44,211 nt of DNA, from positions 1-44,211 of the forward strand of contig JBHLLO010000018.1 of the NCBI GenBank assembly GCA_048885535.1, given 5' to 3'. The notes below the pieces were generated by a model that saw nothing but the letters and a program-made list of their open reading frames with translations, was not told the DNA's origin and did no database searches. Made by a program: the position numbers and the translations under genes. This DNA comes from Candidatus Hermodarchaeota archaeon. Its GTDB lineage: Archaea > Asgardarchaeota > Lokiarchaeia > Sigyniarchaeales > SOKP01. This document shows positions 1 to 44,211 of the stretch, piece after piece; positions within the stretch are counted from its first letter, which is position 1; each line of letters opens with the position of its first letter.

Positions 1-52
1 GAAATTAAAATCAAATTTAATTTAAAAATTAAAAAAAAAAGTAAAAAAATAT

Positions 53-1156
53 TTATTTTTCTGATTCTTCAACTAACTTTATAGTATAATAAGTGTCTTC
101 CAGTACTTTTAAATATTCAATTAAAACAGGCTCCGATTTTGATTTAACATCATATTGATGTAAAATTGTATTAAGTATAAATTTGGGATAGACTCTCAAT
201 ATTTGAAAATCTGTTAATAAACAATAATATTCAGCTCCACGCTCATCCCGAAATGTATGAATCATTTTATGTTCCCATATTTTTTTTAATGCTCCATCAA
301 TATCATCGACTCCCTTTTTCTTTAGTTTCTCAAGAGCGCTTCTTGTCACAATTGCAATTCTTAATAACTTTAATATTTCATATGTTTGGGGATCAGTTAA
401 AATGTCTAGAGACTTTAAGTTATCTTCACCAGAAATCCGATAATTTTGGAAAAATTTCTTAACTTCTATTCTGTATTCTTCTTTATACTTATCTGGAAGA
501 CCTACTTCTTCGGGAGCTTGAAGGAGCTTAATTGGGGGTTTACGAAGCATAAAGATATCATTTATTAAAAATATTAATTCTGATGGCATTCCTTTGACTG
601 AAGTTTCTTTAATCAATTCCCTTTTAATGAGTTCATTCAGCGTAGCATCTATATCAAAAAATCCTCTTCGATACTTATCTTTTAACCAGACACTTAGTTC
701 TGACTTCGACACAACTCCTTCTTCTCTAAGTCTTTCTATAATTAATCTATTCACTTCATCTTGGTAAGTAATTGCTAGGGTTTGCTCAAGATTCAAATGT
801 GGATAGGCTGATAAGCGTTGAAATAAGAATGGTATCATATCTAGATATACATTATCTTCTAGGTTCTGAATTATGATTCTTGAAATATCTGATAAACCTC
901 CTTCATAAGCATCGGGATCATCTTCTAAATTTAAGAGAGATATTATGTATAAGGCTTTATCTCTTCCCGTATAAAAAGAAGCAATATTTAAATGCCCTAC
1001 TAACAGGCTTATCATTCCTGGTTCTCCAGTATACTCATGGGCCGCGTAGATTTGCATTAATGTTTCATCAGAAACTATAAGTTCTTCAGGATATCTTGTT
1101 ATTATTTCTGTTCCAACCTTTGGATCCCATTTCATAATTATTAATCCTATTGGCAT
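53..1156 (-). CDS. uDENN/longin-like domain protein (NPRL2-like N-terminus) with predicted C-terminal winged-helix regions
   Basis: 367-aa ORF; N-terminal IIMKWDPKVGTEIITRYPE resembles the first beta-hairpin of uDENN/longin domains (NPRL2-type FHPTLGPKITYQVPE); GGAGGTGA SD upstream; ATG overlaps the TAA of the upstream gene. Confidence 0.55.
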   Translation of the reverse strand: MPIGLIIMKWDPKVGTEIITRYPEELIVSDETLMQIYAAHEYTGEPGMISLLVGHLNIASFYTGRDKALYIISLLNLEDDPDAYEGGLSDISRIIIQNLEDNVYLDMIPFLFQRLSAYPHLNLEQTLAITYQDEVNRLIIERLREEGVVSKSELSVWLKDKYRRGFFDIDATLNELIKRELIKETSVKGMPSELIFLINDIFMLRKPPIKLLQAPEEVGLPDKYKEEYRIEVKKFFQNYRISGEDNLKSLDILTDPQTYEILKLLRIAIVTRSALEKLKKKGVDDIDGALKKIWEHKMIHTFRDERGAEYYCLLTDFQILRVYPKFILNTILHQYDVKSKSEPVLIEYLKVLEDTYYTIKLVEESEK

Positions 1157-4100
1157 TAGTCAATTTCACCTCCATTCTTAGCAGTCTTATCTTTAAATTG
1201 ATTAAATCTTGATTCGAATTCCTTAGCTCCAAGAATATCATCAAGGGAAAGCCCAACTTTTTTCCAATCTTCACCAAATAACTCTGTCATCATTTCTTCC
1301 TTATTTGGAATAGAAATGGTTTCAGTAACAGTTTTCTTTGCTTTAATGTATCCTTTAACTTTTCTTATCTTCTTCACGAATTTTGGAATTTTTGCTTGTT
1401 GAATTGCCCTATAACTTATTGCTGTAATCGCTATCGCTGCTACTGAAGCAGTTATTAATATGAAATAAAAGGTGGGCATTCCAGGGAAAATTTCCTCCAT
1501 TAAAACATTAAATGTAATATCGATTTCTTGAGTTGTATAATTATCTTTTTGAATGATAATTTTACCACCAAAGATATTAGATGTGAAAAAGGCTTCAATA
1601 TATTCAGTACTGAATATCATTGTATAATAACCAGAAGCTTCTTCTGTAAAGGCATAATCAGTTCCTTGAGTTCTGAGTATTAAAGTAGCACTAGCCAATG
1701 GGACATTTGGAGTATATGTAATATCTGTTAGGTTTATTTCTAAAAATACATTAGACCCTTGAGCAATGCTTATTTGATTTCCACTCTTACCTGTAGCTTT
1801 GAACTCAACATCAAATTCTCTTAATTTTATTTCTAAATTTATAAATGCAAATCTAGCATCATAGTTTTCTTTTTGTAGGGTAACAAATAGTTGATAACGT
1901 CCAACTGGTCTTCGTAGAGTACTAAAATCTAATGAATACATTTTATTTGGTAGTTCTGTTAATGTGCCTGTTCCTTCACTCCCAGCAATAATTTCCCCAT
2001 TAACATCTAATTCATGCCAACTATAAACTGCAGAATCTATATCTCCTAAAATCCTAGATTTTAAAGTATCTGTATATGTAAAATTGAAAAAGTGTCTTTT
2101 TTGAACCCAAATTTCAGAAGGAATGTATAAAATATCTACAACTTCATTATTAATGCTAGTTGGTCTAGGGTCGATATCTAAAAATACATTGAAATTACTT
2201 TGGGTTGTATAATTCTCAAGGGAGGCAGTAACAGATATTACTTTAATTCCTGTGCTAAGAGCATCTGAAGTATTTAATATCAATGTGTAATATCCAATAT
2301 TAATTGGATCTGGCTGTATGGTAAAAGGACCTGTTCCTATCCAACTGTATGTGAGTTGTGCCCCAAGAAGATTATTAAGATTATCAGAGCGATAATACCT
2401 AATTGTGAAATATGCCAATTCATCATAATACGCATTAACAGTCCTATCTGGTATTTCAGTAAGGGAACTATAATCGTATAGTCTAATCGTTGTCGAAATT
2501 GCTCTTACTTTCACAAAAAAAGTTTGAGTGTTTGGTTGGGGATAACCAGGTTTATTGCCTGTAATTTTGAATGAATAATAAACATATGATCCTCCAGCAG
2601 ATAATCGACTAGAATTGACAGTTATCAAAAAGTTTCCACTTCCAAGAAAATTCATATCTTCAATGATCAAAATAAGACTCGAACCGACTGGAGTCACAGT
2701 TAATGTACATGATGAAGATAAACCAGATACGGGATTCCAGGAACCTCCTCCATCTTGTGTATAATAAAAGTTCACTGAAAATGTCATATTATCACCCCAA
2801 AGCACATCAGTGGTACCCGAAGCATTAAAAAATGCGGTATCATAATTTGTAGTATTTAACTCTGATGGAAGAATAAGATTAAATGTAATTAAAGCACTCC
2901 CATAAAAAGTATAATTATAATAAGTAGTTCCTGCATTAGATGTCGGATACCATTGATTTTCTGGATCCAGTTCAGTAACATTAAAATCAATATTAACATT
3001 CTCAAGATAGTCTATTGAAAAATTATAAGTTCTACCAATGAAAAACCAAAATGGTAGTTCATAACCATTTTTTGGAGAATAAGCAGAACCATTTCTTTCC
3101 CAAAATGATGTTAAATTTACCAATGGTGTTCCAGAGTCATCTCTTACTTTAATTAAAGCAGATACAGGCATGCCTTCAGGAGTAATATCTTTACTCACTA
3201 CCCTAATATATAGCTTAGACAATTCTGTTCTATTATAGACATTAGCTGTTTCAATTAGGTCTATAGTTATTATTCCATTGCATTGAGTATTATTTACTCC
3301 ATTTATTTCAATGAATAATCCGTATACTTCATGTTTTTCAGTATTTAATTTATTATTATTTATTTTCACCATATCTAAGCTTATGAAATCACTGTCATCC
3401 CCAAAATCGTAATCATCATTAAAGTAAATAAGATTTTCATTACCAACACCAGTATTATTGTTTTTATCAATATAATAGATTGTAACATCTTGAATTTGGT
3501 CGTTCATAGTGGTTAATGTGATATTAGCTTTGATAATTTTCTTATTGCCAAACACTGTTCTTGAGCCATTAGTATAAACATATTCACTTACAAAGTATCT
3601 ACTTTCACTACTGGGGGCTTGATTAACATTATCCACGTTTATGATATGAGTTTGAGATTTTGAAGTCTCATAATCTGAGCGATATATATATCCATAACTT
3701 ACTAAAAATGGATAATCATTATAGTCTTCATTGTTGTAATATACCTCATAATAATAGTAGGATGCGCTTGTCCACCGAAAGGTGGCCTTTCCTTTAGAAC
3801 TTAATGTTAATTTACTTAAAACAGTGCCTGCTTTTTGATCACTTACATTTATATAGGCATATTTCAATGGAAATCTCTCCCAGTCAACAATTTCAAAATC
3901 AATTGTCCACAAATCCAAATTAATATCGACTATAAAAGGTTTTCCAGTGAAATTATGAGTTATTTTATTAAATTTAGTACTATTATATAACTCCATTTCT
4001 ACAGAACCTAGTGTATAATTTGCTGTGATATTGTAAACCCCATTTAACACATTTTTAAAAATAATTGAACCATTTAAACTAGAACTTATCCCTGAACGAA

Positions 4101-5574
4101 CTACAAAATTTTCTGTACCCTTAGCTGAGTTATTAACAATCGCGACTTTAGCATTTGGAACAATTCTACCATCAATATCTCTAGTAATTATTGTGATATC
4201 AGAAGTTCTTCTTTGAACTTCGTTAACTGCAGCTGTTAATGTGTAATTGAAACCTACAGCATCTACTTGAAAAAAGGCTGACTTTTGTTTAAATTGAGCA
4301 CTAGATTCGTCACCCCAAACTCCAAATTCAAAGAATATTTCCTTCCCCATATATTGTGTCAAATTTATTTCAAGAAATCCTGTTAATTCTCCATCACTCG
4401 AAGTGTCTGATAAAGTGTCTTTTATTACATTTGAAGTGGTGTGTGTATCGAAATCAATTAATTTCGTTTGATCTTCTAAAGGCAACCATTTTTTTGAACT
4501 TGGATTGTATTGAGAATATCCATCATATATCTCTCCATAATTATTATAGTTAGTATTATAAATATCAGTATCATCATGGAGATCAGGATCTGTACTATAA
4601 TGAGATGAAGATCCATTTAAGACCCTCATAAAATATCCATCTTCATTCAAATCTGCATCCATATTTTTTGGTTTCTCAAATCTCCATGTTCTAATATTCC
4701 GGTATACATTCAAGGAGATTTCCCCGCCCTCGACAATAGGAACTTTGAAAGGATAAGTAAACAAAGTTCCTGCATAATCATTTATTGTATCCGTTGGTAA
4801 AACTACTCCAGATGTACCCCATTTATAAGCATAAGTTCCATCACCAACTCTTTCTCCAGATTGGGGATTACTAATTAATTTATTAACAAATAGTTCAATA
4901 CCTGAAGTATTGTATTCAGCTGAGCTTGGATTACTTTGCCCCTTAATAGTATTAACTGGGTTATGTGAAAAGTGCCATCCATAAGGTTCAAAGTTCGAGT
5001 TACTGGAAATATCTAATTCAAAATCACCATTCTTAACCCATCCAAAGCTCTCAGAAGGATCTCGTGCTTCCATATTAATAGCAATACTATTTCCGAAATA
5101 TAAATAAGTATCTGTTTCAGTTCGACTCGCTGAAATATTGGTGTCAAACCAAATAGTTGCAATATCTTGACTAGGATAATCTTTTTGCACATAATAATTT
5201 CTTAGAATCCCATTCTCTACAATTCTTAAATCGTCTAGATCTGATTGTAATTTACCTGTTTGAATTAAGTTATCATAATTAAATGACAAGCTTACTCCAA
5301 TATCGACAAAATTATAAGAATAGGGATTAGTAATATTAATAAGCATACGATATTCAAAAGAATGATCCCACCATGGAGCATTACCAAATAAACTTGATTT
5401 AGGATAATCTAATACATCTGGTGTCCCATAGTTAGAAAGATCATCATTCTCACTCAACTCAGAGGAACCATTGAAAATATTCGCCAAAAAGACTGAGAAA
5501 CTGCTGGTTAAAAGAATGATAAATAAAATTGTTAAGGCCTTTAGTCTGTTTAGTTGTAATTCTTTACTTTTCAT
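1156..5574 (-). CDS. Large membrane-anchored surface protein (DUF2341-like domain plus Ig-like/beta-sandwich repeats, C-terminal TM helix)
   Basis: 1472 aa; N-terminal hydrophobic signal; WWDHSFEYRMLINITN...DLDDLRIV pattern typical of DUF2341; many NxT sequons and K(E/D)NY repeats; TM helix FYFILITASVAAIAITAISY followed by a basic tail. Confidence 0.7.
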   Translation of the reverse strand: MKSKELQLNRLKALTILFIILLTSSFSVFLANIFNGSSELSENDDLSNYGTPDVLDYPKSSLFGNAPWWDHSFEYRMLINITNPYSYNFVDIGVSLSFNYDNLIQTGKLQSDLDDLRIVENGILRNYYVQKDYPSQDIATIWFDTNISASRTETDTYLYFGNSIAINMEARDPSESFGWVKNGDFELDISSNSNFEPYGWHFSHNPVNTIKGQSNPSSAEYNTSGIELFVNKLISNPQSGERVGDGTYAYKWGTSGVVLPTDTINDYAGTLFTYPFKVPIVEGGEISLNVYRNIRTWRFEKPKNMDADLNEDGYFMRVLNGSSSHYSTDPDLHDDTDIYNTNYNNYGEIYDGYSQYNPSSKKWLPLEDQTKLIDFDTHTTSNVIKDTLSDTSSDGELTGFLEINLTQYMGKEIFFEFGVWGDESSAQFKQKSAFFQVDAVGFNYTLTAAVNEVQRRTSDITIITRDIDGRIVPNAKVAIVNNSAKGTENFVVRSGISSSLNGSIIFKNVLNGVYNITANYTLGSVEMELYNSTKFNKITHNFTGKPFIVDINLDLWTIDFEIVDWERFPLKYAYINVSDQKAGTVLSKLTLSSKGKATFRWTSASYYYYEVYYNNEDYNDYPFLVSYGYIYRSDYETSKSQTHIINVDNVNQAPSSESRYFVSEYVYTNGSRTVFGNKKIIKANITLTTMNDQIQDVTIYYIDKNNNTGVGNENLIYFNDDYDFGDDSDFISLDMVKINNNKLNTEKHEVYGLFIEINGVNNTQCNGIITIDLIETANVYNRTELSKLYIRVVSKDITPEGMPVSALIKVRDDSGTPLVNLTSFWERNGSAYSPKNGYELPFWFFIGRTYNFSIDYLENVNIDFNVTELDPENQWYPTSNAGTTYYNYTFYGSALITFNLILPSELNTTNYDTAFFNASGTTDVLWGDNMTFSVNFYYTQDGGGSWNPVSGLSSSCTLTVTPVGSSLILIIEDMNFLGSGNFLITVNSSRLSAGGSYVYYSFKITGNKPGYPQPNTQTFFVKVRAISTTIRLYDYSSLTEIPDRTVNAYYDELAYFTIRYYRSDNLNNLLGAQLTYSWIGTGPFTIQPDPINIGYYTLILNTSDALSTGIKVISVTASLENYTTQSNFNVFLDIDPRPTSINNEVVDILYIPSEIWVQKRHFFNFTYTDTLKSRILGDIDSAVYSWHELDVNGEIIAGSEGTGTLTELPNKMYSLDFSTLRRPVGRYQLFVTLQKENYDARFAFINLEIKLREFDVEFKATGKSGNQISIAQGSNVFLEINLTDITYTPNVPLASATLILRTQGTDYAFTEEASGYYTMIFSTEYIEAFFTSNIFGGKIIIQKDNYTTQEIDITFNVLMEEIFPGMPTFYFILITASVAAIAITAISYRAIQQAKIPKFVKKIRKVKGYIKAKKTVTETISIPNKEEMMTELFGEDWKKVGLSLDDILGAKEFESRFNQFKDKTAKNGGEID

Positions 5575-5709
5575 AGATAAATCATTTATTTATGTGTTTT
5601 TTAAAGATAAATTAAAAATTTTTAAAAAAATGATAAAAGAACCTAAATATAATACTTTGTTAATACAAAAAGGATTCTTTAAAAAACTAATAAAGTAATC
5701 TCATATTTC

Positions 5710-6345
5710 CTACAATTTCTTCTCCAATAATAAGAAGATTTTTCTTTTTTTAGGGTTATTTGGATTATCAATTACGAAATTTCCTTGAAATTTTGTGTTT
5801 TCAATAAATAATCTACCAATTTTTTCCATAATCGCATTACTTTTTGGATAAAATTGAAAGATAGCTTTACTATTAGGTTTTAACACGTTATAAAAGGACT
5901 TAATTAGTGCTATTAGTAAAATTTTCATCCGTTCGCTTTTTATATCTCGAAATATCCATTGTAAAGCCGATATTGAAATGATGGCATCAAATATTTTAGG
6001 TTTAAAAGGGAGAAAACACATATCTGCTGCAATAGGGTTAACATCTTTTAATTCGTAATACTTTAAGAATTCTGAAATAATATCAAGAGCCACAACTTCA
6101 TATCCAAGCTCTTTTAAGTATAATGCAGTGAATCCTGGACCGCAACCAGCATCAAGAATCCTCACTTTTGACGATTTTAACTCTATTAAGTCTAAAGCCC
6201 TACTTGTTATTTTCTCTTGAATTCTCATTATACTTTTTGATCTTGAATATTTCGCGATATTTTCTAAATTGTAATAATCCCTAACGTTCTCAAAAATTTC
6301 TTCCGGCCTCTTTTTCTTCACATTAAAAGTAAATTTATCATTCAA
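5710..6345 (-). CDS. SAM-dependent methyltransferase, Bud23/WBSCR22-like (SSU rRNA m7G methyltransferase family)
   Basis: Motif I LDAGCGPG, plus IQEKITSRALDL, FDAIISISALQW, QFYPK and VIDNPNNPKKRKIFLLL, collinear with the Bud23 motifs IQAKMTLRALEL, FDAAISISAIQW, QFYPK and VVDDPESKKNKKYYLVL; TTG start. Confidence 0.8.
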   Translation of the reverse strand: MNDKFTFNVKKKRPEEIFENVRDYYNLENIAKYSRSKSIMRIQEKITSRALDLIELKSSKVRILDAGCGPGFTALYLKELGYEVVALDIISEFLKYYELKDVNPIAADMCFLPFKPKIFDAIISISALQWIFRDIKSERMKILLIALIKSFYNVLKPNSKAIFQFYPKSNAIMEKIGRLFIENTKFQGNFVIDNPNNPKKRKIFLLLEKKL

Positions 6346-6488
6346 ATTCGAATAACCCTAAAAATTACTATTTTCATTTGCGGAAAAACTAAAGATTCAT
6401 AATTAAAACAAAAATTTTATTAAATTTTAAATATTTCATATCCCATTAGCACGATATTTATGTGAATTAAGTTTTCAAGTGATATCTA

Positions 6489-6788
6489 TTGTCTGAAAAG
6501 GATGAAAAGACTGTAGTAAGAAAAGCGACTCTCAATTTAAGAAGAAAGTATGGTAGATCAAAGCAAATTGATATTGTAGAAAGAGATGCATTTATACCTA
6601 GCTCAGTAGAAAAAGAAATAAGAGAATCATTAAAGAAAAAGAAGACAATATTAGCCTCAGACATTGCTTTAAAGTATGATATTAGATTATCCACTGCCCA
6701 ATTGTTATTAAAGCATTATGAGGAAGAAGGTCTAATAGAGTTATACGATCCCGCATTAAAATTGAAAATTTATGTTCTCAAATCTTAA
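6489..6788 (+). CDS. rps25e: 30S ribosomal protein S25e (eS25)
   Basis: 99 aa, basic, winged-helix C-terminus ILASDIALKYDIRLSTAQLLLKHYEEEGLI...KIY characteristic of eS25; TTG start. Confidence 0.8.
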   Translation: MSEKDEKTVVRKATLNLRRKYGRSKQIDIVERDAFIPSSVEKEIRESLKKKKTILASDIALKYDIRLSTAQLLLKHYEEEGLIELYDPALKLKIYVLKS

Positions 6789-6946
6789 CCTCTGAAATTC
6801 CTAAACTTATTCTATTAGAATTATTAATTACGCCTAATTTACTTAATTTATTAACCTTGTTTGGAAACAAATTTATATTTTTCCGAATTAATTCTTATTA
6901 AAGATATTCACTATAACTTATCTATCCAGATATTTAACCTAATTAA

Positions 6947-7047
6947 GCAGATGTAGCCTAGATGGTAAGACGCCGGCCTCGAGTGGTTAAATTACTTAGA
7001 AAGCCGGTGCGCGTGAGCGCTCGGGGGTTCGAATCCCTCCATCTGCG
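6947..7047 (+). tRNA. tRNA-Ser(CGA) with 18-nt intron at canonical position 37/38 (intron 6984-7001)
   Basis: Acceptor stem GCAGATG/CATCTGC, discriminator G, anticodon stem CCGGC/GCCGG, anticodon CGA at 6980-6982, long variable arm GCGC-GTGA-GCGC, T-arm GGGGG-TTCGAAT-CCCTC; no encoded CCA. Confidence 0.93.
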
Positions 7048-7067
7048 TTTAAGTTATCTAAGAAAGG

Positions 7068-8144
7068 GTGAATCGAATAGAAACGAATAATATTATAATT
7101 ATTGGTGAATTACATCAAGATTTATATTATGAAAGTGAATTTTATGAACAAATAGTTGAAGAAATCGTAAATAATTTAGTAAATCTTATTAGATATAACC
7201 CAGATGATTTGAATAAGACAATCTTAGAGAAATTTGTAAAAAAAGGGATTGCCAATACCCCTAAAAAAGTAATGGGTTTATGCTATTTTAAAAGAGGTGG
7301 AAATGGTAATAACTCTGCGGAATTTCTTGCTAAGTTAGGAATTAATACTAAGCTAGTGAGTGTAATCGGGAGAGGAAGCGATTGGATGATTAAAGAATTA
7401 AGGGATATAGGAGTTAACACAGACTCAATTTTTCAAATAAATGAGATAACACCAGTTAGTACAATAATAAAATCAAAATTCACCACAAAAATACATTTAG
7501 CCCCAAATTTAAAAGACAAAATGAATTTTGATGGGATTTTTTTGAAAGATGAGATCTTCATAAATGCTAAAATCATATTTTCTACTCCTCTTGCTGAAAA
7601 ATTTATAGACCTATTTGAAAGAGGTTCAAATTATAGTTTGATTACCGCTTTTAACGTGGAGAGACAAAAGATTCACAATCTTAAGCATTTATCAAATTTG
7701 ATTAAAAATCGCAAAGATCTCTTATTTCTAAATGTAAAAGATGCCTATCTAATTTTAGGACAAAAAGCCGCTATAGAAGAAATAGACCAAAAATTCAAGA
7801 AATTTGCCTTTATAAGGATTTACACCGCTGGAAAAGATGGATCTCATGTGAAAACAGATAATTTTACTATTACTTTTCCAGGAATAGAAGTGGATGCAAT
7901 TGTTGATAGGACTGGAGCAGGGGATTGCTATGCTGCAGGATTTTTAGCAAAGATATATGAGTTGGTTGCAAATAAAGAGGAATTAACTGATTTGCTAACA
8001 GTAAAAAACTCGAATAAATTAAAAGCAATCTTAGATTCGTGTATAAAGTTTGCTACATTTTCAGCAATCTACAAAATAACAAAACAAACGGCTCCTTCTA
8101 AAGAGGAATTAGAATTGTTTATGAAAAACTTTCAATTTAAATAG
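7068..8144 (+). CDS. PfkB/ribokinase family carbohydrate kinase
   Basis: GGNGNN and DRTGAGDCYAAGF PfkB signatures; the GTG lies inside the GGTGA SD, so the true start may be ATA at 7077. Confidence 0.85.
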   Translation: MNRIETNNIIIIGELHQDLYYESEFYEQIVEEIVNNLVNLIRYNPDDLNKTILEKFVKKGIANTPKKVMGLCYFKRGGNGNNSAEFLAKLGINTKLVSVIGRGSDWMIKELRDIGVNTDSIFQINEITPVSTIIKSKFTTKIHLAPNLKDKMNFDGIFLKDEIFINAKIIFSTPLAEKFIDLFERGSNYSLITAFNVERQKIHNLKHLSNLIKNRKDLLFLNVKDAYLILGQKAAIEEIDQKFKKFAFIRIYTAGKDGSHVKTDNFTITFPGIEVDAIVDRTGAGDCYAAGFLAKIYELVANKEELTDLLTVKNSNKLKAILDSCIKFATFSAIYKITKQTAPSKEELELFMKNFQFK

Positions 8145-8146
8145 TT

Positions 8147-9082
8147 CTATTGAATAATTTGTAAAATTATATTTTCCATTTGAGGTTTGGCTGCCTCAAT
8201 TTTATCTAAAATTTCTATAGTTTTTTGTAAATTATCCTTGTCCTCTTCAAGAATGAATAATAAATAAAAATCTAAATTATCGAATTTTAGCACTTCAACA
8301 ATTCCAGTGTAGCGATCTCCATTCTCAAATTTATCAGAAAATTCTAGCAATGATTTATTTTGGGTAATAATTCTTTTTTGCACCTTGAGATATTTGTCAT
8401 AAATTCTTACTTTTTCTATTAAATGTAAGTGAGGACGATAATATTCTCCAATTGTAATTCCTTTAACATCAAAAAGTGCAATAAGTATCGCATTATAATT
8501 TTTACTTAATTCAGCAAATAACTTAGAAACCAATTCCAATTTTTCAAAAAGTAATGAAAGACCACTCGAAAAAGCATCCATTACTGATTTTATATCATAA
8601 ATAGTTGTCTCAAAAAAGAATATATCAAAATCATGGTTATATCTTGTCAAAGCTTGTTTGATTGGTAAAATCTTTTTATTTAATTCTTTATCTTTTTTAA
8701 TTGGAGGATCAAATTTGTGGAATAAGACACAAATGGGAGGATAATCTTGTTCCTCCTTAAAAAAGAGCAAAATCTGATCGATAAAATCGATTGCTTTGAC
8801 ATATCTCGCATAATCTTGAACATCAACAACATAGAATATTAGATCCAAGCCAGAAAGGTATTTATGAGGATATTTTAAGTATTCCTCCCTATATTGGGCT
8901 TGTCCTCCGAAATCCAACCTAATAAACTCAATACCTAGGAATTTAAACGCATCGCGTACAACTCTGCGTGTTGGCATTAATTTAAATACTTCATCCTCAA
9001 ACCCAAAACGTTTCGTTATAGCTGTAATAATACTAGTTTTACCTGCATTATCTAAGCCCAAAAAACCTAGCTTTTTTGTAAT
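8147..9082 (-). CDS. Small GTPase (Arf/Rag-like) fused to C-terminal roadblock/longin-like domain
   Basis: G1 GLDNAGKT, G3 DFGGQ, G4 HKFD, G5 TTIYD; ~130-aa C-terminal domain with IALFDVKGITIG; start extended to ATT at 9082 (AGGTGA SD 6 nt upstream), which restores the beta1 strand KKLGFLG. Confidence 0.8.
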   Translation of the reverse strand: MTKKLGFLGLDNAGKTSIITAITKRFGFEDEVFKLMPTRRVVRDAFKFLGIEFIRLDFGGQAQYREEYLKYPHKYLSGLDLIFYVVDVQDYARYVKAIDFIDQILLFFKEEQDYPPICVLFHKFDPPIKKDKELNKKILPIKQALTRYNHDFDIFFFETTIYDIKSVMDAFSSGLSLLFEKLELVSKLFAELSKNYNAILIALFDVKGITIGEYYRPHLHLIEKVRIYDKYLKVQKRIITQNKSLLEFSDKFENGDRYTGIVEVLKFDNLDFYLLFILEEDKDNLQKTIEILDKIEAAKPQMENIILQIIQ

Positions 9083-9222
9083 AATCTATCACCTAATTTT
9101 TCAAGATTGTAAAAATTTTACAAATTATTAATTGCAGTATATACTAATAAATTCTTACTTTTTTCATGTGAAAAATCAGAATTAAGAGTTATAAGAGTAA
9201 GTACGAATAAAATAAAGTCGTC

Positions 9223-9504
9223 TTAGCCACCAGAAATGGGAAATGAAATATAAAGCTTATCGCCATCCTTTAACTTTGTTTTATAATTCTTCAGATAGGT
9301 GATATTTCTACCGTTTAAAAGAATCACCATTAAAGGGCTAAGTTTTTTCTTATTTTTGCTTAATGTATTTTCATCTAATTTCTCACTATATTCAGATAAA
9401 AATTGAGAGATTATATCACCAACAGTTTTACCTTCATAAATTAATGTATTTTTTTTAATTTTTAAGGCAAAAATATTCAACAAATTTAATTCGACTTTAG
9501 CCAT
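9223..9504 (-). CDS. MoaD/ThiS/SAMP family ubiquitin-like sulfur carrier
   Basis: 93 aa; ILLNGRNI...LKDGDKLYISFPISGG with terminal di-glycine. Confidence 0.88.
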   Translation of the reverse strand: MAKVELNLLNIFALKIKKNTLIYEGKTVGDIISQFLSEYSEKLDENTLSKNKKKLSPLMVILLNGRNITYLKNYKTKLKDGDKLYISFPISGG

Positions 9505-9616
9505 TCTTTTTCTCTTGACAAATTTTTAAAGGAAATACTCCTTTTCCATTAACTTCTTCTATAACTTATAAAACTTAATTCATTTTTAAGGCTTTTTCTA
9601 ATAAAAAGTAATACTA

Positions 9617-10837
9617 TCAAATTATTCTAATTTCTTCTACATTTTGAACTGCCTGCTGAATTATGTCAGTTAATTCTAAAGATGCATACAAATTTTCCAA
9701 AACTTTTAGTTCAAATTCTTGTTCTTTTGGCTTTAGTTCACAATAATCAAATTCTTTTAAATCTTTCGAAATCTTACCCTTTATCTCGTCAATTTCACCC
9801 AAATCCAACCCAATAATTGGAGTGAAAATAGGGTATTCTGAAAATAAGTAGTTTAAAGCTATTGAATCCAAATCAACATGATCTGGACAGAGAGTTGATT
9901 TATTAAGACTTACTCCATCAGTAATACCTCTAATTTTTATATCGGTATTTGTACCCATTGTTCTAATTAATCTTGATAAAACATCAAATCTTATTAATCT
10001 GCAAATTCCACATATATACTTTTCATTTTTGATTTTCTTAAACGCAATTTTTAAAATATTTAATAAATTTACCCTCCTTAATGTAAATGGGGAGAAAGGA
10101 ATGTAATTTGCTATTTCTTTCCAATTAGACAACCAAATATTAAATATCTCTCGCTTTTGTGTCATCTCAAATAACACAGGATAGACTAAACATCCTCTTT
10201 TCATTAGAAGAAATCCAGATATTAAATCAGGTAACCTTCCTATGTCCATTACAGCAACTTTTTTTTGCTTCTCAATGGGGAGTCCCCCCCAATTACTTTT
10301 AACAATTTCAGAAAATAAATATGAAAATTCATCACGGATTTCTATAAAGATGACTTTCTTTGGAGATGTCAAATTAACTTTTAAATCTAAACTACTAAAA
10401 TTATCAAGTACAGCCTTTCCAATATCCTTAGCAACTTCAATTGAACTATAATCATGTCTTCCAGATCTTTTCACTCGAATCGCAAATGAGTCTTTTTCTT
10501 TTAAGATATAGTTTCCTATTTCAATAGCTCTTTGAGATATATGTTCCAACTTATTTGATGTTCTTAAACAAGGACTGAGAGAATAAATACCAAAAACGTT
10601 ACTTAATACTTCTAATGCTTTTGGAATGACTTCATTTTTAAAAAAAAAGAAAATTCGAGAAGAATCTTTGCTTATTTGGTATTTAAGAAATGAAATATTT
10701 TCTTTTTTTAGCATTTTTTTAATATTATTTATTAAAATCTTTAGCATTCTCATTTTTACTTTCTGAGATTTTAACCAAATTTCGCCATAGCGTATTAGTA
10801 TTAAATTATATTCAGGTAAAATGTGCATATTTTCCAT
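9617..10837 (-). CDS. thiI: ThiI-like THUMP-domain protein (tRNA 4-thiouridine synthase family) with degenerate PP-loop
   Basis: IRYGEIWLKS N-terminus, THUMP region (FAIRVKRSG...VNLTSPKKVIFIEIR), GGLP, LMKRG, CGIC; SGGxDS replaced by DIGRLPD. Confidence 0.7.
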   Translation of the reverse strand: MENMHILPEYNLILIRYGEIWLKSQKVKMRMLKILINNIKKMLKKENISFLKYQISKDSSRIFFFFKNEVIPKALEVLSNVFGIYSLSPCLRTSNKLEHISQRAIEIGNYILKEKDSFAIRVKRSGRHDYSSIEVAKDIGKAVLDNFSSLDLKVNLTSPKKVIFIEIRDEFSYLFSEIVKSNWGGLPIEKQKKVAVMDIGRLPDLISGFLLMKRGCLVYPVLFEMTQKREIFNIWLSNWKEIANYIPFSPFTLRRVNLLNILKIAFKKIKNEKYICGICRLIRFDVLSRLIRTMGTNTDIKIRGITDGVSLNKSTLCPDHVDLDSIALNYLFSEYPIFTPIIGLDLGEIDEIKGKISKDLKEFDYCELKPKEQEFELKVLENLYASLELTDIIQQAVQNVEEIRII

Positions 10838-10902
10838 ATTTTAGAAAAAAATCCTTTAATTTTATATTTTTATTAATATAAGTTTACTCTTTTAAACCAA
10901 AA

Positions 10903-12504
10903 TCATATTAAAATAGATATATAATAATTTCCAATAATCCTTATTTCTCCAGTTCTTATATTGTGCTCTTTAAGTATAACTAGTCCCTTTTCAAACAATT
11001 CTATCTCAATAAAAACAGGGTCAAAACGTTTTGAGCCAAGATTCCCTCCATTTGAGATTACAGTATTTTCTATTTTCACATTAAAAGAGATACTCGGCGA
11101 ACTATTTAAAACCAAATCTATCTGAGAAAGTGCGAATTGAGATAATACATCCCCTGAATCGATTAATTCAGTTCTCCACACACTTAACGGCGTAGGAATT
11201 AAGCTATGAAAACAACAAACTCCAAAAATCTTCTCATGGCTTAATGACAAAACTTTTTCAATAAACTTATTTAATCTTCTTCGCCCAATGAAACCAATTG
11301 TAGAATCTAAAGTAGTGGAATTAATACCTTGAAAGAATAGTTTTTCATTTTCGTAAAATGGATCAGACTCACCAATATATTGACTCCAATATTCCCAAGC
11401 TGGAGGTATTGAATCAGTATATCCCGGAACGACAATATAAGGGAAATTAAATCGAGCTAATTTATCTTTAGCAATTTGATATTCTGTTTTATAGCTATTT
11501 TTAGTTAAGTTACCTGCATGGACGATTAAATCAACATTATTCATTTGATTAATTGTATTTATTGCTTTATCAAAAACAGTTTCATTCTCCTGGTCTTCTT
11601 CAGAAACTAATGAATTCGATATTTGTATAAACCGGCATATTGGTTCTTTTACTTTTTCAAGCTTTAATGGAACATAATAATTAATCTCACGGAAAATCTC
11701 TTTTTTAGAATTTGTATCTAGAACAGGTAAAATCTTAAATTCTACTCGATTCTCTTCTATATCAATAACTGCATACGAAAATAAATCCCTATATCTAGTT
11801 TTATTACAACAAAATGTCCCCGCATTAAAGATTAATAAATCTTTTTCACTACTGCTTACGGTATACAAATTTGAGGTATGGCGATGACCATTTAAAACTA
11901 AATCTACTTTTTCTTCTAGGAGCATTTTAAGCATATCTCCTGAATCATCAATGGCAGAACGCTCTTTCCCTGTATTGGGTATTGGAATTAGTTGATGATG
12001 AAAACACACTATCTTAAATTTGTTTTCTCTTTCTGGTTCCATTAATCTCTTTCTAACAGCTTCTCTTACATTATGATGAATAATTCCCCCTGGTAAATCT
12101 GGTTTTGTACTATCAATCCCTATTACATATAGTTCGTCATCTTCATATTCATAATGCCTTCTACCTATCATTTCTTCAAAAAGAAGATAACCAACATTCA
12201 ATGCATCATGATTTCCTATTAATATCATCATTGGGCTATTAGAAATGGGTTTAAACTTTTCAAATTGCTCCATTGCATATTCATATTCTAAAAGAGTGCC
12301 ATTATGAGTAATATCTCCTAAATGGAGAAAAAGAGAAACACCTCGTATTTTATTAACCTTTTTAATTCCTATATTAAAAGCATGGAGGTTAAATGCACCC
12401 TCCCAACGAGTAATATGTGTATCTGAAACAATAACAAGCCTTTTCCTTTTGTTAACATGTCCTGTAGTATCTACTTTAAGGCTTTTTTCTGTGATCATAA
12501 TCAT
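10903..12504 (-). CDS. Tandem calcineurin-like metallophosphoesterase (second domain degenerate)
   Basis: First domain has SDTH, GDITH, GNHD, HHQ and GHRH; equivalent positions in the second domain read SNSL, GNLT, GYTD, FHS and NSSP. Confidence 0.85.
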   Translation of the reverse strand: MIMITEKSLKVDTTGHVNKRKRLVIVSDTHITRWEGAFNLHAFNIGIKKVNKIRGVSLFLHLGDITHNGTLLEYEYAMEQFEKFKPISNSPMMILIGNHDALNVGYLLFEEMIGRRHYEYEDDELYVIGIDSTKPDLPGGIIHHNVREAVRKRLMEPERENKFKIVCFHHQLIPIPNTGKERSAIDDSGDMLKMLLEEKVDLVLNGHRHTSNLYTVSSSEKDLLIFNAGTFCCNKTRYRDLFSYAVIDIEENRVEFKILPVLDTNSKKEIFREINYYVPLKLEKVKEPICRFIQISNSLVSEEDQENETVFDKAINTINQMNNVDLIVHAGNLTKNSYKTEYQIAKDKLARFNFPYIVVPGYTDSIPPAWEYWSQYIGESDPFYENEKLFFQGINSTTLDSTIGFIGRRRLNKFIEKVLSLSHEKIFGVCCFHSLIPTPLSVWRTELIDSGDVLSQFALSQIDLVLNSSPSISFNVKIENTVISNGGNLGSKRFDPVFIEIELFEKGLVILKEHNIRTGEIRIIGNYYISILI

Positions 12505-13242
12505 TTATTTTGTTATTAATTTTGCTGGGTGTCCAGAATAGATTAAATTTTCTTGTAGAATATCATCATAATTAGTATAGGAATGGGCTGATAGCTTTGC
12601 ATTTTTTTTAACTAATGTGCCAGGTAAAAGCACACATTTAGCTCCTATTGAAGCACCTTCTTCAATTACAATTTTTTTAATAATGAAATTATCTTGTTCA
12701 ATACCAAAAGTTATAACTGTCGAATTCATGCCAATTATTACATTTTTACCAATAAACACAAATTCTGAGGATAACCAACTATTATCACATATTGTTTTTC
12801 TCCCAATTCTTACTCCAAAAAATCTCAATGTAAATCTATTCTTACACCAAGGAAATGGATTTGTCGCAGCTACGTACAAGGGCCACTTTTTAATAATATT
12901 TCTGATATTCCAATAAATATAATCCTTATCTTTAACATCTCTCTTGAAATAACCTTCTTTTGGTAAATGTATCAAATTTATTATCCTTAAAACTAAGCTA
13001 GAAAATAAGATAGCACTAAATTGAAGTAAATAAATCAAAGCTAAAAAATTAAGTGGTAAAAGAAAAAAGAATAAAAAAATTAAATCACCTCTCCAGAGAA
13101 ATATAAAATAGAAATATTCGAATATAGAACAGGGAAAAAAACTTGCAATGATTATCAGAATATAGAAAAATAGATATTTATTTCTTATTCTCTCATCAAC
13201 TGGAGTTGGTGAATCTCCTTTCATACTTGCTGGTTGAAACAT
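12505..13242 (-). CDS. Membrane-anchored hexapeptide-repeat (left-handed beta-helix) acyltransferase-like protein
   Basis: Two N-terminal TM segments, PKEG motif, RFFGVRIG, LbH repeats (IEEGASIGAKCVLLPG), YSGHPA. Confidence 0.75.
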   Translation of the reverse strand: MFQPASMKGDSPTPVDERIRNKYLFFYILIIIASFFPCSIFEYFYFIFLWRGDLIFLFFFLLPLNFLALIYLLQFSAILFSSLVLRIINLIHLPKEGYFKRDVKDKDYIYWNIRNIIKKWPLYVAATNPFPWCKNRFTLRFFGVRIGRKTICDNSWLSSEFVFIGKNVIIGMNSTVITFGIEQDNFIIKKIVIEEGASIGAKCVLLPGTLVKKNAKLSAHSYTNYDDILQENLIYSGHPAKLITK

Positions 13243-13248
13243 TTTAAC

Positions 13249-14079
13249 TTATCCCTCCCCATCTTTCTCTACTTTTACTTTTTCTGCCTTTTTCAAAGAT
13301 TCTTCTACACTTTGAATTGGCAATTTTAGACGAGCTGGAGTTCCAACATGAATTATATCTCCCTCTAATTCCTGTCCTATCCAAGTATAACTATTTACTC
13401 CCAAAACAGCTCCCTCTTGCATGATAGTCCCTGGAGCTATGATAGTATGGGGTCCTACAATACATGCTCTACCTATCTTTACTTTTTTAATAATTACTTT
13501 ATCATGATAAATAAGATGTGAAAAAATACATATGTTCAGAGAAGTCATAGTAAAATCTCCGATTTCTACAAAAACAGGATCTACATATCCTTCATATAAT
13601 ACGACATTCTTTCCGACTTTTATGCCAAAAAAGCGGTAGCATATTATATCCATCCATGGCAGAGGTAAGGCTCTTGCTAACCACACTGGAAAATAAACTG
13701 TCCAAAATCTTCTATGCATGTATTTCCAATCTTTACTTCCTCTTTCAAAAACTCCTTCTTTTGGTGGAGACAGCTTATTTAAGATTCTAAAGATTACTGC
13801 TGAGAATGAAATGATAGTAAATGTAAATAAGAATATATTACCGTATATATTTAAAGGAAGCAATAACCAATAATACCAGTCGGGTCTTAATGCTACTGGA
13901 TAGAATTGGTTTCCTGTTAAAAGGAAATAAAGGCTATTTATAAACCATAAATTTACTAATACTAATACAAGCCCTCCTATGAACAATTGTAGGATTATAA
14001 TTAAAGTAAATGATGTTTTATATACTCCGGAAGTTGATAAGAATTTAATCTCAAAACTTGGTTTGAACCCCTCTGCCAT
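13249..14079 (-). CDS. Membrane-anchored hexapeptide-repeat acyltransferase-like protein (paralog of neighbour)
   Basis: TM segments, PKEG, RFFGIKVG, IGRACIVGPHTIIAPG, VGTPA; ATG at 14079 preceded by GAGTGA. Confidence 0.75.
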   Translation of the reverse strand: MAEGFKPSFEIKFLSTSGVYKTSFTLIIILQLFIGGLVLVLVNLWFINSLYFLLTGNQFYPVALRPDWYYWLLLPLNIYGNIFLFTFTIISFSAVIFRILNKLSPPKEGVFERGSKDWKYMHRRFWTVYFPVWLARALPLPWMDIICYRFFGIKVGKNVVLYEGYVDPVFVEIGDFTMTSLNICIFSHLIYHDKVIIKKVKIGRACIVGPHTIIAPGTIMQEGAVLGVNSYTWIGQELEGDIIHVGTPARLKLPIQSVEESLKKAEKVKVEKDGEG

Positions 14080-14308
14080 TAAAATCACTCAATTTTAATA
14101 CAAATAACTCAAGATATTAATGTCATAATGAGATAATTAATATTTCACATTACTGTTATATTAAGTTTATAATTTTTGTATATACCATGATTTAAATATA
14201 TAGTACCTCATAAAAGAAACAAATAAAAAACAGATACCTTATATAATACTTAAAACCAAAAAAATATATTAGAAAAAAAATTCAAAAATTAGGATTTGGT
14301 GAAATAGA

Positions 14309-15175
14309 GTGTCAATAGATTGGTCCAAAGCGGAAGAGCATCCCGAAAAGAGTCAAAAGGTTGAAGGACGTTTCCTATTAGATTTGAGATCGAAGGTAAA
14401 TGACTTAGAAAAGCAACTAAGTGAAACTAAAACCGAGTTAGGTAAAACCCAAGGAGATCTTAAATCAACTAAAGCCGCTCTTGAGAAAACCGTGAACGAT
14501 CTAAATTCTACAAAATCTACATTAGATGCAACAAAATCAGAATTTAATAATGTTAAATTAACCTTCGAGCAAACCAAAACTGAAAAAAATGCCTTAGAAT
14601 CTGAACTTAGTAATGTTAAATCACAGCTATCTGAATTAGAAAACCTTCCTTCAGAATTAGATTCTGCCAACTCAAAGATTGCTGAACTAGAAAAGCAACT
14701 TGCTGAAGCTCAAAGTAGTGGAGCGTCAAATCAAGCGCAGTTAAACAAGTTAACATCCGAAGTACAGGAATTGAATTCTAAGCTTACTGTACTCCAAGAA
14801 GAAAATAATACCTTAAGTGAGCAAATACAGGAATTTAATAACCTTTTAATTCAAAAAGATAATCAGATTCAAGAATTAACTTCCAGCGTGGACGAAAAAG
14901 ATAAATTGGTTAAAGCTCAAACCGCTCACATAGAAGAAGTAGAAGGCGAACTTCAAGAATTAAAACCACCTGAAATAGGAGCAGGGGGTTTTGCTAGCGA
15001 AGAACGCATCACATGCCCAAATCTTTACCGAATACCGGTATAGAGAGAATTGTGCGGTGCGGTCGGGAATAACATTAAAACAGTAGAAGATAAATCAAAA
15101 GTCTTGTCATATGTTGGTCATATCCCCATGTATGCGAAGAAGCATGTCTGCAAGAAGTGTGGCTACGAATTCTAG
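14309..15175 (+). CDS. Coiled-coil protein with C-terminal zinc ribbon, interrupted by a candidate intron: join(14309..15020,15051..15175), 278 aa; unspliced form is 244 aa and ends at 15043
   Basis: Heptad-rich body; the frame continues past TAG 15041-15043 in the same phase to CGAVGNNIKTVEDKSKVLSYVGHIPMYAKKHVCKKCGYEF-TAG(15173-15175); removing 30 nt gives CPMCG...CKKCG. Confidence 0.75.
15021..15050 (+). other. Candidate BHB-type pre-mRNA intron (30 nt, contains in-frame TAG)
   Basis: Inner hairpin 15022-15030/15036-15044 (8 of 9 paired); 3-nt bulges 15019-15021 and 15049-15051 separated by a 4-nt relaxed helix (2 of 4 Watson-Crick); exon-exon helix 15002-15014/15052-15064 (11 of 13 paired); cutting after the 2nd nucleotide of each bulge joins A+TG. 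Confidence 0.65.
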
Positions 15176-15207
15176 AAAAAAATAACTTTAATTGAAATAT
15201 TTTTTTA
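15174..15207. terminator. Likely bidirectional oligo-A/oligo-T terminator region between convergent genes
   Basis: AAAAAAATA...TATTTTTTT between TAG at 15175 and the TAA of the minus-strand ubiquitin-like gene. Confidence 0.35.
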
Positions 15208-15516
15208 TTAATTCCTTTTTATATTTTTATTAAATAAGCTAAATATAGCATCTCCTTTTACTTTAGTTCCACCGGCTTGAGTAGCCATTACAGTAATTAC
15301 ATCCTTTTTCGGATGTATGCCTATTCTTGCGAACTTTAATTCATCAGGTAGGACTTTACCTTTAAAAATGAATTGAATTGCTAATATTGGATTTAATTTG
15401 TATTCCCGCTGAACTGTTTTTTTAACTTCTGCCACCACACTATTTGGATCTAATTCTATCAATTTGATTGCTTGATCTGGAGGAACTCCGGTCAATCTAA
15501 ACCTATACTCGGTAAT
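15208..15516 (-). CDS. Ubiquitin-like (beta-grasp) protein with GG motif followed by a 19-aa extension
   Basis: VAEVKKTV...QFIFKGKVLPD...IGI...VITVMATQAGG is ubiquitin-like; start extended to ATT at 15516 (GGGGTTGA 6 nt upstream), which restores the beta1 strand EYRFRL. Confidence 0.75.
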   Translation of the reverse strand: MTEYRFRLTGVPPDQAIKLIELDPNSVVAEVKKTVQREYKLNPILAIQFIFKGKVLPDELKFARIGIHPKKDVITVMATQAGGTKVKGDAIFSLFNKNIKRN

Positions 15517-15784
15517 TTTTAATCAACCCCATTTCAATTTCCTATTTAAATTTTTATTGTGCTTCCTCATTTACTTCAATCCTATCTTTTTAAATCTCTA
15601 TAAAAAAGTCCACGAAAAACAACGAGCTATAAGCCTCAGTCAAAAAATTAAATTTTTTTATACATAATTATCTAACTTTCAATGAAGAATATTTAGAATT
15701 CTATTTTATTAGAAAAACATAAATTTATGCACTCTACTAGAAAATAAGAAAGATTCTATCACTAAAAGTGCTTTTTATAAATTC

Positions 15785-17056
15785 ATGAGTGAATTGAGAA
15801 CCTTTTTTGCTTTCGAATTGGAGGATACTGGAAAATATAAAGAGTTAGATTTCTCTGAGAAAGATTTAGTAAATCATCTCAGACCAGAACAAGTCCTAAT
15901 CCTTGTTAGAGAGGATCTAAGAAGGATTTTCATTTGGAAAGGAGCAAAATCATCAGTAAAAAAAAGATTTATAAGTTCTAAAGTAGCACGAGAAATTCAA
16001 GGAGAATTAGCGAAAAATTCTCATTTTCATCAATGTAAAATAGTATCTGTGGACCAAGGAGATGAAATTCAAGAATTTCTTGATGCCTTTAATATAGAGT
16101 CTATGGAAGCAATAGAAAAATTACCTGATATGAGATATATTCGTAACAGTGAAAAACCCCACTATAAAAAAACTAAAGTTTTTTCTAAATATCATGATAG
16201 ATTCTTACAGGAATTCAGAGACAGGACATATAATCTAAATCTAGAGAACTTTCCTGAAGAAAGAGAATTTAAGATTAATAAGTACCTTAGTTTAAAATTG
16301 ATAAAGGGCCAGACAGTCATATATGTGAATGAGAAACCCTTCCATCAATGCAAATATCTCCTGTTAAATCTCACTAATAAGGATTTTTCTAAATTTGATC
16401 AGATTGATTCAATTGATGAAGCATTTGAAATATATAATAAAATGGATAAAAATCATGAAAGAGACCATGATTTAATCGATCCTATTTCTGAGTTTATCGG
16501 TCATTGTTCCAATCTTCAAGCATGGTATGAACATGTTTATGATCTTAGAATTCTTCATAGCAGTTTGTCAATACCACTATTAAAGAAACTGGCATTCTTA
16601 GGTGATAAAAAAGCAATTATTCGATTGAAGGAGAGTATTGCTACACGTTTAGCCTCTAAAAATTACAATACAATAATTTTTTACCTAAATGAACAGTACT
16701 TAAATTTATTCTCGAGTGAAGAATTAGAAGTAATATTCGAAGATTGGCTTGAAAAAAACGTGGATTTCACCATGATGGAAAAGCGAAGATTATGGTATCC
16801 ATTACTCAATGAATTGATTGAAAGAGGGATTACTAAAGCAAAAAAAATCATCAAGGATGAAATTACTCTATATCTTAAAGAAGAAAATTTTGATGGTTAT
16901 CGTTATTTATTAAAAAATGATTTCCTTAAACTTCTAGACTTAGAGGATCTTGAAGAACTTTATGAACTCATCCCAAAAAAAGATGAAGTTGCTTTACGTC
17001 GTATTGAAACTCACATTCTTAAAGATACCCTTAGAAAGAGAAGGAAATCAAGTTGA
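15785..17056 (+). CDS. Gelsolin-like domain fused to a Lokiarchaeia-type uncharacterised domain
   Basis: VLILVREDLRRIFIWKGAKSS...IVSVDQGDEIQEFL gelsolin signature; followed by an EFKINKYLSLKL...QCKYLLLN...DSIDEA...GHCSNLQAWYE module and helical repeats. Confidence 0.7.
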   Translation: MSELRTFFAFELEDTGKYKELDFSEKDLVNHLRPEQVLILVREDLRRIFIWKGAKSSVKKRFISSKVAREIQGELAKNSHFHQCKIVSVDQGDEIQEFLDAFNIESMEAIEKLPDMRYIRNSEKPHYKKTKVFSKYHDRFLQEFRDRTYNLNLENFPEEREFKINKYLSLKLIKGQTVIYVNEKPFHQCKYLLLNLTNKDFSKFDQIDSIDEAFEIYNKMDKNHERDHDLIDPISEFIGHCSNLQAWYEHVYDLRILHSSLSIPLLKKLAFLGDKKAIIRLKESIATRLASKNYNTIIFYLNEQYLNLFSSEELEVIFEDWLEKNVDFTMMEKRRLWYPLLNELIERGITKAKKIIKDEITLYLKEENFDGYRYLLKNDFLKLLDLEDLEELYELIPKKDEVALRRIETHILKDTLRKRRKSS

Positions 17057-17141
17057 GATATCTTCTTCTATGACAAAATAATAATTATTTTCCTGATTTT
17101 AATTAAAAGTTTAATTAATATTACAATTTAATATTACAATT

Positions 17142-18449
17142 ATGAATAAAAAGAAAAAATATATTGGCACTTTACCACAAAAAGAATTACTTAAATTATA
17201 TATTAAATACGTCAATGGTCCGAAAACCCGGTTTTTCAAAAATGCGGGATTAGGGTTAATTCCTGGTGAGCGAGATGGTGTAATGCTTAAAACAATAGAA
17301 GGTTTAAAACCATCAGACCCTCCATTAGAATTATATAATTGTCGTTCCTCAGGAGGGGTTTTTAATTTAGGTCATTGTAATCCTATAATAGTGAATACTC
17401 TTAAAGAAGCTTTAGATGAGGGGTTAGATTTAGGTGACCATCAGCTACTCTCAGAACAGCGAGCTCTTTTGGGCAAAAAGTTAGCAGAATTAATGCCTGG
17501 AGATATTAGTAAAACAACATTTGGAGTGAGCGGAGGCGAAGCAATAGATTGTGCCATAAAATTTTCGAGAGCATATACAAAAAGAAGGGGATGCATTTCT
17601 GCAGTAGGGGGATATCATGGTCATACAGGATTTGCATTAGCTACTGGAGATCCTAGTTTTAAAGAAAATTTTTTATGGAATTTACCTGGATTTAAACAAA
17701 TTCCTTTTGGAGATGGCGAAGCGATGAGAAATGCTGTAAATAAAGAAACTGCTTGTGTGATTTTAGAAACAATTCCCGCCACAGCAGGTGTTTTAATCGC
17801 ACAAGAAGGATATTTCTCAGAAGTGAGAGACATTTGCGACGATATAGGTGCTATGATGATTATTGACGAAGTTCAAGCTGGTCTTGGAAGAACTGGATCT
17901 ATGTGGGCTATTTATGGTGGTTTATATCCTAATGAAAAAGTGGTTCCTGATTTTATGGTCTTAAGTAAAGGAATGAGTGCGGGTATTTACCCCTTATCAA
18001 CATGTAGCTATAAACCATTTATAGAAAAGGCTGTTTTCAAGGATGACCCCTTTATTCATATTTCAACGACAGGAGGAGCGGAGCTAGGGTGTGTAGTGGC
18101 TTTAAAGATGCTCGAAATTCAATCAGATCCACAATTTTTAGATCATGTTAAAAAGATGGGGAAAATTTTTGGTGAGGGCCTTAAAAATATAGCTGAAAAA
18201 AATCCAAACTTCATCAAAGAAGTAAGAGGTCGAGGTCTTATGTGGGGAATTGAATTCTATGAAGAAGAGAATAGCATGATATCAATGATCTCGATCATAA
18301 AAGAGGGAGTATTGCTAAATTATTGTGGAAATAAAAAAGATACCATAATTATAATGCCCCCATTAATAGTAAAAGAGATTGATTTAGAAGAAATCCTAGT
18401 AAGGATAAATAAAGGAATTTCTAAACTTATAAAATTAAAATCAAGATAA
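17142..18449 (+). CDS. Class III PLP-dependent aminotransferase (acetylornithine/putrescine aminotransferase family)
   Basis: SGGEAID, YHG, IDEVQAGLGRTG, PLP lysine in SKG, STTGG, VRGRGLMWGIE. Confidence 0.9.
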   Translation: MNKKKKYIGTLPQKELLKLYIKYVNGPKTRFFKNAGLGLIPGERDGVMLKTIEGLKPSDPPLELYNCRSSGGVFNLGHCNPIIVNTLKEALDEGLDLGDHQLLSEQRALLGKKLAELMPGDISKTTFGVSGGEAIDCAIKFSRAYTKRRGCISAVGGYHGHTGFALATGDPSFKENFLWNLPGFKQIPFGDGEAMRNAVNKETACVILETIPATAGVLIAQEGYFSEVRDICDDIGAMMIIDEVQAGLGRTGSMWAIYGGLYPNEKVVPDFMVLSKGMSAGIYPLSTCSYKPFIEKAVFKDDPFIHISTTGGAELGCVVALKMLEIQSDPQFLDHVKKMGKIFGEGLKNIAEKNPNFIKEVRGRGLMWGIEFYEEENSMISMISIIKEGVLLNYCGNKKDTIIIMPPLIVKEIDLEEILVRINKGISKLIKLKSR

Positions 18450-18528
18450 TTTAAAAGCTTTTTTTACAAAAGTATAAAAACTTAAATTTCTTGGTATAAA
18501 TTTATCATTAAAATTAGGTGACTATTCA

Positions 18529-18870
18529 ATGTCAAGAAATCTTTTAAAAAAAAAGTATGTTTGGATTTTTGTATTATCTCTAGCATTAATGATAGTTGGG
18601 TTTGTAATAACTAGTGTAGCTAACTTTATTCCTCCAGTTTCGTTTATGGATCCAGGTTATGAAGAATACTCATCGCTAATGAGGAACTTAACAACATCAG
18701 CAACACTTTTTCAGAATTTAGGCATAGTATTATTCACCTTATCCATTTTTATCGGAGCTCTTGTCGATGAAACAATTTCACCAGAAGTAAAAAGAGGAAT
18801 GATTATTGCTTCAGCTTTAGGAATTATCGCTTTGGTAATCTTTAACAGATTAATTCTATATTTTACGTAA
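18529..18870 (+). CDS. Small 3-TM membrane protein
   Basis: 113 aa with three hydrophobic segments; AGGTGA SD; close paralog immediately downstream. Confidence 0.75.
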   Translation: MSRNLLKKKYVWIFVLSLALMIVGFVITSVANFIPPVSFMDPGYEEYSSLMRNLTTSATLFQNLGIVLFTLSIFIGALVDETISPEVKRGMIIASALGIIALVIFNRLILYFT

Positions 18871-18876
18871 AATAAG

Positions 18877-19227
18877 GTGAGGGCTATTTCTCCTTTAAAA
18901 AGACATTATATTAGAATTTTTATCTCATCTTTAGCATTAATGATAGTTGGGCTTGTAGTAACTAGTGTGGCTAATTATATTCCACCAGTTTCATTTGGTG
19001 ATCCTGATTATGAAGCATACACCAATTTAATGAATATTCTCTCAACATTGTCATTAATGTTTCAAAATATAGGTTTAGTACTATTTTCATTGTCTTCCTT
19101 TATGGGATCCTTTGTTGATGAAACCTTATCAAAACAGGTTAAAAGAGGAATGCTATTAGCTTCAGCTATAGGTATAATAGCTCTGGTAATCTACAACAAC
19201 GTGTTTTTTTATCTAATAATTTCTTAA
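18877..19227 (+). CDS. Small 3-TM membrane protein, tandem paralog
   Basis: Shares SLALMIVG, TSVANxIPPVSF, FQNxG, VDET and VKRGM with the upstream gene; probable start ATT at 18886. Confidence 0.75.
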   Translation: MRAISPLKRHYIRIFISSLALMIVGLVVTSVANYIPPVSFGDPDYEAYTNLMNILSTLSLMFQNIGLVLFSLSSFMGSFVDETLSKQVKRGMLLASAIGIIALVIYNNVFFYLIIS

Positions 19228-19244
19228 TTATTTTTTTTATATAT

Positions 19245-20003
19245 TTAATCAGAATTTAAGCTATTAATATGTTCTAGGATATATTCAACTAATTTTTCGA
19301 TATAAATCTCTCCTCTTTTAATTTCTGCCCTAGTTGGATCACCTATAACTCCAATTTTTGATAAAGCCGTCATCCCTTTTTCAAAAAGTAGCTTTTGGGT
19401 ATTTAAATCAATTGATCCAACATACCCCGCTTTAAAACGATTCTTTATTACCTGATCTTCATTTATTGCTAACATCTGTGAAGTTTCTAGTTCCCCAGCA
19501 TGACCTCCTGCTTCTTCTCTACTTATACCCATATCTTGGGCAATTTTAAATAAATAGTTCATGAATTTCATTAAATTAGTACCTCCAATTAGCTTTACCT
19601 CGGGATATTTAGGTTGTATCTCATTAATTACTTCTCTTAAAGGTTCGAAATTTCCACCATGACTAGGAATAAAAATAATTTTTTTAAAACCATGGTGAGA
19701 AAGGCTGCTAATATAATCAAATATTATCGATTTAAGAGTATCTTTTTTTAAAGATATTGTGCCTGGAAATGATAAATGATGTTCTGAACAACCAATTCTA
19801 ATTGTTTGAGCTTGCAATGCATTCCCTAATTTTTTTGCGACTTTGTTGGCTAAGATATCTGCGATAACTGCATCAGTTTGAGTAGGAAGGTGAGGTCCGT
19901 GTTGCTCTGTAGAACCAACACCAATTACAACACTATCAAATCCTTTATGGATTGCTTCCCCTATATCCACCCAATTCATTTCTTCCATTCTTATAGTTCT
20001 CAT
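19245..20003 (-). CDS. Creatininase/creatinine amidohydrolase family protein
   Basis: GSTEQHGPHLP..TD, GCSEHH, FPGT, SHGGN, HAGELETS, GVIGDP. Confidence 0.9.
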   Translation of the reverse strand: MRTIRMEEMNWVDIGEAIHKGFDSVVIGVGSTEQHGPHLPTQTDAVIADILANKVAKKLGNALQAQTIRIGCSEHHLSFPGTISLKKDTLKSIIFDYISSLSHHGFKKIIFIPSHGGNFEPLREVINEIQPKYPEVKLIGGTNLMKFMNYLFKIAQDMGISREEAGGHAGELETSQMLAINEDQVIKNRFKAGYVGSIDLNTQKLLFEKGMTALSKIGVIGDPTRAEIKRGEIYIEKLVEYILEHINSLNSD

Positions 20004-20019
20004 TAATCGGTTTCACTCT

Positions 20020-21444
20020 TTAGGTCTTTGATTTTTTTTCTTGATGAATTTTTTCTCTCTGTTCTTTAACCTGCTTTAATCTTTCCCCGTCTAAAGGATA
20101 AAAGTAGATAGCTATTATTGCAATTATTAAAGCTATTGCAGGATATATAAACATCAAACTTCTTAGACCAAATTCAATTTGTGGTGTCATACTTCCGGTA
20201 AAATAAGGATATTCTGCAATTAGAAACACGGGACCGATAATTAAAAAAATAAATACGGTTGCGAATCTTTGAAAAAAGATATTTATACCATAAAATCCTC
20301 CTTCTCTTCTTATTCCACTCTTAACTTCATCTTCATCAATAATATCTGCTATAATTATATCAATAATGTAGAGAGAACCAGATAAGCCAATTCCTATCAA
20401 AAAGAACACAATAAATGCAATGACTTCTAAAAAAGGCATACTTGAATTCAAGAAAAATAAAGGTGTTAGAGTTGCAATCCAGATACTCATAGATATTAAC
20501 CAAGATTTTCTTGGACCCAATTTCTGAACCAATGGTTTCCATAATAGCGTCATGAAAATTGCTGTTGATAAGAATGTCGCTCCTAGTAATAAAGAAATTA
20601 TTATTGATGGAAATCCCAAAATAAATTCACCATATAACGGGACAATCACAGGCAACATTCCATACACAAACCAATTTGCGATTTCTGCAGGGATATATCT
20701 CATAAAACTTTTACTTTTAACACAAAACTTAAGCGTATTGAAAAAATTAGGAGCGTGTTTATACTCTTCTCGAAATTCTGATCTTTCTTTTGGTGAAAAT
20801 TTTAAGAACAATAAACCGGGAATAATGATTATAATGGCTACAATCATTCCATAAAAAGGATACTCACCAGGTTGAGGGCTTGTATAACTAGAAATGAAAA
20901 TTCCAGGTAATATAAAAGCCGCAATTAAACCAATAATGGCAAACAACTGTCTTACATTATTCCCCTTTGTTCTTTCCTCTACAGTAATGAAAATTTCAGG
21001 ATATAATGCTGTAAAATTAATATCATACATTGTAAAAAACAGTTCAAAAATAATAATTATAAATAGAAAATATATGAAATTCGAGACAGAACTGCTGATA
21101 CCCCATGTAATCGGAGGTGTAAATAAAAATATCAAAATTAATGCTATAGGGAATAACGAGAGCATTATCCAAGGAAATCTTCGACCCCATTTTGACTTCG
21201 TCGTATCTGAAAGGTATCCAATAATCGTATCATTAAAACTGTTCCAGATAGACCAAATTATAAATCCAATGGATATCCATAGAATATCAATCCTCACAAC
21301 TGCGAAGTAAAATGTAAATGTTAGGAACGTAAAAGCCTGATATGATGAAATATCCGCAATTTGACCTATCCCATATGAAATAGCGCGTTTATATGAAAAC
21401 TTTTTTCCTTCGGTATGTGAATTTCCCTTATTCATACAGATCAT
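20020..21444 (-). CDS. MFS transporter, glycoside-pentoside-hexuronide (MelB-like) family
   Basis: About 12 TM segments; NDTIIGYLSD..KSKWGRRFPW, EERT, ADIIDEDE..SGIRREG. Confidence 0.9.
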   Translation of the reverse strand: MICMNKGNSHTEGKKFSYKRAISYGIGQIADISSYQAFTFLTFTFYFAVVRIDILWISIGFIIWSIWNSFNDTIIGYLSDTTKSKWGRRFPWIMLSLFPIALILIFLFTPPITWGISSSVSNFIYFLFIIIIFELFFTMYDINFTALYPEIFITVEERTKGNNVRQLFAIIGLIAAFILPGIFISSYTSPQPGEYPFYGMIVAIIIIIPGLLFLKFSPKERSEFREEYKHAPNFFNTLKFCVKSKSFMRYIPAEIANWFVYGMLPVIVPLYGEFILGFPSIIISLLLGATFLSTAIFMTLLWKPLVQKLGPRKSWLISMSIWIATLTPLFFLNSSMPFLEVIAFIVFFLIGIGLSGSLYIIDIIIADIIDEDEVKSGIRREGGFYGINIFFQRFATVFIFLIIGPVFLIAEYPYFTGSMTPQIEFGLRSLMFIYPAIALIIAIIAIYFYPLDGERLKQVKEQREKIHQEKKSKT

Positions 21445-21570
21445 AATATTTTTTTTATAAATTGATCTTATTTCTTTTATCTCTTAATAAATCTTTATCT
21501 ATGACCTAAAATAATAAACTATAAGATTTTACGATTTAATTTTACGTTTCAACTTCAAAGGTTAAATAAG

Positions 21571-23007
21571 ATGGATTTAGAAAAATTGTTCAAACCAAAA
21601 TCAATGGCTGTTGTTGGCATATCGAAAAAGAATCCATTAAGTCCCGGAAGAATAGTATTAGTGAAGAATGAATTTGAAATGGATGTGAAGGTCTATGGAA
21701 TATATCCAACTGGAGGCGAAATAGAAGGAATACAATTATATGAGCGATTAGATAAATTACCAGATATTCCTGATCTTTTAGTAATAGCAGTAGGACCGGA
21801 TGATACTCTAGGATATATTCAGGATTGTGCTGACTTGGAAATTCCCGCAAGCGTTATAATTGGTGGTGGTTTTGCCGAAATTGGCATCGAAGGCAGAAAG
21901 AGACAAGATAAATTAGAAAAAATTGCATTTGAAAATGAAATTGCTGTTTTAGGTCCTAATTGTCTAGGAGTCTATGCTCCTCCCTTATTAGATACAATTT
22001 TTATGCCCACAGAGCGTATTTCTCGACCTTTAAAGGGATCTGTTGCGCTTATAAGCCAGAGTGGAGGTGTTTTAGTGGATCAATTTTTTCATAAGTTTTA
22101 CGAACGACATATTGGGGTATCTACAGCAGTATCAATAGGGAATAGAGCAGTAGTTGATGAAGCCATGTTGTTAGAATATTTTAGTAAACATGATAAAGAG
22201 TCAACTAATATTGCCTTTTATTTAGAAGGATTTAAGCAAGGAAGGGCAAGAGCTTTTCTTGAGCTAGCAAAAGAATCAGAAGATACTGTTGTTACATTTT
22301 TCGGAGGAAAAACAAAAGAAGGAAAAGTAGCCACTCTTTCTCATACCGCTAGTCTGGCAGTCAATTATAAAATACTAGAAGATGCATTAAAACAGTTTCT
22401 AATCATAAACCCACATTCTGAGACAGAGCTATTGACAAGTCTAAAAGTCTATGACGTACTTGCTCATCGAAAGAATCCTTTTGGAAAGAATGTAATAACT
22501 TATGGAGATGTGGTTATTGTATCTGTATCAGGTGGACATGGAGTAATCGCAGCAGACATGCTAAGTAAGTACGGTTTGAAACCCGTTATTTTCACTAAAG
22601 AAGAAAAAAAAGAAATGAAGATAATAGTCAGCCCTGTGGTAAGAGAAATAGCATCTTTTAACAATCCTATTGATCTCACGGGTTCTGTACTCGATCAAGA
22701 TATTGAAAACATAATAGGATATTTATCTGATATCCCAAGAATCGAATGTATAATTTTGTTAATCCTACCGTACCCCCCAAATATTTCACATCAAATTGGG
22801 AGAAGAATTGCTAACATTGTAATAAGTAAAAATAAACCGGTTGTTTGTTTTATACCCTTTGTTTCCAAATATGAATTAATAATTGAATCTTTGGAATTAG
22901 CCTATATTCCTACTTTCCATTCTATAAAGGAAACTGTTCAGGCTGTTTCTGCATTAAAACATCGAACAAGAATTGATAATATTAAGAAAGGTATTTTTGA
23001 TTTTTAA
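21571..23007 (+). CDS. acdA: Acyl-CoA synthetase (ADP/NDP-forming) alpha subunit
   Basis: LFKPKSMAVVG, GGFAE, GPNCLG, SQSGG, SIGN, YLEG, phospho-His SHTASLA, SGGHGV, NPIDLTG. Confidence 0.85.
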   Translation: MDLEKLFKPKSMAVVGISKKNPLSPGRIVLVKNEFEMDVKVYGIYPTGGEIEGIQLYERLDKLPDIPDLLVIAVGPDDTLGYIQDCADLEIPASVIIGGGFAEIGIEGRKRQDKLEKIAFENEIAVLGPNCLGVYAPPLLDTIFMPTERISRPLKGSVALISQSGGVLVDQFFHKFYERHIGVSTAVSIGNRAVVDEAMLLEYFSKHDKESTNIAFYLEGFKQGRARAFLELAKESEDTVVTFFGGKTKEGKVATLSHTASLAVNYKILEDALKQFLIINPHSETELLTSLKVYDVLAHRKNPFGKNVITYGDVVIVSVSGGHGVIAADMLSKYGLKPVIFTKEEKKEMKIIVSPVVREIASFNNPIDLTGSVLDQDIENIIGYLSDIPRIECIILLILPYPPNISHQIGRRIANIVISKNKPVVCFIPFVSKYELIIESLELAYIPTFHSIKETVQAVSALKHRTRIDNIKKGIFDF

Positions 23008-23067
23008 GTTAATAAACATTTACAAGCTTATATTAAATATATTAATTATCTTTCAGGTGGAAAAAAA

Positions 23068-23952
23068 ATGAAGCAAAAAATTGGATGGATCGGAACTGGT
23101 GTTATGGGAAAGTCTATGTGTAGTCATATAATAAAAGCTGGATACGAAGTTTCAGTTTATAATCGAACAAAAAGAAAAGCAGAAGGCTTAATTGAGATGG
23201 GAGCTATTTGGCGTTTAAACCCAAAAGAAGTGGCTGAAAATAGTAACATTATTTTTACAATTGTAGGATATCCAAAAGATGTTGAGGAAGTATATTTTGG
23301 GGAAATGGGAATTATAAGCAGTACAAAGCCAAATTCAATTATCGTGGATATGACCACCTCAGAACCAACATTAGCCAAGAAAATATATGAACAAGCCAAA
23401 ATAAGAAATGTTTATTCTATAGATGCGCCAGTTTCGGGAGGCGATATAGGAGCCCGTGAAGGAAGTCTTGCTATAATGGCGGGAGGTGATAAAAATACTT
23501 ATGAAAAGGTTTTGCCTTTTTTCAAACTAATGGGAAAAAATATAGCATATATGGGTAATGCTGGAGCAGGACAACATACTAAAATGAGTAATCAAATTCT
23601 TATTGCTACAACTATGATTGGAGTTGTGGAATCTCTTTTATACGCTTATAAAGCTGGAAATGATTTAAATGAAGTGATCGATGTAATAGGTAAGGGAGCC
23701 GCTGGTTGTTGGTCAATCAATAATTTAGGTCCTAGAGTTGTAAAAAAAAATTTTGATCCTGGATTTTTTATAAAACACTTTGTAAAAGATATGGGAATAG
23801 CGCTGCAAGAGGCAAAAAATATGAATTTAGCCCTCCCTGGGTTAGCATTAGCTTATCAATTTTATCTTTCAGCTATTGCCATGGGTTTAGAGAACCTTGG
23901 TACTCAAGGATTATACAAAGTTTTTGCTAAAATGAACGGAATAGAGATTTAA
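23068..23952 (+). CDS. Beta-hydroxyacid dehydrogenase (3-hydroxyisobutyrate dehydrogenase / tartronate semialdehyde reductase family)
   Basis: WIGTGVMG, DAPVSGGDIGA, GAGQHTKMSNQ, KDMGIAL. Confidence 0.9.
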   Translation: MKQKIGWIGTGVMGKSMCSHIIKAGYEVSVYNRTKRKAEGLIEMGAIWRLNPKEVAENSNIIFTIVGYPKDVEEVYFGEMGIISSTKPNSIIVDMTTSEPTLAKKIYEQAKIRNVYSIDAPVSGGDIGAREGSLAIMAGGDKNTYEKVLPFFKLMGKNIAYMGNAGAGQHTKMSNQILIATTMIGVVESLLYAYKAGNDLNEVIDVIGKGAAGCWSINNLGPRVVKKNFDPGFFIKHFVKDMGIALQEAKNMNLALPGLALAYQFYLSAIAMGLENLGTQGLYKVFAKMNGIEI

Positions 23953-23957
23953 TTTAC

Positions 23958-24773
23958 TTATAAAACATCAATTACTTTCTCTATCTTTTTAATCGATTTT
24001 TTAATAAAATCTTTATTTGTTATAGTTAGCTTAATAGCATTTTGAGGACACATATCCGCGCAACGTCCGCATCCACGACATTCTTCACTAATTATTGCAT
24101 GATCACTATCTATATAAATAGCATCAACGAAGCATACATCGTTTAAACATGTGCCGCAACCAGTACACGCGTCTGTCACTCTTACATTAACTCCAGGCAT
24201 TTTCTGCACCTTGGAACCTATCTTAGGAGCTAACACTGGCGAAACTCTCCATAAACAACAACAAGGGTCACAATTACAAATCGAAAGAAGTTTATGCCCT
24301 GGTTTTACCCCTAACCATTGTTTATCTAATAGATTTCGTCCGATCATATGAACCAAACCAGCATTTCTACATTTTTCTATATGCTTCAAGGCTTCTTCTT
24401 TTGATACTCTCCTTCCAAGTTTCGGGTTAATCCCTAAAACTGCCTTTCCTAGAAAAAGACAGCCCAATGAACGAGGATAGTCATTACATTGCATAGATTC
24501 TCTACATATACAAAAATTCATAATCCAATGATATTTAGATTTGTTTATAAAATGTTCTAAAACCTTTGAAGGTAATACTATATCTGACTGTAATCCAATT
24601 TCTTCATTTATTTCAACAATTTTATCTAGAGGTAAATAAATGATTTCATCACCCTTAAAAAGTAGAAAATCAAAAACCTTACCAAGAATGGGAATTCTAG
24701 TTAACTTCGCGATGAACTTTACTTTTGGAAATGCTTTCTTTAATACTTCAACAAACCATAGAGGGCGTGCCAT
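23958..24773 (-). CDS. 4Fe-4S dicluster (ferredoxin-domain) protein
   Basis: CICR, CLFLG, ICNCDPCCC and C-terminal CTGCGTC / CRGCGRCADMCP; ATG at 24773 preferred over GTG at 24785. Confidence 0.85.
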   Translation of the reverse strand: MARPLWFVEVLKKAFPKVKFIAKLTRIPILGKVFDFLLFKGDEIIYLPLDKIVEINEEIGLQSDIVLPSKVLEHFINKSKYHWIMNFCICRESMQCNDYPRSLGCLFLGKAVLGINPKLGRRVSKEEALKHIEKCRNAGLVHMIGRNLLDKQWLGVKPGHKLLSICNCDPCCCLWRVSPVLAPKIGSKVQKMPGVNVRVTDACTGCGTCLNDVCFVDAIYIDSDHAIISEECRGCGRCADMCPQNAIKLTITNKDFIKKSIKKIEKVIDVL

Positions 24774-24958
24774 TTGCAAATCCACTTAATAAATTAATAA
24801 AAATTACTTAATGTAGTTATAGTTTAAAGTTTTATTTCTAATATAATTTTATTTTTTTTATTAACTGAATTAACATCCAATTAATTATTTCAATGATAGG
24901 ATAATTTTATATAGATTAGGGATGAAAGTTTTATTTATTTATCAAATGTGATTTAAAC

Positions 24959-25921
24959 ATGAATATTGATATTAACCTTCTAAGGGATTTAGAGAAATCA
25001 ATAGACACTATTCACCCCGAGAAAGGAAGGATTCCGATAAAAGTATTAGGTTATGGTGAAATCAGTTTAGTTTTCGAAATTTTAAACGATCCTTTGCATT
25101 TAGCTTATAAGAGGATTCCGATTTTTGATACCGATGAACAAGTAAAACGCCATATATGGGCTTATAGAAAGTATAATCAATTGCTTAAAGATAGAGTAGG
25201 ATTAAACATTCCTGATTACGATGTGGCTTGGTTTAAAGACTATAAAGGCAATATTCAATTCTATTGCGTCCAAGAGAAAATCGATTCAAATTCAGTTGGA
25301 AATAGAGTAATTCATTTACTTAACAAAGAGGAAATAATGACCCTAGTTCTCCTGGTCATGAAAGAGTTTAAAAAGGTATGGGAATTTAGCAAAAAAAATA
25401 GTATTCTCGATTTAGGACTTGATGGGCAAATCTCTAATTTTGCAATAATTGACTATGACTCAAATCATCCCAGAGTGAATAAAGATACAAGATTATATTA
25501 TTTAGATACAAGCACTCCAATGTTCAGAGTTAATGGTAAAGAAGCAATGCAAGCAGAACTTTTTCTGAAAAGTGCTCCCTCTTTTTTAAGATGGTTATTA
25601 AAGGCTCTTTTTCTTGAAGAAACTGTAGGTAGATATTATGATTTGAGAAAAGTTACTATCGATTTAATAGCTAATTTCATCAAAGAACAAAAATCTGAAT
25701 TAATTCCTGAATTAATTAAAATGATAAATGATTTTTTTAAAGAAGAGGCAGATTTATTCGACATTGAACGTATAACTATTGAGGAAGTTCAAAAATACTA
25801 TAAAAGTGATAAAAATATGTGGGTAATCTTCCAAAGCGTAAGAAAATTTGACCGTTACTTGAAAACAAAGTTACTCAAAAAAACATACGAATTCTATCTT
25901 CCAGAAAAAATAAAACGCTAA
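24959..25921 (+). CDS. Conserved hypothetical protein (DUF6206-like)
   Basis: VLGYGEIS, AYKRIP, GLDGQISNF and YLDTSTP motifs. Confidence 0.6.
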   Translation: MNIDINLLRDLEKSIDTIHPEKGRIPIKVLGYGEISLVFEILNDPLHLAYKRIPIFDTDEQVKRHIWAYRKYNQLLKDRVGLNIPDYDVAWFKDYKGNIQFYCVQEKIDSNSVGNRVIHLLNKEEIMTLVLLVMKEFKKVWEFSKKNSILDLGLDGQISNFAIIDYDSNHPRVNKDTRLYYLDTSTPMFRVNGKEAMQAELFLKSAPSFLRWLLKALFLEETVGRYYDLRKVTIDLIANFIKEQKSELIPELIKMINDFFKEEADLFDIERITIEEVQKYYKSDKNMWVIFQSVRKFDRYLKTKLLKKTYEFYLPEKIKR

Positions 25922-25969
25922 CTTCCCTTCTCTTTTCAAGTAAAATTCAAATTCCCACTAAAACTGATA

Positions 25970-27118
25970 ATGTATATGGTTGTTAAGCCAAAGGTATATT
26001 TTACTTCAAATGTCTTCACACCTTCAGAAATAGGCTCTAATAACAAAATTGATCACAATGTTAGAGAAAAAATTCAATTAATATGGACTAGATTAAATAG
26101 TATAGCAGAATTAAAGGTATTTAATGGCAGGTTTCCTGATGAGGCTGAAATTCAAAAAATCATTCAAAAGTTTAATCCTGATATAATAGGGTGTCATTTA
26201 AGCCACAAAATTTTATCAAATATTCTAGAAAGTTCAAAAGTTTTTGCTGTTTGTACAGCAACCGCAGGATATAATCATATCCAAAAAACAGAACAGGATG
26301 ATATTATTATTACTCACACACCAGGAGTACTTTATGAAACAGTTGCTGATTATGCTATCACGTTGATTATGGCAAATCTGAGAAATATAATTGATTACCA
26401 TAATTTTGTCTGGAACGATAAATGGACTCCAATGGATAAATGGGACTTAGACCAAAACTTAACATCAAAAATTTCAAATAAAGTCATTGGTATTGTAGGA
26501 TTAGGAGAGATTGGTAAAGAAGTAGTAAGAAGATTGTATTCATGGGATTTAAGGATAATATATCATGATATTCGCCCCATGGAAGAATTTGAAAAGAATT
26601 ATCCAAATATCGAATTCAAAGATACGACAGAAGACATATTTAGAGAAGCGGATATAATAAGCCTTCACATTCCATTGAATAAATATACAGAAAAAATAGT
26701 AAATAGAACTTTATTAAAATTGATGAAAAAAAATGCTCTCTTAATAAATACATCTAGAGGTTTAGTGCTTGATTTCGACGCATTATTAGATCTTCTAGAA
26801 GAAGGTGAAATCAAAATTAATATAGCATTTGATGTCTTTCCTATTGAGCCAATCGATTCTAATACTCTGAAAAGGTTTAAAAGAATAAAGCAGAAACATC
26901 CAGAATTAAGAATTTTACTCATGCCTCATAATGCGAGTGCTGATGCGAATACTCGTGGTAAAATGGTTATAATGTTTCTAGAAGATATTATCAAAATAAT
27001 AGAATCAAGGAATTTAAGCGATTTAGAGGAAATCCACTTAATTCCAGAACATAAAAGTAAAATATATAGGAAAAATTGGAGGATATATAAATATTGGAAT
27101 AAAGAGAAAGAGGTTTAA
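25970..27118 (+). CDS. D-isomer-specific 2-hydroxyacid dehydrogenase (glyoxylate reductase-like)
   Basis: TPGVL.ETVAD, GIVGLGEIG, INTSRG, DVFPIEP, PHNAS. Confidence 0.88.
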   Translation: MYMVVKPKVYFTSNVFTPSEIGSNNKIDHNVREKIQLIWTRLNSIAELKVFNGRFPDEAEIQKIIQKFNPDIIGCHLSHKILSNILESSKVFAVCTATAGYNHIQKTEQDDIIITHTPGVLYETVADYAITLIMANLRNIIDYHNFVWNDKWTPMDKWDLDQNLTSKISNKVIGIVGLGEIGKEVVRRLYSWDLRIIYHDIRPMEEFEKNYPNIEFKDTTEDIFREADIISLHIPLNKYTEKIVNRTLLKLMKKNALLINTSRGLVLDFDALLDLLEEGEIKINIAFDVFPIEPIDSNTLKRFKRIKQKHPELRILLMPHNASADANTRGKMVIMFLEDIIKIIESRNLSDLEEIHLIPEHKSKIYRKNWRIYKYWNKEKEV

Positions 27119-27124
27119 AATTTT

Positions 27125-27697
27125 ATGATTCGAACGTTCATAGCAATAGAGTTAAAAGATAATGATCCAATTCAAAAAATTATGTCAATATATTCGAAAT
27201 TAAAACAAAATCAACCAAAAATTAAGTTGGTGGAACCAAAAAATCTTCATATTACTATTAAATTCTTGGGTAACATTTCTGAATCTTTAGCTCCAAAAAT
27301 ATATAAAATTCTAAAGGAAGAAATAAATGAAAATTTCTTTAAAGGAAAAACATTTGGATTCAAATTGAAAGGGTTGGGTCAATTTAATCGATATTCTGTC
27401 CTATGGATCAAACTTATTGGTAATATACAATTTTTACAAGATATTAAAGATAAAGTTGAGGATATATTATACGAGAAATTAAACATTACTCGAGATAAGA
27501 GAAAAGAATTTACAGCACACTTAACAATTGGGAGATTAAAATCTAAGAATATTAACTACAAAAACTTTGATACCTTTAAGAAGATCATCCAAGAAAACAA
27601 AAATCTTGAATTTGGTATCTTTAATATCAATGAAGTAAAATTAAAGAAATCAGAACTAACTCCTCAAGGTCCAATATATTCGGATTTGATTTTTTAG
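27125..27697 (+). CDS. thpR: RNA 2',3'-cyclic phosphodiesterase (2H phosphoesterase, LigT/ThpR)
   Basis: RTFIAIEL, two HxT motifs (HITIKFLG, HLTIGR), KSELTPQGPIY. Confidence 0.92.
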   Translation: MIRTFIAIELKDNDPIQKIMSIYSKLKQNQPKIKLVEPKNLHITIKFLGNISESLAPKIYKILKEEINENFFKGKTFGFKLKGLGQFNRYSVLWIKLIGNIQFLQDIKDKVEDILYEKLNITRDKRKEFTAHLTIGRLKSKNINYKNFDTFKKIIQENKNLEFGIFNINEVKLKKSELTPQGPIYSDLIF

Positions 27698-28396
27698 ATG
27701 GTAAGAGAACCAATAAAGGCAATAGTATGGGATTTAGATGGAACATTAATTCATTTTAAAATTGACTTCATAAAAGCAAGAAAAGAAGCAATTAAGGTGT
27801 TTCACAAATATGGAGTTCCCAATTCCTTACTTAGTATTGAGTTTAAAGCTCTAGATAATGTTCAAATAGCTAAAGAGTTTTTTAAATCAGAAAATTTTAC
27901 TGAATCGAAAATAAAAAAAATAATGGATGAAGCAAATACAGTTATAGCGAAAGTAGAGTATGATGCTGCTGTAAATGCTACAATGGTGGAGGGAATAAAT
28001 GAGGTTTTAGAATTCTCTAGGAAACACCATCTTAAACAAGCCATTTTTACATATAACACTCGAGAAAATGCTGAGATATCGCTTAGAAAAGTTAATCTCT
28101 TGCATTATTTTGATGTAATTATAGGTCGTGATAATATAGACAATCCAAAGCCACATCCTGATCATTTAAATCTTATTTGCGAAAAAATCTCTGTAAAAGC
28201 CTCCGAAATTGCTGTTATTGGAGATATGGGAAGAGATATTGAAGCAGCTCTCAATATTGGAGCTCATTCGATACTTATATATACAAAATTATCTAATTAC
28301 TTTGAATCAAACATTTATAAGAAAGCAGATGTAATAATTGAACCTAATGAAATTCCGTTTAGATTAATCGAGGTAATTAAAAATTTAATGGAATAA
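27698..28396 (+). CDS. HAD-superfamily hydrolase (phosphoglycolate phosphatase-like)
   Basis: DLDGTL, KPHPD, IGD...DIEAA. Confidence 0.88.
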   Translation: MVREPIKAIVWDLDGTLIHFKIDFIKARKEAIKVFHKYGVPNSLLSIEFKALDNVQIAKEFFKSENFTESKIKKIMDEANTVIAKVEYDAAVNATMVEGINEVLEFSRKHHLKQAIFTYNTRENAEISLRKVNLLHYFDVIIGRDNIDNPKPHPDHLNLICEKISVKASEIAVIGDMGRDIEAALNIGAHSILIYTKLSNYFESNIYKKADVIIEPNEIPFRLIEVIKNLME

Positions 28397-28489
28397 ATAA
28401 AAAAAAATTATAAATAGAATTCAAACTATTAATGACATAATTTTATTTTAAAATTCAATTTTATTTCAAAAAGGGTTTAAGTTTAAAAA

Positions 28490-28750
28490 ATGGGAAGAGT
28501 AGAATTTGACCTTGATGTACTAAAACCGCATCAACCAGACAATTATGATTTAGCTAAAGCTCTGGGAGAAATTCCAGGAGTAAAATTTGTTCAAATAAAA
28601 GTTGATGAAATTGATCAGAAGACAACCTCTGTATTTATTACAGTAAAAGGAGAGGGCGATCTTTCACTAGATAGCGTAAAAGAAGCTTTAGAAGATATGG
28701 GTTGTGCCTTACACAGTGTAGATAGAGTTCAAATCGATAACAGAACCTAA
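28490..28750 (+). CDS. DUF211 family protein
   Basis: LDVLKPHQP...EID..T...LHSVD pattern. Confidence 0.75.
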   Translation: MGRVEFDLDVLKPHQPDNYDLAKALGEIPGVKFVQIKVDEIDQKTTSVFITVKGEGDLSLDSVKEALEDMGCALHSVDRVQIDNRT

Positions 28751-28782
28751 TTTATTAAATCATTTTAAAAAAAAAAATTATT

Positions 28783-29145
28783 ATGTCTCAACAGTCAGCT
28801 CCAAAAATCTTAAAAGTATTGGAAGAGAATGGGGAAATCCCTGATGAATTAGATTACGCTCTAATGAATTATTTAATGCAAAATCGTGGTCCTGGATATA
28901 CTCCTTGTCAACCTAAATTAGTAGAGTTAGAGAATGGTAAAAAAGCAATAAAGATGGGTATTGATCATACGTTTATCGATAAAGATAATAAATTAATGGG
29001 ATTAGGGATTGTCGGTAATTTAATTATAGATTATGATAGTTTACAAGTTTTATATTGTACTCCAGCTCTAGAATTAGAAAAAAATATAGAAAAATTAAGA
29101 CAATCGGGAATTCAGCCACAACCTAGACCAAAGGGGAAATATTAA
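28783..29145 (+). CDS. Hypothetical protein
   Basis: 120-aa ORF, co-oriented, with genome-like codon usage. Confidence 0.7.
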   Translation: MSQQSAPKILKVLEENGEIPDELDYALMNYLMQNRGPGYTPCQPKLVELENGKKAIKMGIDHTFIDKDNKLMGLGIVGNLIIDYDSLQVLYCTPALELEKNIEKLRQSGIQPQPRPKGKY

Positions 29146-29242
29146 ATTAAAGTTTTTTAAACACAATATTATTCTTATAAATAATTCCCTGTTTTTTTAG
29201 AAAAAATTTATTTTTTATTATATTCTAAACACAACAAAGAAA

Positions 29243-29773
29243 ATGTCTATTAAAGAAAGCAAAATTAAACATTTAATTAGAGAATACTTAATTGAAGAAG
29301 GATTGTTAAGACAAAATTTACCTGATAGTCAAGATAAACTTGAATTTGGATTTCGATTTGTATTTCCTCCTAGCCCAGTCGGTCAGAATATGATTGCTTT
29401 AAAACCAAAAGACAAAAATTTAATTGTAATATCAAATCCTATCCAAATTTCTCCAGAGCATGTGACAGCTTTAAATTCTCTGAAAGATAATAAGAAAATA
29501 CGCTTTTTTATGGATTTGAGAAAATTCTTTTTAATTAAAGATGTCTTCTTTAGAATTGATATTAAGAATTTTAGATATGAGATAAGCGATCAATTATTTT
29601 TTAATGAAAATGAATTAATTTCAAAGAATGATTTTTTCAGAAGTATACGTAAAGTATTTACGTGTGCAGCATATTCAAATATGATCTTAAATGATTATTG
29701 CTCTTTTAAAATGAAACCAGAAGACCTCCCTAAATCTAAAGATTTTAGCTCTGATTTTTCATTATATTCATAA
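29243..29773 (+). CDS. DUF2299-like protein
   Basis: IREYLIEEG N-terminus, HVTAL and FFMDL patterns. Confidence 0.55.
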   Translation: MSIKESKIKHLIREYLIEEGLLRQNLPDSQDKLEFGFRFVFPPSPVGQNMIALKPKDKNLIVISNPIQISPEHVTALNSLKDNKKIRFFMDLRKFFLIKDVFFRIDIKNFRYEISDQLFFNENELISKNDFFRSIRKVFTCAAYSNMILNDYCSFKMKPEDLPKSKDFSSDFSLYS

Positions 29774-29786
29774 CCGGTGAATAAAG

Positions 29787-30305
29787 ATTTTCAAAAAATG
29801 GTTACGTGCTTTAGGAAAACTTGATTATGTGCAAGGAAAAACAAGACCAAATGTAGAATGCATTCTATGTTCTGTAAGAGATAATCATGAAGATGTAGTA
29901 TCGTTAAAAATCTATCATGATAAAATCCTATTCATTTCTTTAAACCTTTATCCCTATAATCCAGGGCACCTTATGATCGTTCCTAATAAGCATATTACCA
30001 AATTTGTAGATCTAACTAAAGAAGAATTAATTCATATAATGAGAACAATACAAGGTGTACAAATGCTCTTGGATGAGATATACAATCCAAAAGGGTATAA
30101 TATTGGAATAAATCAAGGGAAAATTGCTGGAGGTAGTATAGAACATTTACATGTGCATGTTGTACCTCGATATTCTTCGGAATTGGGATATATTGATATC
30201 GTGGGAGAAACTAGAGTAGTTCCAGAGGGCTTAGACTCGGTAAAGGAAAAACTAGAACAAAATATTAAAAAATTTCTAAATCAAGAATTTTTTGAAAGTT
30301 ACTAA
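29787..30305 (+). CDS. HIT family hydrolase (diadenosine tetraphosphate hydrolase/phosphorylase-like)
   Basis: CILC, LNLYPYNPGHLM, GYNIGINQG..AGG, HLHVHVVPR; start extended to ATT at 29787 (GGTGA 6 nt upstream). Confidence 0.9.
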   Translation: MFKKWLRALGKLDYVQGKTRPNVECILCSVRDNHEDVVSLKIYHDKILFISLNLYPYNPGHLMIVPNKHITKFVDLTKEELIHIMRTIQGVQMLLDEIYNPKGYNIGINQGKIAGGSIEHLHVHVVPRYSSELGYIDIVGETRVVPEGLDSVKEKLEQNIKKFLNQEFFESY

Positions 30306-30353
30306 TGAAAATACAATAAAAAGAAAAAAAATAAATCAGTAAGAATAATTAAA

Positions 30354-30593
30354 TTACCGAGTAGCGTTCCTTACATCAGCTGCAGTTACTCTCTTTCGCT
30401 TGTCTTTTTTACAAATTTCTAAAGCTTTCTTAGTAGCTTCAGCTGCCTTTTTTTCTAGAAAACCAATTAATTTGTCTAAGGCTTCGGCAGCAACTAAATC
30501 AGCACCTTCTTTTTTCATCAACCTTCTAATAGGAGCTTTCGCTATATAGGTCTCGCCCTTCTTAGCTTTTGGTGCAGCTTTCTTTTTAGCCAT
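30354..30593 (-). CDS. Archaeal histone with Lys/Ala-rich N-terminal tail
   Basis: Histone fold APIRRLMK..GA..VA.EA...KRKRVTAADV; tail MAKKKAAPKAKKGE; GGAGG SD. Confidence 0.92.
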   Translation of the reverse strand: MAKKKAAPKAKKGETYIAKAPIRRLMKKEGADLVAAEALDKLIGFLEKKAAEATKKALEICKKDKRKRVTAADVRNATR

Positions 30594-31270
30594 AATTTTA
30601 TTCCTCCACTTACTTTTTTATTATATTCTTGTTTTTTTTTGATTGATAATTAATATTAACTACTCATTTCTCTTATATAAATGTTATGTTTCGAAACACT
30701 ACTTTAAGCCCATTTTTTCAATTGAATTTTTTAGATCTAAAAGGTGCTAAATATATTTAGACCGACAAAATAGCATTATTAAAATAAATTTTTAATTTTT
30801 ATTAAATAGGAAATAAAATTTTTCCGATTTCTCATATTTACTAGATATTAATTTCAACAAGATCCATTAAATCTATATTGCATCAAGTCATATAAGATAA
30901 AATTTTGAAGTTAATCAAAAAACTAAAAATTACAATATTCGAGTTTAGGGGACTTTTTTTTAATTACACCAATTAGATTATTTAGGATACACCTTTAAAT
31001 AAAATTATAAATGTTGAAATGATTAAAACAACCCCTATTTATTATATTTTTTAATTAAAGATTAATTTAATTGATTAATTCAAATAGAAGATTCTCGAAC
31101 TCTATTTAGAAAGAATTCAACCACTTAAAAGAAGAAAATTTAAGAATTAACATGTTCTAAGAATATTTGAAATAGTCTTGAATAATTCCATTTTTTCTAA
31201 ATATAAAAATTAAAATATAAAATTTAGAATAAGTTATACAAGAGAATAAAAAAGCAAAATGAGATAAAAT

Positions 31271-32125
31271 TTGACAACTAGTCAAAATCTTGAGAATCTT
31301 AGCGAATCTGAAATTGAAGATGCTTTACAGACACTTGGATTTACCAAAAATGATTCTAAAGTACTCATTACTCTTTCAAAATATAAGATACTTAGTCCGG
31401 CAGACATAGCCAAATTTTCTGGAGTAGATCGGGCAAGAGTTTATGATAGTCTTAATAGGTTAATAGAAAAAGGATTTATTCAAAAGGAACCTGTTAAACG
31501 CGGTGCAAATTATCAAATTATTCCTATTGAGAGTATATTTAAATCAATTCGAGAGGATTATAAAGAAAAAATTAATGACACAATGATTATTGAAAAAGCA
31601 ATAAGTGAATTGGAAATAGAGTCAGATGAATCAGAACCACGCGTCTGGGCAATAAGCTCAAGAGAAAAAATAAGAAAGAAGATTAAAGAACTCATTGAAG
31701 CTGCTGAAAATCGTATTTATTTTATAATAACTCCTGATCTATTAATGGAAGAATTAGGAGGCTATGAATGGATTTTAAAGATGCTATGGAATAAGAAGTT
31801 CTCTTCAAATATTCAAATTGTTATTGCCTTACAATATTTTGAGACTCTTAAAGAAGAGATTAAAAATTTATTGAAAATATCTATTACAATACATTCTATA
31901 GAAGGGGATAGTGTAATTCCATTTGGATTATTAATAGCAGATAATGATTTTCTCCTCACAACTTTAGATCAAGTAACTGAAGCTCCTGAATATACAACAG
32001 GGCTCTGGTTAGAAGATGGACTCCAAAAGCAAATTGTGGGTTATGAACACCTTTTTAAGCACTTTATTAGCTCAGAATGTAAAGAAATTAAATTAACAAC
32101 TAAAAAAGTAGCAACACCTCTATAA
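31271..32125 (+). CDS. TrmB family transcriptional regulator
   Basis: LQTLGFT...SGVDRARVYDSLNRLIEKGFI winged HTH; C-terminal effector-like domain. Confidence 0.85.
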   Translation: MTTSQNLENLSESEIEDALQTLGFTKNDSKVLITLSKYKILSPADIAKFSGVDRARVYDSLNRLIEKGFIQKEPVKRGANYQIIPIESIFKSIREDYKEKINDTMIIEKAISELEIESDESEPRVWAISSREKIRKKIKELIEAAENRIYFIITPDLLMEELGGYEWILKMLWNKKFSSNIQIVIALQYFETLKEEIKNLLKISITIHSIEGDSVIPFGLLIADNDFLLTTLDQVTEAPEYTTGLWLEDGLQKQIVGYEHLFKHFISSECKEIKLTTKKVATPL

Positions 32126-32214
32126 ATTTCAAAAAAGATATATAAGAAATAATTTTTAATTAATTACAGGATTTTAAGGGAAATAGCAATTAAAAAAAAT
32201 CTAGGGGATATAAT

Positions 32215-32772
32215 ATGAGTTATCGAGGAAAAGCATTAATGGTTGGATCTCCAAACGTAGGAAAAACAAGTCTTCTAGCTCGATATGTTGATAATAAATT
32301 CAGTGATGAATATCACCAAACTATAGGAGCGAATTTTCTGATTAAAGAAATTGATTTAGTTGATATTATTGATAAGGTGAGCATAACTAACATTGAATTG
32401 AGAAAAGATATTAAGAATAAAGGCTTTAAGTTATACTTTTGGGATGTTGGAGGACAACAAGACAAATTATTTGCTAATGAATACTATTTTGTTCAAGCGG
32501 TTGGAGCTATGGTTGTTTTCAGTTTAAGTTCTTATGAATCATTTAATGATCTCGATTTTTGGATATCTAAATTAAGAGAATTAAGTGGAGATGTGCCATT
32601 CATTTTAGTGGGTAACAAATCAGATTTAAAATGGGAAGTTGAGAGAGAAATGGTTGAGGATAAAGCTAAAAAGTTAAATGTTGAATATTTCGAGACTTCG
32701 GCGAAATTGAATAAAAACGTAGATTTAGCATTTGAAAGCCTCTCAATTCAAATTTTAAATAATTTAAGATAA
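32215..32772 (+). CDS. Rab/Ras-like small GTPase
   Basis: GSPNVGKT, TIG, WDVGGQ, GNKSD, ETSAK. Confidence 0.92.
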   Translation: MSYRGKALMVGSPNVGKTSLLARYVDNKFSDEYHQTIGANFLIKEIDLVDIIDKVSITNIELRKDIKNKGFKLYFWDVGGQQDKLFANEYYFVQAVGAMVVFSLSSYESFNDLDFWISKLRELSGDVPFILVGNKSDLKWEVEREMVEDKAKKLNVEYFETSAKLNKNVDLAFESLSIQILNNLR

Positions 32773-32844
32773 TATCTCATAATCGAATTTATAAACTAAT
32801 TTTAATTTAGCGTAATATTGAAATTTAAATAGGTCGAGTTCATA

Positions 32845-33576
32845 ATGAGTTTCTTATTAATTCCAATAGCACCATTATCAAGGACGAAATCTCGACTTCG
32901 TGATTGCTTTTCAAAGCAACAACTTAAAGAATTAACTATTGCCATGTTTAAAGATTTAGCTTTTAAACTAGAAAAAGTAGATTGTTTTAAAGATATAATT
33001 ATTTATTGCAACAGTTCTGAAATATTAAATTTAGCATCAGAATACGGTTTAATTTCTATTAAAGAAAATCTTACTAAACCCAGAAAATCATTTGATGATG
33101 TTATTAATGATTTAAATAAAATTGCTATTGAAAAATATAATGCAAAACGGACAATTTTCACATTCTTAGATATAATATTAATTTCTGTTAAAAACTTTTA
33201 TGAAATCGAAGCAATTGTTAAAGAAAATCAGTTAGTCGTGTGTCCTGCGATCCATTCAGCAGGTATATCTGTATTAGGTAGAAATCCTCCAGATATTATC
33301 CCTACCTACTTCTCGAAACCAGACTTTCCCTCTTTAGTAGCATTGTTAAATAAAGCTCATGAAAAAAAGTTAAAACTAGCTATATATGATTCATTTAGAG
33401 CAGGTTTTGATATAGACATAAAGCAAGATCTAGCGCTTGCTTTAGAATATTTAAAGGTCTTTAATTTAACGAATACCGAAACCTATAAATTTTTAAAACA
33501 GAATTTAAATTTCATTATAAGGAAGAGAAATATAAGAAATAACAGAGATTTTGAATTAAAGAAACTACAAATATGA
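32845..33576 (+). CDS. cofC: CofC-like guanylyltransferase (coenzyme F420 biosynthesis family)
   Basis: LIPIAPLSRTKSRL, AMFKD and FDIDIKQDL motifs; divergent. Confidence 0.65.
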   Translation: MSFLLIPIAPLSRTKSRLRDCFSKQQLKELTIAMFKDLAFKLEKVDCFKDIIIYCNSSEILNLASEYGLISIKENLTKPRKSFDDVINDLNKIAIEKYNAKRTIFTFLDIILISVKNFYEIEAIVKENQLVVCPAIHSAGISVLGRNPPDIIPTYFSKPDFPSLVALLNKAHEKKLKLAIYDSFRAGFDIDIKQDLALALEYLKVFNLTNTETYKFLKQNLNFIIRKRNIRNNRDFELKKLQI

Positions 33577-33580
33577 ATTA

Positions 33581-34819
33581 TTAAAAAGAGAACGTTATAT
33601 TTAATTTTACTTCTTCCTTTATCACGTCTTCAATTAACTTCTGGAAGTCTTCTCTTTCACTCTTTAATGCTCCTAAATATCTTATATAATCTTTATTTTT
33701 TCTATCTAAATCGCTTGTTATATGCTCTAATTTCATGGTATTTGTGGAGATTTTATTCTTAATTTCTTCTAATTTTTCAGATAATCCTGCATCGTTTATT
33801 TTACTCTCTATGTCTTTTATCTCCACTCTTAATTCATTCAACTTCTCAATGTCTTCATGAATTTTCTTTTCTTCAAAAATTATATTAATTTGTTCAACTG
33901 TTTTTTCCTTTGTATCGGTTTTTAAATTTAATCTGTTTTCTTCTAAGGTATAACGTAATTGAACTAATAAATTAGTAAAATTTGGTAAGTCTTTTCTTTC
34001 TTTGCTTAACACTTTTATTGGATCTTTAAGAAAGTTCTTCAAAAACTCTATATCTAAATTTGATATATGGATTGCTTCACTTTCTAATTCATGTTTTAAC
34101 TTCTTAAGGGCTTTTTTAAAACCTAATTGATCATTTATCTTCATTCTTAATTTGAATCGTTCATCCCTTTTTATATCTAAATCTTTAAATAATTCATTTT
34201 TTTCTAGCTCCATTAATTGTTCATTCAATTCTGTTGCTAAATTTTCTTCAGATTCCAGATCCTTCTCAAATTGATCTAGATCTAATTTTGCATGCTCAAT
34301 GTTCTCCCTTAAGCTAAATAACTTTGGTAATTTTTTCAGTAGGTATTCCGCTTCTTTAAGATCATCATATTTTTTTCTAAGAAATTGATCTAGTACCGCT
34401 TGTTTCTTTTGGAGTTTACGTGTTATATAATTGAGTTCTTTTATTTCAGGTTGAACCTCTTTTTGAAACTTTGGCAATGATTTTCTTGCAATTTCATTTA
34501 TGTTATTAAATAACTTCTTAATTGAATTTAGTAGATTAAGTATATTATCATAATTTAACTCCTCTTCTGGAATTTCTATTTCATCAATTTCTTTTTTAAT
34601 ACGGTCTGAGAAAAAATGTAACGATTTCAATGCTTTTTCTTCTATTTTCCCCTTCCCTGCTTCTATGAAATGATCCATGCAGACTTTAATTTCTATTAAA
34701 TTTTCTCTAACTTCAGATATAAGTTTTTGAACAGCCTTTCTAACTTTTGCAAATTGAGAATTTATTCTATCTTTATAAAAACTTTCAAATTCTTCTAATT
34801 CTACTTCTTTCATTTTCAA
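33581..34819 (-). CDS. Long coiled-coil hypothetical protein
   Basis: 412 aa, E/K/L-rich heptads, no P-loop; 2 nt downstream of serS. Confidence 0.7.
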   Translation of the reverse strand: MKMKEVELEEFESFYKDRINSQFAKVRKAVQKLISEVRENLIEIKVCMDHFIEAGKGKIEEKALKSLHFFSDRIKKEIDEIEIPEEELNYDNILNLLNSIKKLFNNINEIARKSLPKFQKEVQPEIKELNYITRKLQKKQAVLDQFLRKKYDDLKEAEYLLKKLPKLFSLRENIEHAKLDLDQFEKDLESEENLATELNEQLMELEKNELFKDLDIKRDERFKLRMKINDQLGFKKALKKLKHELESEAIHISNLDIEFLKNFLKDPIKVLSKERKDLPNFTNLLVQLRYTLEENRLNLKTDTKEKTVEQINIIFEEKKIHEDIEKLNELRVEIKDIESKINDAGLSEKLEEIKNKISTNTMKLEHITSDLDRKNKDYIRYLGALKSEREDFQKLIEDVIKEEVKLNITFSF

Positions 34820-34821
34820 AT

Positions 34822-36114
34822 CTAATTTTTTATCGATTCAATTAATTTTTTACCATTCATATACTTCTGTAAAACTTTGGGAACTCTAATGGAATAATCT
34901 TCGTTTTGATTATTTTCCAATAAGCTACATATTGTGCGTTCGGTTGCAATTGCGGTTGAATTTAATGTATGCACTATTTCTTTCTCTTTTTGAGCTCCTA
35001 CTTTTCCCATTCTAATTTTTAGTTTTCTTGCTTGATAATCCAAACAATTACTACATGAAACTAGTTCTCTATAAATCTTTGAGCCTGGAAACCACGCCTC
35101 AAGGTCATATTTTTTAGCAGCATTATCATTTAGCACTCCTGAAGCTATGTTTACAATTCTATAAGGAATTTCTAATTCCTTAAATATTTCTTCAGAATTA
35201 AAAATTAATTCTTCAAAAAGATCCCATGATTCTTCTGGTTTGCAGAAAATGAATTGTTCAATTTTTTCAAATTGGTGAACACGAAATATTCCCAAGGTAT
35301 CTTTGCCGTGCGACCCTGCTTCCCGTCTAAAACATGAAGATATTCCAGCATATTTGAGTGGTAATCTTTGAGGGTTGATAATTTCATCATAGTGAAAAGC
35401 TGCTAATGTTTGTTCAGAAGTAGCGATCATATAAAGATCCTCATCTTGGATTTTATAGAGCTGTTCTTCAAAATCTGCTAATTCGGCTGCAGCTTTAATG
35501 ACTTCATGTTTTATAAAGAATGGTGTCCATAAGGGGCTATAACCTTTAGAAATTAGCTTATCCAGAGCATAATTCAATAAAGCAAGATTTAAAGATACAA
35601 TATCACCTTTTAAATAATAAAATCTTGATCCCGCAATTTTTGAAGCCTTAACAGTGTCAACACCGTCGATTTTCTCGATTAAATCAACATGGGATAAAGG
35701 TTTAAAACTAAATTGAGGTAATTTCCCAATAGTTCGTACGATTTCATTATCCTCTTCAGTTCTCCCTATTGGAACACTATCATGTAATAAATTTCCAACA
35801 ATATAACGATAATTATCTCGCTCTTCCTTAACTCTTTTAACTTCTCTCTCCAAATCGTCTATTTGATTTTTTAACTGCTTAACTTCAATTTGTAGTTTAT
35901 TTGCTTCTGAAGGCTTTCCTTCCTTTTTTAATTTTCCTATTTTAGGAGATAACTCATTTCTTTTTTGCTGTAATTTTTGTAGCTCAGTTTTTTTGTTCCG
36001 CCATAATTCATCTAATTCTACTACTTTTTCAGCATTAATTGGATCTTTAAATCGTGCTTTCTCAGATTTAATAATTTCTTGTAAGTTTGTCCGGAACAAT
36101 TCAAGATCAAGCAA
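34822..36114 (-). CDS. serS: Seryl-tRNA synthetase (type 1)
   Basis: N-terminal coiled arm, ATSEQ, FRREAG, FRVHQFEKIEQF, ELVSCSNC.DYQAR, HTLNST, ER. Confidence 0.97.
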   Translation of the reverse strand: MLDLELFRTNLQEIIKSEKARFKDPINAEKVVELDELWRNKKTELQKLQQKRNELSPKIGKLKKEGKPSEANKLQIEVKQLKNQIDDLEREVKRVKEERDNYRYIVGNLLHDSVPIGRTEEDNEIVRTIGKLPQFSFKPLSHVDLIEKIDGVDTVKASKIAGSRFYYLKGDIVSLNLALLNYALDKLISKGYSPLWTPFFIKHEVIKAAAELADFEEQLYKIQDEDLYMIATSEQTLAAFHYDEIINPQRLPLKYAGISSCFRREAGSHGKDTLGIFRVHQFEKIEQFIFCKPEESWDLFEELIFNSEEIFKELEIPYRIVNIASGVLNDNAAKKYDLEAWFPGSKIYRELVSCSNCLDYQARKLKIRMGKVGAQKEKEIVHTLNSTAIATERTICSLLENNQNEDYSIRVPKVLQKYMNGKKLIESIKN

Positions 36115-36220
36115 AAATTATAACACCAAATTCCCAATAATCTTACTCTTAATATTTTTATTTTAATTATGATTAAAATTTTTTGAATTTCTAGTTAATC
36201 TGCATGAATAATAAATAAAA

Positions 36221-36406
36221 TCACTGATCAGTAATTCTATCCTTAATGGTTGACTTTAAAAGCGCTGTTTTAATCTTCTTTTTATCATAGCCAACGATAT
36301 CAATTATTCTCATAATTTTTATTCTTGTAGCTTTGCCTTTTATTCCCTCTTCTGTCATGAATTCTTTAGCAAACTCTTCCTTTGAATTCTCCATTTGCTC
36401 TGGCAT
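36221..36406 (-). CDS. Small hypothetical protein
   Basis: 61-aa ORF with ATG, protein-like composition, fills an intergenic gap. Confidence 0.55.
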   Translation of the reverse strand: MPEQMENSKEEFAKEFMTEEGIKGKATRIKIMRIIDIVGYDKKKIKTALLKSTIKDRITDQ

Positions 36407-36595
36407 ATCTAAATTAAATTTAAAGTTCTATAAAAAGGTTTAATAAGATTAAAATAAATCAATCTAATTAAGCTTGATAAGCATTAGGTTTTTATCAGAA
36501 AAATTATATTAACTCTAATATTTTTAAAGACTGTGAATAATTCATTAAATTACAAAAAGTATAGTTTTGGGTGGTATTAAAAAAGGGTGAATTTC

Positions 36596-38596
36596 TTGTC
36601 TGAAAAACAGACCATTGACGAAATTAGAATTGGAGTTTATATTTGTAGATGAGGAGTTAATATTGGAGCGTACGTAGACTGCGATAAGGTAAGAGATTTT
36701 GTAATGCAGCTACCAAATGTAATTATTGTTAGACTGAATAATTTTACATGTAGTGATCCAGGTCAACAAATAATAAAGAATGATATCTTAGAGTTAAACT
36801 TAAATCGAATAGTAGTTGGTGCTTGTACTCCCAAAATTCATGAACCAACATATAGAGCAGTCTTAGCAGAGGCAGGATTAAACCCCTATTACTTTGAAAT
36901 GGTAAATCTAAGAGAGCATTGTTCATTTGTACATCAAGAAGATAAAGAAGAAGCAACTCTTAAGGCCAATAGACTAATGCTTGCTGGTATAAATAGAGCA
37001 AGACAACTGGAAGTGGTTCCTAAGAGAGAAATTAAAATTACAAAAGCAGCTTTAATAATAGGTGCTGGTATAGCTGGAATGAATGCAGCACTTGACTTAG
37101 CAAATCAAGGAATACAGGTATATCTAGTCGAAAAAGAGCCAACAATTGGAGGAAAAATGGCCCAACTTGATCGTATATTCCCAACAGATGATTGTGGTAT
37201 TTGAGTATTGGCCCCAATTATGGTAGATGCGTCAAAGCATCCTAATATAAATCTTTTAACTTATGCAGATATCATTGAATTTGAGGGTATAACAGGTAAT
37301 TATAAAGCAAAAATTAGAAAAAACCCAAGATATGTCAATGAATCTAAATGTACTGGATGTGGGCTTTGTACGATAAAATGTCCCATAAAAGCACCCAATG
37401 AATTTAATCGATATATTGGTGAAAGAGGGGCAATTTATATACCGTTCCCTCAAGCAGTTCCCAAGTATGCAGTGATTGACAGGGAAGTATGTATTGACTG
37501 TAAAAATTGTCAAAGAGAATGTCCTGCTGAAGCAATTGATTTTGAACAAGAACCAGAAATTATCGAGCTTGATATTGGGGCTGTAATATTAGCTACAGGA
37601 TGGGATGAGTATCCTATAATGGAAACTAACGACTATAAATATGGTATCTTACCAGATATCATCACTCAAATAGAATTAGAACGAATGCTAAGCCCTATAG
37701 GACCCACTGAAGGTCATGTATATAGAATATCTGATGGAAAAATCCCTCGTAATATTGCCATGATCCAATGTGTCGGCTCAAGAAGTTTAAGAGGTAATCA
37801 ATATTGTTCAGCAGTTTGTTGCAATGTAGCACTGAAGAACGCTCAGCTTTTAAAGCAAGAATACCCCAAATCACAAATTACCATCTTTTTCATAGATATT
37901 CGTACGACAGATAAAGGAAATGAAGAATATTTTAGGAAAATAAGGGAGCAGAATATTAATTTTATAAAAGGTAAACCAGGAGCTATAAAATTAAATTCCG
38001 ATAGTACTATAAGATTGCATTATGACAATTCTTTATTAAATGACGTAGGTTTTATGGATTTTGATTTAATTGTATTATCTACTGGTATGGTACCTTCAAA
38101 AGGAACAGAAGAAATCATTAATGTAATGGGTTTAAGTAAAGGTCTTAATGGATTTCTTACTGAAATTCATGGATGCCTAAAACCTCAAGAAACCAAAGAT
38201 ACTGGAATATACATCTGTGGATGTGCCTCAGGACCAAAAAATATTCCATATTCAGTTTCTACAGCTCTTGCGGCTGCAAGTAAGGCTGCAACTTTACTTT
38301 CACATGATACCATTAGTCAAGAATTAATCATTGCAGAGGTTAATGAAGATTTATGTATGGGTTGTTATAGGTGCGAAAAACTCTGCGAATTTGAAGCTAT
38401 CAAGGTAAATGAGTCTAATATTGCTGTTGTAGACGAATTGAAATGTAAAGGTTGTGGCGTATGTGTTTCATCTTGCCCTGCCAGAGCTTTAGATCTCAAA
38501 TATTATAGAGATAAGCAATTTGAAGAGAAAATAAAGGGGATAGGTATTAGTAGAATCAAAATTTCAACCACAGCTCCAACTACTGCGGAAAATTAA
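36596..38596 (+). CDS. hdrA: Heterodisulfide reductase subunit A, selenoprotein (Sec at codons 19 and 203), 666 aa
   Basis: One frame from TTG 36596 (GGGTGA SD) with TGA at 36650 (RIGVYICR-U-GVNIG) and TGA at 37202 (FPTDDCGI-U-VLAP), both at conserved Cys positions; GAGIAG FAD motif, ferredoxin motifs, QCVGSR, CSAVCC. Confidence 0.93.
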
Positions 38597-38614
38597 ATGT
38601 AAAGGTGATTTATT

Positions 38615-39043
38615 ATAACAGAAAGCAAACAAGAAAGAAGAATTATCACATTTGGATGTGAAAAATGAGGATATTCTGTAGCAGATCTAACAGGGACTAC
38701 TAGGAAAAATTATTCCACTTCTTTTCACATGATCAGAGTTAGATGTACTGGAAGAATTGGAATTCATTTAATTATGGAATGCTTTTTAAATGGAGCAGAT
38801 GGAGTCGCAATTATATCATGAAAAGAAGGAGAATGTGAATTTGGAAAAGGAAACATTAATACCTATGAGCACGTGAAAGTATTAAAACGACTATTTAAAC
38901 ACGTCGGAATTTCAGAAAATAGAATCGAACAATATTTTTGTTCAGCAGCAGAGGTAGAAAATTTCCTTCATGCGGTAAAAGATATAACAAGTAAAGTTAA
39001 TGAACTTCCTCCTCTACCTAAAAATAAATCCGAAATAGGATGA
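38615..39043 (+). CDS. mvhD: MvhD/VhuD hydrogenase [2Fe-2S] subunit, selenoprotein (Sec at codons 18 and 69), 142 aa; absent from the ORF track
   Basis: ITFGCEK-U(38666)-GYSVADLTG, IRVRCTGRI, NGADGVAIIS-U(38819)-KEGECEFGKGN, CSAAE; AGGTGA SD then ATA start (ATT at 38612 is the alternative). Confidence 0.92.
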
Positions 39044-39072
39044 TCTTTCCAAAAAAATATTAGTTGGGAAGA
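39040..39072 (+). promoter_or_regulatory. Candidate SECIS-like hairpin downstream of mvhD
   Basis: ATGA followed by a 9-bp stem TCTTTCCAA/TTGGGAAGA with an A-rich loop; the register of the 3' GA is non-canonical. Confidence 0.3.
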
Positions 39073-39131
39073 AACTAACTCAAAGCATGAGCTTTCGGAA
39101 TTAATTACTAAAAAAGAAAAGCATCATAAAA

Positions 39132-40625
39132 ATGGAATCTAAAGAGGATCTTTCGTGGAAATTTTTGAAAGACTTAGCAGAAACTTTAGATTCATATAGG
39201 GTAAGAGCTCTAATTGATGCTAAAAATGAAATATTAAATTCGACTGTTTATAATGAGGAACAGTTTTATCAAATATTATTTAAAATGGTTGATAACGAGA
39301 GACTGAAATATTCTCTTTTACGTTATTTAGATAATAAAGAAACACATGATTTTAAATCCTTGAATCTTTTTTCAAAAGAAAATTCTATTGACATTAAAAA
39401 GGTTCTAAGTAATATAGAATTATTAAAAATTGAGGGTTTAATCGAAGTACAATATTCCTCTAAAGAAAATGAACACTCTCATGGATCACCTACCAATCTA
39501 AATATCAAAGATTTATTAATTAAAAGTTTAAATCATAATCCTTCTGAAATTAAATCCATCTATGAACCTGTAAGTGTTATTTTTGATACAAATAACTGTT
39601 CAGGTTGTGGGTTATGTGCAGGAATCTGCCCAGTTAACTGCATAAACGTGTACAATGGATTTGGAAAAATTGAAGAAGACAAATGCATAAAATGCGGAAT
39701 TTGCTATTATTCTTGTCCCAGAACTTATTTACCGGTAAATATTTTAACCATGCCTAAAGAAAGTAGCTCCAAAATTACTTTCTCAAATAAAATTGGTCAA
39801 TATCTTGAAATTTATTCTGCAAGGACAAAAATAAAGGAAATTTCTGAAATATGCCAAGATGGTGGAATTACAAGTACATGCCTCTATTTTTTATTAGATA
39901 CAAAAAAAATCGATTTGGCTTTAGGCGCAAAAATGAGCAATACTCTTTGGCGTCCTGAACCTATGCTAATTAAAACGAAAGACGATGTATTAAAAACTGC
40001 AGGAACTAAATATGTTAATAATCCTACACTCCGCTTGCTAAGCGAATTGAATGAAAATAAGACCCGATTAGCTATTGCGGGAGTACCTTGTATGATGCAA
40101 GCGTTATTGAAATCTCAAACTTATAATATAGGAATTCCCTCACTCAACCAAATACAATTTCGAATCGGTATTTTTTGTATGGAATCCTTTTCATATGAAT
40201 CTTTATTAAAAATTTGTCAAGTTCTAAATGTTAATATTAATGATATGCGAAAAGCCGATATCAATAAAGGTAAATTTTTTGTATATACCAAGCAAGGAGA
40301 AGATTTCTCAATCCCAATTAAAGATATCAATCATTTAGCAAGAGAAGATTGTGAAGTATGCTATGATTTAACTTCAGAATCTGCTGACATTTCAGTTGGC
40401 TCCATTGGTTCGCCTGCAGGTTGGAATACCGTCATAATTAGAACTATTAAAGGAAAAGAATTATTCGATGGATTAGTTAAAGATAAATTGATAGAATATA
40501 AGAATATCAAAGACATTCAACCTGGATTACCAATGATCGAAAAAGTTGCTAATTCAAAAAGAAATAAATGCTTCAAACATATGACTGAAAAAGCTAATAA
40601 GAATGTAAGAACCCCCATTTATTAA
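39132..40625 (+). CDS. Coenzyme F420 hydrogenase/dehydrogenase beta subunit (FrhB/FdhB family) with ferredoxin domain and N-terminal helical/HTH extension
   Basis: CSGCGLCAGICP, CIKCGICYYSCPR, QDGGITS, AGTKY, GVPC, IGIFCMESF, CEVCYDLT..ADISVGSIGSP.GW. Confidence 0.9.
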   Translation: MESKEDLSWKFLKDLAETLDSYRVRALIDAKNEILNSTVYNEEQFYQILFKMVDNERLKYSLLRYLDNKETHDFKSLNLFSKENSIDIKKVLSNIELLKIEGLIEVQYSSKENEHSHGSPTNLNIKDLLIKSLNHNPSEIKSIYEPVSVIFDTNNCSGCGLCAGICPVNCINVYNGFGKIEEDKCIKCGICYYSCPRTYLPVNILTMPKESSSKITFSNKIGQYLEIYSARTKIKEISEICQDGGITSTCLYFLLDTKKIDLALGAKMSNTLWRPEPMLIKTKDDVLKTAGTKYVNNPTLRLLSELNENKTRLAIAGVPCMMQALLKSQTYNIGIPSLNQIQFRIGIFCMESFSYESLLKICQVLNVNINDMRKADINKGKFFVYTKQGEDFSIPIKDINHLAREDCEVCYDLTSESADISVGSIGSPAGWNTVIIRTIKGKELFDGLVKDKLIEYKNIKDIQPGLPMIEKVANSKRNKCFKHMTEKANKNVRTPIY

Positions 40626-40738
40626 GAGTTAATCATATAAGAAATCCGCTTTTAAACTTCTTTCTTCTATTCTAAACCATAAAATTAATATTAAATTTCT
40701 CATTTAAAACTATATCAAAAATAATTTTAAGAGCTATT

Positions 40739-41227
40739 ATGAGTTTTATCTCTCCAGTAAGACCAAAAAATTTCCGAGAAAAGGTTTTTTTCAGAACCTT
40801 AAGAGCTCAAGTCGATGGAAATGCAAAAATTGAGTATGGACTGACTCAAATAAAAGGAGTCGGAAAAAGGCTAGCCCAAGCTATAGTAAAGGTTAGTGAA
40901 ATTAACCCAGCAACACGAATAGGAGCTCTCTCAGAAAAAGAAATCCTTAGAATTGAAGAGATTATATTAAATCCTGTTGAGAATGGCATTCCTTTCTGGA
41001 TGGTTAATCGAAAGAAAGATCTAAGAACTGGCAAAGATATCCATCTAATTGGCAATAAACTAGAACTAGAAAATAAAAAAGACGTTGATAGGATGAAAAA
41101 AATGAAAAGCTACAAAGGAGTCCGACATCACCTAGGTCTAAAGGTAAGAGGTCAAAAAACTAAAAGCACAGGACGACATGGCTTAGTCGTTGGTGTTGTT
41201 CGTAAAAAGAAAGGACAGCAAAAATAA
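40739..41227 (+). CDS. rps13: 30S ribosomal protein S13 (uS13)
   Basis: IKGVG, IPFWMVNRKKD..TG, SYKGVRH.LGLKVRGQKTKSTGR. Confidence 0.95.
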   Translation: MSFISPVRPKNFREKVFFRTLRAQVDGNAKIEYGLTQIKGVGKRLAQAIVKVSEINPATRIGALSEKEILRIEEIILNPVENGIPFWMVNRKKDLRTGKDIHLIGNKLELENKKDVDRMKKMKSYKGVRHHLGLKVRGQKTKSTGRHGLVVGVVRKKKGQQK

Positions 41228-41233
41228 GGTGAT

Positions 41234-41734
41234 ATGATGGGAGACCCGCGACGTTTAAAAAAAAAGTTTAAAAAACCCAAACACCCATTTAATAAACAAA
41301 GAATTATGGAGGAGCTTGAATTTTTAGGAAAATATGGTCTGAGAAATAAAAGAGAATTCTGGAAGATGAGAACAATGCTTGGAAACTGGAGAAAAATCGC
41401 ACGCGAATCTAGAACCTTGTCAAAAGAAAAAGCTGGTGAAGCCCAACAAGAATTACTCAAAAAACTCAATCGATTAGGCGTTTTAGGCGCGGAAGCTGAA
41501 TTTGAAGACATCCTCCTCTTAACAGTAGAAGACATCCTAAAAAGACGACTCCAAACTATCGTCTTTGAAAAAGGACTAGCTCAAACCATATACGAAGCCA
41601 GACAAAAAATCGTCCATAAACACATCCAAATCAGCGACAAAATAATCAACTCCCCCTCATACATCGTAAAAAAAGAAGAAGAAAATCTCATCAGATTTGC
41701 CCCAAGCAGCCCTTACGCTCAAATTAAAGAATAG
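41234..41734 (+). CDS. rps4: 30S ribosomal protein S4 (uS4)
   Basis: [30 protein letters not shown]; start may be the second ATG at 41237. Confidence 0.95.
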
Positions 41735-41766
41735 TAAATAAAATAACAACAAATGGTGAACCAAAA

Positions 41767-42165
41767 TTGAGTAAAAAAGATGATACCAAATGGGCCATGA
41801 TACACATATTCTCCTCATATAACAATACAATCGTCCACGCAACCGACTTAAGCGGGGCTGAAACCTTTGCTAAATGCTCTGGCGGAATGGTCGTGAAAGC
41901 CGCGCGCGATGAATCTAATCCTTACGCCGCAATGCAATGTGGCTTCCGCGTAGCCAACGAATTACGAGAAAAAGGCATTAAAGGCGTACACATAAAAGTT
42001 CGCGCTCCAGGCGGAAATAAATCGCAAACTCCCGGACCCGGCGCTCAAGCTTGCATCCGAGCTCTCGCACGCTCTGGGCTACAAGTCGGTAGAATAGAAG
42101 AAGTCACACCACGTGCGCACGACCACTGTAGGCGCAAGGGAGGCCACAGGGGCAGACGCGTATAA
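41767..42165 (+). CDS. rps11: 30S ribosomal protein S11 (uS11)
   Basis: [44 protein letters not shown]. Confidence 0.97.
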
Positions 42166-42174
42166 TTAATCCCC

Positions 42175-42199
42175 TCTGCCAAATTATCAATCTGGCAGA
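42175..42199. terminator. Hairpin between convergent genes (putative terminator or processing site)
   Basis: TCTGCCA...TGGCAGA inverted repeat 10 nt after the rps11 stop, next to an A-run. Confidence 0.4.
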
Positions 42200-42212
42200 A
42201 AAAATACTACAG

Positions 42213-42455
42213 TTATTTCTTATTCTTTTCAAATCTCTTTCTAGGAAACTTACCTCCGTGTTTATAAAAACTAGTATAGTTAGGGAGTGGTCTTACTTCT
42301 TCACTTACCATGGAGGGGTTCCAGATATAATTTTTATCTTGACATTTTGTGTAATACCATGTATCGTGTGATTTAATGTATACCATATCTCTATCATCCT
42401 TTTGGCAGATAGAGCAAACTCTAAGAAATCTATTTTTGGCTTTAATAATACCCAT
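42213..42455 (-). CDS. Small hypothetical protein with partial zinc-finger-like motif
   Basis: 80 aa; CSIC...WYYTKC. Confidence 0.4.
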   Translation of the reverse strand: MGIIKAKNRFLRVCSICQKDDRDMVYIKSHDTWYYTKCQDKNYIWNPSMVSEEVRPLPNYTSFYKHGGKFPRKRFEKNKK

Positions 42456-42573
42456 GGTTCGCGCTATTCAAGGAATTCAAGTGACAAAAATGTGAAATTT
42501 ATATGCTTAAACTTTTTTATTGCTATTTAGAAGAGGAAAAAATCGATAAATTAATTAATGTTTTGATGATAAA

Positions 42574-44031
42574 ATGCCTGATTATATGGCCAAGGTGTTG
42601 TTTCTAGGAGATGCAAGCGCGGAAAAAAGTGCCATAATAAAGCGTTATTGTTATAATATGTTCGACTCGTCAGAAAGACTTACTATTGGCGTTAGTTTTC
42701 ACGTAAAGACAATTGAGCACCAAGGAAGGAGAATTAAATTAGATATATGGGATTTTGGAGGTGAGGAACGGTTTCGATTTCTCTTGCCAGCCTATTGTTT
42801 AGGGGCAAATGGAGCCTTCGTCCTTTATGATATTACAAATTCAAAAACTTTAGAGTCTTTATTTGAATGGATTCAAATCATAAGAGAAAATGCTGGTGAT
42901 ATTCCTATTATGTTAGTTGGAACCAAACTTCATTTACATGCAAACCGAGAAGTTTCTAGAGAAGAAGGAATGTTAATAGCAGAAAAATATAATCTTTCGG
43001 CATTTGCAGAAGTTTCTGCCAAAACCGGACAGAATGTTGAGAAAATATTCAACGATTTTATTGAAATTTTGTTAAATAAAATAAAGGAATATCCGATCAT
43101 TTATGTGAATAAATGTAAAGAAATGTTAAGTAAAGAAATAAAACGAAAATTTGTAGGTCCTAAAAGGAGAGCACTTCTAAAGTTTAAACCAATAACTTCA
43201 AGCTTGGATATTTCTGAAACTCCTTATTCAACCCAATTAGGACTATATAAAAATAACTGGGCACTGCGACTATATGAAGGAAACACTATAATCGATACCT
43301 ATATATTTAAGGATGATGATACAAAAAAACCTCATTACATTGATGTTAGCAAAACTTATAATGCATTAAAATTAACAAAATTTCTTCCTGCATTCACAAA
43401 ACAGTCTTTTCCCGATCAACAGATCATTGTAGGTTGGATTTCATGTAAGATTCCAGATATAAGTCCATATCAAGTAATAGAGGTTGGTCAAAATTTAGTG
43501 AAACAAGCTAAGGATTATTTTAAAAGAAAAAATGAAATTTTAAGGCTAAAAGTTAGAAACAAGATTATGGCAAAACAATTAAGTGAAAAAGTGGAGATTT
43601 TTCGGGAATCAGTAGAGGTTGTAGCAGAAAAGATCGAATACCTCATGAAAATAAATGCTGTGGATGAACTGGTAATTGAAAGAAAATATCTTCCTGAAAT
43701 CTTTAGTCCTGATCTATTAGGTTTCTCTCAAGATGGACTTCCTACACTAAAACCATCCGTATTAAAAGGATTATTTTTAAAAGGTATTTTCACGAGGTTC
43801 TATGATAATGTAGTAAAATTTTTTAAAGGTGAAAATGGGGATATTTATCCGTATCCTTACATTTTTAAACCCCCAGAACCCCCAACAGATTTAGATGCAG
43901 ATCCTCAAGTCCAAGTGAAGATCCCAGAACATAAAGTTTCTAAGAACCTGGTTTATTGTCAATATTGTGGCAAAAAATTCACAGAGGAAGAGCTCCTAAC
44001 ACACAATTGTAGAAAGAAATCTATTAAATAA
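42574..44031 (+). CDS. Rab-like GTPase domain with degenerate G1/G4, fused to a long C-terminal region ending in a C2HC zinc finger
   Basis: GDASAEKS, TIGVSF, IWDFGGEERFR, GTKLH, EVSAKTG; PYIFKPPEPP; CQYC...HNC. Confidence 0.85.
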   Translation: MPDYMAKVLFLGDASAEKSAIIKRYCYNMFDSSERLTIGVSFHVKTIEHQGRRIKLDIWDFGGEERFRFLLPAYCLGANGAFVLYDITNSKTLESLFEWIQIIRENAGDIPIMLVGTKLHLHANREVSREEGMLIAEKYNLSAFAEVSAKTGQNVEKIFNDFIEILLNKIKEYPIIYVNKCKEMLSKEIKRKFVGPKRRALLKFKPITSSLDISETPYSTQLGLYKNNWALRLYEGNTIIDTYIFKDDDTKKPHYIDVSKTYNALKLTKFLPAFTKQSFPDQQIIVGWISCKIPDISPYQVIEVGQNLVKQAKDYFKRKNEILRLKVRNKIMAKQLSEKVEIFRESVEVVAEKIEYLMKINAVDELVIERKYLPEIFSPDLLGFSQDGLPTLKPSVLKGLFLKGIFTRFYDNVVKFFKGENGDIYPYPYIFKPPEPPTDLDADPQVQVKIPEHKVSKNLVYCQYCGKKFTEEELLTHNCRKKSIK

Positions 44032-44113
44032 TGGTCAGAGTGGTCAAATCGAGTACTGCTAATGGTTTAGATATAAAAAAAGAATAAAAATTAAAGGAAC
44101 TTATAAATACACA

Positions 44114-44211
44114 ATGAAACCGATGTTTAATCAGAAATTTAAGCTAAATGCTAAAGAGATTCATGAAAAAGCAATCGTGATCGATGCTCATTCCCATCCA
44201 CTTCTACAATC
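44114..44211 (+). CDS. Partial gene at window end, amidohydrolase/membrane dipeptidase-like
   Basis: Open frame MKPMFNQKFKLNAKEIHEKAIVIDAHSHPLLQ with the IDAHxH metal motif; truncated. Confidence 0.55.
   Translation, partial: MKPMFNQKFKLNAKEIHEKAIVIDAHSHPLLQ

What the first reader, a model, noticed from the sequence alone, without database searches (positions are those of the whole stretch)
15002..15175. Candidate tRNA-type (BHB) intron in an Asgard mRNA that switches a zinc ribbon on
Seen: the coiled-coil ORF stops at TAG 15041 just after C-P, but the same frame resumes with C-G...CKKCGYEF. Exactly 30 nt (15021-15050) must be removed to restore a CPxCG knuckle. The RNA folds with bulge-helix-bulge geometry: intron hairpin UCUUUACCG/CGGUAUAGA, 3-nt bulges AAA (15019-21) and AUU (15049-51) four nucleotides apart, and an exon-exon helix 15002-15014/15052-15064 with 11 of 13 positions paired. 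That helix uses GC-rich codons (CGC, GCG, GTC) in an AT-rich gene. Cutting after the second base of each bulge, the EndA rule, independently gives CCA-A|TG-TGC = Pro-Met-Cys. Established: EndA/RtcB splice archaeal tRNA/rRNA introns and the crenarchaeal cbf5 mRNA intron, and eukaryotic HAC1/XBP1 splicing also uses tRNA ligase. Inference: splicing could toggle a 244-aa form lacking the zinc ribbon and a 278-aa form carrying it. I know of no described mRNA intron of this kind in Asgard archaea. Weakness: the central helix GCCC/GAGA has only 2 of 4 Watson-Crick pairs.
Basis: partly seen in the sequence, partly recalled or inferred. Interest (0 to 1): 0.95.

Follow-up and report, generated by a model that had tools for sequence, protein, structure and literature searches.

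The report
Thirty-base intron inside an Asgard gene
A 30-base hairpin carrying a stop codon splits a conserved zinc-binding motif in an Asgard archaeal gene, and related 30-base inserts in five other genomes have the shape of tRNA-type introns, so it is most likely spliced out of the messenger RNA, something known so far for only one other archaeal coding sequence.

Summary
Window 15021-15050 is a real 30-nt insert with an in-frame TAG. It splits the CPMCG knuckle of a coiled-coil/zinc-ribbon protein. Contigs from two further samples carry it.

It is not unique. Across 154 genomes of the order, six orthologues carry exactly 30-nt, stop-containing inserts at three sites within 32 codons of this domain. 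A homologous copy (24/30 identical) sits at the same site in another genus.

- All six genes are otherwise intact.
- The boundaries, fixed independently by intronless orthologues, follow the EndA cut rule.
- All inserts share one layout: 1-nt bulge base, 9-bp stem, 5-nt loop, 4 nt facing the exon, 2 bulge nt.
- The exon-facing helix is 4/4 paired at two sites but only 2/4 at the window's site.
- Covariation supports the stem.
- The genome encodes two EndA paralogues, consistent with an alpha-beta enzyme, and RtcB.

Splicing itself is not shown, because no RNA data were available. The "toggle" idea is untested. Six literature searches found no Asgard mRNA intron of this kind.

Best reading: an EndA/RtcB-spliced mini-intron, confidence about 0.72.

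The parts
14309..15020 (+). Exon 1: GTG start, coiled-coil region, ends with Cys-Pro plus the first base (A) of the Met codon
   Evidence: ORF list and translation. The N-terminal SIDW..AEE..PDK..VEG motif is shared with orthologues.
15021..15050 (+). 30-nt insert, the candidate BHB mini-intron, carrying the in-frame TAG at 15041-15043
   Evidence: Single valid 30-nt removal that restores the orthologue consensus. Present in contigs of runs X2 and X4. 24/30 identical to the insert at the same site in G102. No other copy in the genome.
15051..15175 (+). Exon 2: the TG of the Met codon, then CG...CKKCGYEF and stop TAG 15173-15175. This is the rest of the four-Cys zinc ribbon.
   Evidence: All invariant residues of the family are retained. 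G000 against G102 downstream of the site: pS 0.91, pN 0.074.
15002..15014 (+). 5' strand of the outer exon-exon helix h, pairing with 15052-15064
   Evidence: 11 of 13 pairs and present in the minimum-free-energy fold. Intronless orthologues average 7.7/13 at these positions.
15052..15064 (+). 3' strand of the outer exon-exon helix h
15015..15018 (+). Exon strand of the central helix H (GCCC), facing 15045-15048 (GAGA)
   Evidence: Only 2 of 4 pairs. The same positions pair 4 of 4 at sites B and C in other genomes.
15045..15048 (+). Intron strand of the central helix H (GAGA)
   Evidence: G102 has AGGA here, also 2 of 4 pairs but at different positions.
15019..15021 (+). 5' bulge AAA, with the inferred cut after 15020
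   Evidence: The orthologue-defined boundary coincides with a cut after the second bulge base. The 5' bulge is AA|N in all six genes.
15049..15051 (+). 3' bulge AUU, with the inferred cut after 15050
   Evidence: Relatives' contigs lose their match to the window exactly at 15050/15051 (table 7).
15022..15044 (+). Inner intron hairpin h': 15022-15030 pairs with 15036-15044 (8 of 9), loop 15031-15035 (AAUAC)
   Evidence: Covariation on four sequences: 7 of 9 stem pairs change on both sides.

Best explanation
Window 15021-15050 is a 30-nt bulge-helix-bulge-type mini-intron inside the coding sequence of a coiled-coil/zinc-ribbon protein of a Promethearchaeial (Lokiarchaeia-type) Asgard archaeon.

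Proposed mechanism:
1. In the transcript, exon sequence 15002-15014 pairs with 15052-15064, and the intron forms its own 9-bp hairpin.
2. This presents two 3-nt bulges about four positions apart.
3. The two-subunit splicing endonuclease EndA cuts after 15020 and after 15050.
4. RtcB joins the exons. The join recreates an ATG codon and the CPMCG zinc knuckle, giving a 278-aa protein.
5. Unspliced mRNA would give a 244-aa protein that stops inside the first knuckle.

The intron belongs to a small family of uniform 30-nt introns at three sites of the same domain. Their patchy distribution across genera points to lateral spread or repeated precise loss.

Shown: the insert is real, it recurs, the host genes stay intact, the boundaries and layout fit, the stem covaries, and the enzymes are encoded. 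Inferred: that the RNA is cut and ligated, and by these enzymes.
For: 1. Real DNA. Contigs of two further samples span the insert with 0 and 1 differences.

2. Recurrence. In 154 genomes of the order, six orthologues are interrupted: G000 and G102 at site A (CP^MC), G016 and G136 at site B (HIP^MY), G157 and G153 at site C (YAK^KH). Each insert is exactly 30 nt with an in-frame stop. Of 76 coding sequences parsed, 70 are uninterrupted and 6 interrupted, and all six are otherwise full length.

3. Boundaries. In G000, G102 and G016 only one 30-nt removal restores the consensus. It rebuilds ATG from A|TG, and this Met is invariant at site B. These boundaries lie after the second base of each bulge.

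4. Common layout in all six: intron nt 1 is a bulge base, nt 2-10 pair with nt 16-24 (7-8 of 9 pairs), the loop is 5 nt (A...C), nt 25-28 face exon nt -6 to -3 (4/4 at B and C, 2/4 at A), and nt 29-30 are bulge.

5. Covariation (four sequences): 78.8% of cells are paired against 30.8-44.2% when partners are slid. 8 of 13 pairs change on both sides. The score is 0.731 against at most 0.218, and 0 of 500 shuffles reach it.

6. Same-site inserts are homologous but diverged (24/30 at A, 17/30 at B by my count). Their host genes are not sisters in the gene tree. The exon downstream still shows pN far below pS.

7. Machinery. One EndA paralogue resembles the Aeropyrum pernix enzyme (3p1z_B, E 3e-35). 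By my reading it carries Tyr/His/Lys and aligns without gaps through the loop region. A second paralogue lacks the His. RtcB is present. PMC5829648 reports that Asgard archaea have the (alpha-beta)2 EndA with the L1 loop tied to broad specificity (passages). PMC2738675 reports that cbf5 mRNA introns often use relaxed motifs cut by such enzymes (passages).

8. Control. The same geometry rule recovered an 18-nt tRNA intron of this genome, which by my reading lies at position 37/38.
Against: - No RNA evidence of any kind.
- At the window's site the central helix has only 2 of 4 pairs, in both carriers. By the rule of the 2026 preprint, which asks for at least 3 central pairs, this is not even 'relaxed BHB' (passages).
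- The exact BHB conformer is never the minimum-free-energy fold. It lies 5.2, 9.4, 8.4, 2.3 and 8.8 kcal/mol above it in 74-nt contexts.
- At sites B and C the outer helix is one position off the canonical register.
- The outer helix at site A is largely a by-product of coding sequence.
- Genome-wide scans found no excess of BHB-like sites that restore reading frames. No class of such introns is visible in this genome.
- Only 6 of 154 genomes carry an insert. A paralogous domain family showed 0 interrupted among its 150 listed matches.
- If the inserts spread laterally and recently, the pN/pS result partly predates them.
Confidence: 0.72

Rival explanations
1. The 30-nt hairpin is a selfish or accidental insertion that is not removed. 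Each carrier gene is a recent pseudogene, or makes only the truncated protein. Recurrence would reflect a target preference such as CCAA^TG.
For: No RNA data. Only 6 of 154 genomes carry one. Sites A and B share the local context CCAA|TGT. G157 and G153 are identical over the intron and 60/60 flanking bases, against 117/144 further upstream, which fits a recent event. The central helix is weak at site A. Intact paralogues exist in G000.
Against: All six carriers are otherwise intact, with every invariant residue kept. Same-site copies have diverged (24/30 and 17/30) with compensatory stem changes, so the element has persisted for a long time. The carriers sit in different genera among intronless relatives. 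No other copy of any of the insert types exists in G000, which is unlike a spreading repeat. A plain insertion does not explain why the boundaries fit the endonuclease cut rule, or why nt 25-28 complement the exon 4/4 at two different sites.
Confidence: 0.12
2. The insert is neutralised by another route. Candidates are ribosomal bypassing of a hairpin with a stop, as in phage T4 gene 60 or yeast mitochondrial 'byp' elements (both recalled), or cleavage and ligation by enzymes other than EndA/RtcB.
For: Every insert is a stop-containing hairpin whose length is a multiple of three. At site C a Lys codon AAA precedes the insert and another follows it, so a take-off/landing pair is conceivable there.
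Against: At sites A and B (G000, G102, G016) no ATG exists in the unspliced RNA. The Met codon arises only by joining A to TG, and that Met is invariant at site B. I saw no matching take-off and landing codons at A or B (my reading). At site C a hop would drop one Lys. The layout matches the BHB cut geometry.
Confidence: 0.1
3. The TAG is read through, by pyrrolysine or a suppressor, giving a 288-aa protein with ten extra residues inside the knuckle.
For: The frame stays open after the single TAG.
Against: The gene's own terminator is also TAG. The inserts at sites B and C carry TAA, not TAG. Ten residues between the two Cys would break the C-x-x-C seen in 31 of 31 homologues. No tRNA with a CUA anticodon was listed. 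Pyl genes were not searched for.
Confidence: 0.03
4. Assembly or sequencing artefact.
For: The genome is a draft of 112 contigs.
Against: Independent contigs from two other samples carry the insert. Homologous inserts occur in five other genomes.
Confidence: 0.01

Closest known systems
cbf5 pre-mRNA intron of Crenarchaeota (Watanabe 2002, recalled from reference lists; Yokobori 2009, PMC2738675, passages read)
   Same: A short BHB-type intron inside a protein-coding sequence, in an organism with a two-subunit EndA. The motif is often relaxed, and the distribution is patchy with gain and loss.
   Different: The host gene is a coiled-coil/zinc-ribbon protein, not cbf5, and the phylum is Asgard. 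There are three insertion sites within 32 codons, the length is a uniform 30 nt, and homologous copies lie at the same site in different genera. Splicing is demonstrated experimentally for cbf5 but not here.
BHB introns of Asgard tRNA genes (bioRxiv 10.64898/2026.10.13.758758, passages read)
   Same: Same lineage and presumably the same enzyme. Many non-canonical positions, repeated gains, and a substantial minority of inserts without a canonical motif.
   Different: Those introns are in tRNAs. The preprint's main text has 0 occurrences of 'mRNA'.
BHB intron in the 5' UTR of HVO_1309 mRNA, Haloferax volcanii (PMC7714728, passages read)
   Same: An mRNA substrate of the archaeal splicing endonuclease.
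   Different: It lies in the untranslated leader, so it does not interrupt a reading frame. It occurs in a euryarchaeon.
HAC1/XBP1 unconventional splicing in eukaryotes (recalled)
   Same: Endonuclease plus tRNA-ligase type removal of a short intron changes the C-terminus of the encoded protein (RtcB acts on XBP1).
   Different: The nuclease there is Ire1, which recognises twin stem-loops, not BHB/EndA. Regulation is proven there and only conjectured here.
Translational bypass elements: T4 gene 60 and mitochondrial 'byps' of Magnusiomyces (recalled)
   Same: Short, mobile, hairpin-forming, stop-containing inserts inside otherwise intact genes.
   Different: Those stay in the mRNA and need matching take-off and landing codons. 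Here the conserved Met codon exists only after RNA joining at sites A and B.

Membership tests
Archaeal BHB (EndA-type) intron | [quoted passage not shown] | tested here: inconclusive
   The bulges are in the right places. The central helix has only 2/4 pairs in the window and in G102, and 4/4 at sites B and C in other genomes. The BHB conformer lies 5.2 kcal/mol above the minimum-free-energy fold in the window.
Archaeal BHB (EndA-type) intron | Flanking helices h (exon) and h' (intron) of at least 2 bp next to the bulges | tested here: met
   Window: h has 11/13 pairs and h' has 8/9, both in the canonical register and both in the minimum-free-energy fold. At sites B and C, h is offset by one position.
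Archaeal BHB (EndA-type) intron | Cuts at symmetric positions, after the second base of each bulge (rule recalled), giving a functional mature RNA | tested here: met
   Boundaries fixed independently by orthologues (single solution) fall exactly there. Joining restores the ATG and the CPMC knuckle. The same rule recovered a tRNA intron of this genome.
Archaeal BHB (EndA-type) intron | Structure conserved through compensatory change | tested here: met
   8 of 13 pairs change on both sides. 78.8% of cells are paired against at most 44.2% when slid. 0 of 500 shuffles reach the score. Only four sequences were used.
Archaeal BHB (EndA-type) intron | Host encodes EndA of a broad-specificity type, and RtcB | tested here: met
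   Two PF01974 paralogues (99.7 and 70.2 bits) and one RtcB (560.9 bits). The alpha-like paralogue has Tyr/His/Lys and the loop region. The beta-like one lacks His (my reading of the alignments).
Archaeal BHB (EndA-type) intron | Cleavage by EndA, ligation, spliced RNA and released or circular intron observed | not testable with these tools
   No RNA holder was listed. The single read-laying run used DNA contigs only.
cbf5-type archaeal mRNA intron | The host gene is the pseudouridine synthase cbf5 | tested here: not met
   The host is a coiled-coil protein with a C-terminal four-Cys domain. No Pfam family scores above its cut-off for that domain.
Pyrrolysine or readthrough recoding | In-frame TAG decoded as an amino acid, with TAG avoided as a terminator | tested here: not met
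   The same gene ends in TAG. Sister inserts carry TAA. Pyl genes were not searched for.

The most novel reading that the evidence does not exclude
A family of mobile, uniform 30-nt BHB mini-introns has colonised the coding sequence of a zinc-ribbon protein in Lokiarchaeia-type Asgard archaea. It reached the same sites in different genera without a homing endonuclease, for instance by reverse splicing or recombination. The introns are removed from mRNA by the tRNA-splicing machinery. If so, the closest archaeal relatives of eukaryotes would already splice protein-coding transcripts. Because the unspliced form ends inside the zinc ribbon, splicing might be used as a switch, in the manner of HAC1/XBP1.
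Probability: 0.35. Interest if true: 0.95.

Novelty: new variant of a known kind. Interest (0 to 1): 0.85.

Why it matters
The papers I could read name cbf5 in Crenarchaeota as the only protein-coding sequence with an endonuclease-type intron in archaea. They add one 5'-UTR case in Haloferax (PMC7714728, passages).

This would be a second host gene, and the first in Asgard archaea. That is the lineage where the origin of mRNA introns matters most. The find comes with unusual natural replication:
- three sites in one domain;
- two diverged copies at each of two sites;
- six intact host genes.

That makes it directly testable, since the substrate is only about 70 nt and both enzyme subunits are identified. 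It also gives a small, tractable system for asking how BHB introns move and how relaxed a motif a two-subunit EndA accepts. In addition, gene callers will annotate such genes as truncated or split, so more cases may be hidden.

Tried and rejected
**Structure-only searches for further mRNA introns in G000**
- Candidate-like pair counts: 799 hits in the true geometry against 759 in a mirror geometry.
- With a reading-frame-restoration filter: 11 against 7. The others are AT-rich gene ends, or spacers that contain a ribosome-binding site and a start codon.
- Canonical motif: 28,446 against 28,407 hits. With the frame filter: 345 against 312.
- Scan at L = 30 with the family layout: 1383 hits, against 1281-1531 in shifted-register controls.
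- None of these was informative. The genome is 30% G+C.

**Sequence searches**
- The window's insert has no other copy in G000.
- The other four insert types give only partial, AT-rich chance matches there.
- One metagenome pattern scan for site-A inserts returned one locus. It is a chance match and not this gene.
- A protein search with the truncated ORF's tail (residues 200-244) found 1 candidate and no hit.

**Other checks**
- The paralogous domain family showed 0 interrupted among its 150 listed matches. A further 289 matches were unlisted and unseen.
- The stop flagged in G009:C335 lies upstream of that gene's start and is not an interruption. G010:C119 was fetched as L035 but not examined.
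- Co-conversion of exon flanks shows no signal at sites A and B, and a signal only at site C.
- MAFFT could not align site C without gaps. The formal pair count therefore uses sites A and B only (4 of the 6 sequences). Site C was tabulated by script.
- The careful tree search did not finish, so the quick tree is reported.
- RNA: no RNA holder was listed, so expression and splicing were not examinable.
- I rejected a split protein with a separate start for exon 2. There is no start codon at site B, and the knuckle would be divided between two chains.
- Supplements of the 2026 preprint were closed and may hold relevant cases.
Full report
**1. What is in the window**

An ORF on the + strand runs from GTG 14309 to TAG 15041-15043 (244 aa). 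The same frame then continues to a second TAG at 15173-15175. Read through, the protein ends ...ERITCP-NLYRIPV-stop-REL-CGAVG...CKKCGYEF.

- inner hairpin 15022-15030 / 15036-15044, 8 of 9 pairs, with loop 15031-15035;
- AAA at 15019-15021 and AUU at 15049-15051;
- exon-exon helix 15002-15014 / 15052-15064, 11 of 13 pairs;
- GCCC/GAGA with 2 of 4 pairs.

The minimum-free-energy fold of 14995-15070 shows the outer helix, a 7x7 internal loop and the inner hairpin. Energy is -22.0 kcal/mol, z = -2.02, and 8 of 200 shuffles fold as well.

**2. The insert is real and precisely bounded**

All 31 of 31 database homologues have an uninterrupted C-x-x-C-G/S/N/R at this place. 13 of 31 have CPMC. A script that removed every possible 30 nt and asked for the strict family consensus found one solution, 15021-15050. 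Moving either boundary by one base gives Leu or Lys instead of Met (my reading).

Four DNA runs of one study hold most of the stretch. I laid two of them, X2 and X4. In each, a 287-nt contig covers 14956-15242, with 0 and 1 differences. No joint skipping 30 nt was listed.

Contigs of related organisms in X4 and X6 stop matching the window exactly at 15050/15051, with ...TGCCCAA before the break (table 7).

**3. It is not unique**

This is the main new result. In 61 related genomes, only G000 (TAG) and G016 (TAA) had a stop inside the orthologue match.

A 48-aa domain query over all 154 genomes of the order matched 153 of them. Among the 150 listed matches, out of 636:
- four spanned 174 nt instead of 144 and contained one TAA (G016, G136, G153, G157);
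- two matched only residues 7-48 (G000, G102).

Sequence inspection shows three insertion sites, and every insert is exactly 30 nt.

Site A, CP^MC:
- G000 has ATCTTTACCGAATACCGGTATAGAGAGAAT
- G102 has ATCTATACCGAATTCCGGCTTAGAAGGAAT

Site B, HIP^MY:
- G016 has AAATCTATTAATTTCTAATATTTTGGGAAC
- G136 has TAGCAGGTTAATTTCTAACGCGCTGGAAAA

Site C, YAK^KH:
- G157 and G153 both have ACTGTTTTCTAACTCAGAAAACAATTGTAT

Boundaries are unique in G000, G102 and G016. They are ambiguous by 1 nt at site C and over 4 positions in G136. Of 76 coding sequences parsed from 75 loci, 70 are uninterrupted. The 6 interrupted genes are otherwise full length, with the family's N-terminal motif and every invariant residue.

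The 486 weaker matches were not seen. A paralogous domain family showed 0 interrupted among its 150 listed matches, with 289 unlisted.

**4. One architecture, which is the BHB architecture**

Take the orthologue-defined cut sites as fixed. All six inserts then share this plan:
- Intron nt 1 is unpaired.
- Nt 2-10 pair with nt 24-16, at 7 or 8 of 9 pairs.
- Nt 11-15 form the loop (AAUAC, AAUUC, AUUUC, AUUUC, AACUC).
- Nt 25-28 face exon nt -3 to -6.
- Nt 29-30 and the first exon-2 base are unpaired.
- The last two exon-1 bases are AA in all six.

That is, two 3-nt bulges lie on opposite strands around a 4-position helix, with each cut after the second bulge base. This cut rule is recalled textbook knowledge. 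The preprint read says only 'one cut in each bulge'.

The exon-facing tetranucleotide differs between sites and complements its own exon. It is GGGA or GGAA opposite UUCC at B, and UUGU opposite GCAA at C, both 4 of 4. It is GAGA or AGGA opposite GCCC at A, only 2 of 4.

On the ungapped four-sequence alignment of sites A and B:
- 78.8% of cells pair, against 30.8-44.2% when partners are slid by 1-3 columns;
- 8 of 13 pairs change on both sides;
- the covariation score is 0.731, against at most 0.218;
- 0 of 500 shuffles reach it.

Four sequences in two related pairs is a small sample.

As a positive control, the same geometry rule recovered an 18-nt intron of a tRNA on contig C2. By my reading of the stem, that intron lies between positions 37 and 38.

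**5. Evolution**

A quick maximum-likelihood tree of 70 proteins follows the genera (the careful search did not finish).
- G000 (site A) is sister to intronless G010+G018 inside genus g1 (support 97).
- G102 (A) and G136 (B) sit with intronless G112 inside g28.
- G016 (B) sits in another g1 clade (support 100).
- G157 and G153 (C) are sisters in g29 (support 100).

Homologous inserts at one site therefore occur in non-sister genes. This means either old introns with many precise losses, or lateral spread to the same site.

Same-site copies have diverged: 24/30 identical at A and 17/30 at B (my count).

Downstream of site A, G000 and G102 differ at pS 0.91 but pN 0.074. Downstream of site B, G016 and G136 show 6.0 synonymous differences and 1.0 non-synonymous difference. 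If the inserts arrived laterally, part of this divergence predates them. The test is then supportive but not decisive.

Exon flanks show no co-conversion at A or B. At C, the intron and 60 of 60 flanking bases are identical, against 117 of 144 further upstream.

**6. Machinery and setting**

G000 has two EndA-domain genes and one RtcB.
- The 200-aa ORF resembles the Aeropyrum pernix endonuclease chain 3p1z_B (E 3e-35). It aligns without gaps through the N-terminal loop region. By my reading it keeps Tyr, His and Lys.
- The 205-aa ORF lacks the His.

This fits the (alpha-beta)2 type with the L1 loop that PMC5829648 reports for Asgard archaea and links to broad substrate range (passages).

One lies in the window at 6947-7047.

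The neighbouring genes encode a ubiquitin-family protein and a gelsolin-repeat protein. Source names of the homologues are Promethearchaeota, Lokiarchaeota and Hermodarchaeota.

The interrupted domain has no Pfam family above its cut-off. The function of the protein is unknown.

**7. What speaks against**

- There is no RNA evidence.
- The central helix at the window's site is weak in both carriers. It would fail the 3-of-4 rule used in the 2026 preprint.
- The exact BHB conformer is 2.3-9.4 kcal/mol above the minimum-free-energy fold in all five distinct sequences.
- The outer helix is one position out of register at sites B and C.
- At site A the outer helix largely pre-exists in intronless genes: mean 7.7/13, maximum 10, against 11 in the window.
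- Structure-plus-frame scans of the genome show no excess over mirror or shifted controls.
- One metagenome pattern scan found no further site-A copy.

**8. Rivals**

*Unspliced selfish or accidental insertion.* This fits the rarity and the lack of RNA data. It does not explain six intact hosts, diverged copies with compensatory changes, exon-complementary tetranucleotides at two sites, or boundaries on the cut rule.

*Ribosomal bypass.* This fails at sites A and B, where the conserved Met codon exists only after joining A to TG.

*Readthrough or pyrrolysine.* This fails because the gene terminates with TAG, the sister inserts carry TAA, and ten extra residues would split the knuckle.

*Assembly artefact.* This is excluded.

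**9. Comparison and novelty**

I ran six literature searches and read passages of five papers. They gave:
- cbf5 in Crenarchaeota as the only coding-sequence BHB intron;
- one 5'-UTR case in Haloferax (PMC7714728, PMC2738675);
- heavy intron load in Asgard tRNA genes, in a preprint whose main text has 0 uses of 'mRNA';
- no Asgard mRNA case.

Subscription journals and supplements were not searchable.

I file this as a new variant of a known kind. It works like the cbf5 intron, but it is in another gene and another phylum. It is also a family of uniform 30-nt elements at three sites, with signs of mobility.

**10. Verdict**

The regulatory toggle is untested.
- Confidence in EndA/RtcB splicing is 0.72. 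Interest is 0.85.

Noticed in passing
window 6947-7047 (+): A tRNA gene (Rfam RF00005, 44.2 bits). The default ARAGORN run on the window found no tRNA at all.
   Followed up: partly
window 15208-15495 (-) and 15785-17056 (+): The gene convergent with the interrupted gene encodes a 95-aa ubiquitin-family protein (PF00240, 34.1 bits, cut-off 25.4). The next gene has a gelsolin repeat (PF00626, 21.4 bits, cut-off 21). Both are eukaryote-like signature proteins typical of Asgard genomes.
   Followed up: no
window 12505-14088 (-): Two adjacent paralogous membrane-type proteins (245 and 279 aa) with a C-terminal hexapeptide-repeat transferase region. One is above the Pfam cut-off and one is below it.
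   Followed up: no
G000 contigs C24, C46 (two copies), C25, C3: Five further copies of the same four-Cys C-terminal domain in the genome, at 34-53% identity, all uninterrupted. The domain is a multi-copy family of unknown function, present in 153 of 154 genomes of the order.
   Followed up: partly
L036 (G157) 1121-1213 and L037 (G153) 1147-1239, approximate: Two sister species share an identical stretch of about 93 nt: 30 nt upstream, the site-C insert, and the rest of the gene. The preceding 144 nt differ at 27 positions. This suggests recent gene conversion or strong RNA-level constraint.
   Followed up: partly
L005 (G029), L009 (G019), and G021:C23: Some congeners carry two tandem copies of the coiled-coil/zinc-ribbon gene about 0.5 kb apart. 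Both copies are uninterrupted.
   Followed up: no
G000 whole genome: ARAGORN finds only 34 tRNA genes in a genome estimated 91.6% complete, and calls introns in 23 of them. Many of these calls look doubtful in placement. One called Thr(TGT) reads as anticodon UGA once the intron is placed by the BHB rule. More interrupted tRNA genes are probably missed.
   Followed up: no
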